Part shown: in pieces, positions 1 through 64,000 of the stretch
How positions within the stretch are numbered: the stretch's first letter is position 1
How the letters are laid out: each line of letters starts with the position of its first letter
The notes under the pieces: generated by a model
What the model was told of the DNA's origin: nothing
Database searches by the model: none
The model's input: only the letters and a program-made list of their open reading frames with translations
Made by a program: the position numbers and the translations under genes
From: Eledone cirrhosa
Taxonomy: Eukaryota
Length of the DNA: 64,000 bases
Assembly (NCBI GenBank): GCA_964016885.1
Contig: OZ024746.1
Span: 93,496,001 to 93,560,000 of the forward strand
Direction of reading: 5' to 3'

Positions 1-200
1 ACTCTCTGGTCTCTGAGCTATACACTCTGTCGAGTAATGTTACTCCAAAGACCCTTCGGAGGAACCCCATTTTGGCTGCTTGTATTCACGATCGTATTCG
101 TTCAGTCATTATCCAAGATCCTTGACCATTGGTAAGAGTTGTCACAAATACCAAGTTGAAGATAGCAAGTTTGGCTTTTACGCTTACCTCCCTTCTTCTT
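1..200 (-). pseudogene. RTE-clade (Expander/Rex3-like) LINE fragment, region C-terminal to RT
   Basis: Minus strand reads VKAKLAIFNLVFVTTLTNGQGSWIMTERIRS*IQAAKMGFLRRVFGVTLLDRV, matching the RTE pattern K..IY..I..P.LTYG.E.W......RIQAAEM.FLRR; internal stop. Confidence 0.8.
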
Positions 201-380
201 CTGGTGTATAAACCATTAATGAGAAATATGCTACTGCGACACGAACAAACTATAAATACATATAGATGGCACATTGTTGTATTAGTGCGTCTGTACTGTT
301 GTTGCATGTTATGTATAGACGTGTGTGTAGTTGAGTTTATTGTCAATGTAGGTAATTGTCTTTATGACGATAGAATAGAT

Positions 381-539
381 AATTGTTTCTACTTTTGGCA
401 CAAGGCCAGCAATTATCTTAGTACATTACTGGTACTTTATTTTATCGACCCCGAAAGGCGGGATTTCAACTCAGATTATAAAGGGCCGTAACTCTATGCT
501 ACAAAGCATAGCGTCTGACCCTCTACCGATACTGCCAAT
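381..539 (-). mobile_element. tRNA-derived SINE family A (resembles octopus OK/OR-type SINEs), internally deleted copy
   Basis: Near-identical to copies at 1461, 27521, 43288, 56088; A-box TGGCAGTATCGG and a B-box-like motif on minus strand. Confidence 0.8.
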
Positions 540-634
540 AATGTCAGAGAAGAGCAAAAGAGAGACCTGCACTCACACACACACACGCACATATACATCA
601 TCATCGTATAACGTCCATTTTCCATGGTAGTAGC

Positions 635-679
<45 letters not shown>

Positions 680-707
680 CATGCGAGTCTCTCTTTATAT
701 ATGTGTG

Positions 708-740
<33 letters not shown>

Positions 741-782
741 CTCTATATATATATATACATATATATACATATATATACACAC

Positions 783-849
<67 letters not shown>

Positions 850-1460
850 CATATATATATAAGTACAGCGAACTTTTAAAAGTTTATTTTAAAACTTTTT
901 CTCTATTTGCTAAACCTTGATTTTATACATACATACATACATACATACATACATACATACATACATACATACATACATACATACATACATACATACATAC
1001 ATACATCCCTCTACACACACTTATATGGAAAACATCGGTTGCTGATGCACAGTTTACATAGTGCACCACCACCACCACCACCACCACCACCACATAAACA
1101 CATACGGTACCTCACATATACATCGAGGTGGCAGAAAAGGGGAGATACAGACTTATCCCAAATCATTTGCTCTATTTATTTATTCTTCCAGTTGTTGTTG
1201 TTGTTGGCCTTTCAGTTAGAGCTATCAACTCCGAAAATATTTGGATTTTTGACACGAGTCTGTGTATGTGTGTGTGTATGGTGGATATCACTCCGTGTTT
1301 GTTCGGTCCTGATCTCTTACTTTTAACTTCCTTCCTCTTGCAAACTCTGCCATCAATCGCAACAAATTCAAACATTCGGAACCCCCCCCCCCCCCCAAAA
1401 AAAAAAAACAAGGGGAGGTAATTAAGAAGAACAAAAAAAGGTGACAATAGACAGAAAATA

Positions 1461-1653
1461 ATAATTGTTTCTATTTTAGGCACAAGGCCAGCAATTATCC
1501 AGTACATTACTGGTACTTTATTTTATCGACCCCGTAAGGATGAAAGGCAAAGTTAACCTCGGCGGGATTTGAACTCAGATCATAAAGGGACGTAACTCTA
1601 TGCTTCAAAGCATGGTGTCCGACTCTCTACCGATACTGCCAATCCACCGCCCT
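1461..1653 (-). mobile_element. tRNA-derived SINE family A, full length with TSD
   Basis: Pol III A/B boxes, GCCTTTCATCCTTACGGGGTCGATAAA body; CAGAAAATAATAAT duplicated at 1452-1465 and 1657-1670. Confidence 0.85.
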
Positions 1654-2183
1654 AGTCAGAAAATAATAATGAAACATTGAAGCAAGTGTTTTTTGTTTTT
1701 TGTTTTTTGTCGTTTTGCTTTTTCTATTCAGAGTTTGTTTCTGTTATTGAGAAAATTGGACCTCCTATGTTATTTACACTTCTTAAAATGCGTTGCAATT
1801 TATTTTGAATCTCCAAAGTGGGTGTCTGCCTATACATACAGTATATAAATATACACATACAGATAGAAATACTCGATGTGGTTACCAAACGCGCGGTTAA
1901 CCCACCGGTAGTGAGAATCCCATAGTTCTTGTTAGGACATCATTATAAGAGAAGGATAAAAAAGTCGGACATATAACCTGCGACTCGATAGCGGACCATG
2001 ATGTCGACGTGTTCTTTTTGGATGGCTGTCACCGTTGTTAAGAGAGTGGGTTTGGTCCAGTGCAAGGCCTTTCTTCTCTTTAAAAGGCTTCAAGCACGGG
2101 TATCATTTGATCAAAACGACTTTCACGTGTTTTGCGTGAGCATGGCGTTTTTGTTTTTCTTTCGCTGCAGCATATGCAAATTA

Positions 2184-2548
2184 GGTATTAGGATTGGTCC
2201 AAATATACTATACATACATTCATGTATACAGCGCTATTTCAGAGCACCAATCCTAATTCTTAATTTTTGCTGGACCGGCACTCGCTCTGTATAATCAGCT
2301 CCTGATTATTACTGGAATTCTATAAGAATGCAGCTTCTATAATTTTCAGCGAAAGCAGGGAGTGCCTGGCTCTGATGATCGCCAACAGCGTGAAACAGGC
2401 TGTTAGCTTCTCTCCCTTCTCTCACTACTTTAAAACCGATAGCATATGGTCTTCAAAATGTTTTTAATTAAACATACGGTATATTGCCAAATCTACTATA
2501 CATACATTAATGTATACATCGCTATTTCAGAGCACCAATCCTAATACC
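2184..2548 (+). mobile_element. Non-autonomous Penelope-like (pLTR/retrozyme-like) element
   Basis: ~58-bp direct repeat with 288-bp period (2199 and 2487), 15-bp inverted tail copy (2184-2198 vs 2534-2548), internal hammerhead, ends in (TA)n. Confidence 0.65.
2368..2408 (+). ncRNA. Minimal type I hammerhead ribozyme
   Basis: GGCT-CTGATGA-tCGC caaca GCGt-GAAA-CAGGCTG-TT-AGCT: stem I GGCT/AGCT, intact core, palindromic stem III ACAGGCTGT. Confidence 0.75.
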
Positions 2549-2564
2549 ATATATATATATATAT

Positions 2565-2697
<133 letters not shown>

Positions 2698-2713
2698 CAT
2701 ATATATATATAAA

Positions 2714-2958
2714 TGAGAAATTAGTTAGAAGGATTTAACATAATTGTTAGATGAAATAACAAGTATAATAAGAATAAATGATTTGGTTTATATAGAGTTT
2801 ACTTCACGTGAATCAATTAAAAAGTACAATAATACAGTTACCAAGAGTTGCGGAGATTGACAATGTTATTGTTGTTGATGTGAACACAGCGAGCGAACAG
2901 ATAATGTTGTTGTTGTTGGAATTTGGAGTCCGTGGTAGTAATTGTGAGACCGTAGTGA

Positions 2959-3007
<49 letters not shown>

Positions 3008-3449
3008 TTTGTATACCTCTGTTATGGTCTGTAGTAACTGTGAACTACTGTGGCCTGCAGACAGTGGTGAATCTTCCACATTTGTGTTCTGTAGTAGTAG
3101 GGCTCCAATCGCTCTGGGTGTATCTGTAGACCTCATGGGGGTCTGTTGATAGTGGTGAATCTTTCACATAGCTTGTTCTGTAGTGGGGTGCTCCGATGAC
3201 TCTATTTCTGTAGACCACTGGGGTCTGTTGATAGCAGTGAATCCTTACATAGTTAGTTGCTAGCGTAATGCTCCGATGTCTCTGGCTAAAGTAGGATGAT
3301 ACAGGTTCTATATATATAGCTGTCACTTCCTGTCTACCACCTTGAGGGGATAGCCAACGCATCAACCTGTTCACACCAAAAGGGTGATGACCCAGAATTT
3401 GACCTTTAGGTGTCACCGAAGCTTCAAGGCGCGGACAGATTTCGCTACA
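2714..3449 (-). mobile_element. Probable solo LTR inserted in microsatellite
   Basis: Minus strand starts TGTAGCG and ends TTTCTCA (TG...CA); TATA-like motif near 3310; internal ~85-bp tandem repeats 3040-3290; flanked by (TA)/(CA) tracts. Confidence 0.5.
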
Positions 3450-3476
3450 CATATATATATATATGTAAATATACAT

Positions 3477-3576
<100 letters not shown>

Positions 3577-3580
3577 ATGT

Positions 3581-3645
<65 letters not shown>

Positions 3646-3699
3646 AAGAAATGAAGCTTGCATGCTCCGATGGATGTAATAGTAATGTGCGCGAAAGGC

Positions 3700-4030
3700 G
3701 AAGCATAAACGAATTGGAAGACTAAGCATGAGAGATATCAAATGTTGTGTTCTGGAGATGTGATGCGTATGAAGGGTGACAGCTGTATAAAAAAGTGTAG
3801 GACAATGAAAATTGATGGAAGCTACGGAGAGGGTAGACCAAGAAAAACCTGGGACGAGGTGATAAAAAGTGACCTTGCTCACTTACACCTCTCTAAGACA
3901 ATGAAATTGGATTGAGATATTTGGCGCTATGTAGCTGTACAGAAAACCCGACTGCCATTGTATATAAACCTACAGTCAGTAGGCACCTCTTAACCTAAAG
4001 TACACCCCACCCAACCTACCCCGTCCTCCC
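3700..4030 (+). pseudogene. RTE LINE 3' fragment (family B) with start of 3' UTR
   Basis: Translates DSCIKKCRTMKIDGSYGEGRPRKTWDEVIKSDLAHLHLS; homologous to 49380-49690 on minus. Confidence 0.8.
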
Positions 4031-4059
4031 TTATATCTCCATAGTTAATTCATTTGGCC

Positions 4060-4360
4060 ATCAATGTTTATCACTGATTGACCAACGGTCAAAAATACAG
4101 ATATATATATATAGTCTAACAAAGTTCTTTCGTTGCACACCTGCAACACCATCAGTGGTACTATCATGTTCCCTCTTATTGTGTTGTGTTTACGCCATTT
4201 TTATTTTATTTATTTATTTTTGTCTCCGTCTCTGCGCATGCGTTTGAGTGTGTTCTGTTATTATTTCAGGCAATAATATTACAACAATATGACCCTCCCC
4301 AAATATAACAATATTTGTTTCGACACACGATTTCATATCAAAAACCTCGCAAAACAAATA
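4060..4360 (-). mobile_element. Penelope-like pLTR family copy with degenerate hammerhead (4117-4160, minus) and inverted tail segment
   Basis: Minus: CTGATGG-tGTTGCAggtgTGCAAC-GAAA-GAAC-TT; homologous to 15853-16345 and 44440-44732. Confidence 0.6.
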
Positions 4361-4432
4361 TATCTATATTTATATATATCTATATATATATATATATATC
4401 TATATATATATATATATCTATATATATACATA

Positions 4433-4520
4433 TGACAAGTGGAGAGATGCTGTGCTGAATAGGACCCGTCCAACCCTTGCAAGCAGGGAAGAGCGGACGT
4501 AAAACGATGATGATGATGAT
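4433..4520 (+). mobile_element. Extreme 3' end of RTE LINE family A with (GAT)n tail
   Basis: Matches 3' ends at 32705-32790 and 49742-49830. Confidence 0.8.
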
Positions 4521-4796
4521 GCATATATATATGCACGTAATTGTTACACTATTTAATTTGAACTTGCTTTGAATACACCCATTCTGATATGGAACATCCC
4601 CAGTCCAAAATCTTTGTGGTACAGACTTTCTTTTCAATACATAAATAATATTTCTATTGATAATTTCATTAAAAAGACATAAATCTCAGTTAAGGTTATA
4701 ATCTAAAGTGATGTTTACTTTGTCAGTGTTTCCCTACTTCTTACTTTCATGTTGCAAAGAGAAACTGTTTGTATAGTTATTAATGAATAAATGATA

Positions 4797-5140
4797 GTAA
4801 TTCTGGAGCCAACCACATTTTCCAGAGGTGATGGGAAGAGGCCTGATTTTATCTTTTAGGACATTACAGTTAACGATTTGTTGGCTTTTCCCCCCATCTT
4901 AGTGTTGCGGCAAAATTGAGGGTCTGTATATCTGCAGCCGAACAAAATGAACTTCTAAAATACAAGTAATTAACCTCAAACTACTTTTTTTCAGATATTT
5001 TGGGGAGTTGGACTACTGACAACTAGGTTCTTGTCATTGTTGGTGACTCATCTTACTGATGTATCAGATGATGCTCGCAAGAGTGTTTGGCTGTTCCAGT
5101 ATCTTAGTCTTGCTATCAACCACAAACATGCCGCAAATGA
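4797..5140 (+). pseudogene. CRE-clade non-LTR retrotransposon, restriction-like endonuclease relic
   Basis: VILEPTTFSRGDGKRPD...DITVNDLLA...SAAEQNELLKYK...DDARKSVWLFQYLSLAINHKHAA matches the CRE motifs LEP..L.R.DGKRPD and WLFQRLSLA.QRGNAA; stops and frameshifts. Confidence 0.7.
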
Positions 5141-5644
5141 CTTTTTCCTGGAAAATGGAGGAGATAAGTGGGGTCTGACCCCTCGGTGTTTTCCTTAACA
5201 TTAAGAAAAAATGTTCATGTGCTATCAATAAGTCTGACCTCCACACCATTCAGAAACGTCTAGCTTTGTAGAAAAAGGAGGGGAAAAGGGAGAAAAGCTC
5301 TAGAATTTCGTAGAATTACACCTCTCTTGCGTTTGGTGGGAATTTTTTATGTTTCTTTGCATGTTATTGACAAATCTGACCTCCAAACACTCTAAAATTA
5401 TTAGAAAGAAACTCCAGTGCCTCTGGTGTGTAATTGAGTGTCGTTTTACATTAAATATATATATATAGTGTTTATTTGTATACATTCTATTCAAATAAGG
5501 TTTTATACCTTAAGAAAAACTGCATCCTTATATTTGAAACCATGCTAAAGTTCATAAAATACATAGTCATTATATATCATATTCAATTCTCATTACATCT
5601 TGTGCATATACTGCAAGTATGCATGCCCTTGTGTGCTGTAAGCA

Positions 5645-5900
5645 GTGCTTTGAGCCAGTGTTTATCCCGGGTTCATGGCAGGAAGCGGCTGAGAGTACAA
5701 GACTCCACACTGGACAGGATGACAGTCGATTGCAGGGTTAAACTTATTGCTGGTACTCATTTTCAGTTGAGTATACTAGAGCAACGTGAAATGAAATATT
5801 TTGCACAAGAATACACAGGCAACCCAGCCCAGGAATTGAACCCATGACATTATGATCGTAAGTTCAATGCCTTTACCACTACACCAAGTGCCTTCTTGCA
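5645..5900 (-). mobile_element. Diverged CORE-type tRNA SINE (similar copy at 35020-35275)
   Basis: Core-like TTGCTCTAGTATACTCAACTGAAAAATGAGTACCAGC and tRNA-like head on minus. Confidence 0.6.
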
Positions 5901-6069
5901 CATACTATACATTCATACTATACATTCATGCTGGGATTCACAAACAAACAGTCCTTTCATCCTTTTTATATATTTATTTAATCAGTTTAATCGTCCGTGT
6001 AAAGCTGGTAAGCCATGACAGACTGAGAAATGTATCTGATAGTCCTTATATTTAGTTTGTAGTTGGTGA

Positions 6070-6540
6070 ATGCCAAGAGTCATTAGAACATCGGATTGAA
6101 TGCTTTGCAGTATTAGTTTCAACTCTCTGCTCTCTCAGTTCAAATCCTGCTGTAGTCAACTTTGCCTTTCATCGATTCAAGGTTCATAAAAACGTACCAG
6201 TCAAATACTTGAGTCAATTCTGCTTCTATGTCTCTTTCTCACTTTCTCTTTCATCCTATCAATCCTTCTCTGGAGAGGAGATGGGCTCTGCCAGGTTTTA
6301 AAATGCTCTGGAGACATCTTATGTCAATACGGCACCCCTATGACTCCATCAGAAGTTACGGGACCATACCATATTGTATTTAGTTTCTAATTTTGGCACA
6401 AGGCCGGCAATTATTTGTGGCGAAGAGAAAGTCTATTATATCGACCCCAGTACTTGGCAGATACAGTATTTCATCAACCCCTGGAAGGATGAAAGGCAAA
6501 GTTGACCTCGGCATAATTTGAACTCTCAACGTAAAGTCCC
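6070..6540. mobile_element. Two diverged SINE family A copies (6070-6220 plus, 6383-6540 minus)
   Basis: Both contain the CAACTTTGCCTTTCATC...ATAAAA..TACCAG body. Confidence 0.65.
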
Positions 6541-6789
6541 TTATAAATAAGAAAAAAAAATGAGAGTGAGAGAATTATAAGAAAAAAGGTGAGATAAAAA
6601 GGAACAAATACAGAGCAGTTGAATGTTTACTGTTGGTGAATTTTTGGTAAATTTATAAAAAAAACAAAAAACTCTAACTCAGATCCCTCTCGATTTCAGT
6701 GGGACATAATTATTTTTACCTGTTTTTTTTTTTGTTGTATTTTGCTGTATGTTTGGAGGTCAGATTAGTTGATAGCACATGAAAAAAAA

Positions 6790-7030
6790 TTCTCTATAGA
6801 AGAAGTGAACAATGTACTAAAGGTAATAAAACCAGACAAAGCTCCTGGGCTTGATGGTCTAACAATAGACCTATGGAAACTATCCAAAGCTCACATTTTT
6901 CTAAGAGATTTCTGCATTGAAACCTTTGAAGGTAACATACCTGAGGATGGGGAATATCAGGAATAATGCCACTACCCAAGAAAGGTAACTTCACCATCTG
7001 CACTGACTATAGAGGTCTTACGCTTTAGGT
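6790..7030 (+). pseudogene. LINE reverse transcriptase N-terminal fragment (RTE-like)
   Basis: EEVNNVLKVIKPDKAPGLDGLTIDLWK...IMPLPKKGNFTICTDYRGLTL (KAPG.DG and PKKG...NYR.I.L motifs) with a frameshift. Confidence 0.8.
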
Positions 7031-7400
7031 AGTCTCAAGCTGCAGATAATTAGATGTTGATTAGTTGACAGCTCAACCCCTCTCTTACATCAGGAAAAAT
7101 GTGAACAAACAAATATTGTAAGAAAATTTATATAATGGTACATGACTAACAATTATTCATTGTTTTTCAATTTTCCATGCTTGCATGGGTTAGATAGGTC
7201 TTTTCTGGTAGAGCATCCCCTCAACTTCCTGCAGTCTTTCATCATCTCTTCTATGAGCTTCAATAATTTAAGATCAGCTCTCACAATTTAATTATATATA
7301 TAATTATATAATAAAATTAAGATAAGCGGAGCAAGCAAGATTCAAACAATTTTTTTAAATAAATAAAAAAATATAATTTAAATATTCACCTATTCCTTTT

Positions 7401-7480
7401 GCTTTTACCGACGGTTTCACTTCACAAAAGATTGGAAATCCTAGGGACTTCCAATGGAAATGTTCAGATCTTCAGAAAGC
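7401..7480 (-). ncRNA. Type I hammerhead ribozyme with long stem II, inside a ~370-bp insert (7310-7677) between TA tracts
   Basis: Minus: GCTTT-CTGAAGA-[50 nt incl. ATTGGAAGTCC cta GGATTTCCAAT]-GAAA-CCGTCGG-TA-AAAGC; 5-bp stem I, palindromic stem III ACCGTCGGT. Confidence 0.75.
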
Positions 7481-7679
7481 ATTTTCCCTACCTAGGACAA
7501 AAGTCCCTGGAACGGCAAAATATATTGCCACCTGCCAGCTAGCACAGGATCGAATGAGGCCGTAAACTTGACCTGCGCCTGAACCAGCCCTTAGTAGAAG
7601 CGGAAGTAAACATAGACGTGTTGTCTATCACGCCACTAAAAATAGCAGCTAAATAAAACAACGGATTTGTTCTCTAATA

Positions 7680-7723
<44 letters not shown>

Positions 7724-8117
7724 GTGTTTGCTCTATCATAGCTGTATACATATAAGTATGTATATTTTGTATATCTAGTGATGTACGGTATGTTTATGAA
7801 TTAATATTTTGAAATTAATATTGTGAAAGCTCTCAGCTTTGAATTTGGAAACTGATGATGTAGCTCCATCTACTGGATTCCAGCAGAAGGAAAGGGTGGG
7901 TAACTGACGACGATGTCATTATTTTGACTCTGGTCATTATCAAGTCAGCGCACCCTTAGCCTGCTCTCTGGTGGACCTCAATATAGGCGAAAACATATAG
8001 TTTTGACATCTATGTACATGGGCTGATTAGCCTCATTTGCATATAGAGCTATCGGCTGGCTTGGCCAGAAAATACATATGTATGTATGCACAGAGAAATA
8101 CTCACATACACGTGTGT

Positions 8118-8181
<64 letters not shown>

Positions 8182-8464
8182 TCATCCCTATTCAATATCA
8201 ATCTTCCTTGCTGGCAAAGGTTGGATGTGTTGTCACAGACCTTATCAGTACTCAATCAAACCCATTGATCTTACATTCTACAGTGGACACTGTGCATCAT
8301 TTTATCATGGCACCAACACTAGGGAGGTTGTCATATCTCTGGCCCCCCGAGAAGAATTTTCTCTACCTCTAGTTTTTCAAGTTATAACTGGATGTCCTTC
8401 CAAGCAAAATGTACTGAGTAGAGTAAGTTTTATTGTAATCAACAAGAAATTCTTTTTATCACAT

Positions 8465-8815
8465 ATTTATTTATTTATTCATTTAATTTATACGTCCGTG
8501 TAGAGCTAGTAAGCCATGACAGATTAGGGGAAGTATCGAGTACTCCTTACAGTTGGTAATCAAAAAAAGCTAGTGAGACAAGTAATAAAAAAAAAATAAA
8601 AAAAAATAAAAAAATGTTTAAAAAAGAGAAAAAAAGGGGGAAAATTAAAATAACATAAATAAAATTTCAAATATTGAAGGCCAATGGGAGGCAGATTATG
8701 CCTAAGAAAACGTAAAAGAAAATTAGAAAACAAGGGAAGCTGTAAAACAGCTAAAAATTTCTCTTGTTGAATATTTTCGTAGCTTCCATGTACTCAAACA
8801 TTTTGTTTATATGTT
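8465..8815 (+). repeat. Unclassified dispersed repeat (copies at 5970-6070 plus and 24770-25070 minus)
   Basis: Shared GTCCGTGTAGAGCTAGTAAGCCATGACAGA..AGGGGAAGTATCGAGTACTCCTTACA.TTGGTAATC and collinear downstream sequence. Confidence 0.7.
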
Positions 8816-9286
8816 ATAAATAAATTAAAATGTGTTGGACACATGTGTTTTAGTCCTCGTGTGACAAAAGAGAGAACAAATCAATAACTACATGCATATT
8901 TTGTTGTAAATGCTTAGAGGTGGGGAAGGACTAAATCCTTATTTAAAAAAATTGTTTTTTTTCTTTCATTGTTTGTGGTTGTTATTAATATTGTTGCAGT
9001 CGGGTTTGTTATATTTTACACCCACACCAATGAGCAGCTGATAGATATGAGATTAATATAATCCCATTAAATATATAAAATTTGGCTGGACCTTTTTGTT
9101 TTTGTTTTTCTCTGTGTGTTTATATTAGTGTATAATTTGCATGTGTGTGTTTGTATTTGTACATTTGCATATTTGTAAATGTATATATGTGTTCATGTTT
9201 CTTTCAGTTAGTGTGGTTTATAAACCTTACCATCACCATTTAATGGCTATTTTTCCATGCTTGCATGGGTTATATATGTTTGTATA

Positions 9287-9386
9287 CAGGGTGTTCCCAA
9301 AAAATGTATTCACACTTTGATTACTTGTACAGGCAATATTTTTTAGAATGCTGTTGAAGTGAATATACATTTTTGGGGACATCCTG
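9287..9386. mobile_element. Tc1/mariner-type MITE
   Basis: TA-CAGGGTGTTCCCAAAAAATGTAT ... ATACATTTTTGGGGACATCCTG-TA. Confidence 0.75.
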
Positions 9387-9505
9387 TATATATATATATG
9401 TGTGGGGAGGGGAGAGCATTGGTACTAAGGAGAACATTTGGGTGTGGGAGATCCTGGTTATAGTGATACTGGGGTGTACAGTGATGGCGAGAATAGTTAT
9501 TAAAG

Positions 9506-9792
9506 CAGGCATGGGCAAACTTTTTCGAGAAGCGGGCCGCATGAGATATGGCTGATCATCAGGCGGGCAGCAAGCGCTAATTTACATTTGTGCCCACATT
9601 AAAAAAAGGGCGGTAACTCAGGTTGTTTTGATTTGTTTCTTCACAATTCGTACACGTTGTTTTCCTCGATCGTAAAAATGATAGAAAGATTATGACTGAA
9701 AAGTTGGGGTAAAAAAAATCAGAAAGATTTCACTTAGGTAACTTAGGTGAGCCATTCAGAAAGCTTCGCGGGCTGCAGGTTGCCCATGACTG
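9506..9792. mobile_element. hAT (Charlie-like) MITE
   Basis: TIRs CAGGCATGGGCAA / TTGCCCATGACTG; 8-bp flanks TATTAAAG / TACTACAG. Confidence 0.75.
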
Positions 9793-10149
9793 TACTACAG
9801 GGTGATAGTGGAGGGGGCATAAATGGGACAGTTCACATTTCCTAATGGAATACATGGATGGAAATATATACACAATTTAATAAATGAGTAGCTACATGAA
9901 TGAATGACTATAAAATAATTAGAAAAACACTAAAAATATTTAAAAAGGGAAAAGCAAGGGCTCTAGGACAATGGCCAGCAACACATGCTGCAGCAGCCAC
10001 CCCACCTCATGGGGCTCCATCCTCAAACAGGTTGCTGATGTTGTGCTCTTTCCTGTTTATCAAGTCTTTGCTAAGTTTTGTTTTAGGCCTTTTGAGTCTA
10101 GATTTTTCTTTCGGGCCTAGGATTTCACCTCTCACTTTCCCACAAATTC

Positions 10150-10550
10150 AGCTATAAGGACTAGATTTAGCAGTGGAGACTTCTTGTATCCTTGACCATA
10201 GGACCACCTCCCTCAGGACCACCATCAACACAGAGTTGGCTACTTGTAAGTGTGAGCCTTGTGAGCTGGTATGGCTTTTCCAACATGTCTCCCTCACCAT
10301 CCTCCATGAAAACACCTTCTCTATTCTGTCCACCAGGGCAGCGAAGTGGCCAACACATGAGCACCCATTTACTTATAATAGTGATGAGTGAAACAACTGG
10401 ATCATCAGCATATAGGAGTTCTGATGGAGGTGTCGGTTTTAAAATCCTCAGTTATGGTACCTCACACCGGAGACGACACCTCATACAGGAGATGAAAGAA
10501 ACTCGTGGAGAGATGCTGCACTGGAGAGGACTCATCTAACTCAAGTGGAC
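10150..10550 (-). pseudogene. Old RTE-like LINE C-terminal relic (related copy 28250-28440 plus)
   Basis: Shared TCACTATTATAAG...TGTTGGCCA...GTGGACAGAATA.AGAAGGTGTTT..TGGAGGATGGTGAGGGAGACAT; weak resemblance to the RTE TII...RW.GH region. Confidence 0.45.
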
Positions 10551-10929
10551 ATAGAAATGATAATGCTGATGATGTAGGATTGAATTTGACTTTGCTTTTT
10601 AATCTTCTAGAATTAATAAAATAATAATCTGTAATATGAAAAAACAAAACAATGAAAATCCTCCCACACTCGTCCAGATGCAGAAGTGATGGTGGCTGGC
10701 CTAATAATTAGGGTGTTGGACACACACATGATCATAAAGTTGTAGGTTCAATTCCTGCACTATGAAAATTGGTGTTTTGAGTAAAGTATAATGCATTGTC
10801 TCAGAATGGAAATATTATTCATAGATAAAGCTGGAGTTAACCTTATGTGGGTGACAGCTCACACCTATGCAGGTTTAGCTGGCCTCCTCCAAGGTATATC
10901 TTGTTGGAGGTATCTTGGGTAATTTAATG

Positions 10930-11096
10930 ATAGGGACCCTAGTCCTATCATCTCATTTCTACAGCTGAGTAAACTGGGGCAACGTGAAATAAAGTGTCTT
11001 ACTCAAGGAAACAACACATCACCCGGTCCGAGAATTGAACTCACAACCTTTCGATTGCAAGCCCAATGCTCTAACCACTAAGCCATGCGCCTTCAC
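10930..11096 (-). mobile_element. CORE-type tRNA SINE family B, 5' part
   Basis: Head GGCGCATGGCTTAGTGGTTAGAGC...GAGTTCAATTC followed by MIR-like core TTCCTTGAGTAAGACACTT...CAGTTTACTCAGCTGTAGAAATGAG. Confidence 0.85.
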
Positions 11097-11929
11097 TTAT
11101 GAGGCCCCATGACAAACTTTATACATATTATGGGGTCTTTTCTGATGCAGTGTTTTATAGCTGGATACCCTTCCTGGTACCAACCCTTTTAGTTACCTCT
11201 TACAGCACACAGGAATGTGGTGTATCTATTTTAAATCAACTACATGCAGTAAATATGTCTAACAAATTAGGTATCATCATCATCATTTAATATTCATTTT
11301 CCTTGTTAGCAAGGATTGGACTGGTCATCACAGATGAAGGCAATACTTAGCTGAAGCCACTGACCTCTCAGACAGGCTGAGGGTGGGATACATTTTGCTT
11401 ACTTATGTTATTGTACTCTAGAGAGTGTACTGGTTGCATTTCATCATTACACCACCACTTGGGAGGCTGTCATGTCTTTTACACAATTGAAAAGTCTTTT
11501 CGAACCTTTGTCATAAAACAATCCCCTTTTTATCAAACTGAGTCCATGGCTCAGCTTTGATCCCACATTCCAGTCATTTCACTTCACATATCTACTGCAT
11601 TTGATCCAGAAGTTGATCAAACTAATTATTTGATGATAGATTGAACCAATCATGAAAAGACTAGCAGAAAAATGATGACATTTAGTGTTTTATTAGTTTT
11701 ATCACCCTGGATTGAGATAAATATATAAGTACTATGAATAAGTCTACTTATAACATACTTAATAAAAAGTAAATTTATTGATTGCTTACTAGACAACTAG
11801 CTGAGAGCTGAGCCAACAAGGAAGGGTCTACATGCTTATAGAACTACAAGGACTATCCTGCTAGAAATAGCAGCTCATTCTGCCTTAAATCATACCCTTC
11901 TTCCTTTTCTTTTTCTTTGCCAATTTATT

Positions 11930-12335
11930 TTTGAGAGGGTCATGGCGGCAAGATCCTCAAATACTCCTTCCAGTGGGTCCTGTCAGCAGTAACCATCTCC
12001 AACTGATCCAGCTGGATCCCCAAGTGAAACTAGCCAAGCCCATGGATGCTATCCAACCATCTTGCTCGGGGTCTACCCCTAGGTCTGCTGCCAGTTGGTT
12101 TTGCCCATCAATCTGTCCAGTGATTCTTTCCTGAGACATTCTAACCACATGCCTGTAGTATTGGAGCTGTGATCTCTCTATTCAGAGAAGTAGTTGCTCT
12201 ACCTGGAGTAACTCTCTGATCTCCGAGCCTCACACTCTATCAAGAAATGTCACTGCAAAGAGGAACCCCATTTTGGAGGAACCCCATTTTGTCTGTTTGT
12301 ATTCGCAATCATATTCTTTTGATCATTACCCATTC
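11930..12335 (-). pseudogene. RTE (Expander-like) LINE 3' fragment, same family as 1-200
   Basis: HVVRMSQERITGQI..KPTGSRPRGRPRARWLD across frameshifts; nucleotide similarity to 1-115. Confidence 0.75.
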
Positions 12336-12479
12336 GTGCCAACCTATGGTCAATTGATACCCTACAGTTTTAAAAAGGCAAAGTACAGATTAGGTAATGT
12401 AATCTTCATTGTGATCATTCATCATTCTCACTCACTGCATGTTCACATGATACCAATTGTTCCTATCCTGTGCTGCGTT

Positions 12480-12836
12480 TCATCATCATCATCATCATCA
12501 TCACCGTTTTACGTCCGTTCTTCCACGCTAGCATGGGTTAGACGGGTTGTCCTGTTGTGGGCAGTGTCCGGTCGGCTGACCTTGTCTTGCTCATACAGGA
12601 ACTGATTCTGGCTTGATTTCTACAGCTGGATGCCCTTCCTAACACCAACCTCATTTACAGTGAGTGCTGGCTGCTTTTTTGCCGTGGCACCTCCACGACC
12701 ACTTTGCAGTGGAATGATAGGGACCCCAGTCCTATCATCTCATTTCTACAGCTGAGTAAACTGGAACAATGTTAAATAAAGTGTCTTGCTCAAGGAAACA
12801 ACACATCACCCGGTCCGAGAATTGAACTCACAACCT
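12480..12836 (-). mobile_element. CORE-type SINE family B with RTE-like tail and (GAT)n end
   Basis: Collinear with 43887-44212 and 58394-58718. Confidence 0.85.
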
Positions 12837-13036
12837 GCCACATTCCCTACCTCATCTCCATAAACTTATCTCTTTCAGTTTCCATTCTATACACAGCTTC
12901 ACCATCAGTCATTTCTTCATATCATCTGCCCTATCTACCTCTATTTTCTCTTCTTAATATGTTTTATAATACTATATACTTTAGTTTGCTCTCTTATCCA
13001 TTGTCAAGTTTTTTTTGTCCTTTTTAGTGAGCTTAA

Positions 13037-13269
13037 CCCTTTCTTGACTCTATTTCTAATGAAATACACTCTATTTTAATTAATTAATGAAGACTTTTGT
13101 GTGCTTTACTAAAATTATTAATTATTTCATTACTAAGGTAGTAACTTAATGTAAGGTTCTTATATAAAATTATGTTGGAAGATTTTAATTTAAATTGGAA
13201 ACTTTTAAAATGGATGGTTTTATTTCATAAAAACCAGAGCTGGTTTTGGTGAGGCTGGTAACTAAAGGC
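13037..13269. mobile_element. piggyBac-type MITE family 2
   Basis: TTAA-CCCTTT ... AAAGGC-TTAA; related copies near 27210-27296, 29428-29690 and 42349-42752. Confidence 0.7.
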
Positions 13270-13648
13270 TTAAATGGCTTTAAATTCCCCATTTATGTTT
13301 ATTCATTTACTTTTTATTCAAGTTAAGCTTTTGTAAAGATTCATTCCAGTGCAGCATTAAAGAGTTTGGGTGATGTTATATCCCTTTGTCTTATTTCTCT
13401 TTCAATATTGATCTTTTCACTTTTAATCTGAAGTTTTGTAGATGATGTTCTCAGACTTTATAGATTTTCTGAATAATTTCTATAATTTCATACATAGATA
13501 GGTGCAGAAAACTAGCATAATCTAGAGAATAAATTATATTTGAAATCATAATTATTTTGAAGAAAGGATAAGGTTAATAATCTGAAAATGTTTTTTCACC
13601 AGTAGATCTTGTTTTTTAAAGTAGAGTGTCAACCTGGTTACACATTAA

Positions 13649-13869
13649 ACCTTTAGCATTTAAACCAGCCATATCCAACCAGAATTCTCTCACCTCTTTC
13701 TCTTCAAACTGGCTGTAACAATCCACTGATACTTATATTAAGGTGTTGTTCTCAAAATAAATAATATAAAAATCTCGTAGATTTGATATTATGTGAAATA
13801 ATTATGTGACATAAAGCCTTTACCATGAAAATTTGATAGCAAATATAGAGTAATGTAAATGCTATTGGG
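13649..13869. mobile_element. piggyBac-type MITE family 1
   Basis: TTAA flanks, TIR (C)CCTTTAGCATT / AATGCTATTGGG; homologous to 40192-40412. Confidence 0.75.
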
Positions 13870-14624
13870 TTAAGCACTATAATGTTGATGTGGGTGTGTA
13901 GTTAAGAAGTTCATTCTGTACTCAAATTTACCAAAGTATGTGAATAAAATTTTCAAGATGAAAACTGTAGAAACCCATCATATGGACTATACCTGTTTCT
14001 GGTCCTTGCAACCTTAAGTGGATGGTACTCTGTTGCAAACATTTGAACCAGATCTCAAGTGTGAGAACAACTTATTGTTTTGCTTCTTACTGGATTGAAC
14101 ACCAAGCTAATAAATGAATGCCTATGTGGTCACTTGACCAGTGAAAAATAGCAGTCATATTTTCCTCAAACTATGCACTACCATTATTTTTTAAAGATGT
14201 TAACTTTGCCTTTCATCCTTACGGGGTCGATAAAATAAAGTACCAGTAATACACTGGGTAATTGCTGGCCTTGTGCCTATATAAGAAACCATTATTTTTT
14301 AAAGATGCAGATAATATAGGTCAAGTTACGTTATTCATGAAATATATATAAAGACAGGATGTTCAGGGCTTGAATATGAATTAATCATAGTTCTACTCAA
14401 TCAGAGGAGACATGAAAGCTTAACAGCAACATCTCACCATTGGATTTTTTTCTCCCATTCCCTCTGCCAGTTTTGAAGGCCCTGTAGAAAGATCGTGGCA
14501 CCTATCCTGGCCCCTTCTGACTTAAATATCAAAATAAATATATTATATATTAAGCAAGTCTTTCCTACTGTACTGATGTGAAACTTGGAGGACAATAAAG
14601 AAGATACAGTAGAAGATCCAGACA

Positions 14625-14875
14625 TTCTGCAGAGGAAGTGAAGCTGGATTGGACATAACTTCAGGAAACCAGCATCCATCACCACATGACAAGCGCTGAA
14701 CTGGAACCTGTGGGGTAAGAGATAGAGAGGCTGGCTCTGCGGCAGCTTGAGAGGTAACACTGTGGCTGAATTAAGAAAACTGGTAGCCAACTGGAGTGGA
14801 GTGGTGAGAGCAGCCCAGGATCGTGTATAATCATGGAGGGTCATCAATGGCCTATGCTCCACGGAGAACTGAATG
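14625..14875 (+). pseudogene. RTE (BovB/SR2-like) LINE 3' fragment
   Basis: RK*SWIGHNFRKPASITT*QALNWNLWGKR*RG...AAQDRV...INGLCS matches W.WIGHTLRK....ITRQAL.WNP.GKR.RGRP. Confidence 0.75.
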
Positions 14876-15248
14876 AGGAATAAAAGTCCTTCCAGTCATT
14901 ACATTTAACTTATAATACAAAACAGATGAAAGATCATGACTGATGCAGTAATTGAATCTATGTCTTAATTGTTTATGAAAAAAAAAAGTGAAATTTTCCT
15001 TACTTTTCCTTAACCTCCCTCCCTCTCTTTCTTTCTTTCTCTTTTACAATCACTTATGTTTCATATTTATATCTTAATACATCTATATTGACTACTCATT
15101 CTTGTGGCCATCAATACTAAGTAGATATATACATACATATATATGTACATATATATATATATATATATATAACGAAGGAGTTGTGGTAAGGAACCAGATG
15201 GATCATAACGCACCAGAGTACTCAATACTTAGGGTAGTAGAGTGGGTA

Positions 15249-15363
15249 ATAGGAAAATGTTCAAGACCCCGTCGGCAGAGCTCAAGCCGTTTCGACGGCT
15301 ATTTCAGTCCAGAAATAGCCGTCGAAATGGCTTAAACTCAGCCGTCAGGGTCTTGAACATTTT

Positions 15364-15368
<5 letters not shown>
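15249..15368. repeat. 120-bp hairpin/palindrome abutting (TA)n
   Basis: 57-bp arms (ATAGGAAAATGTTCAAGACCC...GACGGCTATTTC / GAAATAGCCGTC...GGGTCTTGAACATTTTCCTAT), 6-nt loop, about 6 mismatches. Confidence 0.9.
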
Positions 15369-15443
<75 letters not shown>

Positions 15444-15477
15444 AAGAAATTAAAAGATGGTTAAAAAAAGTTCCATA

Positions 15478-15548
15478 TATTTTATTATGCGCATTTCAAA
15501 AACAAATATCATCCTGGGACGATAGTTGCGTTCTCATCAGATAAAATA
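15478..15548 (-). ncRNA. Type I hammerhead ribozyme (left arm)
   Basis: Reverse-complement twin of 15580-15650; one variant converts a U-G to a C-G pair in stem II. Confidence 0.75.
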
Positions 15549-15579
15549 AGGTAACATGATATGATGCCTAAAAATACCT

Positions 15580-15650
15580 TATTTTATCTGATGAGAATGC
15601 AACTATCGTTCCAGGATGATATTTGTTTTTGAAATGCGCATAATAAAATA
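15580..15650 (+). ncRNA. Type I hammerhead ribozyme (right arm)
   Basis: TATTTTAT-CTGATGA-[36-nt hairpin]-GAAA-TGCGCA-TA-ATAAAATA: 8-bp stem I, palindromic stem III ATGCGCAT, predicted cleavage after 15642. Confidence 0.8.
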
Positions 15651-15775
15651 TATGGAACTTTTTTTAACCATCTTTTAATTTCTTCTTATATATACTCCCG
15701 TCCAATAAACTGTTGAGTGTTACTTATCTGATATATGCATAGTTTTATTGTTCTACAATAAAACTCACCTCCTAC

Positions 15776-15852
<77 letters not shown>

Positions 15853-15855
<3 letters not shown>

Positions 15856-16344
15856 TGTTATACTTTGTGAGGGTCATGTTGCCAATAAGAAACACATGCA
15901 CCAGTTGCTTTCACTTCAATTTATTATAAATTAAATTTATAAATTTAGGAATTTATAAATTTCCGGTTGGTTGGTTGGTTCCACAACCAGACGATTGTTC
16001 ATATATTATCAAAGTTCTTTCGTCACACATTCTGTGACTTCTTCAGTGCCTGGGATTCTTGTCTTTGTTTTTGTGCCTCTCCTTTGTTCTGTCCTACGCC
16101 ATCTTGTTTTTGTGTGTGTTGTGTGCTTAGTTTGTGCATGTGTTACATCCGGGTGTCTGTGTGTGTTTATATTTGTTTATTTATTTGTTTATTTACATGT
16201 TACTGGTTGGTTGTTTGTTCTATGTGTGTGTGTGTTTTCACTTTGTCCTTAATTGTAAGTTGTGATGTTGCTATTCCAAAGTATAACAATATCGGTTTCA
16301 ACACACGTTTTCAGATAAAGAATCTTGCTAAACAAATTCAGAAA

Positions 16345-16345
<1 letters not shown>
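15853..16345 (-). mobile_element. Penelope-like pLTR family copy with hammerhead (16008-16050, minus) and inverted tail
   Basis: Minus: CTGAAGA-aGTCACagaatgtGTGAC-GAAA-GAAC-TT; tail CAAAGTATAACAATAT present in both orientations (15853 and 16277). Confidence 0.7.
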
Positions 16346-16418
<73 letters not shown>

Positions 16419-16527
16419 CCAATTTCACATCAAATGGAACAAAACCGTCTAACCCATGCTAGCGTAGAAGATGGACGTTAAACGATGATGATGATGATGA
16501 TGATATTATATATATATTATATATCGA

Positions 16528-16863
16528 AGACTCCCTTCGGTCATGAATGACCATGTGATTTGCACCTAGAAAGTTTCCCTCTGAGGCACAAGTCCGGACA
16601 AGGTTGTTTGTAGAAGACCAGCAGTCGTCCATGTATACCAGTCTCCCCCCCCCCCTCCATGCCACCGATGTCCAAGGAAAAGGCAATGGCCGATATAACA
16701 TGACACCAGTGATGTCGCAACTCATTTCTACAGCTGAGTGAACTGGAGCAATGTGAAATAAAGTCTCTTGCTCAAGGACACAACGCATCACCCGGTCCGA
16801 GAATCGAACGCACAACCTTTTGATTGCAAGCCCAATGCTCTAACCATTAAGCCATGCGCCTTC
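16528..16863 (-). mobile_element. CORE-type tRNA SINE with a different 3' half (partial copy at 40425-40540)
   Basis: Same head and core as family B, then GACTGCTGGTCTTC...TTTCTAGGTGCAA...GGTCATTCATGACCGAAGGG. Confidence 0.8.
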
Positions 16864-16871
16864 ACACACAC

Positions 16872-16927
<56 letters not shown>

Positions 16928-17714
16928 GTATATATATATATATATAATCATTATCATTGTCATTTTAACATCTGCTTTATTTATATATATATATAATATT
17001 CATATTATTTTTCATATTCATACATATATATATATATGTGTGTGTGTGTGGCTGGGTGTGTGTATATATGTGTATATAGACTTGCATATATACACATGTA
17101 TATGTAGTATTTGATAAATATATGTATGTATGTATCTATGTATGTGTGTGCATGCGCATATGTATGTGCGTGCGTGCGTATATGTATGTGTGTGCATATG
17201 TATGTGTGTGTGGGCGCATATGTATGTGTGTTCGTATGCATATATATATATGTGTGTGTGTGCGTATATGCATGTGTGTGTGTTTGCGTGTGTTACCCTT
17301 GGTGACCTACCATTGACCCATTCGCTGAAATCCTTCAATGAGTAGAAAATTAATCTAATTAATATGCGAGCAAAAAAAAAGCACACAAAAAAAAGTAAAA
17401 GGCAATAATAATACTAAAAGATTTAATGAAAACTATTACAAAAGAAATCATTATTATCATTATCTGTATTCTCCTTAATGTCTACTTTAAGTAAACCCTT
17501 GTGGTTAATAAAGAAAGTATTATTATCATTATCATCATTATTATTATTTCGTTTCTGAATTTGTTTAGCAAGATTCTTTATCTGAAAACCCTCCCAAAGT
17601 ATAACATTATTATTATTATTATTGGTCTAATCGGACGTATTTTGCTCGCTCCCAGTAAGTCTCTTTATTTGCCTGTTAAAATTATTTGTTAAATTTTTCT
17701 TGTGTAAGGGATAT

Positions 17715-18580
17715 AAGCCCTTGGACTTTGCGTTCACCGCCATCTACCAGCTGGGCATTAGTATCGATGGAACATCCACCTCGGCGTTCTATAGAGGGCT
17801 AGTGGAGGGAAAGAGCGACGACGTTCTCGGGGAGACTCTGGGCGTTGAAGACGATCAGCTGTTCGCTCTCTTCAAGAGAACTTTCAGACCGGGGCCTATG
17901 GACAACTTCCAGAAATCTCTGGCCTGACAGTGCTACCGGGATGGGGGGGGGGGGGGGGGGGGGGGGCGTTACTAGTTTGGGATAAGCTCTACAGGCACGG
18001 AGGTGCTGTCAGCCGAGCCTGTTCGAGATGCGCGCAGGGCGACGAAGCTGTCCTGCACGCACTCGTTCAGTGCCCGAGTATTGCTGACTTGTGGAGCTAT
18101 GTCGAACAGCTGCTGTCGCGTGTAGGACGGATCCGGTTATCGACTGAGGCCATTGTGCAGATAATCCCGCCATCCTCCTTTAAAGAGGAGGAAGGGCAGG
18201 CAGTTTTCATCTGCCTGGTGGCCATGGCGAAAGAGATTGTGGTGGACAAGGTTGAAAGGGTTGAAGACGGACACTTTCCTCTTCGGCCAATCCCAGATTA
18301 ACTTTTTCAAGTTTCACTTGAAGAGGAAAATCAGGGTGGAGAGGTAAGTGCTGCCTTCTAGCAAGTTTGTTGAAAGGTGGGTGAATGTAGCGAGAATGGT
18401 CCGAATGAACGGGACCGCTCTGAATATACGCCTGTAGTTTCAGAAATGGAAAAATTGAGAGAGGACGCTTGCCCTAGTGGTCAGGGTGGCCGTTGTCTTT
18501 TGTGTGGTTTTTGCCACGAGTAACCCTCAGAGGTTTCACCCCTATTGGAGAATTTTTAAATTGTTTCAATTTTCATTTGT

Positions 18581-18644
<64 letters not shown>

Positions 18645-18770
18645 TCTATGTCTTTTCCTTTTCTTTTCTTATATAAATAATAAAAATCTTTACACGCACA
18701 AAACCCACATCGTACCGTCCTGTGTCGTCTGTAATGTTTTTCTTGATGTCAGCCCTTGTGGCCAATAAAG
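17715..18770 (+). pseudogene. Tx1/L1-clade LINE 3' fragment (zf-RVT zinc knuckle, 3' UTR, AATAAA)
   Basis: LLVWDKLYRHG...CSRCAQGDEAVLHALVQCPSIADLW = C-x2-C-x8-H-x4-C knuckle; frameshift at a G-run; AATAAA at 18764 then (ATT)n. Confidence 0.8.
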
Positions 18771-18782
18771 AAATCATTATTA

Positions 18783-18813
<31 letters not shown>

Positions 18814-19044
18814 CATCATTATCATTATTAATGTTGTTGTTGTTCCAGGTGTCAGCCCTACAAAAGCCCACTCTTCAGTAATACTGTGATAAACAAACAA
18901 CACACTACTAGGCTTGCTTTGTTATTGTAAAGTCAACAACAGCTTCTTTACTTATTTGTAAGTCACCCAACTTACTACAATGTTAATCCTCACCTTTTTT
19001 TCTTTTTGTTTTAACTTTGATGTTTTAAATATCTTCCTTTTGTT

Positions 19045-19046
19045 GA

Positions 19047-19077
<31 letters not shown>

Positions 19078-19475
19078 GGCGGTGGCGGCGGTGATGGTGG
19101 TGGTGGTGGTGGTAGTGGTGGTGTGGTGGTGGTGGTGGTGGTGGTAGTGGTGGTGTTGGTGGTGTGATGATGTGGTGGTGGTGTGGTGGTGGTGTGGTGC
19201 TGGTGGTGGTGGTGGTGGTAGTGGTGGTGGTGGTGGTGGTGGTGGTAGTGGTGGTGGTGGTGTGGTGCTGGTGGTGGTGGTGGTGTGGCGGTGTTGGTGT
19301 GATGATGTGGTGGTGGTGTGGTGCTGGTGTGGTGCTGGTGGTGGTGGAGGTGTGGTGGTGTTGGTGTGATGGTGTGGTGCTGGTAGTGGTGGTGGTGTGG
19401 CCGTGTTGGTGTGATGATGTGGTGGTGGTGTGGTGACGGTGGTGTGGTGGTTGTGGTGGTAGTGGTTGTTTTTGT
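19045..19475. repeat. (GGT)n-rich low-complexity array
   Basis: Direct inspection. Confidence 0.95.
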
Positions 19476-19539
19476 TGTGATATATATTATATATATATAT
19501 ATTTTTTATTGCAATTGATGTTTTTAGTTGGTCTTGTCC

Positions 19540-19870
19540 AGTGGATGTAGAGGATATATAAAGGATGGAGAGAAATGATGCAAGCATGCTTTTATGGATG
19601 GTCACTGTTTCAGGGAAGTGTGACATGGACAGAGAATGTGGAGGATATATAAAGGTGGGGGGGGGGGGGGGGGGGAAATGAAATGTGATATTAAAATGCA
19701 TGGATGAGCTCTGAAAGAAACTGGGTATGAAAGGAGTTAGATGTAGTGTACAAGAGAGAAGACTGAGCTGGTATGGACATGTGATGCTTATGGATGATGT
19801 AAAGAAGTACCAAGAAATCCAAGTGGAATGAAGCTGCAGTAGAGGAAGACTAAGGATGATCTGAGTAGAG
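19540..19870 (+). pseudogene. Diverged RTE family A 3' fragment
   Basis: RMERNDASMLLWM...VQERRLSWYGHVMLMDD, homologous to 49901-50170. Confidence 0.75.
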
Positions 19871-20001
19871 AATGGAGGGCTGTTCTCAAATCGTTGGACC
19901 TCACATAGGAGACAATGATATAAATGTAACAATAGGAAGGGTACTGTGCTGGAAAAGACTCACTCGGCCCATGATGATGATGGTGATGGTGATGGTGATG
20001 G

Positions 20002-20056
<55 letters not shown>

Positions 20057-20309
20057 CTCATTTGTTTTGACACCAATTGCACCTATTCAAGACTTCCTCA
20101 GTCTGCTCATCTGCATGTTGTATCCACCATAAACACATGAGCATATGATGGAACCTTAAGGCCAGGGATCTTCAAACTTTTCACTTGATAGGCTCATTGT
20201 AACAACATTTAATTTCTATTCACCCACAAAGAAATCAATCAAATAAAAAATCACTAAACATTACTAATTTACCTGAGATGTTAAAAGAAGTTATTCTCTA
20301 ACTGACTCT

Positions 20310-20918
20310 TGTGTGCTGGGTGGCCTGGACCTCTGGAAGGGTACCTAAGCAATGGCAATCAGGAGTGATAATCCCAATTTTCAAAAAGGGAGACAAGAGA
20401 GATTGTTCCAATCACAGAAGGATCTCCTTGTGAAGCCTCCCTGGTAAAGTTTATGCTAAGTGTCTGGCAAAGAGATGCAGGAAGATTGTCAAGTCCAAGT
20501 TAGCTGATGAACAGTGTGGTTTTCTACCCAGGATGTAGCACAACCAACCAAATATTCATACTGTGGCAGGTTTTTGAGAAATCGTGGGAGTATTGCCAAG
20601 AAGTATATTCTTGTTTTGTAGACCTTGAAAAGGCATATGACCCTGTTCTTCGAGACCTGCTGTGGAAGGCTGTGCAGGAGTATGGGATTGATGGTCAGCA
20701 CCTTGCTGCTCTGATGTCTCTGTACAAATGCCCAAGTATTTGTGTTTGGATAAATGGTGCTAAATCTAAACCATTCAATGTGGGAGACAGACTCCACCAA
20801 GGGTGGGTACTGTCACCACTCCTGTTCATTATTTACATGAACAGGATTGATATGTGCAACCGGGTTGGAAGTGGTATCATGGCTGGTGGATGTAAAATCA
20901 GTTGGCAGGAATTTGCAG
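20310..20918 (+). pseudogene. RTE (Expander-like) reverse transcriptase fragment
   Basis: WQSGVIIPIFKKGDKRDCSNHR.ISL...EQCGF..GCSTTNQIF.L...FVDLEKAYD...QGWVLSPLLFIIYM; truncated at the FADD motif by a (GGT/GAT)n array. Confidence 0.9.
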
Positions 20919-20919
20919 G

Positions 20920-23165
20920 CAATGATGGTGATAATGGTGGGGGTGGTGGTGGTGGTGGTGGTGGTGGTGGTAATGATGGTCAGGATAATGGCAGTGGCAG
21001 TGATGATGGTGGGGATAATGGTGGTTGTGATGGTGGGGCATAATGGTGGTGATGGTGATGGTGGTGATGGTGGTGATAATTGTGGTGGTAGTGGTAATGG
21101 TGGGGATAATGGTGGAAATGGTGGTGGTGGTAATAGTGGTGAGGATAATGGCAGTAGTGGTGATGATGGTGGGGATAATGGTGGTGGAGGTGTTGATGGT
21201 GGGGATAATGGTGGTGATTGTGGTGGTAATGGTGGTGGGGATAATGACAGTGGTGATGATGATGGTGGTGGTGGGGGGGGGGTCTGGCAAGGATAATGGT
21301 GAAGTTGATAAGGATGAGAATGATGAAAACGAGATATTGGCGATGGTTCTAATTGAGAAGATAATGAGAGCTATTTGATTTTTATTGATTTGATTGTATG
21401 ATAATATCCCTGCTACCACTACTACCACCACCACCCCATCACCACCACCACTACCACCGCCTCTACTACCACCACCACCACCACCACTACCACCACCACT
21501 GCCACTACCACCACCACTACCACCACCACTGCCTCTACTACCATCACTACCCCCCCACACACACACACCACTACCACCACCACCACCTCTACTACCATCA
21601 CTACCCCCCCCCAACACCACTACCACCAACTCTACTACCACCACCACTATCACCACCACCACCGCCACTACCACCACCACCACCACCTCTACTACCATCT
21701 CTACCCCCCCCCCACCCCACCACCACCTCTATGTTATTAGTATTGTCTCTTTACATGTGCCATTTACAACTATTTAACATTAAGAATACAGAAGATATGG
21801 TGGAGAAATATTTTAATGTTAAATATATGATTTCTTTTGATACGAACCCACCCTAAACTAACTTTCATCACCATCATCACCACCACCACCATCATCACCA
21901 CCACCATCACCACCACCATCATCATCACCACCATCACCACCACTACCATCACCACCACCACCATCACCACCACAACCATCACCATCATCACCACCACCAC
22001 CACCACCACCACCACCACCACCATCACCACCACTGCCATCACGCCCACCATCATCATCACCACCACCACCATCACCCCCCCCCCCATCACAACCCCCCCC
22101 CACACCACCACCACCACCATCACCACCACCACCACCACCACGACCATCACCATAACCACCACCACCATCATCACCACCACCACCACCAGCATCACCACCA
22201 CATCCACCACCACCACCAACACCACCATCACCACCACCATCACCACCACCATCACCCCCACCACCACCATCATCACCACCACCACCACCATCATCACCAC
22301 CACCACCATCACCACCACCACCACCACCATCACCCCCACCACCACCATCATCACCACCACCACCACCATCATCACCACCACCACCACCATCATCACCACC
22401 ACCACCACCACCATCATCACCACCACCATCACCACTACCACCATCACCACCACCACCATCATCACCACCACCACCACCATCACCACCACCACCACCACCA
22501 TCATCACCACCACCACCACCACCATCATCACCACCACCATCACCACCACCACCATCACCACCACCACCATCATCACCACCACCACCACCATCACCACCAC
22601 CACCACCACCATCATCACCACCACCATCACCACCACCACCATCACCACCACCAACACTATCACCACCACCACCATCATCACCACCACCACCACCATCATC
22701 ACCACCACCATCACCACCACCACCATCACCACCACCACCATCACCACCACCACCACCACCATCATCACCACCACCATCACCACCACCACCATCACCACCA
22801 CCACCACCACCATCATCACCACCACCATCACCACCACCACCATCACCACCACCACCATCACCACCACCACCATCATCACCACCACCACCACCATCATCAC
22901 CACCACCACCACCACCATCACCACCACCACCACCACCACCACCACCACCACCACCACCATCATCACCACCACCACCACCACCACCATCATCACCACCACC
23001 ACCACCACCACCACTATCACCACCACCACCACCACCACCACCATCACCACCATCACCAGCCCCACCACCACCACCATCATCACCACCACCACCACCACCA
23101 CCACTATCACCACCACCACCACCACCACCACCATCACCACCATCACCAGCCCCATCACCATCATC
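20920..23165. repeat. Trinucleotide arrays: (GGT/GAT) 20920-21290, (ACC/ACT) 21415-21730, (CAC/CAT) 21866-23165
   Basis: Direct inspection. Confidence 0.95.
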
Positions 23166-23529
23166 AACACAGCAGATATGATGATTAGGAAGAAATATTT
23201 CAATGTAAAATATAAGACTTCTGTTTCCCTTGTGAATATTCCCCCCCCCCCCCCGATCTGATGCTGAAATAATCTCAGTCTACAACAGTTCACGGTCTAA
23301 TTTGTATATCAACTCTTTCGATATGAATCTGGACAAAACTAACTTTCATCGTTATCATCATTGTTGCTGTCATCATCATCATCATCATCTCCATTTCCAT
23401 CATCATCATCGTCAACATGTAATGTTTATCTTCCATGTTTGCGTGGGTTAGGCAGGTTGTCAAATACTGAGGTTAACAGATGGCTCTATGCTCTTCCTAA
23501 TGCCAACCACTTTACAGCACATACTGCGA

Positions 23530-24660
23530 GTATTTTATTGTGGCACCAACACTACCACTTTACAGGGTGGGCTGGGTACACTTTATTGTGGTGCCAACAC
23601 TACCACTTTACAGGGTGGGCTGGGTACACTTTATTGTGGTGCCAACACTACCACTTTACAGGGTGGGCTGGGTACACTTTATTGTGGTGCCAACACTACC
23701 ACTTTACAGGGTGGGCTGGGTACACTTTATTGTGGTGCCAACACTACCACTTTACAGGGTGGGCTGGGTACACTTTATTGTGGTGCCAACACTACCACTT
23801 TACAGGGTGGGCTGGTACAGTTTATTGTGGTGCCAACACTACCACTTTACAGGGTGGGCTGGTACACTTTATTGTGGTGCCATCACTACCACTTTACAGG
23901 GTGGGCTGGTACACTTTATTGTGGTGCCATCACTACCACTTTACAGGGTGGACTGGTACACTTTATTGTGGTGCCATCACTACCACTTTACAGGGTGGGC
24001 TGGTACACTTTATTGTGGTGCCATCACTACCACTTTACAGGGTGGGCTGGTACACTTTATTGTGGCACCAACACTACCACTTTACAGGGTGGGCTGGTAC
24101 ACTTTATTGTGGTGCCAACACTACCACTTTACAGGGTGGGCTGGGTACACTTTATTGTGGCACCAACACTACCACTTTACAGGGTGGACTGGTACACTTT
24201 ATTGTGGTGCCAACACTACCACTTTACAGGGTGGGCTGGTACACTTTATTGTGGTGCCATCACTACCACTTTACAGGGTGGGCTGGTACACTTTATTGTG
24301 GTGCCATCACTACCACTTTACAGGGTGGACTGGTACACTTTATTGTGGTGCCATCACTACCACTTTACAGGGTGGGCTGGTACACTTTATTGTGGTGCCA
24401 TCACTACCACTTTACAGGGTGGGCTGGGTACACTTTATTGTGGTGCCAACACTACCACTTTACAGGGTGGGCTGGTACACTTTATTGTGGTGCCATCACT
24501 ACCACTTTACAGGGTGGGCTGGTACACTTTATTGTGGTGCCATCACTACCACTTTACAGGGTGGGCTGGTACACTTTATTGGGGTACTAACACTACCACT
24601 TTACAGGGTGGGCTGGGTACAGTTTATTGTGTACCAGCACTACTGCCTTACAGGGTGAAC
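23530..24660. repeat. 47-48-bp minisatellite (~23 copies) grown inside a SINE/LINE-tail sequence
   Basis: Unit GTGCCAACACTACCACTTTACAGGGTGGGCTGGGTACACTTTATTGTG; preceded by a decayed GATGCCCTTCCTAATGCCAAC box and (CAT)n tail. Confidence 0.95.
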
Positions 24661-26231
24661 TGGGTGCTTTTTGTCATGACACCAGTCATTAGATGAAAGC
24701 GTCCATGTTTCACTTCCATATAGCAAGATTGGTAGAAGTTCAATATTTGATTACAGGTCTACCAAATATAAGCAAAATATTTGAGTACATGGAATCTATG
24801 AAAATATTCAACAAGAGAAACTTCTGTTTTATAGCTTCCCTTGTTTCTTATTTTTATTTTCTGATGATATAATCTGACTCCCAGTGGCCTCCTTCAATAT
24901 TTGACATTTAAAAAAAAATATTCTTTGGTTTTTTTATCCCTTTAAAATTTTTTTAATTACTTTTCTCACTAGCTCTTTTTGATTACCAAATGTAAGGAGT
25001 ACTCGATACTTCTCCTAGTCTGTCATGACTTACTAGCTCTATATGGACTTTTAAATTAAATAAATAAATAATGTATAAATATTTTTTTAATTTATTGGCC
25101 ATGCGGGTCAGAACCAAAACACCCTAGATCCAGAGCCTATCACCCTCTCCCCTTCCACCTCCCTCCTGTCACCCAAGAGTCCTTGCTTTTTCCCTTCTTT
25201 TTCTCTCATGGCATTTATAGTCCTTTCCTCTACTTTCCCATACAACCAGATCTACTCTTCTTTACCTCTTCCCCCTTTTTCTCATTACTTAATTTTGTTT
25301 TTATCTCTCTTTTTCATATTTATCTAATTATCAAGTTTTTAAGCCAACTCTGTGAGTGAAACACGTGTATTGAGAATAAGCATGTTATTCATAAACTAAC
25401 TACCAAAAATTAAATAATAGAATAAATATTTGTTGATATAACAACATATATAACTGAATATTGTGGTGTGTAGAAATGAGAACTTCTATGTAGTTTCTCA
25501 GATTGCAGATACTAAACTCATCTCATATTGAAATTTACTAGGCTACTCCTTGTCAGCAGTCTTGTAACTACTACTGTTTACCCCCTCCTTCCTATCATTC
25601 CATCACTGTTTTCCATTTCACTGTCATAGTCACACTCTCCTCTCTTTCATCCTCTTGGCTGTTCACACTCTCAATTATACATGCATTGAAGAAAGAGAAA
25701 CTATGTAGAGTGGTGAGAACTCTTTAGCCTTACAGTGCTGGGGTCATGAGAAGATGCACCCAGTATACTTAGTAAAGTGATTGACAATTGGTTTAGAGAG
25801 GATTCTTCAATCTTATCAAAAAAGATGGCGAACCCTACAGTGCTGGTCCTATGATAAAATATATCCTGTCACTCTGTGAAGTAGTTGGTATTAGGAAGGG
25901 CATCTAGCTGTGGAAACCATGCCAAAATGGAATGATGAATAAGATGTTGTCCTCTGATCCATTTGAGAAGACATTAACTCTGAATAAGAACTAATTTGAA
26001 CCATAATGATTTATTTATCTCAAGCCAACATGAAAAGTGGGCTTAAAAGGATAATCCAAATGTTATTGCCATGAAATTAGGTCTCTGGGAGATTTTTACT
26101 CATTTTTCCACAAGACTAAATACATGGATAGGAGTTTGCATATTAATTTTTCTTGAAATACAACTTAAATATTTCATATTTAAGTAGCTTCTTCAGAGTT
26201 GAAGGAAAGATTGGGCAGAATGCCAGCCTTC

Positions 26232-26897
26232 ACTGAGTTCTTTTGTGGCTATTGTGGTTCCTTTTGACAACTAAGTGAACTGAGGTACTGTAGAATGAGT
26301 TCTATTGTGGTTCCTTTTGACAGCTAGGTGAACTGAGGTACTGTAGAATGAGTTCTATTGTGGTTCCTTTTGACAGCTAGGTGAACTGAGGCAATGTAGA
26401 ATAAAGCAATATTTTCAGAAACCCTATGAGATGTAAACAGCAGATTAGATCTTACTGAGTTCTTTTGTGGCTATTGTGGTTCCTTTTGACAACTAAGTGA
26501 ACTGAGGTACTGTAGAATGAGTTCTATTGTGGTTCCTTTTGACAGCTAGGTGAACTGAGGTACTGTAGAATGAGTTCTATTGTGGTTCCTTTTGACAGCT
26601 AGGTGAACTGAGGCAATGTAGAATAAAGCAATATTTTCAGAAACCCTATGAGATGTAAACAGCAGATTAGATCTTACTGAGTTCTTTTGTGGCTATTGTG
26701 GTTCCTTTTGACAACTAAGTGAACTGAGGTACTGTAGAATGAGTTCTATTGTGGTTCCTTTTGACAGCTAGGTGAACTGAGGTACTGTAGAATGAGTTCT
26801 ATTGTGGTTCCTTTTGACAGCTAGGTGAACTGAGGCAATGTAGAATAAAGCAATATTTTCAGAAACCCTATGAGATGTAAACAGCAGATTAGATCTT
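26232..26897. repeat. Higher-order tandem repeat: 3 x 222 bp, each containing about 3 x 53-bp subunits
   Basis: Units start at 26232, 26454, 26676; subunits at 26249, 26302, 26355. Confidence 0.95.
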
Positions 26898-27520
26898 AGG
26901 ATTAGGAAGTTCAGTAGTTAGCTTATCCACTCTGCCACATCATCTCCACTATCTTTTTCACCCTTTCATTACCACATATCTTATGACAGACACAGTCTGT
27001 ATTTTTTCAAATAATATTAAAAATAAAGAATATATAAACCTTTAGTAATACAATTAACTTTCTCATTATATATCTTGTGTTTTAACTAAAATATTCTTAC
27101 ATAAAATATAATTGTTTCTACTTTTGGCACAAGGCCAGCAATTACCCAGTGCATTACTGGTACTTTATTCTATCGACCCCGGAAGGATGAAAGGCAAAGT
27201 TAATGGAAAGCTTTTTGATAAATACAAACACTTTGAAACAAACAGTTTTGTATCACAGGACCAGGGTTAGTTTCAGGCAGTTTTCTCTCAAAAGGGTTAA
27301 CACTTTAGCATTTAAACCAGCTGTATCCAGCCAGAATTCTTTCACCTCTTTCTGTTCAAACCAGCCGTAACTGGACACTTATACTGATGTTAAGGTATTG
27401 TTCTCAAAATAAATATCAAAATCTCTTAGATTCGATACTATGTGAGATAAAGCCTTTACCGTGGAAATACAATAGTAAATATAGAGTAATGTGGTATCTT
27501 AATCAATTAAATATGTTATT

Positions 27521-27703
27521 AGATTGGCAGTATTGGTAGAGGGTCGGACGCCATGCTTTCCAGCATAGTTACGTCCCTTTACGATCTGAGTTCAAATCCC
27601 GCCGAGGTTGACTTTGCCTTTCATCCTTACGGGGTCGATAAAATAAAGTACCAGTAATGCACTGGGTAATTGCTGGCCTTGTGCCTAAAGTAGAAACAAT
27701 TAT
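27521..27703 (+). mobile_element. SINE family A (partial minus copy at 27108-27203; MITE family 1 copy at 27301-27495)
   Basis: High identity to other family A copies. Confidence 0.85.
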
Positions 27704-28579
27704 TTACAAGTTACAAACCAGTTATTCAAAACATCTTTCAAATCCTTTTGTTTTATTTGAACTCTCAGTCAGTCCTATTCCATTCATCTTCAAATGTGTA
27801 AATTCTCAACCAGTCCATACTGTAAATGTGGTTTGCATTAGAGAGGGCATCCAGTTCTGTATAAGCAAGTCATGGTTATTTGATCTGACTTGTCTCAACG
27901 GCACAACCCATCTAACCCATGCTATCATGGAAAATGGACATTAACGGTGATGAGAATGATACATTTCTCTAGATTGGACTTGAACACATAACCTTTATTT
28001 CTAGTGTAGGATTCTAGTGCTTTTACCTACTAAACCACAGTTCTAGAAATAGTAATTCTAGATATAACAGATAAATATAATTCTAACTACACCCCAATCA
28101 TAATCATCATCATTTAACATCCATTTTTTTTCTCTGCTAGCAATGGTTTTATCTTCTACTATAGCCTTGGGTTATAAAAAGTTCCTAACAAGGACTGAAC
28201 ATAATAGAATCAAATTGCCATAGTCACAGCCTCAGTCTCTCTTACTCTCCCCATCTCTCACTATTATAAGCAAATGTGGGCCCACATGTTGGCCAATCCA
28301 CAGACCCAGTGGACAGAATATAGAAGGTGTTTCCTGGAGGATGGTGAGGGAGACATTTTATTATGTTGTCACAAACTGATCAGTATTCAGGCAGAGCCTC
28401 AGACCTCCAGGTAGGAAGAGGGCCCCAACATATGATCCTGAGCTCTATCAACTGCATTTTATCATGGCACCAACACTATAGTAGTTGTCATGTTTTTGAC
28501 ACAGCTGAATAAACCAGTCATAGAAATCCTTGGCAGGTTTTCTGTGATTGGATACTCTTCCTTTCACCAACTATCATTG

Positions 28580-28778
28580 TCTTTAGCATTTATATATATT
28601 ATTGTATTTTCGTGATAAAGGTTTTATCTCACGTAATATCAAATCTATGAGATTTTGATATTATTTATTTTGAGAACAACATCTTAACATAAGTATGAGT
28701 GGCTGGTTATGGCTAGTTTGAACAGAAAGAGGTGAGAAAAATCTGGCCGGATATGGCCGGTTTAAATGCTAATGGGTT
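28580..28778. mobile_element. piggyBac-type MITE family 1, reverse orientation
   Basis: CTTTAGCATTT ... AAATGCTAATGGG; internal match to 40192-40412. Confidence 0.7.
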
Positions 28779-30140
28779 ATAGAAAGTTAAGGAGACATGA
28801 GATACTGTAGTCGTAGATACTCCTAAAAATATGGGATGGTTGATGATCTTTGAACATAGGTTCAATCAAGTTTGATTTGTGCCTAAACAACAACAACAAC
28901 AAGAATAACCAAAGTTCCATTTAAGTCTCTGTGTTAGAAATAAAGGTCTTAAGTTAGAACTTCTTCTATATGTAGGAGTGGAGGCATGTGGCCTAGTGGT
29001 AAGGGTTTGATTCCTGGATTGGGTTGTGTGTTTTGTTCTTGAGCAAAACACTTCTCCAGTATATTCAGCTGAAAATGAGTACCAGCAATAGGTGGGGGTT
29101 TAACCCTGTGATGGACTGGTGTCCTGTCCAGGTGAAGAGGGGGGGGGGATGTTTCTTGTACTCCCAGTTGCTTTCATACCATCAAACTGGGATAAGTACC
29201 AGCCTGACGAGCTTCCTGGCTTGTGACAGAGAGAGAGAGAGAGACAAACTTTATGTAGGAGGTATATGGTATCTTAATATCATCTGAAAATGAACTTATT
29301 AAAACATACAGTAAGAGAAAAGAAAAGAAAATAAACACAAAAAAAAAACAATATATAAGTGGATAAATTCTCCAGAGATTTTTAATTACATGGTAGATAA
29401 TCTGTAAAACGAGAACCATATGTTTAACCCTTTTGTGACCATATTTCTGATAAGAATAGGCTGCCTGTGTTTATATTAAATTTGAAAATAATGAAGTATT
29501 TGTGGGGATTTATAATGAAAACTAATATTATAATGAAAACTAATGTTGTTTTCATTATAAAGCTGGTGTTTGGAACATAATTTAACAAAAAGTTCTTACA
29601 TAAAATTCACCTTGGAAGGTTTTAATTTAGATATGAACAGTTTTAAAGCAGGAGGTTTTGTATCATAGAACCAGAATTGTTGAGGGGAAAATCTAATAAT
29701 TATAGGACTGCCTGTTTTGAAACATAGACATCATGATCACAACTAACAATTAATATGTAAGCCTGACTAACACAACCTACATCTTACAGTCATAGAGAGA
29801 ATACTTGTCAACTAACCATTAAAATGTGAACCAAACTGATACACCATACATCCTGCAATCCTAGATAGCATCAGCAAAGTCATCAATTTTATTGATCACA
29901 TGTGAACGAACATACACACACACACATACCTACCCCGAATATATATATATATATGTGTGTGTGTGTATGTGTGTGTGCATATATATATATATATATGTGT
30001 GAATATATATATATATATATATGTGTGAAGATATATATATATATATGTGTGTGTGTGTGCATGTGTGTGTGTGTGCATATGTATATATATATATGTGTGA
30101 ATATATATATATATATATATGTGTGAAGATATATATATAT

Positions 30141-30882
30141 AAGGACCTAACTTATCGAGTGCTTTGCTAACTCATCATTTCATATAAGTAGGCAGAATTT
30201 ACTTGCAAACCGTCAGAGATTCGATTTTACTAAATTCCCAATTATATTATTCTCCCAATTATATTATTCTCCTAGATTTAATAATTAACTAATTAATTTT
30301 ATTAGACAATTCTGTTGATTGGTTAATTATTTGTGTTTGTTTTATAACATCTAGTTGAGAGCTTATCATGATGATTAGCGGAAATTAAAATATTTCCTTT
30401 GTCTAACATTTTGAATGACCCGCCAAAAATCGGGGGTTATTTCCCTTGCTGGAATTAACACGTGACAACTATAGATACGATACGCTGCATTTAGCAGCAA
30501 CATTTAGCCTATCACCCCTGTTCTGGGTAGAATGAAAAGCCTGTTGAAAAACTGAATCTTCCGTTCGATCTTGAATACCACGAGTTTGCCAGTCACGTAA
30601 GTTTGATACTTGATTTCGGATTCAAAGAAACACTTTAAACTTATAATCGTTCGATTTGTCCAGGTGTATTTTTCTCAACCTGTTAGTTCTATCGTTACTT
30701 TGGTATATTATTGTGTGTTAGATTTTGCCTACCACAGTGTTCGATTTGTTAGGCTATTTAAACGTATGTTATTACTCTAAGGACCTAACTTATCGAGTGC
30801 TTTGCTAACTCATCATTTCATATAAGTAGGCCGAATTTACTTGCAAACCGCCAGAGATTCGATTTGACTAAATTCCCAATTA
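30141..30882. mobile_element. ORF-less element bounded by ~104-bp direct repeats, inserted in (TA)n
   Basis: 30141-30244 and 30779-30882 differ at about 3 positions; period 638 bp; no TG...CA ends. Confidence 0.7.
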
Positions 30883-30898
30883 TATATATATATATGTG

Positions 30899-30934
<36 letters not shown>

Positions 30935-31019
30935 AAGATATATATATATATGTGTGTGTGAATATATATATATATATATATGTGTGAATATATATATATA
31001 TATGTGTGAATATATATAT

Positions 31020-31845
31020 CTAGGGGAGGGTAAAATTCCCGAGATCCATGGACGAGTTCTCTCCAGCGGTCTCTGTCCCTCATTATCGCTGCCATGTCCT
31101 GCATCTCCAACAGACCAGTGTCTGTCCTTAGGGCATCAACATACTTTAACCTTGGTCTTCCTCTTCCAGTGTGTCAATGTAGGGGCTCCCACAGGAGCAC
31201 TGAGTGCAATTTCAACTCTGGATGTCGGTGAGCATGTCCAGCTAAACTCAGTCTCCTCTGTGTCACTTTTGAGCTGACTTTTGGGAGGCTCCCATACAGC
31301 TCTGAGTTTTTCATCCTCTGATTAATGTTCAGAGCCATCCTCAGCATTCTCGTGTAGCACCCTTCCACCATCTGAGTGAGTTTCTTGGTCAGTGTCCAAG
31401 TCTCAGACCCGTACAGCAGCACAGACTCCATGACAGCAATGAAGAGGCGGATTTTCAGGTCTTTACGAAGGTCCGACTTCCACACCGATCTCAAGCTGTG
31501 GCACACCACCCAGGCTTTGCCCTTCCTCTCAACCACATCATCTTCCATATTCCCAATCTTTGCTCCCAAATACAGGAAGCCCTCAACCAATTCTAGCGGC
31601 TTCCCGCCTACATTAGTGATCCCCTCCGGCTTCCCGCCTACATTAGTGATCCCCTCCGGCTTCTCAACATTCCCTACCAGATATTTTGTTTTAGTCTTAT
31701 TCATTCTCAGCCCCACACTCATCGACACAGTCTCAACCTCTTGCATCAAATCCTCTGCCTCCTTCACTGGATTTGTCACCAAAATTATGTCGTCGGCAAA
31801 TTCAGCATCTGATACCTTTTTCGCCTTAACTCTCCTGCTCTGAGC
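31020..31845 (-). pseudogene. RTE-group LINE 3' part (RT motif FADD to C-terminus)
   Basis: [10 protein letters not shown]...[10 protein letters not shown]...FLYLG...[22 protein letters not shown]...RRLSLAGH; in-frame 30-bp duplication [10 protein letters not shown] x2. Confidence 0.9.
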
Positions 31846-31927
31846 ATATATATATATGTGAATATATATATATATATATATATGTATATATGTGAATATA
31901 TATATATATGTATATATATATATATGA

Positions 31928-32003
<76 letters not shown>

Positions 32004-32317
32004 CATCTCCATTTAACATCAATTTTCTGTTAGACAGGTCATCGACGTTATGTGACAGGTCAAGCTAGTTGGCTGCACTGTACTGTCCTCAAATGGCAGG
32101 GATTTTTACAGCTCGATGCCCTTCCTAACACTAAAATTGTTTACATATGGTGCAGCCAACTGGCCAGACCCTCCTCATAATGCTACCACCCAGCTCCACA
32201 CTGTAAACATGGTTAGTGTTAGGAAGGGCATCCAGGAGCTGTAAAAAAACCTGCCTAACCCATGCAAGCATGGAAAAATAGATGTTAAAAGGTGATGATG
32301 ATGATGATTTCCCACCC

Positions 32318-32360
<43 letters not shown>

Positions 32361-32364
<4 letters not shown>

Positions 32365-32791
32365 TGGTAGTGAGACATGGGCAGAAACTGCAGAGGATAT
32401 GCGACGGCTGGAGAGAAATGAGGCAAACATGCTCCGTTGGATGTGCAATGTCAATGTGCGTGAATAACCGAGCATAGATGTGTTGAGAGAGAAACAGTGT
32501 CTGAGAGGGATAGATTGTAGTGTGCGAGAGAGGAGACTGAGGTGGTATGGACATGTGATGCACATGGAGGATGACCGATGGGTGAAGAAGTGCCCGGAAT
32601 GCCAGTTGAAGGAAGAGGTGGTAGAGGTAGACCACAAAAAACATGGGTGGAGGTGGTGAGAACCTCAGATCGCTGAAGCTCACAGTGGAGATGACGAAGG
32701 ACCGTGACAAGTGGAGAGATGCTGTGCTGAATAGGACCCATCCCACCCTTTCAAGCAGGGAAAGGCGGACGTAAAATGATGATGATGATGA
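32361..32791 (+). pseudogene. RTE family A 3' fragment with (GAT)n tail
   Basis: MHGSETWAETAEDMRRLERNEANMLRWMC...; high similarity to 49742-50180. Confidence 0.9.
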
Positions 32792-33016
32792 TATATATAT
32801 TTTGCCTTTTAAAAAACTAGCATCATGGAAGAGATCCAAGTGAAGCAGTTAATAGAACAGTCTTAATCCTATTATATCAATTGTCTTAGTATTGTCTTAA
32901 TAGTATAATCTTAATATTATGGAATTAGTAGTATAAATATTTCAACAAATTTACACGTCTACACAGCTGAAATCTAATATCAGTATCTATCATACACCAC
33001 TTCATATAATCCAAAG

Positions 33017-33145
<129 letters not shown>

Positions 33146-33175
33146 TGTATATATATATATAGAGAGAGAGAGGCA

Positions 33176-33234
33176 GATGGATTAAGTTGACTACCCATTA
33201 CTGTTGCCTACATGGGTAGTCAACTTAATCCATC
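33176..33234. repeat. Perfect 23-bp inverted repeat with 13-nt loop
   Basis: GATGGATTAAGTTGACTACCCAT / ATGGGTAGTCAACTTAATCCATC. Confidence 0.9.
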
Positions 33235-33479
33235 ACCTGGTTTAGCACCACCATCTGACCCTTTAGTAGACTTTTCCTGGAGGTAGATGAACCTCACCTG
33301 GTAGTGAATGTTTCACAAAGATCTAAAGGTCATCAACATCATCTAGAATTGATGCATCAGACTAGCAGTGGACCGTGTGCAATGGAGGATGCATGTTACT
33401 CAGCACAGGAGGATCTTATTATTATTATTGAGTCACTACATCACACTCATCCAGTGTTGCACACAGAGCCTTGCCTAGA

Positions 33480-33712
33480 GTGTTAAGGTTTCAAGGTCGT
33501 TAAGTGTGCATGAGTCTTCAAGGATGGGGTAAACTAGAAGGTGCTCCATAGTTTGTAATTCCCCACATTGGCAGTTGGAATCATCATTGGTGGTATATCC
33601 CTTTTCTGAAGGTTGGCTCTAAAGTGACCAACGGCTGTTCCGTGGTGATTCAAGCAGGACCAGAAGGGCCAGGCATCACTGGAACCAGAGGGGAGGGATT
33701 CTGTAGGGCTGA
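33480..33712 (-). pseudogene. Vingi/Ingi-like LINE C-terminal zinc-finger relic
   Basis: LPSGSSDAWPFWSCLNHHGTAVGHFRANLQK / GYTTNDDSNCQCGELQTMEHLLVYPILEDSCTLNDL across one frameshift, matching W..LNRLRTG.G..K.NL.KWG.....C.CGE.QTM.HL..C. Confidence 0.7.
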
Positions 33713-34001
33713 GAGAGAGAGAGCTTGTGTTCCATATTGTTAAAGTGGCTGTAACACAGGGACAGGCGTTCACTAGCAACTCTGTTGTTCAGTGGTTCAA
33801 CTGAGTGTAGAAAGCTGTGTCTTGACTTGAGCCTCATTGTCATTGGTTCACCACCATGGAGTGAGTGATGAGGGTCAGTTTCCTAAGACTAGGGTTATTT
33901 GACAGCCTTCTATACAGTTTCGTTCTACCCAATTTTACTCACACTACTTTGGATAACTTGGGGCTATGATAAAGACACTTGCTCAGAATGACATTCATTA
34001 A

Positions 34002-34581
34002 CCCTTTAGCATTTAAACCAACCGTATCCGGCCACAATTCTGTCACCTCTTTCTGTTCAAACCGGCTGTAACCAGCCATTCATATTGATGTTAAGGTATT
34101 GTTCCCAAAATAAATATCAAAATCTCATAGATTTGGTATTATGTAAGGTAAAGCCTTTACTGTGAAAATATAACAGTAAATATAGGGTAAACACCATCAT
34201 CATCATCATCATTTTATGTCCGCTTTTCCCTGCTTGCAAGGGTGGGACGGGAATTGATTCTGGCTTGATTTCTACAGCTGGATGCCCTTCCTAACACCAA
34301 CCTCATTTACAGTGAGTGCTGGGTGCTTTTTTTCCGTGGCACCTCCACGTCCACTTTATAGTGTAGGCTGGGTGTGTTTTTGTCGTGGCACCTCCACGAC
34401 CACTTTACAGTGGAATGATAGGGACCCCAGTCCTATCATCTCATTTCTACAGCTGAGTAAACTGGAACAATGTGAAATAAAGTGTCTTGCTCAAGGAATT
34501 GAACTCACAACCTTTCGATTGTAAAGCCAATGCTCTAACCACTAAGCCATGTGCCTCCATTGTAATGTAATTACTAAAGGG
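34002..34581. mobile_element. piggyBac-type MITE family 1 interrupted by a family B SINE (34195-34560, minus)
   Basis: TTAA-CCCTTTAG ... CTAAAGGG-TTAA with the SINE between. Confidence 0.8.
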
Positions 34582-35682
34582 TTAAACTCAAACCCAAGAC
34601 TTCATAGACATGTCTGCAACCACAATTGCACTTTACATGCTAATTTAATGAGCCATTGATCAAACAATTAGGAACTCACTCATGTGTCACAAGTGTTTGT
34701 GTGTGTTTGTACGTGTGTGTGTTGGACCTTCATTGGTCCCAGTGTTTAAACAATAGAATATCTTGCTAATGAAATTAGTGGCAGGTGGCTGCACATTCCA
34801 CATATCCATGTATTCTTCATGTAGTTCTCATCAACAATCAATGGTACAACACACTTTTGCTGGATCAATGTGATTTAAGTGTTCTGTTCAATGACATAAC
34901 ACGTAGCCAGGAATTGAATTCAAATCCTTATGATTGTGACTGAACATCCTAACCCCTAAGTCACGTGCCTTCCCTATATACATATATCTAAGTCTAAAGT
35001 CTGTTACAAGCCCGGAAGCTCATCAAGCCAGTGCTTATCCTGGTTTCCATGGTGTTAAGCAGCTGAGATTACAATATTCGCCTCTGGACAGGACGCCATT
35101 CCATCATGGGATTAAACTCCCAGCTATTGCTGGTACTCATTTTCAGTTGAGTATACTGGAGCAACATGAAATGAAGTGTTTTGCTCAAGATCACAATGCA
35201 CAACCCAGTCCAGGAATCAAACCCAGGACGTAATGGTCATAAGTCCAACACACTTACCACTAGACCATACACATCCACATATATACATATAAAATATATA
35301 CATGCAGGTCACTCAAAGCCAATGGAACCTGTGGAAGAGGAAACACTAGAAAAGCATGGGATGAAGTGGTAACGACTCATCTAAATAAGTTGAGCCTCAC
35401 AGAGGAAATGACACAGGATTAAGTCAGCTGGTGATATACATCATACTACAGAAGACTCACAACTCTACACAAGTGGGATGAAACAAGCTTGGGGAAGATG
35501 ACTGTAAAAGACATAAAGATGCAACAACACTTAAGCTGCCCTCTTCCATCACCCCTTCCTCACTATCTATTCTCCTCACCTAGTCCCTCTCCCCTGCACA
35601 CTTTATATTTCCCTCCCCCACCATAGTCTTTCCCTCCCACCCACCTTACCTTCAATCATTCACATACTTGACTTCTCTAAAC

Positions 35683-35847
35683 CAGTGGTTCTCAACCTTT
35701 TTTTACTCATGGACCCCTTTTCGCTTATTTTTTTGGAGGGTGGACCCCCTCACAGCTATTCGACAAAAGAATATTTTTTGCCTGTGGACCCCCAGGAATA
35801 CTACATGGAGCCCCAGGGTCCACATGGACCCTGGTTGAGAATCACTG
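35683..35847. mobile_element. hAT MITE
   Basis: CAGTGGTTCTCAACC / GGTTGAGAATCACTG; TSD CTCTAAAC / ATCTAAAC. Confidence 0.85.
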
Positions 35848-36619
35848 ATCTAAACCTAAAGGCTGATCCATCCCACAACACTGCCAGATCTCACTTACCC
35901 TAAGGCTAGCCTACTCCACCATGTCCTACTCACAGGCTGTTTAAAACCCGGCTTTCATCCTCCCTCACTCCCTGTCACTCTTCTAGCTTGGCTAAGGATA
36001 CTAGAGCCCTGGTATTAAAATGTGGTAGTACAGGTTCCACAATAAAATGTGCTCAATGTTCTGCCCACACTGGAAAGGGAAAGTGATGGAACTATCATAA
36101 AATGCAACCACCCCACTCTATAAATTTGTAGTGGCAGAGCCACAAGAAAACAAACCCTGTACACTCTGTGAAGTGGCTGGGGTTAGGAAGGGCATCCAGT
36201 TGTAGAAATCATGCCAAAATGGAATGTATGAGCAAGACACAATCATCTGACTTGTCTGCCTAATCTCAGAATTTGACAACCTGTCTAACCCATGCAAGCA
36301 TGGAAGATGATAGATAGATATTTACTCAGTGTCATCTCAAATCTGTTACTTAAGCTTATTAACATTTAATGTCCTGTATCTAATGAAACCACATTAGCAA
36401 GACATTCTTGAATACTATAAATCAATACTATGACTGCAACACATTAGAAATTAATGTATTTAATCATCATCATCATCACTGTTTAACGTCCATTTTTTCA
36501 TGCTAGCATGGGTTAGATGAGTTGTCTTGCTGTGAAACAAGCCAGATCAGATGACCGTGTCTTACTCATACAGAACTGTTTCTGGCTTGGTTTCTATGGT
36601 TGGATGCCCTTCCTAATGC

Positions 36620-37375
36620 CAACCACTTTACAGTATGAACTGGGTGCTTTTCATCAAAAGACCTACTCAGCCACTCTGCATTGTGGACTGAGCCCTTTTT
36701 GTTGTGACACCTACACAAAACAACTTTACAGTGTGGGTTGGGCCCTTTTTGCTGTGACATCTACACAACCACTTTACAGTGTGTTTTGGGCCCTTTTTGT
36801 TGTGACACCTTCATGACCACTTTACAGTGTGGACTGGGTGCTTTTTGTTGTGACACCTACACAACCACTTTACAGTGTGGACTGTGTGCTTTTTGTTGTG
36901 ACACCTACACAACCACTTTACAGTGTGGATTGGGCCCTTTTTGTTGTGACACCTACACAACCACTTTACAGTGTGGACTGTGTGCTTTTTGTTGTGACAC
37001 CTACACAACCACTTTACAGTGTGGATTGGGCCCTTTTTGTTGTGACACCTACACAACCACTTTACAGTGTGGGTTGGTCCATTTTTGTTGTGACACCTAC
37101 ACAACCACTTTACAGTGTGGATTGGGCGCTTTTTGTTGTGACACCTACACAACCACTTCACAGTGTGGGTTGGGCCATTTTTGTTGTGACACCTACACAA
37201 CCACTTTACAGTGTGGACTGGGCGCTTTTTGTTGTGACACCTACACAACCACTTTGCAGTGTCGGTTGAGCCCTTTTGTTGTGACACCTACACAACCCCT
37301 TTACAGTGTGGACTGGGTGCTTTTTGTTGTGACACCTACACAACCCCTTTACAGTATGGACTGGGCCCTTTTTAT
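36620..37375. repeat. 48-bp minisatellite (~15 copies) within a SINE/LINE-tail sequence
   Basis: Unit GTGACACCTACACAACCACTTTACAGTGTGGACTGGGTGCTTTTTGTT following GGATGCCCTTCCTAATGCCAAC. Confidence 0.95.
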
Positions 37376-38274
37376 TGTAAATATATGAATTAAGAAACCA
37401 GTATTTTTTAGATCCATTCATGAGCTTTATATCGAATGATATTAATATTTGATTAATCAAACAGCCTCATTACACTATGTGTTTTAAACGACAATCATCT
37501 TTTTGTTCTAACATTTGCTTGTTATCAAATTGAATATTAACATTATTCGATATAAAACTCACAAATGCATTTACGTATCTGCTATGTTAGAGCAAAACTA
37601 ATTTCGTTTTTATTTTTTATATATTTTCTGTTAAATCAGGCCAAAATGTTAAGAATTAACTGACATAATAATGTGTAATAAGGATGGTTCCTCATTTGTG
37701 AGATATATCAGTTCTATTGTGAAAATAAACATAACTGCCCTTACAGTTGACCTTATTGCTTCACAGATCTATCGACAGTACAATAAGTGCTAATACAATG
37801 TAGTGAGCAGGATAATTCTAATTAATCAACATTACTCCAAATAAAGGTCAACACTCCATATTGACCTCTCTGGCTTACTATGTACTCTAGGCACTAGGAT
37901 TTTTTTTTTGTCTTTTTTCAAATTTATTTATTTATTTATTAACTAATATTGCAGTGCTTTTTATGTAACAATCTATTTTAGATTATATGTTAAATAGGAA
38001 TTAAACTTGTTCAATTGTTGGTGTAGACCCATGGCAATACCTAGTGAGTAAAAATTATGGATACAATGCATCACTCGGTCCGAGAATTGAACTAGCAACC
38101 TCTCAATTGCAAGTCCATGCCCCTTCCCTTATTTACATACATGCACAGAAGACCTGTCTTCCCTTGCATACAAACCTACAGTCAGTAGGCACCTCTTAAC
38201 CCTATATACTCCCCACCCCACACACCCTACCCCATCCTCCCATTTCTGTCTACTGTGTCAGTGACACAACAAAA

Positions 38275-38835
38275 AGCACCCAGTCCACACTGTAAGGTGG
38301 TCGTGTAGGAGACACGGTAAAAAGGCTCCCAGTCCACACTGTAAGGTGGTCGTGTAGGAGACATGGTAAAAAGGCTCCCAGTCCACACTGTAAGGTGGTC
38401 GTGTAGGAGACACGGTAAAAAGGCTCCCAGTCCACACTGTAAGGTGGTCGTGTAGGAGACATGGTAAAAAGGCTCCCAGTCCACACTGTAAGGTGGTCGT
38501 GTAGGAGACACGGTAAAAAGGCTCCCAGTCCACACTGTAAGGTGGTCGTGTAGGAGACACGGTAAAAAGGCTCCCAGTCCACACTGTAAGGTGGTCGTGT
38601 AGGAGACACGGTAAAAAGGCTCCCAGTCCACACTGTAAGGTGGTCGTGTAGGAGACACGGTAAAAAGGCTCCCAGTCCACACTGTAAGGTGGTCGTGTAG
38701 GAGACACGGTAAAAAGGCTCCCAGTCCACACTGTAAGGTGGTCGTGTAGGAGACACGGTAAAAAGGCTCCCAGTCCACACTGTAAGGTGGTCGTGTAGGA
38801 GACACGGTAAAAAGGCTCCCAGTCCACACTGTAAA
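38275..38835. repeat. 49-bp minisatellite (~11.5 near-identical copies) in an RTE 3' UTR-like sequence (38150-38985)
   Basis: Unit CAGTCCACACTGTAAGGTGGTCGTGTAGGAGACACGGTAAAAAGGCTCC, followed by GGAAGGGCATCC and a (GAT)n tail. Confidence 0.95.
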
Positions 38836-39084
38836 TGTGGTTGGTGTTAGGAAGGGCATCCAGCCATAGAAAACCGTATGAGCGAGACACGGCCTCCCAA
38901 CCATTCCCGCATCAAATGGAACAAAACCGTCTAACCCATGCTAGTGTGGAAGCTGGACGTTAAACGATGATGGTGATGATGATGATACGTTTATATACAC
39001 CTAAATATTCACTCTTTTACAAATAGTCATACTTCCACACACAAATATATACATGCATACATTATCATACAATCAAACCCCCAT

Positions 39085-39323
39085 ACACACACACACACAC
39101 ACACACTCACACACTCACACACACTCACACACACACTCACACACACTCACAAACACACACACACTCCCACACACACACACACACTCACACACACACACAC
39201 ACACTCACACAAACACACACAAACACACACACACTCCCACACACACACACACTCACACACACACACACACACTCACACAAACACACACAAACACACACAC
39301 TCACACAAACACACACACACACA

Positions 39324-39368
<45 letters not shown>

Positions 39369-39500
39369 TCCAGTGTCATCTATACGTAGTACTGTAAAGA
39401 TATCTCTTAACAGTAAATAACTCTACTTTGGTTACCTTCCAGAAATTTCTTTTTTGTTTTTGTTTAGTCATTTATGTATCCCTTCCATGTTCTCTCTCTC

Positions 39501-39532
<32 letters not shown>

Positions 39533-39950
39533 GCTCTCTCTCTTTCTCTCTCTGCCTCACTCTCTCTCTCTGACTCTCTCTCTGTCTCTGTCTCTCTCTC
39601 TCTCTCTGTTTGTCTCCCCCTTCTCTCTCTTTGTCTCTCTCTGTCTCTCTCTCTCACTCCTTGCCTGTCTCCCCCCTCTCTCTCCTTGTCTCTTTCTCTC
39701 ATTCTCAGTATCTTTCTCTTTCTCTAACTCCTGACCCTCTCTCTCCCGCTCCTCTATCTATCTTCCCCCTTCTCCTCATTCCCCCTCTCCCTCTCCCTCT
39801 CTATCTACACCCCATGTCTTTCTTTTTCTCCCCCTCTCTCTCTTTCTCTTGCTTTCTGTCTCTTTCTCTTTCTCCACCACCCCCCACTCTCTCCGTCTCT
39901 CCCACTCTCTCTCCTTCTCTATCTATCTCACCCTTTCTCTCCCCCCTCTC
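39085..39950. repeat. (CA)n array (39085-39368) and CT-rich polypyrimidine tract (39490-39950)
   Basis: Direct inspection. Confidence 0.9.
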
Positions 39951-40191
39951 TATACCATTCAGCCACTAACACCTCCGTCACACCTTGCACTACATTAAGG
40001 TATATATCTTCCTAAGAAAGCAACAACAACAACAACAACAACAACAACCACAACAACAACCACATTGTGGTTAAGTTGAGCCAACAATGGAGCTATAAAT
40101 GTGGTCACAACACATTGGATGGTCATGGATGGAATATCTTTGGTCATATGTCTAATTGCTGAGGCTTGACATATTTTTTAGGGGTGGTTAA

Positions 40192-40412
40192 CCCTTTAGC
40201 ATTTAAACCGGCCATATCCTGCCAGAATTCTCTCACCTCTTTCTGTTCAGACTGGCCATAACTAGCCGCTCATACTTATGTTAAGGTATTGTTCTCAAAA
40301 TAAATAACATGAAAATCTCGTAGATTCGATATTATTTGAGATAACTATGTAAGATAAAGCCTGTACCACAAAAATACAATAGTAAATATAGAGTAATGTG
40401 AATGCTAAAGGG
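40192..40412. mobile_element. piggyBac-type MITE family 1, complete copy
   Basis: TTAA-CCCTTTAGCATT ... AATGCTAAAGGG-TTAA. Confidence 0.9.
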
Positions 40413-40544
40413 TTAAAGAGTAAAGACCCCCTTTGGTCATGAATGTTCATGGGATTTGTACCTAGAAAGCTTCCTTCTGAGGCACAAGCCTGGGCAAGGT
40501 TGTTTGTGGAAGACCAGTAGTCACCTAGGCATACCAGCTCATTC

Positions 40545-40735
40545 GGTGGATTGGCAGTATCGGGAGAGGGTCAGACGCCATGCTTTGCAAGCAAAGAGTT
40601 ACAGCCCTTTATTGTCTGAGTTCAAATCCCGCCGAGGTTAACTTTGCCTTTCATTCTTATGGGGTCGATAAAATAAAGTACCAGTAATACACTGGGATAA
40701 TTGCTGGTCTTGTGCCAAAAGTAGAAACAATTATT
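40545..40735 (+). mobile_element. SINE family A (partial minus copy at 40987-41088)
   Basis: High identity to other family A copies. Confidence 0.85.
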
Positions 40736-41211
40736 AGTTCAGAGATTTTCTCTGAAGAATTAATTGAAGACCAACCCCAACTAGCTTCATCTGGTCACTA
40801 TCAACTCATTAGGAGAGTCAGAGAGACCATAGTTTATAAATATTTATAATGATTTTACTCATTTGCATATCAGTAAAATTAGTAATGACCATGCAAATTT
40901 AGTCCAGCTGTTCTTCAATTAACTCTAAAGAGAAAGTTCCCTGGTTTAATCTATTTACGCAGTAAGACTAAATGTCAATTATTTTTATTGTTTCTACATT
41001 TGGCACCAGGCCAGCAATTACCCAGTGCATTACTGGTACTTTATTTTATTGACCTCGTAAGGAGAAAGGCAAAGTTAACCTTGGCAGAAATGTCTATTAT
41101 TTTAATGCATGCATGTATATTTATTTTTTAAAATATTGTCAGTACTTTCGTAATTAATATGTATCATAAATGACTTACGTCAGTCATTTAATGCATTTTT
41201 TATAATCATTT

Positions 41212-43206
41212 ATAATTAGAAATGTGTGGGTAGGGTGAGGAGTGGTGGGGTGAGAGTGGGTGGAGAGAAGAGAAGTGGGCTCATAATATGTCATCTAATG
41301 TACCTTTAACCCCTGACTGAGTCCTAGGGAGTGGGCTCATAATATGTCATCTAATGTACCTTTAACCCCTGACTGAGTCCTAGGGAGTGGACTCATAATA
41401 TGTCATCTAATGTACCTTTAACCCCTGACTGAGTCCTAGGGAGGGACTCATAATATGCCATCTAATGTACCTTTAACCCCTGACTGAGTCCTAGGGAGTG
41501 GACTCATAATATGTCATGTAATGTACCTTTAACCCCTGACTGAGTCCTAGGGAGGGGACTCATAATATGCCATCTAATGTACCTTTAACCCCTGACTGAG
41601 TCCTAGGGAGGGGACTCATAATATGCCATCTAATGTACCTTTAACCCCTGACTGAGTCCTAGGGAGGGACTCATAATATGCCATCTAATGTACCTTTAAC
41701 CCCTGACTGAGTCCTAGGGAGTGGACTCATAATATGTCATGTAATGTACCTTTAACCCCTGACTGAGTCCTAGGGAGGGGACTCATAATATGCCATCTAA
41801 TGTACCTTTAACCCCTGACTGAGTCCTAGGGAGTGGACTCATAATATGTCATCTAATGTACCTTTAACCCCTGACTGAGTCCTAGGGAGGGACTCATAAT
41901 ATGCCATCTAATGTACCTTTAACCCCTGACTGAGTCCTAGGGAGTGGACTCATAATATGTCATGTAATGTACCTTTAACCCCTGACTGAGTCCTAGGGAG
42001 TGGACTTATATTATGTCATCTAATGTACCTTTAACCCCTGACTGAGTCCTAGGGAGTGGACTTATATTATGTCATCTAATGTACCATCACTTTTATATTG
42101 TGAATATCTGGTTTAGACTAGTTACATCATATCACTGTTGTTGTAACATGTAAATAAAAGGGTTGGAACAAGTTCGGGCAATCAACAATAAAACATTACC
42201 TCAAATGATTAAGTCTGTTATAGAGCCCACAAGACTAACCTTTTGCCTTAGTATGAGATATGGCCTAAGATACTTGTTGTTCTTGTTGTCTTTTAGGAAA
42301 CAGGATTGAGAATATGAAACTAGTAGTAATAACTTGTGAAGCTTTTAATCCTTTAGTTACCAATCCGGATAAAACTGGCTCTGGTTCTCTGAAATATAAC
42401 CACCCATTTTAACCCTTTAGAATTCACTTTACTCTATATATACTATTGTATTTTGGTAGTAAACACTTTATCTTACATAATTATCTCATATAATATCGAA
42501 TCTATGATGTTATTTATTTTGAGAACAATACCTTAACATCAGTATGAGTGGCCAGTTACAGCCGATTTAAACAGAAAGAGGCGAGACATTTCTGGCCGGA
42601 TATGGCCGGTTTGAATGCTAAAGGGTTAAAGGTTTCCAATTTAAAGTAAAATCTTCCAACATAATTTTATATAAGAACCTTACATTAAGTTACTATCTTA
42701 GTAATGAAATAATTAATAATTTTAGTAAATCCTTCAAAATTCTTCATTAATTGTGATCGATAAATAAAGTATCAGTCAATTCTCACTCCCACACTCTCTC
42801 TCTCTCCTTCTCGTTCTCCCTCTTGCTCTCTCTCCCTCTCTATCTCTTTCTCGATCTCCCTCTTGATGCCCCCCCCCCCTTCTCTCTCTCTCTCATAAAT
42901 TGGCTGTGTTCAGACATCAAAAGGGGTGGTATTGGCCAGGTTTAAATGCCTGGGACATATTCTATATCCTTATGGTGCTCCTAGGACTCAGTCAAGGGTT
43001 AATGGTACATGAGATGGCACATTATGAGCCCACTCCCTAGAACTCAGTCAGGAGACTAGGGTACATGAAATGGCACATTATGAACCTCTCTCACTAGGAC
43101 TCAGTCAGGAGTCTAGGGTACATGAGATGGTTTATTATGAGCCCCTCCCCACACACACACACACATACACATACACACCCCTCCTCACCCACACACTTCT
43201 AATTAT
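41212..43206. mobile_element. Candidate foldback-type element with asymmetric subterminal 56-bp tandem arrays
   Basis: Termini ATAATTAGAAATGTGTGGG / CCCACACACTTCTAATTAT; ~14.5 copies of a 56-bp unit at 41275-42085 and ~3 inverted diverged copies at 42978-43148. Confidence 0.6.
42413..42625. mobile_element. MITE family 1 nested in a TTAA of MITE family 2 (42349-42752)
   Basis: TTAA duplicated at 42409-42412 and 42626-42629; the host copy at 13037-13269 has a single TTAA at the same place. Confidence 0.85.
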
Positions 43207-43287
43207 CTCTTCCCATCATACACCAATGGCCAGTGAAGCCATAAATATTCTTTAAGAAAATGAAATATTTGAAGTTCCTATTAAATA

Positions 43288-43477
43288 AATAATTGTTTCT
43301 ACTTTTGGCACAAGGCCAGCAATTATCCCAGTGTATTACTGGTACTTTATTTTATCGACCCCGTAAGGATGAAAAGTAAATTTAACCTCGGCAGGATTTG
43401 AACTCAGAATGGCAAGGGCCGCAACTCTATGCTGCAAAGCATGGCGTCAGACCCTCTACCGATACTGCCAATCCACC
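43288..43477 (-). mobile_element. SINE family A
   Basis: High identity to other family A copies. Confidence 0.85.
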
Positions 43478-43886
43478 AATAAAAATGGCTGTCGTGTGTG
43501 AATGTTGGGTAAAGTGGGTTGCAGAGAAGGGGTGAGCGAAGGGGCGGGGAGCTATAACAAACTATAACAGTTATCAGAACCACAACACAGTACACATACA
43601 TATATATACACAATAAACTCTATATACATACACTTACATACACTCACAAATTTTATACAGATGGTAAATATTACATATATTATCACACACACACACACCT
43701 ACATATATTATTACATACACATACACATATATACATCAATTTCTTCCATTGATATAAATATGAGAGTTAAGTATGGTGCCAGTAATGCCATGATTTAGGG
43801 CTTCATGTCTGGAAAAAGGGACAGTAATAATATAAGTCATCATAAACATTAGAGTTTATATGGAGGTTTTTCAAAAGATAATGTAT

Positions 43887-44212
43887 GGAGGCATATGGCT
43901 TAGTGATTAGAGCATTGGCCTTGCAATCGAAACGTTGTGAGTTCAATTCTCTGTGTTGTTTCCTTGAGCAAGACACTTTATTTCACATTGCTCCAGTTTA
44001 CTCAGCTGTAGAAATGAGATGATAGGGACTGGGGTCTCTATCATTCCACTGCAAAGTGGTCGTGGAGGTGCCACGGCAAAAAAGCACCCAGCACTCACTG
44101 TAAATGAGGTTGGTGTTAGGAAGGGCATCCAGCTGTAGAAATCAAGCCAGAATCAGTTCCCGTCCCACCCTTGCAAGCAGGGAAAAGCGGACGTAAAATG
44201 ATGATGATGATG
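43887..44212 (+). mobile_element. CORE-type SINE family B, full length, RTE family A tail
   Basis: tRNA head, MIR-like core, GGAAGGGCATCC box, CCCGTCCCACCCTTGCAAGCAGGGAAAAGCGGACGTAAAA(TGA)n. Confidence 0.9.
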
Positions 44213-44439
44213 TTGTCATATACCCCAGTCTATCTGGAGATTTCTGACATCACAAAGTTGCTGTGTCTGAGACATTTGCGTCTGTTGTTAATTTTGCATC
44301 ATGCATTAAAGAATATGCTCCCTTTTCTTCTTTTTTCTTCTTCTTCTTCTTCTTCTTCTTCTTCTTCTTCTTCTTCTTCTTCTTCTTCTTCTTCTTCTTC
44401 TACCACTCATCCTCCTCCTCCATCTTTTTTTTTTATGAG

Positions 44440-44732
44440 TTGTGCGCACAACTCACCAAAACAAGATGGTGTAGGACAGAACAAAGGAGTGACACAAATT
44501 AAAAACCCAGTCACTGAGGAGGTCACAGAATGTGTGACAAAAGAGCTTTGACAATATATAAACAACCATCCATCGAACCAACTAACCAACCAGCCAACCA
44601 GAAATTTATAATAAATTGAAGTGAAAAGCAACAGGTGCGTGTGTTTTTATTGGCAGCATGGCCCTCCCAAAGTACAACAATATCTGTTTCAACACACGTT
44701 TTCAGATAAGAAATCTTGCAAAACAAATTCAA
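44440..44732 (+). mobile_element. Penelope-like pLTR family copy with core-mutated hammerhead (44510-44552)
   Basis: GTCA-CTGAGGA-gGTCACagaatgtGTGAC-AAAA-GAGC-TT-TGAC (GAAA mutated to AAAA); homologous to 15853-16345. Confidence 0.7.
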
Positions 44733-44793
44733 AATACATATATATATAATTCCACCCCACCCGTCCCTTCAATCTATCTTATTTCTCATTCTT

Positions 44794-44829
44794 TCTTCTG
44801 ATGAAGGACTAGCGTCCGAAACGTTAAGA
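44794..44829 (+). ncRNA. Minimal type I hammerhead ribozyme in a pLTR-like fragment (44750-44914)
   Basis: TCTT-CTGATGA-aGGACtagcGTCC-GAAA-CG-TT-AAGA; palindromic AACGTT stem III typical of Penelope-element HHRs. Confidence 0.8.
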
Positions 44830-44926
44830 CCCTCTTCCTGCTATTTTAAGCGTTAACCTAATATGTACCTTCCATATACTGTACCGATTGTGTTGTTATT
44901 TCTGTTTACCTTTTACATACATACAC

Positions 44927-45027
<101 letters not shown>

Positions 45028-45069
45028 CGCGAGTGTGTGTGTGTGCATGTGTGTGTGCATGTGTGTGTA

Positions 45070-45113
<44 letters not shown>

Positions 45114-45168
45114 CACATGCCAGCACAGAAAAATGGAAAATAAATATGTTTATATATATATATACATG

Positions 45169-45240
<72 letters not shown>

Positions 45241-45894
45241 CATGTATATATGAGATAGATACTTATGTAAGTGTATATATACATATATGTGTGAGTATAT
45301 ATAAATATATATGATGATGTTGATGATGATGATGAATTAGATAGGCAGATGTTGATATAAAGAATAGATTGTGTTCTTCAGATATGTCAGAAAATATGTT
45401 CCCATGGCTTCGCTCTTCCCTAAACTGAAATTAAAATCCTCCTCTTTGCTGGGAAAACTTACGAGAAGTTGATAGCAACAAGTGTTCTTGCTGTAATGTC
45501 GAACAGTTTACAGAGTGAATCAAGAGCTCAGATAATTATAATTGTAATCATGGGAATATTAAATATTTGAGGATATTAGATGTATTTCAGTGCCTGATAA
45601 TCATTAGCAAAGACAATTAAATGCCATTTATAGCCATGGGAAAAAAAGATTCTGCAGTGACAATCCACTAGCTATTTTGCTAGATTCGTTAATAGCTATT
45701 CGGTATGACCCATGTTTTGTGTTTGTATTTCTAATTAGCACTATTTAATTACATTTTCACTTGTCATTGATTACTAGTAAACTACTCTTGTTTGAGAATA
45801 ATTCTAACAAAGTCACAAGGGAAAACTTGGAGCTCCTGTTTAGAGATGGCCAGAGATATATATCAACAGACACACACATGTCTAATGTTTAGTT

Positions 45895-46512
45895 TGGTTG
45901 TTGCTGTAGTTGTTGTTGTTGTTGTTGGTGGTGGTGGTGTTGGTAGTGTGGTGGGGGTGTTGTTGGTGGTGTTGTTGGTGGTGGTGTTGTTGGTGGTGGT
46001 GTTGTTGGTGTGGTGCGGATGTTGGTGGTGTTGTTGTTGGTGGTGGTGTTGGTGGGGGTGTTGTTGGTGGTGTTGTTGTTGTTGGTGGTGGTGTTGTTGT
46101 TGGTGTGGTGGGGGTGGTGTTGGTGGTGTTGTTGTTGGTGGTGGTGGTGTTGTTGGTGGTGGTGTTGTTGGTGTGGTGCGGATGTTGGTGGTGTTGTTGT
46201 TGGTGGTGGTGTTGGTGTGGTGGGGGTGTTGTTGTTGGTGGTGGTGGTGTTGTTGGTGTGGTGGGGGGTGTTGTTGGTGGTGTTGTTGTTGTTGGTGGTG
46301 TTGTTGTTGTTGGTGGTGGTGGGGGTGTTGTTGGTGTGGTGGGGGTATTGTTGGTGTGGTGGGGGTGTTGTTGGTGGTGTTGTTGTTGTTGTTGGTGGTG
46401 GTGTTGTTGGTGTGGTGGGGGTGTTGTTGGTGGTGGTGTTGTTGTTGTTGGTGGTGTTGTTGTTGTTGTTGGTGTGGTGGGGGTGTTGTTGGTGTGGTGG
46501 GGGTGTTGTTGG

Positions 46513-46573
<61 letters not shown>

Positions 46574-48530
46574 GGTGTTGGTGTGGTGGTGGTGGTGTTG
46601 GTGTGGTGGGGGTGTTGTTGGTGGTGTTGTTGTTGTTATTGTTGGTGGTGTTGTTGTTGGTGGTGGTGGTGTTGTTGGTGTGGTGGGGGTGGTGTTGTTG
46701 TTGTTGGTGGTGGTGGTGTTGGTGGTAGCGTTGTTGGTGGTGATGTTGTTGTTGTTGGTGGTGGTGTTGTTGGTGTGGTGGGGGTGTTGTTGGTGGTGTT
46801 GTTGTTGGTGGTGTTGTTGTTGGTGGTGGTGGTGTTGTTGGTGTGGTGGGGGTGGTGTTGTTGTTGTTGGTGGTGGTGGTGTTGGTGGTAGCGTTGTTGG
46901 TGGTGATGTTGTTGTTGTTGGTGGTGGTGTTGTTGGTGTGGTGGGGGTGTTGTTGGTGGTGTTGTTGTTGGTGGTGGTGGTGTTGTTGGTGTGGTGGGGG
47001 GTGTTGTTGGTGGTAGCGTTGTTGGTGGTGGTGGTGTTGGTGGTGTTGGTGTGGTGGGGGTGTTGGTGGTGGCATTGGTGGTGGTGATGGTGATGGTGTT
47101 GGTGGTGGTGGTGTTGGTGGTGGCGTTGTTGGTGGTGATGTTGGTGGTGGCGTTGCTGGTGGCGTTGGTGGTGGTGGTGTTGGTGGTGTTGGTGATGGTA
47201 TTGGTGGTGTTGGTGATGGTGATGGTGTTGGTGGTGTTGTGATGGTGGTGGTGGTGTTATTAGTGTTGGTGGTGGTGGTGTTGGAGGTGGTGTTGGTGAT
47301 GTTGGTGGTGGTGGAGGTGTTGTTGATGGTGTTGGTGGTGGTGTGGTGTACATGTTGGTGTTGGTGGTGGTGTTGGTGTTGTTATTAGTGGTGTTGTTTT
47401 TGTTCCTGTTGTTGTTAGTGTTGTTGTTGTTAGTGACGTTGTTGTTAGTGTTGTTGTTAGTATTGTTATTAGTGTTATTGTTAGTGTTGTTGTTAGTGTT
47501 GTTGTTAGTGTTATTGTTAGTGTTGTTATTAGTGTTATTGTTAGTGTTGTTGTTAGTGTTGTTGTTAGTGTTATTGTTAGTGTTATTGTTAGTGTTATTG
47601 TTAGTGTTGTTATTAGTGTTGTTGTTAGTGTTATTGTTAGTGTTGTTGTTAGTGTTGTTGTTAGTATTGATATTAGTGTTATTGTTAGTGTTGTTGTTAG
47701 TGTTGTTGTTAGTATTGTTATTAGTGTTGTTGTTAGTGTTGTTGTTAGTGTTATTGTTAGTTTTGTTATTAGTGTTATTGTTAGTGTTACTGTTATTGTT
47801 AGTGTTGTTGTTAGTGTTATTTTTAGTATTGTTGTTAGTATTGTTATTAGTGTTGTTGTTGTTATTAGTGTTATTGTTAGTGTTGTTATTAGTGTTCCTG
47901 TTGTTGTTGTTGTTGTTATTAGTGTTCCTGTTGTTGTTGTTGTTGTTATTAGTGTTCCTGTTGTTGTTGTTGTTGTTATTAGTGTTCCTGTTGGTCCTGT
48001 TGTTGTTGTTGTTATTAGTGTTCCTGTTGTTGTTGTTGTTGTTATTAGTGTTCCTGTTGTTGTTGTTATTAGTGTTCCTGTTGGTCCTGTTGTTGTTGTT
48101 GTTATTAGTGTTCCTGTTGTTGTTGTTGTTATTAGTGTTCCTGTTGGTCCTGTTGTTGTTGTTGTTATTAGTGTTCCTGTTGTTGTTGTTGTTATTAGTG
48201 TTCCTGTTGGTCCTGTTGTTGTTGTTGTTATTAGTGTTCCTGTTGTTGTTGTTGTTGTTGTTATTAGTGTTCCTGTTGGTCCTGTTGTTGTTGTTGTTAT
48301 TAGTGTTCCTGTTGTTGTTGTTGTTGTTATTAGTGTTCCTGTTGTTGTTGTTGTTGTTATTAGTGTTCCTGTTGTTCCTGTTGTTGTTGTTGTTGTTATT
48401 AGTGTTCCTGTTGGTCCTGTTGTTGTTGTTGTTATTAGTGTTCCTGTTGTTGTTGTTGTTGTTATTAGTGTTCCTGTTGTTGTTGTTGTTGTTATTAGTG
48501 TTCCTGTTGGTCCTGTTGTTGTTGTTGTTA
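45895..48530. repeat. 2.6-kb GT-rich simple repeat with graded unit change
   Basis: GGT/GTT mosaic, then (GTGTTGTTGTTA)n, then (GTT)nATTAGTGTTCCT units. Confidence 0.95.
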
Positions 48531-49049
48531 TAGTCAGACTGTGTGGAATATGACAGATGTGATTGGAACAATTCTATTTAATTAATGACCTGAAGAAGAT
48601 ATAAATGTGTAAATTAATGACTATAATGAATAAATATAGTGTATGTGTGTGTGTGTGTGCATTCATGTGTGTCTTTATATGTATGCGTGTATATGTATGT
48701 GTCTCTTTATATACATATATGTGTGTGTATTTATGTGTGTGTTTATATTTATGTGTCTTTATATGTATGTGTATATTCATTTGTGTCTTTATATGTATGT
48801 GTGTGTGTAGTCGCGTGCATGTTTATATATATGTGTGTACCCGTGTGTGTTTAAATGTGTGTGTGTTTATCTATATGTGTGTGTATTCATGTGTGTTTAT
48901 ATATGTGTATATATTCATGTGTATGTGTTTATATGTATATCTGTCTGTGTATTCATGTGTGTGTTTATATGTATGTATGTATGTATATTTATATGTGTTT
49001 ATATATATGTGTATATATTCATGTGTCTGTTTGTATATATATGTCAATC

Positions 49050-49690
49050 TATCATCATCATCATCATCATCCACGCTAGCATGGGTCTGGACGGGAATTG
49101 TCCCACTTGAGGCAAGATTGGTTGTCTTGCTCAGGACTGTCTGGCAGGTTTTCTACAGCTGGATGCCCTTCCTAACACCAACCACGTTTACAGTGTGGAC
49201 TGGGAGCTTTTTACCGTGTTACCTACACGGCCACATTACAGTGTAGACTGTGTGTTTTTTTGTCGTGACACCTACACAACCTCATTTATTTAGGACTGGA
49301 TGTTGTGGTACCAACATAGCTTTACATCAAAAGGGGTGGTGTAGATGGGGTGGGGGTAGTGGGACGGGCGTGTATTTTGGTAAGAGGTGCCTACTGACTG
49401 TAGGTTTCACTTTGTACTTAGACAAGGCGGGTCTTCTGTATTACTGTGTAGCACCAAAGATCTCGGTCCAGTGACATTGTCTTGGAGAGGTGTAAGTGTG
49501 TGAGGTCGGAATTTGTCAAGTCATCCCAGGTTTTTCTGAGTCTGCCTACTCCGTGGCTACCGTCTATTTTGATCGCCCTGCACTTTTTTATACAGCTGTC
49601 GTCTTTCATGCGTATCACGTGACCATACCAACGTAATCTTCTCTCGAGTAAACAGCATCTGATCCCTCTTATTCGTAATTTCTCACTTAG
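49050..49690 (-). mobile_element. RTE family B 3' coding end plus 3' UTR carrying two ~48-bp units, the GGAAGGGCATCC box and (GAT)n tail
   Basis: LSEKLRIRGIRCCLLERRLRWYGHVIRMKDDSCIKKC...; same module order as 38150-38985. Confidence 0.75.
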
Positions 49691-49741
49691 TATATATATA
49701 TCAATGTATATATATTTCAATGTATATATATATATCAATGT

Positions 49742-50705
49742 ATCATCATCATCATTATCATACGTCCACTTTTCCCTGCTTGCAAGGGTGGGACGGGTCT
49801 TATTCAGCACAGCATCTCTCCACTCGTCACGGTCCTTCGTCATCTCCACCGTGAACTTCAATGATCTGAGGTCTGTTCTCACCACCTCCGCCCATGTTTT
49901 TCATGGTCTACCTCTACCACGTCTTCCTTCAACTGGCATTTCCTGACACTTCTTCACCCATCGGTCATCCTCCATGCGCATCACATGTCCATACCACCTC
50001 AGTCTCCTCTCCCGTACACTACATTCTATCCCTCTCAGACACAGTTTCTCTCTCAACACATTTATGCTTGGTCGTTCATGCACATTGACATTGCACATCC
50101 AACGGAGCATGCTTGCCTCATTTCTCTCCAACTGTCGCATATCCTCTGCAGTTGCTGTCCATGTCTCACTACCATGCAGCATCGTGCTCCTCACACAGGC
50201 ATCATATAACCGGCCTTTCGTACGCAGGGAGAAACCCTTCTTCGTCAGCAGAGGAAGCAGCTCCCTAAACTTCTTCCAACCCATCCTTATTCTAGATACT
50301 ATGGCCTCGGAACACCCTCCTCCCATGCTAATCTGATCTCCTAGGTACCGGAAGCTATCCACCACTTCTATAGCGCCCTCCTGCATTTGAAAAATGTGTC
50401 TATCAATGCGACTTCTACTGTCTAATTTCCCTGTACACCTACTGCATACATATTTCTCCCTACCTGTTAGTTTGCCTGCTATCCCGCTACATCTCTTGTG
50501 TACCCAGGATCTGCATTGTGTGCATTTTATAGAATTTATGCCAGTTCCTTTTCTGCATATCAAACATGGCCATTTCCCTGACGGAATCAGAGTTTTGTCC
50601 TCTTTTCTACTCATCAACACTTTTGTCTTAGCTAGGTTCACTCTCAGTCCTCTTGCTTCCAACTGCTGTTTCCATAGCCAGAATTTATTCTCTAGCTCCT
50701 CTAAA
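49742..50705 (-). pseudogene. RTE family A LINE, 5'-truncated, with PHD-like Cys/His finger following the RT core
   Basis: GLRVNLAKTK...WPCLICRKGTGINSIKCTQCRSWVHKRCSG...YVCSRC...FRYLGD...LHGSETW...RRLRWYGHVMRM; (GAT)n tail. Confidence 0.9.
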
Positions 50706-50868
50706 AATACACAAGATCGTACAACCATTTCAGCCCTTCATATCAGCACCTCTACTGTCCTAGAACCAGTACTGTAACTATTAGCACCACCAACATAATT
50801 AACACTACCTGATCTACAGCTCTGATTACTCCCACCACTACCAGCATTGTATTATTACCACAAATGTT

Positions 50869-51082
50869 GGTGGATTGGCAGAATCGGTAGAGCGTCGGAC
50901 CCCATGCTTTGCAGCATAGAGTTACGGCCCTTTACGTTCTGAGTTCACATCGCACTGAGGTTAGCTTTGCCTTTCATCCTTATGGGGTTGGTAAAATAAA
51001 GTACCAGTAATGTACTGGGGTCAATTTAATCGACTTTCCCCTCCCCTTCAAATTGCTGACCTTGTGCTTAAATCTGAAACAG
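50869..51082 (+). mobile_element. SINE family A variant
   Basis: Same head and body, longer 3' part. Confidence 0.8.
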
Positions 51083-51389
51083 TTATTTCCACAAGATGAT
51101 GAGGTATTGGGAACCTCTATGTGGTCCCTTTATCTGCTAAAAATAGCAGTTAAGTCTCCCTTAAATCCCACCTTGCTATCTTCAAAACGGGGGACATGTT
51201 GGGTAATATTGTTTTGGGTTTTCTTGATGTTGGAAAAAGGTGGGGTTGTCGTAATTGGAGTGGATTTGATCCTACGTCTGCTTGATCATGGTTGGCCTAA
51301 TATTACACAACAACACCAACAACATCAGCCACCATTAATAACACCAATACCCCACCATCCCTCCATCAGCAATAACAATGACGACAAAA

Positions 51390-51880
51390 CACCACCACCA
51401 CCACTTCCACCACCACCACCACCACCACCAACACCACCACCACTACCACCGCCACCACCACCACCACCACCACCACCACCACCACAATTACCACCACCAC
51501 TTCCACCACCACCACCACCACCAACACCACCACCACTACCACCGCCACCACCACTACCATCACTACCACCACCACTACCAACACCACCACCACCACCACC
51601 ACCACCACCACCACCACCACCACCACTGCCACCAAAAACTACCACCACTACCATCACTACCACCACCACTACCAACATCACCACCACGACCACCACCACA
51701 GTACCATCACCAACACCACCACCACCACTGCCACCAAAAACCACCACCACTACCATCACCACTACTAACATTACCACCACCACCACCACCACCACCACCA
51801 CTACCAACATCACCACCACCACCACCCCACTACAACCATTTCCACCACCACCAACAACAACAACAACACCAACAACAACA
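51390..51880. repeat. (ACC)n-rich array
   Basis: Direct inspection. Confidence 0.95.
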
Positions 51881-52037
51881 ATCCAACTTAGGAATCAAGT
51901 AGGATTTGTAATCAATTTTTCATTATTTTACTTTGGTGGGGTTTTCTCACCCCCACCCCCCTTTCCCTCGGCTCTCTTCATCTCTCTCTCTCTCTTTCTC
52001 TCACTTCCCTTCTCGCTCTACACTCCCTACCCACTAA

Positions 52038-52077
<40 letters not shown>

Positions 52078-52292
52078 GATCATAAGTGAGTGTTTAAATC
52101 ATTAGTCTTAGGTATGGCGAAATGATTAAGAAGTTCCTCAGTTAAGTTTTGTTAAGTAACACTTCATAGAAGTGTCTCCTACCACAGCCTTGGTGATCCA
52201 AGCATTAGCTATGAAATTTGCTAGACAGAAACGATGTGGAAGCCTGAACTATTCTTGAGATTCAAAAAGGCCAGCAGTATCACACTGTGGCA

Positions 52293-52710
52293 CATCATCA
52301 TCATCATTTTATGTCCGCTTTTCCCTGCTTGCCAGGGTGGGACAGGTCCTATTCAGCACAGCATCTCTCCACTTGTCACGGTCCTTCGTCATCTCCTCTG
52401 TGAGCTTCAGCGATCTGAGGTCTGCTTTCACCACCTCTGCCCATGTTTTTCATGGTCTACCTCTACTGCGTCTTCCTTCTACTGGGATTTCATGGCACTT
52501 CTTTACCCAACAGTCATCCTCCATGCGCATCACATGTTCATACCATCTTAGTCTTCTCTCCTGCACACCACAACTTATCCCTCTTATACCCAGTTTTTCT
52601 CTCAACTCATCTATGCTTGGTCGTTAATGCACATTGAAATTGCACATCCAACGGAGCATGGTTGCTTCATTTCTCTCCAGCCGTCGCATATCCTCTGCAG
52701 TTGCTGCCCA
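52293..52710 (-). pseudogene. RTE family A 3' fragment
   Basis: WAATAEDMRRLERNEATMLRWMC; high similarity to 49742-50160. Confidence 0.9.
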
Positions 52711-52794
52711 TCTCCCACTAATTCTTATTAAATGCACAGGTGTCTCTAGGTGTCCAGTGTGTATGCATGTGTGTATATATATATATATATATAA

Positions 52795-53250
52795 TGTCAG
52801 GTCGCTCTCAAGTGCAACTGATAACATGTAACCCAGTACAACCTGTCTCATGTGTGGGTTGTCGGCGAGTAAACCGGCAACCCTACCAAGCTAGCTTGGT
52901 GAAGAGGGTGATATTTGGACACCCTGCGGGATGAAATACAACACCCGGCAAAAGGCGGAGGAACTCAGCAGAGTCAATGGCCATCCAAATAGTATATTAA
53001 AAAATGTTTTTTTTTTTACCTGGGAGTGGAAGGCCCCCAGTTTTTCTCACAACACCTTTCTAAGAGAGGGAAACTCTGAAAAAAAACCTGCGCCTTTGGA
53101 AGTATCCGATGATGTTGACCAGTTCTCCTTTCCGGGTAGTGTTTTTGATGCTCAGAGAGTGGGATTGGTCGAGTGCAAGGCATTGCTTGTTCAGGATATG
53201 TTACAGGTTCGTGTGACTGGCCGTAGCCTAAAAGTGCACCAAACTCTATA
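52795..53250 (+). repeat. Dispersed repeat, possibly the 5' region of an RTE-related element (copies 63524-63960 and 1950-2150)
   Basis: Shared CCCAGTACAACCTGTCTCATG...GGCAACCC...TTTGGACA...GAGTCAATGGCCATCCAAA...GGAAACTCTGA...GATGTTGA...AGAGAGTGGGA.TGG. Confidence 0.65.
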
Positions 53251-53545
53251 ATCTGACAAGCAATTACAATACTCTTAGCAGAGTTTGCAGCCATCATGTA
53301 TATATACTTTGTGCTTAGGGTATTCGAATCCCAATCATGAGTTTGATTCCCTGTGGCAAGACACTATATTTCATGTTGCTTCATTTCACTCTGAATCTCC
53401 CTGAGAACTACATTAAGGGTACACATGTCTGTGGAATGCTCATCCACTTGCACGTTAATTTCATGAGCAGGCTGCTCCACTGACTGGATCAACTGGAACA
53501 CTCGTTGTATATGTATATTTGTATATGTACATATATATGTATATA

Positions 53546-53629
<84 letters not shown>

Positions 53630-53632
<3 letters not shown>

Positions 53633-54394
53633 TAGTTAAGCAAAACAAGACCACAAATTTCACAAGGAAGACATTATTAAAAGATTGTCAACATATTTAG
53701 TTTGATGCAAAGAATGTAGAGAATAATAATAATAATAATATTAATAATAATAATGCCCGTTTACAATTCTTTCGCTACTCCTTATAATATTTCAAGATCA
53801 GATGACTATGTATCATAATTGATCTGGTTCAGTTGAAAATAATTAACATATTTAAAAAAAACAGAGTGGCTCATCGGAACTCAAAGGAATATAAATTAAA
53901 ATAATGTTACATAATATAATGTTCCATATATTAGTTTTTACTATGGTGCCTTTGTTTCATCAGCTGTCAGCCATAATAAAGCAGTACTCATCTGCCTCAG
54001 TACTCAGATCTCACACAATGCAGCCTCGACAGATGAGTACTGCTTGATTATGGCTGACAGCTGATGAAACGAAGGCACCATAGTAAAAACTAATATATGG
54101 AACATTATATTATGTAACATTATTTTAATTTATATTCCTTTAAGTTCCGATGAGCCACTCTGTTTTTTTTAAATATGTTAATTATTTTCAACTGAACCAG
54201 ATCAATTATGATACATAGTCATCTGATCTTGAAATATTATAAGGAGTAGCGAAACAATTGTAAACGGGCATTATTATTATTAATATTATTATTATTATTA
54301 TTCTCTACATTCCTTACATCAAACTAAATATGTTGACAATCTTTTAATAATGTCTTCCTTGTGAAATTTGTGGTCTTGTTTTGCTTAACTAATG
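53630..54394. mobile_element. 765-bp near-perfect foldback element adjoining (TA)n
   Basis: Arms 53630-53994 and 54030-54394 (365 bp, about 6 mismatches seen), 35-nt spacer, no ORF. Confidence 0.9.
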
Positions 54395-54575
54395 AATATT
54401 TCCAGCTCTGCGCACCTAACTTCTGCATGAACCCAGCCACCTAGCTGCTTTCTACTGCATATTGCACATTGAGCACATGCCTTTACGCTTTGGCTTCTAA
54501 CTAACTCACCAATCTTTCCTCTCATATCTCCTCTACTATCTCAATCTCTCTCTTTAAGATTGGTTACTCTTGAAC

Positions 54576-54651
<76 letters not shown>

Positions 54652-54652
<1 letters not shown>

Positions 54653-55229
54653 TAGCCGAATTACCCGCGCCTTGCTGCGTTTCACACATTTTTTTGTAAG
54701 AAAATGATGATTGATTTTAAATCAGTGATATAATTTATGGAGAAAAACTCTGCATTTCAATATTACTCAATGTAAAATGTTATGCATGAAAAATTGGAAA
54801 ACATTATTTTTTGTAATATATCAAATCGAAATTACATTATTAAATCTTATTCTTATTTTGTTTCTTGTAATTAATTTTTTTCAAAATATCAATTCAAAAC
54901 TTGATCATTATTTTATTTGGGCTTCCAATATTTTCACTATAGGGGGTTTAACCCCATTAGGATGTCTTAATATTATTGAAATTTGCTGAAATTTTGTGAA
55001 TAGGTCATTTACCTATGGTTTAAATATCATATAAATCGAAAGGAAAAAGTTTCAGCAGGGGTTTGTGCCCCCGGAGAACCCTTTGATTAAAATGAAATAT
55101 ACTTATCCAAGTACCCTGGGCAATGTAGTTTCAGAATATATATAGTTAGGGGGAGTCTATCTCAAAAACCATAGCAGGAGTTTGTGAACAAACAAACAAA
55201 CAGACAGACAGGAGTAGAGTGTATTTAAT
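54652..55229 (-). mobile_element. Non-autonomous Helitron-like element
   Basis: On minus ends with a GC-rich hairpin-like segment then CTAG-T; (CTGT/TTGT)n near the other end. Confidence 0.55.
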
Positions 55230-55529
55230 AACAAAGTGGAGCTGTTGCATAATAGATTTATTGTTCAATCCTGGTTACAAATGTTTCAACAAACAGCTGG
55301 TTTCTGATCTGGATGATGCTCCAGACCAGATTCCAAAACGGTCTGATCCTCAGATAAGTGTTTTCTCAACATCTGATATAGGTTTTTGTTGTGATAACAC
55401 TGGTCTGAGGATCAGGCTGTTTTGGAATCTGCTCTGGAAGCATCAATCTGGATCATGAGCCGGCTGTTTGTGAAACATTTGTAACCAGGATCGAACAATA
55501 AATCTCTTATGTAACACCTCCACTTTGTT
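55230..55529. mobile_element. Diverged foldback element with a hammerhead motif in each arm
   Basis: ~142-bp arms (AACAAAGTGGAG... / ...CTCCACTTTGTT), short spacer 55372-55386. Confidence 0.8.
55400..55488 (+). ncRNA. Type I hammerhead-like ribozyme with ~60-nt stem II
   Basis: CTGGT-CTGAGGA-[long hairpin]-GAAA-CATTTG-TA-ACCAG; the twin on minus (55271-55358) has a better stem II (TCTGGTCTGGA/TCCAGATCAGA) but a broken stem I. Confidence 0.65.
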
Positions 55530-55711
55530 CTTGTTATATATGTTTATATGTATATATACATATATATAAATCTTATTTCTTTTCTATTATAAGTTGAGCC
55601 AACTTATGCAGCTTCATATGCAAATGAGATTAATCACCTCATTTACACAGACGTAAAACTATATATTCTCGGCTGTTTTCAAGTCCAGCAGTTGCAAGTG
55701 TGGGAGGGATC

Positions 55712-55749
55712 GTCCTGACGATGGCCAATCAGGCCTGAAATGCAAAGAC
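55712..55749 (+). ncRNA. Degenerate minimal hammerhead motif
   Basis: GTC-CTGACGA-tGGCCaatcaGGCCt-GAAA-TGCA-AA-GAC; conserved U16.1 replaced by A. Confidence 0.5.
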
Positions 55750-55793
55750 AGTTGTCCCCCTAACTTCTGCTGGACAATACCAGAGGGCGTTAG

Positions 55794-55828
<35 letters not shown>

Positions 55829-55900
55829 TTCGCATAGCCACGGCTTCCTAAAATCGTATTTCTTTCGAAATACGAAATTTATATATATATATATATATAT

Positions 55901-55997
<97 letters not shown>

Positions 55998-56003
55998 TAT
56001 TGG

Positions 56004-56074
56004 GTCGTCAAGTATTAAATTTGTAGAAATTTGAAAAAAGAAAACAAATTTCTACAAATTTCATACTTGACGAC
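56004..56074. repeat. 30-bp inverted repeat hairpin beside (TA)n
   Basis: GTCGTCAAGTATTAAATTTGTAGAAATTTG / CAAATTTCTACAAATTTCATACTTGACGAC. Confidence 0.9.
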
Positions 56075-56087
56075 ATTATATATATGA

Positions 56088-56271
56088 ATTGGCAGTATCG
56101 GTAGAGGATCGGACGCCATGCTTTGACGCATAGAGTTACGGCCCTTGCCATTCTGAGTTCAAATCCCGCCGAGGTTAACTTTGCCTTTCATCCTTACGGG
56201 GTCGATAAAATAAAGTACCAGTAATGCACTGGGTAATTGCTGGCCTTGTGCCAAAAGTAGAAACAATTATT
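56088..56271 (+). mobile_element. SINE family A
   Basis: High identity to other family A copies. Confidence 0.85.
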
Positions 56272-56515
56272 GCTATATATATATACAAATGGAAGTACAG
56301 CATATTCGAAGCTTGAGCCGCAGCTAAGCCAACGAATGCCTTCAGCAGTGCAGCCAAGCACTCGACAAGGTATAGACCTCAGAGTAATAACGTAGAGTTT
56401 AAAGGGCTTTGCAAATTGAAGTCGGCGACCGGTAATTCAGCCGGGGTCTGAAGCAACGAAAGAACTAACTCGTGAGCAAAAATACATACACATATACATA
56501 TATATATATATATAC

Positions 56516-56547
<32 letters not shown>

Positions 56548-56859
56548 ATTTAAATTTAATTCTTATATTTTATCTTTACTGCCTTCAGTCAATGAACTAT
56601 AGAGAAGCTGGATACCAGCTTATAAGGATACAATCACTTGCAGTGACCTTTTCCCCATAACATATCTTATTGACTGGCAGTTATATTGATCTCAGATTGA
56701 TAAAAAGCTCATAGCACATCTGAGAGGGACCTGATCTCAGAATGTAAAGATGTATAACTAAATTCAACAAAGGGTTTTGACCAGCACACTACTGATTTTG
56801 CTATACATCCACATATATCTTGTGTGTTTCTGGGAGAATACGGTTTTTGGTTTGTAAAA

Positions 56860-57664
56860 CAGAGTTTCTCAAACTGGGTACTACCCCCCGGAGGGATGGG
56901 GAGGTGCTGAGAAGGTCCAGGGGTCGTTGGGGCCTAAGAGGAAGGGGTGGTGGTAGAGATGATATATATTAAATATCAAATGATACATATTATGTATAAA
57001 TATAGTAAAATAAAAAAATATATAATATTTATTTATACATAGTATATATTATATTATTTACTAGCAGTGGTACCCGACGTTGCACAGGATAAGGTATTTT
57101 GGAATGCGGGCCGCCAGCAGACCTAATCGTGGAAAAACTGTATGCCTGGACAATATGTAAAGAAAATAAACCGAATACTCTGATGGCTGGATAATTTTAA
57201 AGATTTTCCTTGATGAAGCAGGAAAAATGCAGGTTTTCACCTAATGCGGGCCCGAGGGGATCAAGAAAATGAATTTTTTAATGTGCATAATATGCCTTGA
57301 AATTTCTGGAAAAGCGGCTAGACGTAACGCCTCAAAAAACCCCTAAAAAGCTGAAAAAACGCAGTTTTTCACCTAATAGGGGATCAAAAAGTTGAATTTT
57401 TTTATGTGCATAACACTCCCTGAAACATAAGTAATACACCTGTAAAGTTGGGTACTTCTCGAGTTTTAGGGATTAAAACACACAGACACACACAGACAGA
57501 CATCCTCAGTTTTATATATATAGATTTTATATAAATTAACGATTTTATTTATCCTATATTATTTCCGATTTGTGTATTGGTAGGTCTCTCTGGAAATAGA
57601 GTTGGGGGGTACTGAGGGTATTATGTGGCCATGAGTGGGTTGGCAAAATGTTTGAGAACCTTTG
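56860..57664. mobile_element. hAT MITE hosting a Helitron-like insertion
   Basis: CAGAGTTTCTCAAAC / GTTTGAGAACCTTTG; TSD TTGTAAAA / GTGTAAAA. Confidence 0.75.
57061..57524 (-). mobile_element. Non-autonomous Helitron (Lep1-like architecture)
   Basis: Minus: A|TCTATATATATAAAA...(CTGT)n...CCTGTGCAACGTCGGG...CTAG|T; no TSD. Confidence 0.75.
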
Positions 57665-58393
57665 GTGTAAAACATGAGGTCCTTTTTGAGGTAATATTTT
57701 ATGGCCAAGTTGCCTTCCTAGCATTAACTCTTTTAGTCACCATTTATAACATGCTGAGATATGGTATATCTATTTTAAATTGGATAAACAAGGTTGAGTC
57801 ATGTAGAGGAAGGATGAAAGTAACAGAGTGAGAGAAATGAGAGAAATGAATGGGGAAGGAAATGACTAAAAATGAAGAAAAATGAAATTAAAGCTTGTAG
57901 CGGGGGACATGCAGCCAGTAGCACAACATAGAGAAACATATCGTATGGGATAGGTAGGGGTGGAGGAGCTACAAGGTTATCCCCTGCTTTAATAGGAAAG
58001 GTGGTTTTAAAACACTTGTGGTTGTTGTTGTTGTTGTTTCAATGTGTAAAACACAACAATTCGAGACTAGGGAATTAAAAACCACAACAAACAATAAAAC
58101 AACTTAAAGGGCAAATAAAAATATAATCACCAACAATAACAAAAATAACAGCAACACCAACCACCACCATTACCACCACTAACCACTGCTTTCAACTAGG
58201 TTAAACCGCTTATAGGGGTGGTTGATTGAGTGGTGTATACAAAGGAAACCTGCTTCCATTCCTTGGAGCACATTGCATATTGATTAAGTTTCATGGAGTA
58301 GTAATAAAAAATAATACTATCTAACTATATATATATACACATATACATTTTACATACATACATACACACACAAACACACATATATATATATAT

Positions 58394-58718
58394 GAAGGCG
58401 CATGGCTTAGTGGTTAGAGCATTGGGCTTGCAATTGAAAGGTTGTGAGTTCAATTCTCAGACCGGGTGATGTGTTGTTTCCTTGAGCAAGACACTTTATT
58501 TCACATTGCTCCAGTTTACTCAGCTGTAGAAATGAGATGATAGGGACTGGGGGTCCCTATCATTCCACTGCAAAGTGGTCGTGGAGGTGCCACGGCAATA
58601 AAAGCACCCAGCAAATGAGGTTGGTGTTAGGAAGGGCATCCAGCTGTAGAAATCAAGCCAGAATCAGTTCCTGTCCCACCCTAGCAAGCAGAGAAAAGCG
58701 GGCGTAAAATGATGATGA
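58394..58718 (+). mobile_element. CORE-type SINE family B, full length
   Basis: Collinear with 43887-44212. Confidence 0.9.
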
Positions 58719-58786
58719 TATATGATAAGGATTCGGGACATCGACAGCTGAGTTCCTGCCATGTCAACAGCTATATATATATATAT

Positions 58787-59059
58787 AATATATTAACAAA
58801 TGGAAAGTATATTTATAAAACCATATTTATTTCATTATACATATTTCAAGGACACCAAAGCAAATTATGGTGCGCTTTCATCAGATATATATAGATCAGT
58901 TTTATAAAACTGATCTATAATATAGATCAGTTTTATAAAACGGATCTATATTATATTTTATCTGATGAAAGCGCACCATAATTTGCTTTGCTGTCCTTGA
59001 AATATGTATAATGAAATAAATATGGTTTTATAAATATAGTTTCCATTTGTTAATATATT
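58787..59059. mobile_element. Foldback element with hammerhead motifs in both arms and a doubly palindromic spacer
   Basis: ~100-bp arms; spacer = two copies of palindrome TATAGATCAGTTTTATAAAACTGATCTATA (58890-58919, 58921-58950). Confidence 0.85.
58954..59018 (+). ncRNA. Type I hammerhead ribozyme (right arm)
   Basis: TATTTTAT-CTGATGA-[30-nt hairpin]-GAAA-TATGTA-TA-ATGAAATA; twin on minus at 58828-58887 has a shortened stem I. Confidence 0.7.
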
Positions 59060-59149
59060 GTATTTTTACTTCAAAAATTTGTTGAGTGCTTTATATCAGT
59101 TATAAAAAATATTTGCTTGTTGTATCCCAACAAATTAAATATAACTTCT

Positions 59150-59235
<86 letters not shown>

Positions 59236-59327
59236 CTGTTGACATGGCAGGAACTCAGTCGGTGTCCTGAATACATAATTCTATACATACATATATACAT
59301 GTATACATACATACATGTATACATGTA

Positions 59328-59447
59328 TACATACTCAGACACACAGGTATAGGTGCATGTGAGTGTGCAGACACTTATATACATATATATATATATAAGA
59401 GTCTGCGCACTCACATGCACCTACACCTGTGTGTCTTTGAGTATGTA
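59328..59447. repeat. Inverted repeat element centred on (TA)n
   Basis: CATACTCAGACACACAGGTATAGGTGCATGTGAGTGTGCAGAC / GTCTGCGCACTCACATGCACCTACACCTGTGTGTCTTTGAGTATG. Confidence 0.85.
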
Positions 59448-59459
59448 TGTATGTATGTT

Positions 59460-60031
59460 ATCTCTTTCTCTTAATTTTGAGTATATTTTTTTGACCGGCC
59501 AACTTCCTGGTGGCAAGGTTGTAAAAGAAAAGAAATTGTCATCCCTTGAATCGCAAGAATGTTTTGCAAATTTTGAAGGTGCCAGCTATCGCAGCCATTT
59601 GTAGACTATGAATTAGGGAGCTGCGCTCTTTGTCCTCAAATCCAAGTTCAGTCATACTTTGGTCCAAACGGGTTAGTATATAACCCGTAGCTCCAATAAT
59701 GATAGGTATGAAGCTAAAGGTGTATCTTGGATACTGGATTTTTAAACTCCTCATCAATGGTCCGTAGATGTCCTCCTTCTCCTGTATTTTTCTGACAACG
59801 TTTACACCAAGTGGGCAGCTGATCTCCACAACAGAACACGTTTTCAATGTGTGGTCCCAAACAACAATATCAGGCCGGTTGTGCTTTAATTTGGTGGCAG
59901 TTTTTATTTTCAGGTTCCACCAATATTCCTTGGTGCCATCTGTCTCAATATATTCTTCCTCATTTGTTGTTAATTTTGTTTTCCGAAGTGCGTTCCAGAT
60001 GGTTCTAGCTATCCCATCGTGTCTCATGGGG
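59460..60031 (-). pseudogene. R4/Dong-clade non-LTR retrotransposon, 5'-truncated, restriction-like endonuclease domain and 3' UTR
   Basis: RHDGIAR...HNRPDIVVWD...VEISCP...EKEDIY..L...IPIIIGATG; open frame 59539-60027; flanked by (TATG)n on both sides. Confidence 0.85.
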
Positions 60032-60429
60032 TATGTATGTATAGAATTATGTATGTGTAACTGTAGATAGAATTATATATATGGATTTATGTGCAGAAAT
60101 AAACATATATTATATAAATATGTGTGTATGTATGTGTCTGAGAGAAATATATATTGATGTGTATATATATATACATATATGTATGTATATGTGTATATAT
60201 ATATATATATACATGAGAGAAATATATATTGATGTGTATGTATATATATATATGTGTATGTATGTGTGTATATATGTATATATATGTATTTATATTGTAT
60301 CTTTATATATATATATAGAGAGAGAGAGAAAATTGAGGTTGGTAATGGCACATGGAATATATAAGAGACAGAATACTTTTTTGTGAAAAAACATATAATT
60401 TTATAAGGTAAGGAAATAATGAAGGGTAT

Positions 60430-60621
60430 AATATATATATATACACATATACATATATATAATATATGTATATGTGTATATATATATATATGTATATGTG
60501 TATATATATATATATGTATGTATATGTATATATATATGTATGTATATGTATATATATGTATATATATATATGTGTGTATATATATATATGTATGTATATG
60601 TGTATATATATATATGTATGT

Positions 60622-60681
<60 letters not shown>

Positions 60682-60742
60682 GTGTATACATATATATATA
60701 TATATAAGTATATGTGTATATATATATATATGTATGTATATG

Positions 60743-60773
<31 letters not shown>

Positions 60774-61044
60774 ATATATATATATGTATGTATATGTATA
60801 TATATATATGTATGTATATATATATATATATGTATGTATATATATATATATGTATGTATATGTATATATATATATATGTATGTATATGTATATATATATA
60901 TGTATGTATATGTATATATATATATATGTATGTATGTATATATATATATATGTATGTATATGTATATATATATATATGTATGTATATGTATATATATATA
61001 TATGTATGTATATGTATGTATATGTATATATATATATATGTATG

Positions 61045-61083
<39 letters not shown>

Positions 61084-61275
61084 ATGTATGTGTATGTATA
61101 TATATATATATGTATGTGTATGTATATATATATATATGTATGTATATGTATATATATATATGTATGTATATGTATATATATATGTATGTGTATATATATA
61201 TATATATGTATGTATGTATATGTATATATATATGTATGTATATGTATATATATATGTGTGTATATGTATATATGT

Positions 61276-61311
<36 letters not shown>

Positions 61312-61332
61312 GTATATATATATATATATATC

Positions 61333-61363
<31 letters not shown>

Positions 61364-61580
61364 GTATGTATATGTATATATATATATATGTATGTATATG
61401 TATATATATATATATGTATGTATATGTATATATATATATATATATGTATGTATATGTATATATATATATGTATGTATGTATATGTATATGTATGTATGTA
61501 TATGTATATATATATTTGTATGTATGTATATGTGTATATATATATGTATGTATGTATATGTATATATATATATATATATA
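60430..61580. repeat. 1.15-kb (TA)/(TATG) microsatellite
   Basis: Direct inspection. Confidence 0.95.
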
Positions 61581-63119
61581 TTAGTAAAAGGAAAAGAAAA
61601 TGCTGACAAATTTTTCCCAGTGAAAAATAGTTTGATTCGGAATAAGTATAAAGTAGTAATAAGTTTTAAGTTTTTACCGGTTGCGCATTTCTAATGCTTT
61701 TCAAAAATAATTTTGAGATAGAGCGCTCGTGATGTTTACTCTAATCTGATCAGTTTTGGAAATTCTTCCTGTTTTATGGAATTTAAAGATAATGCTACCC
61801 ACACCCAGCGCATCAGCAAGGAATCTCACTTTATTAACAAATACAGACCCCGTCTAAACACTTCTCCCTAAGACGAAACCACAAAATACACACGTCAACA
61901 TACATCAGCATACATCTTACATACATTTCTATCCACATATAAACACAATGACATACGTAACCACACATGTTCTATGGTGCAGCACAAATATACACAAATT
62001 TGCATACCTTTTGATGTCTATAGATATAAACGTGCCGACACACAAACACACATATACGCACACATGCATTGCACACTGATGGGCACACACATATTTGTAC
62101 ACAAGTATTCCCATACGGCAGGGCCTAATTGATTCCCCTTGCAGTACGTACAATCTGGACACTCACACACACCTTGGTGTTATGACAATACTATATATCA
62201 TTTCACCCCTTTTATTATTAATGTTTTTGATGTTCTTTTGAGAGAATCGTATTTGCAAATTACTGACAATATCGAATAATGTACACCATTTTTACCAGTA
62301 TCACAAAAATACTGGGCCATCCACACACACATACACTAACATACAAACAGACATACACACACACACACTTCTCCGTATAAGACAAGAGCTGATATCTTTC
62401 AACATGTTAAAATATCCCCCACTCACGTATACACACATTCCTACTGACAGAATTTATTTCCTCTACCACAACCACTCTGCTACACACACACACACACACA
62501 CATTTGTCTCAATAGACACCTGAACTGTTGACCTTTCAACATGACTGCAATTCACACACACATCCCTACTGACCATTATCACATCAATGAACCTCTTCAC
62601 TACACACACACACACACACACACACATCCCTACTGACCATTATCACATCAATGAACCTCTTCACTACACACACACACACACACACACATATTTGTCTTAA
62701 TAAACTTATATTTCAGTGACTTCTCAATCAGGCGAAAGGGGACACTCTTCGACAAACCTACATTTGGCGCAAAATCAATTTTTAACATTCACGTGACCTC
62801 TACCGACCAATCAAAATTGTTTTGACTACAAGAATTGACGCGAATGTTATAGTACTCATTCACGTGACATTCAACAACCAACCAAATCTTAATACCTCTG
62901 GAGCCACTTTTTTCACATAAAACAGGAAGAATTTCCAAAACTGATCAGATTAGAGCAAACATCAAGGGCGCTCTATCTCAGAATTATTTTTGAAAAGCAT
63001 TAGAAATGCGCAACCGGTAAAAACTTAAAACTAAAACTGAATACTAACCAATACTTATTCCTAATTAAACTATTTTTCACTGGGAAAAATTTGTCAGCAT
63101 TTTCTTTTCCTTTTACTAA
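61581..63119. mobile_element. 1.5-kb non-autonomous element with ~200-bp terminal inverted repeats, in TA context
   Basis: TIRs 61581-61778 and 62916-63119 (TTAGTAAAAGGAAAAGAAAATGCTGACAAA...); no credible ORF; internal ~64-bp duplication near 62560-62690. Confidence 0.8.
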
Positions 63120-63218
63120 TATATCACAACTCGTGTATTACACCTCTATTTTTTAAAATATATGTATGTATATGTGTATATATATAGATATGTATACGTG
63201 TATGTATATATATATGTA

Positions 63219-63259
<41 letters not shown>

Positions 63260-63313
63260 ATGTATATATATATGTATGTATATGTATATATATATGTATG
63301 TATATGTATATAT

Positions 63314-63345
<32 letters not shown>

Positions 63346-64000: not shown

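Follow-up and report, generated by a model that had tools for sequence, protein, structure and literature searches.

Two head-to-head ends of a Penelope-like retrotransposon probably form a hammerhead-bearing foldback in the genome of Eledone cirrhosa

Penelope-like elements (PLEs) are retrotransposons for which inverted, 5′-truncated copies with a tail of 30–40 bp, often at one end only, are described as typical (PMC8557442). The clade closest to the locus presented here is Hydra, with members such as Penelope-13_HM and Hydra-1_Obim. It is characterized by a reverse transcriptase (RT) bearing a GIY-YIG endonuclease at the C-terminus, RWx and DKT motifs, a CxCX5C linker, CxxC and CxH motifs, insertion into (TA)n and a type I hammerhead at the 3′ end; for Penelope-13_HM, a 5′-truncated inverted copy with a hammerhead on both strands is documented in the supplement (PMC8557442). 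Dual minimal hammerheads on opposite strands, 100–700 bp apart, were reported in 2014 (PMC4209133), and PLE hammerheads of this type showed no cleavage as monomers and low cleavage as dimers (PMC4209133; PMC6765202; PMC6466107).

Insertions of Penelope/Poseidon and Naiad elements likewise comprise an inverted, head-to-head 5′-truncated copy, a tail at one end and two fixed 3′ ends (PMC3846280; PMC8557442; PMC11167929). The in vitro activities of a PLE protein from an anole include cleavage and extension of both strands of the target; its reverse transcription begins at two internal sites on the RNA, between which the tail lies, and insertion takes place without a need for the hammerhead (PMC11167929). 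The origin of the inverted pLTRs and one-sided tails of PLEs is described as unresolved (PMC8557442). A further related group are the non-LTR retrozymes, ORF-less and PLE-derived sequences with a type I hammerhead (10.64898/2026.07.22.740005).

Here, we describe a foldback in a window of 64,000 nucleotides from Eledone cirrhosa (contig OZ024746.1, positions 93,496,001 to 93,560,000), which an earlier note, made from the sequence alone, had presented as a distinct foldback element with a hammerhead ribozyme on each strand. Very probably, the locus goes back to one insertion event of a Hydra-type Penelope-like retrotransposon, in which two 5′-truncated pLTR ends stand head to head in (TA)n, and its Penelope-like identity is almost certain. 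Since inverted copies, one-sided tails and opposite-strand hammerhead pairs have all been published for PLEs, it is a new instance of a described structure, and the locus itself amounts to a defunct retrotransposon stub of a shape already known. Such stubs resemble MITEs or miRNA hairpins and could therefore be misannotated, in a genome that contains about 50,000 hammerhead motifs. The family also provides large, countable end statistics, i.e. the pairing of its two 3′ ends (A and B, see below), a sharp 5′ stop and few cut ends, for testing the in vitro system of PMC11167929. In the literature searched, we did not find an 88-nt tail, a quantified A+B rule or a sharp 5′ stop; subscription papers and most supplements may contain them.

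Structure of the foldback and its parent element

The palindromic part of the foldback was recovered at the coordinates given in the earlier note (Table 1). Its setting in (TA)n, also part of that description, applies to the left end, which alone adjoins the microsatellite directly; the right arm first continues for 88 nt, a tail that had been overlooked. The 21-nt spacer is the next upstream pLTR sequence of the parent and belongs to the left arm, which reaches 21 nt farther upstream than the start of the right arm.

Table 1. Features of the element and its flanks (positions in the window)
Feature	Position	Strand	Remarks
(TA)n target microsatellite, left flank	15366–15441		38 copies, 100% matches
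Whole element	15441–15775		
Palindromic part of the foldback	15441–15687		247 bp; arms of 113 bp (15441–15553 and 15575–15687), spacer of 21 nt
Left arm: tail-less (A end), 5′-truncated pLTR copy	15441–15574	sense on −	includes the 21-nt spacer
Type I hammerhead motif, left arm	15478–15548	−	common family sequence; predicted cut after 15486
Inversion junction region	15554–15588		junction 15574/15575; unique in genome
Right arm: 5′-truncated pLTR copy	15575–15687	sense on +	
Type I hammerhead motif, right arm	15580–15650	+	two C-to-T changes (15598, 15610); predicted cut after 15642
Stem I of the plus motif	15580–15587/15643–15650	+	
CUGAUGA of the plus motif	15588–15594	+	
Stem II of the plus motif	15595–15630	+	
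GAA of the plus motif	15631–15633	+	
Stem III of the plus motif	15634–15641	+	palindromic
88-nt tail (B end)	15688–15775	+	continues into the ORF start in tandem parent copies
(AT)n target microsatellite, right flank	15776–15855		

A pattern spanning the inversion junction has a single match in the whole genome (3.0 Gb, 1,796 contigs), at this very locus, and the other top-scoring foldback copies carry spacers unlike the one found here. The uniqueness of the junction indicates one 5′-truncated inverted insertion rather than a mobile, MITE-like unit, and the notion of a distinct foldback element with copies sharing the same spacer did not survive this search. The junction is known from the assembly alone: no contig from three DNA runs of one sample extends across the whole stretch, as would be the case if an assembly error had folded the sequence back on itself. 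We regard such an artefact as extremely unlikely, given that the arms differ at two sites (15518/15610 and 15530/15598), terminate at distinct ends characteristic of the family and obey a rule that holds genome-wide (see below), and that in contigs from the same three runs the tail-less end passes into (TA)n at 15694. The sequencing runs listed with the element include no RNA run, from which nothing follows about its expression.

Single-arm copies elsewhere in the genome extend upstream to different lengths into a shared sequence, through which the end of an ORF is reached. With the 247-bp palindrome as query, 914 genome candidates were obtained, of which 40 were scored; with the ORF end as query, there were 2,027 candidates, of which 40 were scored and the best 20 besides the query locus examined. 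The parent unit thus found, of a kind that the earlier note had suggested looking for, measures about 3.74 kb. It is seen in locus L040 and, in tandem directly after a tailed pLTR, in L056 and L043, and its pLTRs occur as partial tandems and as 5′-truncated copies with variable 5′ ends. The full unit in L056 is directly followed downstream by an RT-like frame of 478 codons, which belongs to another Penelope-like family (L056:7438-8871).

Natural ORF pieces of the parent contain the RT motifs FDIASYYSSI, MGSSDSAQ and YRDD. Before the endonuclease, the CxCX5C linker reads CNCPNRTKC (L061, L046, L048), and the endonuclease itself carries CNLC..E..N..CIH, in which CxxC and CxH flank the conserved E and N; it matches the GIY-YIG family PF01541 with an E-value of 0.0054, below the curated cut-off. 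The DKT motif is present in L040 and L043 and reads DKS in L049, while the RW motif is RWI in the parent and RWK or RWR in homologs. The insertion preference of the family is (TA)n. The RT was named neither by Pfam, in six natural ORF pieces of the parent, nor by a PDB sequence search, and Pfam returned nothing informative for four homologs and one neighbouring ORF. Ten unnamed homologs of the parent protein were found, and its Atlas neighbours are of the RVT_1/HTH_animal type (0.94–0.97). A search for a longer protein found none, which is weak evidence.

By these motifs rather than by a tree, the parent matches the definition of Hydra-clade Penelope-like elements (RT with C-terminal GIY-YIG), for which we used the features listed in PMC8557442, section 11. 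It differs from the clade in its RWI motif, compared with RWK, and in its length, about 3.7 kb with a long 3′ UTR compared with generally <3 kb, a figure that PMC8557442 gives as a general tendency only; moreover, tens of thousands of its ends are found in this genome. The Neptune and Nematis clades were considered and rejected, as the parent has no CX2-5CxxC linker and, in an alignment with homologs, no CCHH between GIY and YIG. Relative to Penelope/Poseidon and Naiad insertions as described in PMC3846280, PMC8557442 and PMC11167929, the locus has the longer tail (88 nt vs 30–40 nt), and both of its copies consist of pLTR only, without ORF. Nor is it a retrozyme as described in 10.64898/2026.07.22.740005: these form same-sense tandem arrays, whereas we observe an inverted pair with a unique junction.

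The finding of an RT/GIY-YIG parent bears out the proposal of the earlier note that two PLE pLTR ends, rather than a DNA-transposon MITE, stand head to head at this locus. A Tc1/mariner-like MITE with a TA target, whose inverted repeats resemble hammerheads by chance, would explain the long inverted repeat and the TA at the left end. It is hardly conceivable in view of the asymmetric ends with their 88-nt tail, the non-uniform copies, the continuity of the arm with the RT/GIY-YIG ORF and the covariation of the hammerhead stems; in addition, 45 of the 93 copies analysed below are unpaired within 6 kb.

Hammerhead motifs and their predicted activity

Read outward, each arm has the layout of a type I hammerhead, with an 8-bp stem I, CUGAUGA, a 36-nt stem II, GAA, the self-complementary AUGCGCAU and an AUA triplet; the CUGANGA, GAAA and UH elements of the core are present together with the three stems. 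This layout and the cut position on the plus strand agree with the earlier note, and the mirror position is predicted for the minus strand. The first stem II pair is G.U in the arms of the window, and a search of Rfam, which the note had recommended, yielded no hammerhead family at E ≤ 10 in 14500–16700 or 15570–15665. The miRNA matches returned by Rfam lie far below the gathering scores and reflect the hairpin.

Exact matches to a degenerate pattern of the motif number 49,898 in the genome (25,110 + 24,788), compared with 0 + 0 for a reversed control, so that its occurrence is not due to chance; it is found in several subfamilies that differ in the sequence of stem II. We aligned 25 motifs, three from the window and 22 from 30 pattern-matched loci chosen to reduce duplicates. 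In this alignment, 94.2% of the cells are paired and eight of 22 pairs are changed on both sides (seven in stem II, one in stem III), while stem I shows one-sided changes only. None of 500 shuffles reached the cell count and 102 of 500 reached the pair count; slid controls were 34–57% paired. The alignment thus supports a conserved fold without measuring it, because the search pattern predetermined the core columns and covariation is inflated when sequences are related.

Among the 25 motifs, the first stem II pair is A-U in 14 and G.U in 11; the canonical G10.1-C11.1 pair is not found in this alignment, and a G-C pair is present in some family copies (L012, L016, L018). At the fourth position of stem II, the C of a 1x1 mismatch (15598/15530) is kept in 24 of the 25 motifs and across several subfamilies, next to pairs that covary, and may be regarded as a candidate tertiary contact. 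The single exception is the right arm of the present locus. Both differences between its arms consist of a C in the left and a T in the right arm, and the left arm represents the common family state, as family contigs also have C at 15610. The earlier note had counted one arm difference, a change from U-G to C-G in stem II; the right-arm T is instead a departure from the common C and not compensatory, and the second difference, which had been missed, removes the conserved C of stem II.

Compared with the PLE hammerheads described in PMC4209133, the motifs share the CUGANGA/GAAA core, a long helix II, a palindromic helix III, the location in the pLTR and the occurrence as opposite-strand pairs. 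They differ in the first stem II pair (G.U or A-U instead of G10.1-C11.1), in the C.Y mismatch kept at the fourth position of stem II and in a stem I of eight A/U base pairs. From the Hydra-1_oBim motif, as far as it is given in PMC8557442, they differ by the 36-nt stem II and the fully palindromic 8-nt stem III.

On the level of single arms, folding is no more stable than that of shuffled sequences (z −0.28 and −1.77), and the monomeric hammerhead fold lies 4.8 kcal/mol above its minimum. By contrast, the double hammerhead is the minimum (−29.1 kcal/mol) in a cofold of two plus-arm copies and comes within 0.6 kcal/mol of it for two minus-arm copies (−34.7 vs −35.3). The prediction is thus that activity requires two same-sense copies to dimerize, and this locus cannot supply such a pair in cis. 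In the parent, the hammerhead would likely work as such a dimer via its palindromic stem III; in a transcript of the stub, the antisense arm would come first on either strand, and a long hairpin would form. The computed energies of the full foldback hairpin are −175 and −169 kcal/mol, compared with −68 and −66 when the hammerhead is enforced. This advantage of about 100 kcal/mol, together with the need for a same-sense partner, makes cleavage at the locus unlikely, so that the meaningful competition between self-cleavage and hairpin formation proposed earlier is not expected. Based on these energies and on the published results for monomers and dimers, we infer that neither motif cleaves here; both come from the parent and are expected to be inactive at this locus.

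Two 3′ ends and the origin of the inverted pair

Copies of the family terminate at either of two fixed 3′ points: end A, where the arm stops, and end B, where the tail gives way to (AT)n. The genome contains 22,011 matches to a pattern located immediately downstream of the cut. Of the first 100 listed, we analysed 93, namely 50 copies that stop at A and 43 with the tail. Within 6 kb, they form 24 head-to-head pairs, of which 21 are A+B, two B+B and one A+A, an excess of A+B with p = 1.4e-4 against 0.5. In the subfamily of the window itself, the same combination occurs in 20 of 21 scorable foldbacks (24 loci). Elsewhere in the window, at 58783–59150, a foldback of a sister subfamily has the same hammerhead core (58962, +), a duplicated central piece of 31 bp, and a tail on just one of its arms.

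Within a locus, the two arms resemble each other, which points to a common source. They differ by a median of one change, compared with medians of 4–18 to other loci (25 of 34 loci scorable), and variants found in exactly two of 50 arms lie eight times within one locus and twice across loci; in eight of 25 pairs, an arm is nearer to an arm of another locus than to its partner. Gene conversion could be an alternative source of this likeness.

At the 5′ side, a TC|ATATG site 130–139 nt upstream of the anchor is where 33 of the 93 copies stop; a single copy ends exactly at the ribozyme cut. The preferred site lies 56 nt upstream of the position equivalent to the start of the right arm (15575), and the junction of the present locus is elsewhere. 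Across the genome, the parental base immediately preceding this site is absent from 4,502 sister-subfamily copies, and perfect palindromes centred on it, with an identical 14-nt centre, occur at 1,206 sites compared with 36 in the control; six loci among 100 listed junctions have centres with an overlap of only 2 nt. The base at position −1 is G in 41, T in 44 and A in 15 of the 100 listed junctions (hand count). We considered that the G might derive from a cap; for many of these Gs, however, the inverted partner could have served as template. The hot spot may resemble an initiator element, and the preferred site is possibly the capped start of pLTR transcription.

The cut site of the ribozyme is read through by 15,953 sister-subfamily copies, whereas a different base is found there in 187, with point changes making up about half according to a hand count of 100 listed. 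Cut junctions with C or G before the cut amount to about 18 among 100 listed, compared with seven of 56 one base downstream; this small excess may reflect microhomology or a minor contribution of cleaved templates.

The simplest fit to the end counts is that two nicks prime reverse transcription on one uncleaved RNA, a step for which we see slightly better than even chances. The anole PLE protein provides an in vitro precedent for the cutting of both strands and for two RT start sites (PMC11167929). The protein of the element would nick both strands of the (TA)n target, and each nick would prime on one shared, uncleaved RNA, one at B and the other 88 nt upstream at A. The two cDNAs would stop early, often at the preferred site, which is likely the start of pLTR transcription, and would then be end-joined into an inverted repeat. 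An uncleaved template is favoured by the predominance of copies that read through the cut site, and a route via cleaved RNA would be minor beside it. The three of 24 pairs that break the A+B rule count against two-fold priming.

A specific form of this account is offered tentatively, as we consider it somewhat more likely to be wrong than right: the stubs may record an integration in which a dimeric RT-endonuclease primes a capped, uncleaved pLTR transcript twice (overlapping twin priming), at sites 88 nt apart and once per target strand, whereupon the cDNAs run to an initiator-like 5′ end and join via self-complementary ATAT ends. If true, overlapping twin priming would by itself account for why the pLTR is inverted, why the tail is one-sided and why the hammerhead can be dispensed with. 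We did not find it stated in the literature searched.

The inversion could also have arisen, from the same PLE origin, by self-priming. Here, one cDNA or antisense template would be copied after folding back on itself, and resolution of the second end by the endonuclease at A would leave only one side tailed. Self-priming has been proposed for the palindromic junctions of Penelope (PMC3846280), and the tail has been attributed to endonuclease-mediated resolution (PMC8557442); it would account equally well for the A+B rule and for arms from the same source. We nevertheless consider it unlikely. If one tail-primed cDNA had been copied back on itself, the tailed arm should never be the shorter one at its 5′ end, but this is the case in 13 of 17 unequal A+B pairs in one count and in 7 of 10 in another, made by hand, as well as at this locus. 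Palindrome centres can delete after insertion, and such later deletions could produce the 5′ asymmetry, which weakens the argument. The loop-less centres and those with a 2-nt overlap look like products of end joining and also speak against self-priming.

In a further scenario, the foldback would be a non-autonomous unit that is mobile in the manner of a retrozyme or MITE, with a ribozyme on each strand releasing RNA from either direction. Short foldbacks are indeed very common, and the 1,206 identical centres could be read as copies of such a unit. For the present locus, this scenario is largely refuted by the unique junction, and we judge it very improbable overall: the shared centres follow from the shared 5′ stop and vary in detail, the arms range from <100 bp to several kb and reach into the ORF, outward-facing ribozymes cannot excise a unit with both of its ends, and the hairpin outcompetes them as calculated above. 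Moreover, retrozymes are described as same-sense tandem repeats (10.64898/2026.07.22.740005).

Neighbourhood of the element

Immediately to the left of the element, at 15172–15366, lies a second, unrelated foldback of the same layout, with an inverted part of about 118 bp, a one-sided extension of about 78 nt and (TA)n flanks. It has 1,898 candidates in the genome, the centres of which cluster at one site, and its GAAAC..GUC has the look of a half-hammerhead. A full hammerhead was looked for in this hairpin and not established, since only 44 heterogeneous matches have an upstream CUGANGA, and a parent of this foldback was not found. A near-perfect foldback (775 bp, 95%) adjoins (TA)n at 53625–54399; a CTGATGA near its centre fails the hammerhead scan. 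Further local inverted repeats, matched at 70–89%, are located at 55227–55532, 59319–59456, 32095–32255 and 56004–56074.

A scan of 111 of the 127 open frames did not identify a host gene near the element; it returned RT fragments, one PHD finger and one weak match below the cut-off. The RT-related fragments (zf-RVT, RVT_1) at 17849–18298, 20504–21040 and 31177–32064 belong to other retroelements, and the frame with the PHD finger (PF00628, E 1.6e-6), at 49904–50737 on the minus strand, may be a host exon or the ORF1 of a retroelement. Finally, the window contains very long trinucleotide arrays, namely (TGG)n facing an inverted (CAC)n at 20935–23160 and 2.6 kb of (GTT)n at 45897–48529, as well as minisatellites of 47–57 bp at 23534–24657, 36661–38834 and 41274–43144, some of them in inverted pairs.

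Follow-up and report, generated by a model that had tools for sequence, protein, structure and literature searches.

Diverged head-to-head repeat ends with a type I hammerhead motif and a 60-nt stem II: a likely Penelope-type insertion predicted to be inactive

The role of hammerhead ribozymes in Penelope-like elements (PLEs) is still an open question in the field. It is raised again by a foldback in the 64-kb window (the whole stretch of DNA analysed here), in which each of two opposed arms carries a hammerhead motif with a stem II region of 59 to 60 nt. How did this structure arise, is its long stem II a trait of a repeat family or an accident of one copy, and can it cut? The foldback consists of two mutated, head-to-head repeat ends of 150 bases, each with a type I hammerhead motif whose stem II measures about 60 bases. 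We consider it likely that these ends arose in one insertion by a PLE enzyme from uncut RNA, and the hammerhead is predicted to be inactive at this locus. The assignment to Penelope-type elements is drawn from architecture, for a locus that comprises the 150-nt ends only.

The foldback and its two hammerhead motifs

The window consists of animal DNA rich in repeats, among them numerous (TA)n, (CA)n and triplet runs, and holds broken retroelement frames. Broken non-LTR retroelement frames lie at 31174-32064 (-) and 49901-50737 (-), with a weak RVT_1 match under the cut-off and a PHD finger over the cut-off. A frame of 177 codons at 59539-60072 (-) has no Pfam match at E 0.01 but resembles that end of R2/R4-type non-LTR elements which encodes the restriction-like endonuclease. 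Self-BLAST of the window identifies a head-to-head inverted repeat at 55227-55532 with arms that are 82.7% identical over 312 columns (E 5e-80). According to self-BLAST and alignment, the left arm (55227-55375, minus strand) is a terminal fragment of about 150 nt of a high-copy repeat with its head toward the centre, and self-BLAST and sequencing contigs define the right arm (55380-55532, plus strand) as a terminal fragment of the same repeat. Between the arms lies the turn (55370-55390), a short loop that is left unpaired and includes the palindrome ATAT (55376-79); the centre of the foldback is found about 25 nt (25.5) 5' of the right core. One contig of 152 nt bridges the turn from 55259 to 55410 with zero differences and comes from run X1, possibly the assembly's own sample. 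The 3' segment that follows stem I (55489-55532 on the plus strand) is common to both arms and has the same end point in each, and both arms extend through the predicted cut site and stop 49 nt past it. Within the hammerhead-bearing parts, 17 of 138 aligned bases differ between the arms (10 transitions and 7 transversions, besides 3 gap events), giving a p-distance of 0.123 (95% CI 0.073-0.19).

Judged by the sequence, the foldback is apparently inserted in the AT-rich end of a flanking stretch (54651-55226). This stretch is single copy in the window, starts right after a (TA)n run, has (CAAA)n(CAGA)n at the end that adjoins the foldback, and resembles a non-autonomous Helitron-type element. 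The right flank (55533-55570) is a degenerate (TA)n run, and AT-rich sequence borders the foldback on both sides. Neither a target-site duplication nor a one-sided tail (30-40 bp where present) can be seen at the foldback; both are optional in EN+ PLEs, and masking of 55534-55640 in the contig comparison hides the 3' end of the family. The arms end without a clear AC-rich stem-loop, and a stem-loop at their 3' end was rejected as a candidate start of reverse transcription, with only -3.5 to -5 kcal/mol and unlike forms in the two arms. The strong self-BLAST matches listed include no further copies of this repeat in the window.

The first-pass annotation had reported CTGAGGA...GAAACATTTGTA in each arm, and sequence matching bears this out: perfect matches of the 12-mer number exactly two in the window, at 55472-55483 (+) and 55276-55287 (-). 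Outward from the centre, each arm presents one stem I strand, CTGAGGA, a spacer of 59 to 60 nt, GAA, stem III, the predicted cut after an A and the second stem I strand, which corresponds to the type I hammerhead core CUGANGA ... GAAA ... NUH in the correct order. In the right hammerhead (55400-55488, plus strand), stem I is formed by 55400-04 and 55484-88, the core half lies at 55405-11 and the stem II region at 55412-71; its 3' part (55472-55483) comprises GAA at 55472-74 and stem III at 55475-82, with the predicted cut after A55483. Stem I of this arm, CTGGT/ACCAG, retains 5 of 5 pairs as had been claimed, and its stem II region of 60 nt is decayed. The left hammerhead (55271-55358, minus strand) has its stem I 5' strand at 55358-54, core half at 55353-47 and stem II at 55346-55288 (59 nt, about 21 bp). 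Its 3' part (55287-55271) consists of GAAAC and stem III at 55287-77, a predicted cut after 55276 and the stem I 3' strand at 55275-71. The stem I 5' strand of the left arm reads CTTAT, which breaks two of the five pairs and keeps three.

Stem III has 3 bp including A15.1-U16.1 and a 2-nt loop in a near-palindromic arrangement that is too tight as a monomer; self-pairing as a dimer is worth -2.9 kcal/mol. The canonical G10.1-C11.1 pair at the base of stem II, which is highly conserved in hammerheads though with known exceptions, is absent, with U-U in both arms, and related contigs have U-A (60-67%) or U-G (20-27%) at this place. U-U is found there in 14 of the 26 animal rows (Hydra-clade) of File S2 of Craig et al. 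2021 (PMC8557442), is tolerated according to PMC3088659, and occurs at the helix II base of the active axolotl ribozyme HHR_Amex2 (PMC7229834); unlike for U-U, the portions of the literature covered hold no support for U-A at 10.1-11.1. None of the 18 Rfam matches up to E 10 on 55200-55560 belongs to a hammerhead family, and the microRNA matches at the foldback are all far under their gathering scores. Across the whole window, the best 150 of 172 Rfam matches are just sub-threshold ones, mostly of microRNA models on microsatellites.

Stem II in the arms and in the repeat family

In the left arm, the spacer forms a rod of about 21 bp (-26 kcal/mol, z -4.81) that 0 of 200 shuffles equal in stability, so this arm indeed retains the long paired stem II ascribed to it earlier. 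The right spacer forms this rod weakly (-12.5 kcal/mol, z +0.79; 156 of 200 shuffles as good). When the right arm is folded alone, a hairpin that hides the core has a probability of 0.75 versus 0.005 for basal stem II, and the hammerhead fold costs 3.8 kcal/mol. No variant is listed among related contigs for the stretch that forms this hairpin (55400-417). A plus-strand transcript that spans the foldback would fold arm against arm into a hairpin of about 145 bp (-204 kcal/mol), in which each hammerhead pair tested has a probability of 0.000. The hammerhead is thus predicted to be off at this locus.

The sequence 55130-55640 was compared with four sequencing runs at 80% likeness, two of which (X1 and X2) represent one public sample. 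Matching contigs number 358 in X1 and 342 in X2, most of them 80-95% alike, and 0 in the runs X5 and X8 from other organisms, which is no proof of absence there. Summed depth at 55400-417 reaches 4869 (X1) and 5685 (X2) versus 6 to 7.5 for single contigs; the ratio of 650 to 920 is a rough sign of hundreds of copies and no true copy number. Contigs with shared sequence further 5' of the arm amount to 18+8 = 26 in X1 and 19+8 = 27 in X2, which marks the arms as 5'-truncated fragments of a longer element. The strand switches at four joints in X1, as expected from other foldbacks, and one family contig of 599 nt has 429 nt 5' of its match. No tandem units are present at the locus.

Variation within the family is unevenly distributed. 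Among the 40 of 43 variant rows at a fraction of at least 5% that are listed, none affects any of the 29 places in core, stem I or stem III, and 26 of the 60 stem II places are variable (P 4e-6). This contrast would have a P of 0.002 if the 3 unlisted rows all fell in the core, and seeding on conserved words may enlarge it. With the rod folded from the window sequence alone and each family letter scored singly against its partner, six of the 11 family majority letters within stem II improve the predicted pair (55418, 55432, 55449, 55462, 55467 and 55471), four lie in bulges or the loop, and one (55420) breaks a wobble. At least six improving letters are expected by chance with P 0.001-0.007, depending on transition bias; without 55471, the pair adjoining the core, 5 of 10 improve (P 0.002-0.02). 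Listed variants affect 11 of the 14 stem II places that are unpaired and 15 of the 46 that are paired (P 0.004), a contrast that loop indels may inflate. The pairing improved by majority letters, together with the concentration of variation at unpaired places, indicates that the family keeps the rod and that the right arm has decayed from it, so that the long stem is a family trait rather than an accident of a single arm. The first-pass annotation would have been refuted by a consensus lacking stem I/II pairing; the majority letters of the family instead preserve stem I and strengthen the pairing of stem II.

The improved pairs do not amount to covariation: comparison of the arms gives 0 of 25 pairs altered on both sides, and variation in the family was read as unphased fractions for single places in one sample. 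Compensatory swaps hinted at by loose ends of contigs (agreement 0.57-0.62) were not counted as covariation because they involve different contig sets. In four tests for a contact between the apical loop and the flanks (loop I-loop II contact), 55, 267, 1090 and 1480 of 2000 shuffles were as good as the native sequence. A pseudoknot of apical loop II with the flanks is not supported, the best value (55 of 2000) having been obtained in one of the four tests and the other arm failing. Pattern searches of viral and prokaryotic contig collections returned 0 relatives; of two metagenome matches that were rejected as relatives, one (L001) lies within a bacterial-type coding stretch, and the other (L002) has neither stem I nor similarity outside the pattern. 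Five arm words of 10 to 11 bases do not occur in the consensus files of Craig et al., where line wraps could conceal a match.

We lean toward an active hammerhead in the family at large. A possible though less probable reading, compatible with the insertion model, is that the family hammerhead is a non-cutting relic, in which the retrotransposon protein would use core and long stem for binding or priming and catalysis plays no part. The missing G10.1-C11.1 pair, the competing hairpin over the core and the passage of both arms through the cut site all fit such a relic, as does the report that hammerhead cleavage is dispensable for insertion of the anole element in vitro (PMC11167929). It is harder to reconcile with 29 of 29 places in core, stem I and stem III at which no family variant is listed, and the argument from stem II base pairing is weakened by the U-U found there both in animal PLEs and in the active axolotl ribozyme. 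If the family hammerhead is active as we favour, the parent element would have had a slow ribozyme assisted by dimerization or by protein, with its 3-bp stem III, near-palindromic loop and the hairpin competing for the core; stem III, being tight and near-palindromic, points to dimeric cleavage in the parent. The long stem II is apparently kept as a paired rod and would most likely serve as a handle for folding or protein binding. The copy at 55227-55532 itself is a decayed example that adds little beyond the value of the family.

Origin of the foldback

Other hammerheads in the window bear on how the foldback arose. A full descriptor (stem I of at least 5 bp, core, a folded spacer of 25-110 nt and stem III of at least 3 bp) has 5 hits in the window versus a mean of 0.017 per shuffle (60 dinucleotide shuffles, maximum 1), and with stem I relaxed to 3 bp there are 7 motifs versus 0.1 per shuffle. 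The left hammerhead at 55271-55358 is not among the descriptor hits because its stem I is broken beside the core. Long-stem motifs outnumber short-stem ones by 7 to 1, and a long stem II is the usual form within this window. Hammerhead-bearing head-to-head foldbacks number four (15440-15692, 53625-54399, 55227-55532 and 58785-59062), not three as implied when the present one was called the third. In this order, their stem II regions measure 36, 97, 59-60 and 30 nt, and the distances between centre and right-hand core are 22, 135, 25.5 and 38.5 nt. The arms differ at 4 of 116 (15440-15692), 7 of 370 (53625-54399) and 4 of 111 bases (58785-59062), which leaves the foldback at 55227-55532 as the most diverged (P 8e-6 for 17/138 versus a pooled 15/597 in the other three). 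Its earlier description as an older foldback is supported if arms begin identical.

The other three foldbacks have features of their own. The one at 15440-15692 is young, carries intact type I hammerheads with an 8-bp stem I, a 36-nt stem II (z -3.37) and a perfectly palindromic stem III, and is a better candidate for cleavage than the hammerheads at 55227-55532; near it, a second palindrome spans a (TA)n run at 15249-15368. The foldback at 53625-54399 is also young and has a CCGAUGA core, a 3-bp stem I and a possibly branched 97-nt stem II that is no better than shuffles (z -0.41), with a second CTGATGA about 90 nt closer to the centre. At 58785-59062, the hammerhead has a 30-nt stem II, a small palindrome is duplicated at the turn, and another inverted pair (58731-58771/59235-59272) flanks the foldback across (TA)n. 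A solo type I hammerhead at 7400-7481 (-) combines a 6-bp stem I with a 50-nt stem II (z -2.99) and U-U at the stem II base, and with its 4-bp stem III and 3-nt loop could act as a monomer. The sole short-stem motif found is a minimal hammerhead at 44794-44830 (+) with a 4-bp stem I, a 13-nt stem II and a palindromic ACGT stem III. Small isolated palindromes or inverted pairs at 33176-33234, 56004-56074 and 32095-32255 showed no hammerhead core in the scan.

Several published properties of PLEs match the foldback's architecture. Their insertions often carry an inverted, 5'-truncated copy at the 5' end (PMC8557442), in most cases such copies are joined head to head and the junction holds a palindrome (PMC3846280), and hammerhead pairs on opposite strands have been described at distances of 100-700 bp (PMC4209133). 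Targeting of (TA)n and the same layout of core and stem III are reported for Hydra-clade PLEs (PMC8557442). The purified protein of an anole PLE introduces nicks into AT-rich DNA and extends both strands; it initiates reverse transcription at an internal site with uncut RNA as a template, and the hammerhead of this element cuts only with the protein present (PMC11167929); cleavage as a dimer has been described for PLE hammerheads (PMC6765202).

By analogy, we propose that a Penelope-type RT-endonuclease nicked AT-rich DNA at this locus and that reverse transcription would have started about 50 nt 3' of the cut site, at the end of the segment 55489-55532 if the internal start of the anole protein (PMC11167929) is a guide. 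The template RNA would have been uncut, as suggested by the extension of both arms through the cut site. Copying may have halted about 25 nt 5' of the core, and the second arm may have been made from the same template either by snap-back of the cDNA, toward which we lean slightly, or with the other DNA strand serving as primer. The arms would later have drifted apart through mutation. Both arms depart jointly from the family majority at 55420, 55421, 55427, 55442, 55467, 55471 and 55495, pointing to a single source molecule or subfamily, with gene conversion between the arms also possible. Whether the parent was the pLTR of an autonomous element or a non-coding, retrozyme-like derivative seems about evenly balanced.

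The letters that the arms share against the family suit any single-template origin, and the common end point of the arms resembles that of terminal inverted repeats. A single inserted copy could thus have been duplicated in inverted orientation by template switching during DNA repair or replication, or a MITE-like DNA transposon could carry the hammerheads by chance. We consider such an origin improbable, since the four hammerhead families with foldbacks in the window are unrelated and yet all head-to-head, with three turns 22-39 nt from the core, and since other contigs carry family sequence on 5' past the turn. The head-to-head arrangement of four unrelated foldbacks rather suggests that their shape is tied to the element's own copying. 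It is very unlikely that the host retained the copy for a function as hairpin RNA (e.g., as a small-RNA or editing substrate): the predicted 145-bp hairpin of a transcript would suit this role, but any inverted repeat gives such a fold, the arms show 12% divergence as well as indels, and every microRNA match in Rfam stays far under its gathering score. Palindromic chimeras are a known artefact of long reads, but a fold-back of this kind in sequencing or assembly can practically be dismissed, as had been argued from the diverged arms, because the 17 of 138 differences fall at different places relative to the family and the turn-crossing contig matches the assembly exactly.

An insertion by a Penelope-type enzyme from uncut RNA remains our preferred reading, and the family leads to a broader but doubtful proposal. 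Animal Penelope-type elements may hold a large, overlooked class of hammerheads in which stem II is a structured domain of 30-100 nt that standard models miss; the rod and the core-hiding hairpin described here would then form a switch that stays off until the RT-endonuclease or a second copy binds. Such a switch, if true, would explain insertions made from uncut RNA. With its unvarying core and selected 20-bp arm, the family offers a direct test of cleavage gating versus binding of the element's protein.

Relation to known hammerhead systems

The comparisons below refer to the passages and tables of the cited papers that were covered. In File S2 of Craig et al. 2021 (PMC8557442), the stem II region measures 12-26 nt across 26 of 26 animal rows, and the 59-60 nt found here are over twice the longest of these. 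The core search of the same study used a spacer of 7-17 nt, which a stem II of 59-60 nt would escape. Together with the missing Rfam hammerhead match, this agrees with the earlier prediction that short-stem pattern searches would overlook the motif. Published searches rely on descriptors with short stem II, and the 7 to 1 excess of long-stem motifs in a 64-kb window suggests that hammerheads may be greatly undercounted in genomes of this kind; groups reported without hammerheads may need re-examination. We found no description of animal PLE hammerheads with a rod this long in the literature surveyed, and the parts covered of PMC10085705 and PMC6155905 hold nothing further on long stem II. The view that the extended stem II is unusual for PLE hammerheads therefore stands against the animal rows, but not within this window, where such stems are common, nor against plant PLEs, which provide a precedent.

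The closest likeness is to EN+ Penelope-like elements and especially to the pLTR hammerheads of the Hydra clade (PMC8557442, PMC4209133), which share the type I topology and a 5-bp stem I, a 3-bp stem III with a tiny near-palindromic loop, and the U-U at the stem II base seen in this copy. As in EN+ PLEs, the hammerhead lies near the element end, the target is TA-rich, an inverted 5'-truncated copy is present, and the hammerheads form a pair on opposite strands. The differences concern stem II, which here has about 20 bp with two internal loops compared to helices of 7-8 bp in PMC4209133, and the U-A or U-G at 10.1-11.1 that distinguishes the family from Hydra-clade hammerheads. No ORF for the telomerase-like RT and GIY-YIG endonuclease of EN+ PLEs is linked to the 150-nt ends at this locus.

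Poseidon of Anolis carolinensis (Frangieh et al. 2024, PMC11167929) is the source of the mechanism invoked above for a locus known from sequence alone; unlike in Poseidon, the foldback has no one-sided tail and its arms end without a clear AC-rich stem-loop. Animal non-LTR retrozymes (PMC7229834; 10.64898/2026.07.22.740005) are likewise high-copy repeats with a type I hammerhead and have been proposed to derive from PLE pLTRs. They yield linear and circular RNA monomers and, unlike this locus, consist of tandem non-coding units that each carry a hammerhead; the passages compared describe them without a long helix II.

A long stem II is not unique to this copy, and its known side is that of plant PLE hammerheads with 48-54 nt. 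In the spike-moss elements PLE-X1_sMoe and PLE-X1_sTam, the core halves are separated by 54 and 48 nt (PMC8557442 File S2), but these inserts are tabulated as a short stem with a long loop and flagged as deviating, unlike the paired rod found here. Eight Naiads, including octopus and bobtail squid families, have an "HHR_half_core" with core halves 35-50 nt apart (PMC8557442). These half cores share the long insert, with halves possibly in either order and a likeness drawn from spacing alone and not from sequence, and are probably a precedent for the long stem II described here.

Follow-up and report, generated by a model that had tools for sequence, protein, structure and literature searches.

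How one stretch of DNA comes to carry two outward-facing hammerhead motifs on the arms of a foldback with a palindromic middle is the question raised by positions 58787-59059 of the window, the whole 64-kb stretch of Eledone cirrhosa DNA analysed here. The locus at 58787-59153 is most likely a non-coding insertion into a (TA)n microsatellite, and we put at roughly 0.8 the probability that it is a Penelope-like element (PLE) insertion made of two hammerhead-bearing terminal regions (pLTRs) standing head to head, one of them tailed. The foldback that a preliminary description had placed at 58787..59059 is borne out, with the inverted repeat 58787-58887 / 58959-59059 having 101-bp arms and two mismatches (58807/59039 and 58855/58991), and the whole element is symmetric about position 58920 over 133 aligned columns with four mismatches and one 6-nt gap. 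The element was also said to start in (TA)n and to end at 59059. The left end does lie in such a tract, but the right arm continues for another 94 nt as an unpaired tail before (TA)n is reached, and the insertion is longer by that amount. Its features are as follows.

58731-58772 and 59235-59273, no strand: outer inverted repeat of about 40 bp enclosing the TA tracts (38 columns, two mismatches, one gap)
58772-58787, no strand: left (TA)n target tract, in which the short arm terminates
58787-58889, minus strand: short, tail-less arm, an inverted, 5'-truncated copy of the element's end
58828-58887, minus strand: left hammerhead motif, core at -58884, predicted cut at 58836
58890-58919, no strand: P1, a perfect 30-bp palindrome (15-bp unit, inverted plus direct)
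58920, no strand: symmetry centre of the whole foldback, a single A inside TATA-x-TATA (58916-58924)
58921-58950, no strand: P2, a 30-bp palindrome with one mismatch (58942), extending to 40 bp (58916-58955)
58932-58961, plus strand: 5' strand of an extended hammerhead stem I, with 10-bp pairing of 58932-58941 to 59025-59034
58936-59059, plus strand: portion of the long arm mirrored by the short arm
58954-59018, plus strand: right hammerhead motif, type I with minimal palindromic helix III, core at 58962-58968, predicted cut after 59010
59060-59153, plus strand: 94 nt of unpaired tail, homologous to that of the element at 15441 (15695-15775)
59068-59089, plus strand: bulged hairpin at the tail start (RCTY, stem, loop, stem, 2-nt bulge, RAGY, R)
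59111-59138, plus strand: terminal hairpin of the tail (RNAfold); in the 15441 tail a hairpin of another sequence occupies the corresponding position
59154-59234, no strand: right (TA)n target tract

The outer inverted repeat is probably part of the pre-existing target locus and lies outside the element, which would thus have landed at the centre of an earlier hairpin locus. Compared by eye, the 3' region of Naiad_Obim and Naiad_Ovul contains 10 nt and then about 9 nt of this repeat in the same order, which we regard as a lead. A generic search of the window for inverted repeats was swamped by microsatellites. Within the 64 kb there is no second copy of the element and one relative, at 69% identity.

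The two cores are CTGATGA sequences at +58962 and -58884 and face outward, as the preliminary description had them. A descriptor for minimal type I hammerheads finds five matches in the window, compared with a mean of 0.07 (maximum 1) in 100 locally shuffled windows, and four of the five are both arms of this element and both arms of the one at 15441. On the plus arm the descriptor match predicts cleavage at the same site as had been proposed, after 59010. The right motif has an 8-bp stem I (58954-58961 : 59011-59018), GAA at 58999 and a self-complementary 8-nt helix III, and folding predicts that the substitution at 58991 weakens its stem II (58969-58998) from -8.2 to -3.1 kcal/mol and leaves it misfolded. 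In the left motif stem II is predicted to be intact at -8.2 kcal/mol, and stem I is cut down to 3 bp; the TATTTTAT stem-I strand of the earlier description is found on the right arm but not on the left. Rfam returns no hammerhead among seven matches to 58925-59165 at E<=10, nor among the 150 of 172 whole-window matches listed, which are mostly microsatellites matching miRNA models, and the hammerhead call thus depends on the descriptor. Unconstrained folding of either arm did not give the active hammerhead fold, and constraining the arms to that fold raises the energy by 2.3 and 4.3 kcal/mol. A solo minimal hammerhead with 4-bp stems I and II and a 4-nt palindromic helix III is present elsewhere in the window, at 44794-44829 (plus strand), and there are further solo core-like motifs at 55715 and 2372.

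These predictions suggest that both hammerhead copies are impaired. A read-through transcript of either strand is predicted to form a hairpin of about -190 kcal/mol in which both cores are buried, and as the two motifs lie on opposite strands, dimerisation within one RNA is impossible; hammerhead folding is possible only in transcripts that start in the centre. The framing of the locus as a double hammerhead therefore overstates its function, and the separate lesion in each copy argues against a working double ribozyme. Most likely the foldback is an inert scar with no function.

The arms had been described as largely unrelated to those of the element at 15441, and this does not hold. The long arms of the two elements are colinear over the whole stretch between stem I and the TA junction (128 identities in 186 aligned positions over 210 columns), with a score of 147 against 77±9 in dinucleotide shuffles, none of 1000 of which scores as high; the tails alone score 52 against 24±5.5, again with 0/1000 as high. 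Among 12,647 real windows the 15441 tail is the top match to the tail studied here (60.5; next 53.5), and for the post-cleavage part 15441 ranks first among 12,627 (92; next 83.5), margins that are modest because the sequence is AT-rich. Local alignments of the other long-arm pairs are weak, with uncontrolled scores of 15-43. Five foldbacks are found in the window (at 15249, 15441, 53625, 55227 and 58787), the four others being:

15172-15368: short foldback (15249), 54-bp arms with six mismatches, a left-hand tail of about 78 nt with a bulged hairpin, no hammerhead core recognised
15441-15775: sister foldback, 113-bp arms with two mismatches, a 21-nt asymmetric junction and a tail of about 81 nt running to (TA)n
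53625-54583: large foldback, 365-bp arms with six mismatches and a 35-nt junction, starting in (TA)n
55215-55550: older foldback (55227), 18 mismatches in 139 columns, CTGAGGA cores at +55405 and -55353, long arm on the left with an interrupted tail

In all five, one arm stops in a TA-rich tract and the other runs on. The sister foldback has an 8-bp stem I in both of its hammerheads, and the short foldback lies directly to the left of the TA tract that also hosts it. The large foldback has about 185 nt extra on its right, opening with the bulged hairpin, together with a CTGATGA 31 nt from its junction, a variant CCGATGA core at 54147 and a palindromic helix III near 54251. Neither it nor the older foldback was recovered by the strict hammerhead descriptor, and their cores were called by eye. 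Three foldbacks have a clear core on each arm, with 47, 51 and 77 nt between the two, which locates the junction just upstream of the hammerhead. Small inverted repeats at 59319-59456, 56004-56074 and 55850-55880 are centred on (TA)n or abut it, which suggests that fold-back events are frequent at such tracts.

Perfect palindromes with zero-length loops are a known type of artefact, which speaks for a chimera of assembly or amplification (MDA or read fold-back). We nevertheless consider such an origin very improbable. The separate lesions in the two hammerheads argue against a library chimera, and neither arm copies the present state of the other: the left arm has at 58855 the base compatible with stem II and, in the 15-bp unit, the majority base, and the right arm keeps the stem-I strand that comparison with the 15441 element indicates to be ancestral. 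The sequence on either side is unique and belongs to a single TA locus that the element splits, and the unequal arm divergence among the five foldbacks points to genuine events of different ages.

The features that point to a PLE are a type I hammerhead with palindromic helix III in a terminal repeat (by descriptor), an inverted, 5'-truncated copy adjoining the 5' end head to head, a tail extension at one end, and a (TA)n target. For PLEs, a tail of 30-40 bp at one end is described and, at the 5' end, a copy that is inverted and 5'-truncated (PMC8557442); in the same source an inverted copy is attached to Penelope-13_HM, a consensus of the Hydra clade, and both strands carry a hammerhead. Curated annotation of Octopus vulgaris lists 31 recently active Penelope-like families (PMC13282606). 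No PLE coding sequence (reverse transcriptase plus GIY-YIG) was found in or beside the element: the GIY-YIG family matched none of 104 complex reading frames of at least 70 aa (104 of the 326 frames of at least 60 aa in the window were scanned), and Pfam gave no PLE protein in the scanned frames. With no linked reverse transcriptase or GIY-YIG domain the identity rests on non-coding anatomy, although absence of the reading frame is expected because the element is a 5'-truncated end.

The closest counterparts are Pen2 and Pen3a of Adineta vaga (PMC3846280), in which there is likewise a head-to-head truncated end, a one-sided tail, a palindrome at the inverted junction and an AT-rich target, and for which self-priming was proposed; they differ in that here there is no reading frame, only the terminal region being present, and the palindrome is doubled into four units. 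The palindromes published for pLTR 5' ends measure 18 bp and, nearly perfect, 38 bp, and a bidirectional TATA was noted there; the extended P2, at 40 bp, is comparable. The tails are longer, at 94 nt here and about 81 nt at 15441 against the published 30-40 nt (PMC8557442). The dual motifs of Schistosoma mansoni (PMC4209133) are similarly type I with palindromic helix III, a typical trait of minimal PLE hammerheads, and a long helix II, in opposite-strand pairs derived from truncated PLEs. The 77 nt between the cores here is less than the roughly 100-700 bp given for those pairs, and stem II closes with A-U in place of the usual G10.1-C11.1, with an extended stem I being predicted here. The head-to-head layout, one-sided tail, (TA)n target, opposite-strand hammerheads and junction palindrome are thus already published for PLEs (PMC3846280, PMC4209133, PMC8557442).

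Three other kinds of element were weighed against this anatomy. Long inverted repeats, a lack of coding capacity and a TA-rich target would suit a class II foldback element or MITE that had captured a hammerhead. We consider this improbable, since the repeat is not terminal but has the homologous 94-nt tail outside it on one side, GT and not TA follows the right repeat end, the arms reach the centre, and in several unrelated families the junction is likewise found immediately upstream of the hammerhead. Such foldbacks are nevertheless likely to be mislabelled as MITEs in automatic annotation. Hammerhead motifs of opposite polarity without a reading frame could also recall an integrated ambisense viroid-like or retrozyme-like RNA with a hammerhead in each polarity, but there is no head-to-tail repeat in the window, the hairpin predicted for either strand sequesters the core, and both copies carry lesions. 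Minimal motifs with palindromic helix III need dimers, and the partner must have the same polarity (PMC4209133), whereas here it lies on the opposite strand; an origin of this kind is very doubtful. The non-LTR retrozymes (10.64898/2026.07.22.740005) are also non-coding, contain a type I hammerhead and are proposed to be PLE-derived. They were rejected as a match because their units are in head-to-tail tandem, and the present arrangement is head-to-head with no direct-repeat copy in the window.

Assignment of the PLE insertion to the Hydra clade is tentative, at a little under an even chance. That clade has canonical hammerheads, inserts into (TA)n and includes a member in Octopus bimaculoides, Hydra-1_Obim (PMC8557442), and the likeness to it consists of the (TA)n target and a canonical hammerhead 100-200 nt from the 3' end; the tail-start hairpin described below also speaks for membership. 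The bias toward microsatellites is also linked to Neptune in the same source and is therefore not exclusive to Hydra. Compared by eye with the Hydra table (PMC8557442 File S2), helix III is 8 nt here against 9-10 nt, and the stem II region of 30-36 nt (30 nt in this element) is longer than those tabulated, departures that make the clade uncertain. By eye the element also differs from the Hydra-1_Obim sequence. The clade is defined by protein features (a C-terminal endonuclease lacking CCHH, a DKT motif and a CxCX5C linker), and this locus has no reading frame. Of two short element motifs compared with the available part of the PMC8557442 supplement, one was absent and the other gave a chance match in a Chlamys sequence. 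The Naiad clade is defined as lacking a canonical hammerhead (PMC8557442) and was rejected, the canonical core being present here.

The centre of the foldback was first described as a 60-bp spacer of two 30-bp palindromes, one perfect and one with a single mismatch. The two palindromes are as described, but the centre, at 61 bp (30+1+30), is no spacer, since the symmetry extends over the whole element. It is itself symmetric about 58920 (31 pairs, one mismatch), which makes it four alternating copies of a 15-bp unit and means that the arms reach the middle. A perfect palindrome arm of at least 15 bp was seen in 0/20,000 shuffles of the element, and the window holds no other non-microsatellite palindrome with a loop of 0-1 nt and a perfect arm of at least 12. 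The 10-bp complementarity of 58932-58941 to 59025-59034, which was noticed post hoc and is attained in 72/20,000 shuffles, extends stem I and suggests that P2 is, in its right half, native to the element; the 15441 element has an analogous distal stem I pairing. Within this apparently ordinary element sequence there is a TTTATAAA palindrome.

Both strands of P1 and P2 contain TATAAAA (+58903, +58934, -58906, -58937), and 29 nt separate the boxes of P1 on the plus strand and P2 on the minus strand from the extended stem I that starts downstream of each. It is speculation to treat these boxes as promoters, as the motif occurs 34 times in the window. They could nonetheless favour a retro-MITE, in which the whole palindrome is mobilised as a non-autonomous unit with a fixed centre, possibly with outward transcription from the central TATA boxes; pLTRs mobilise DNA in trans (PMC3846280). 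That reading is unlikely, although not to the degree of the chimera or the MITE: the motif's frequency counts against it, as do the lack of a second copy in 64 kb and the damage in each hammerhead, and the five foldbacks have five different, asymmetric centres, albeit in separate families.

For the PLE insertion, the following sequence of events can be proposed. A PLE protein, a predicted dimer, cuts AT-rich DNA on both strands and extends both, and on uncleaved RNA it begins reverse transcription at two internal sites bracketing the tail (PMC11167929). The two target 3' ends would accordingly prime cDNA at a distal site, 59153, and a proximal site, 59059, which flank the tail-start hairpin. 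Both cDNAs would cross the uncleaved hammerhead and stop no more than about 40 nt upstream of the core, either on reaching the 5' end of the RNA or where stem I begins at its base. The end of the long-arm cDNA would then snap back at the native TTTATAAA palindrome and copy 20 nt to give P2 (extended, 58916-58955), and a second fold-back at TATA-x-TATA (58916-58924) would give P1. The P1 end may then have been joined to the short arm through TA microhomology at 58885-58893, or synthesis may have continued as copy-back. In an equally parsimonious variant the first fold-back would have taken place in a parent copy and been inherited as a palindromic pLTR 5' end.

Self-priming or foldback synthesis had been put forward as the builder of the centre and as a hint of how these elements form. 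It is the natural reading, the seeds TTTATAAA and TATA-x-TATA both being found; the hint is not new, self-priming having already been inferred in 2013 from palindromes at head-to-head Penelope junctions (PMC3846280). Given a PLE origin, serial snap-back in one event stands at nearly an even chance, a palindrome inherited from the parent copy followed by one inversion is a tentative second reading, and some other route is unlikely. This single locus looks the same whether snap-back was repeated or an inherited snap-back was followed by a new inversion. DNA folding predicts the snap-back hairpins to be unstable (-0.5 and 0.0 kcal/mol), with a predicted fold other than the snap-back. At breaks, inverted duplications of about 5-34 bp arising by fold-back are known, as is synthesis that starts from transient hairpins (PMC11724301, PMC5728401). 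No description of a doubled junction palindrome was found in the open-access text searched.

The bulged hairpin at the tail start bears on how the short arm was made. It is present in four of the five foldbacks (59068, 15694, 54405 and, on the minus strand, 15243), where it begins 0-15 nt past the end of the short arm; in the fifth, at 55227, the first 8 nt of the tail are identical to those of the 15249 tail, and an interruption follows. Its descriptor was fitted post hoc, after the foldback loci and the Hydra sequences had been seen, and by count it is not enriched in the window (six matches against 3.0±1.8, maximum 10, in 100 shuffles), its position alone being notable; two of the six matches, at 26163 and 58426, are unconnected with foldbacks. 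In the Hydra-clade consensus sequences (PMC8557442 File S7, by eye) the hairpin layout follows the hammerhead in three of six and opens a fourth. A bulged RCTC...GAGC hairpin stands about 40-50 nt past the cut in Hydra-2_Amil, Hydra-2_Ajap and Hydra-1_Crog (one mismatch), and the RCTC...GAGC hairpin is at the 5' start in Hydra-1_Ajap; the hairpin is not clear in Hydra-1_Amil, and the Hydra-1_Obim sequence stops before the position. Hydra-2_Ajap and Hydra-1_Ajap match the layout only with a TA bulge, beyond the strict pattern. An AC-rich stem loop at the reverse transcription start site is described for one element (PMC11167929), and no description of a cross-family tail hairpin was found in the open-access text searched; this hairpin may be one observation that is new. 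It is a candidate RNA element for setting reverse transcription start sites, and taken by itself, without any promoter part, a role as the signal that positions the reverse transcriptase is conceivable, if somewhat short of an even bet.

The ending of the short arms 0-15 nt before the hairpin in four of five foldbacks fits a programmed start site, and given a PLE origin we favour, with some reserve, second-strand priming as the source of the short arm. A point against it is that the reverse transcription start sites of the green-anole PLE are without homology to the target, unlike the TA end of the 15441 short arm. Copy-back, in which one strand is primed on RNA and the short arm is a DNA copy of the long-arm cDNA, made after snap-back or RNA self-priming and ending where it meets (TA)n by microhomology, is a possible but less probable source. 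After a second snap-back at 58920, synthesis would run through P2 and on into the arm uninterrupted. The 6-nt gap in the alignment of the arms lies in TA-rich, slippage-prone sequence, and a self-priming model has been proposed (PMC3846280). At the end of the 15441 short arm the microhomology is 8 nt of TA, a finding that DNA copy-back with end-joining would also explain. Against copy-back, the microhomology is only partial at the junctions at 58787 and 53629, the short-arm ends have a fixed place relative to the conserved hairpin, and in vitro a PLE used two start sites and extended both strands (PMC11167929). Routes besides these two are very unlikely. A more far-reaching proposal, that the foldbacks are programmed double "strong-stop" products in which a hairpin conserved across divergent Hydra-like families sets two reverse transcription starts, both cDNAs run off shortly before the core of the hammerhead is left behind on its upstream side, and iterated snap-back seals the ends, with the doubled palindrome serving as a bidirectional promoter and the whole as a self-spreading unit, seems to us quite unlikely.

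Taken singly the locus is an ordinary, if tidy, PLE insertion scar, and its value is as a marker. The origin of PLE inverted ends and tails has been called open (PMC8557442, PMC11167929), and five short foldbacks per 64 kb would correspond to thousands of junctions genome-wide, which could separate two-strand priming, copy-back and inherited palindromes.

The surrounding window is repeat-dense, with a GC content of 0.20-0.53 per 2-kb window, long microsatellites and fragments of LINE-type reverse transcriptase. SINE-like, tRNA-derived sequence at 58395-58720 ends in (ATG)n just to the left of the outer repeat and includes a weak Rfam tRNA match (58403-58460, 27.9 bits). LINE fragments lie at 49904-50737 (minus), 31177-32064 (minus), 20504-21040 (plus) and 17849-18298 (plus), and by Pfam they comprise a PHD finger inside a reverse-transcriptase-like frame, two RVT_1 matches and one zf-RVT match. 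To the right of the element, at 59542-60072 (minus), a 177-aa frame has no Pfam match and has unnamed eukaryotic look-alikes at 0.97; it may resemble the restriction-like endonuclease C-terminus of Dong/R4-type LINEs.
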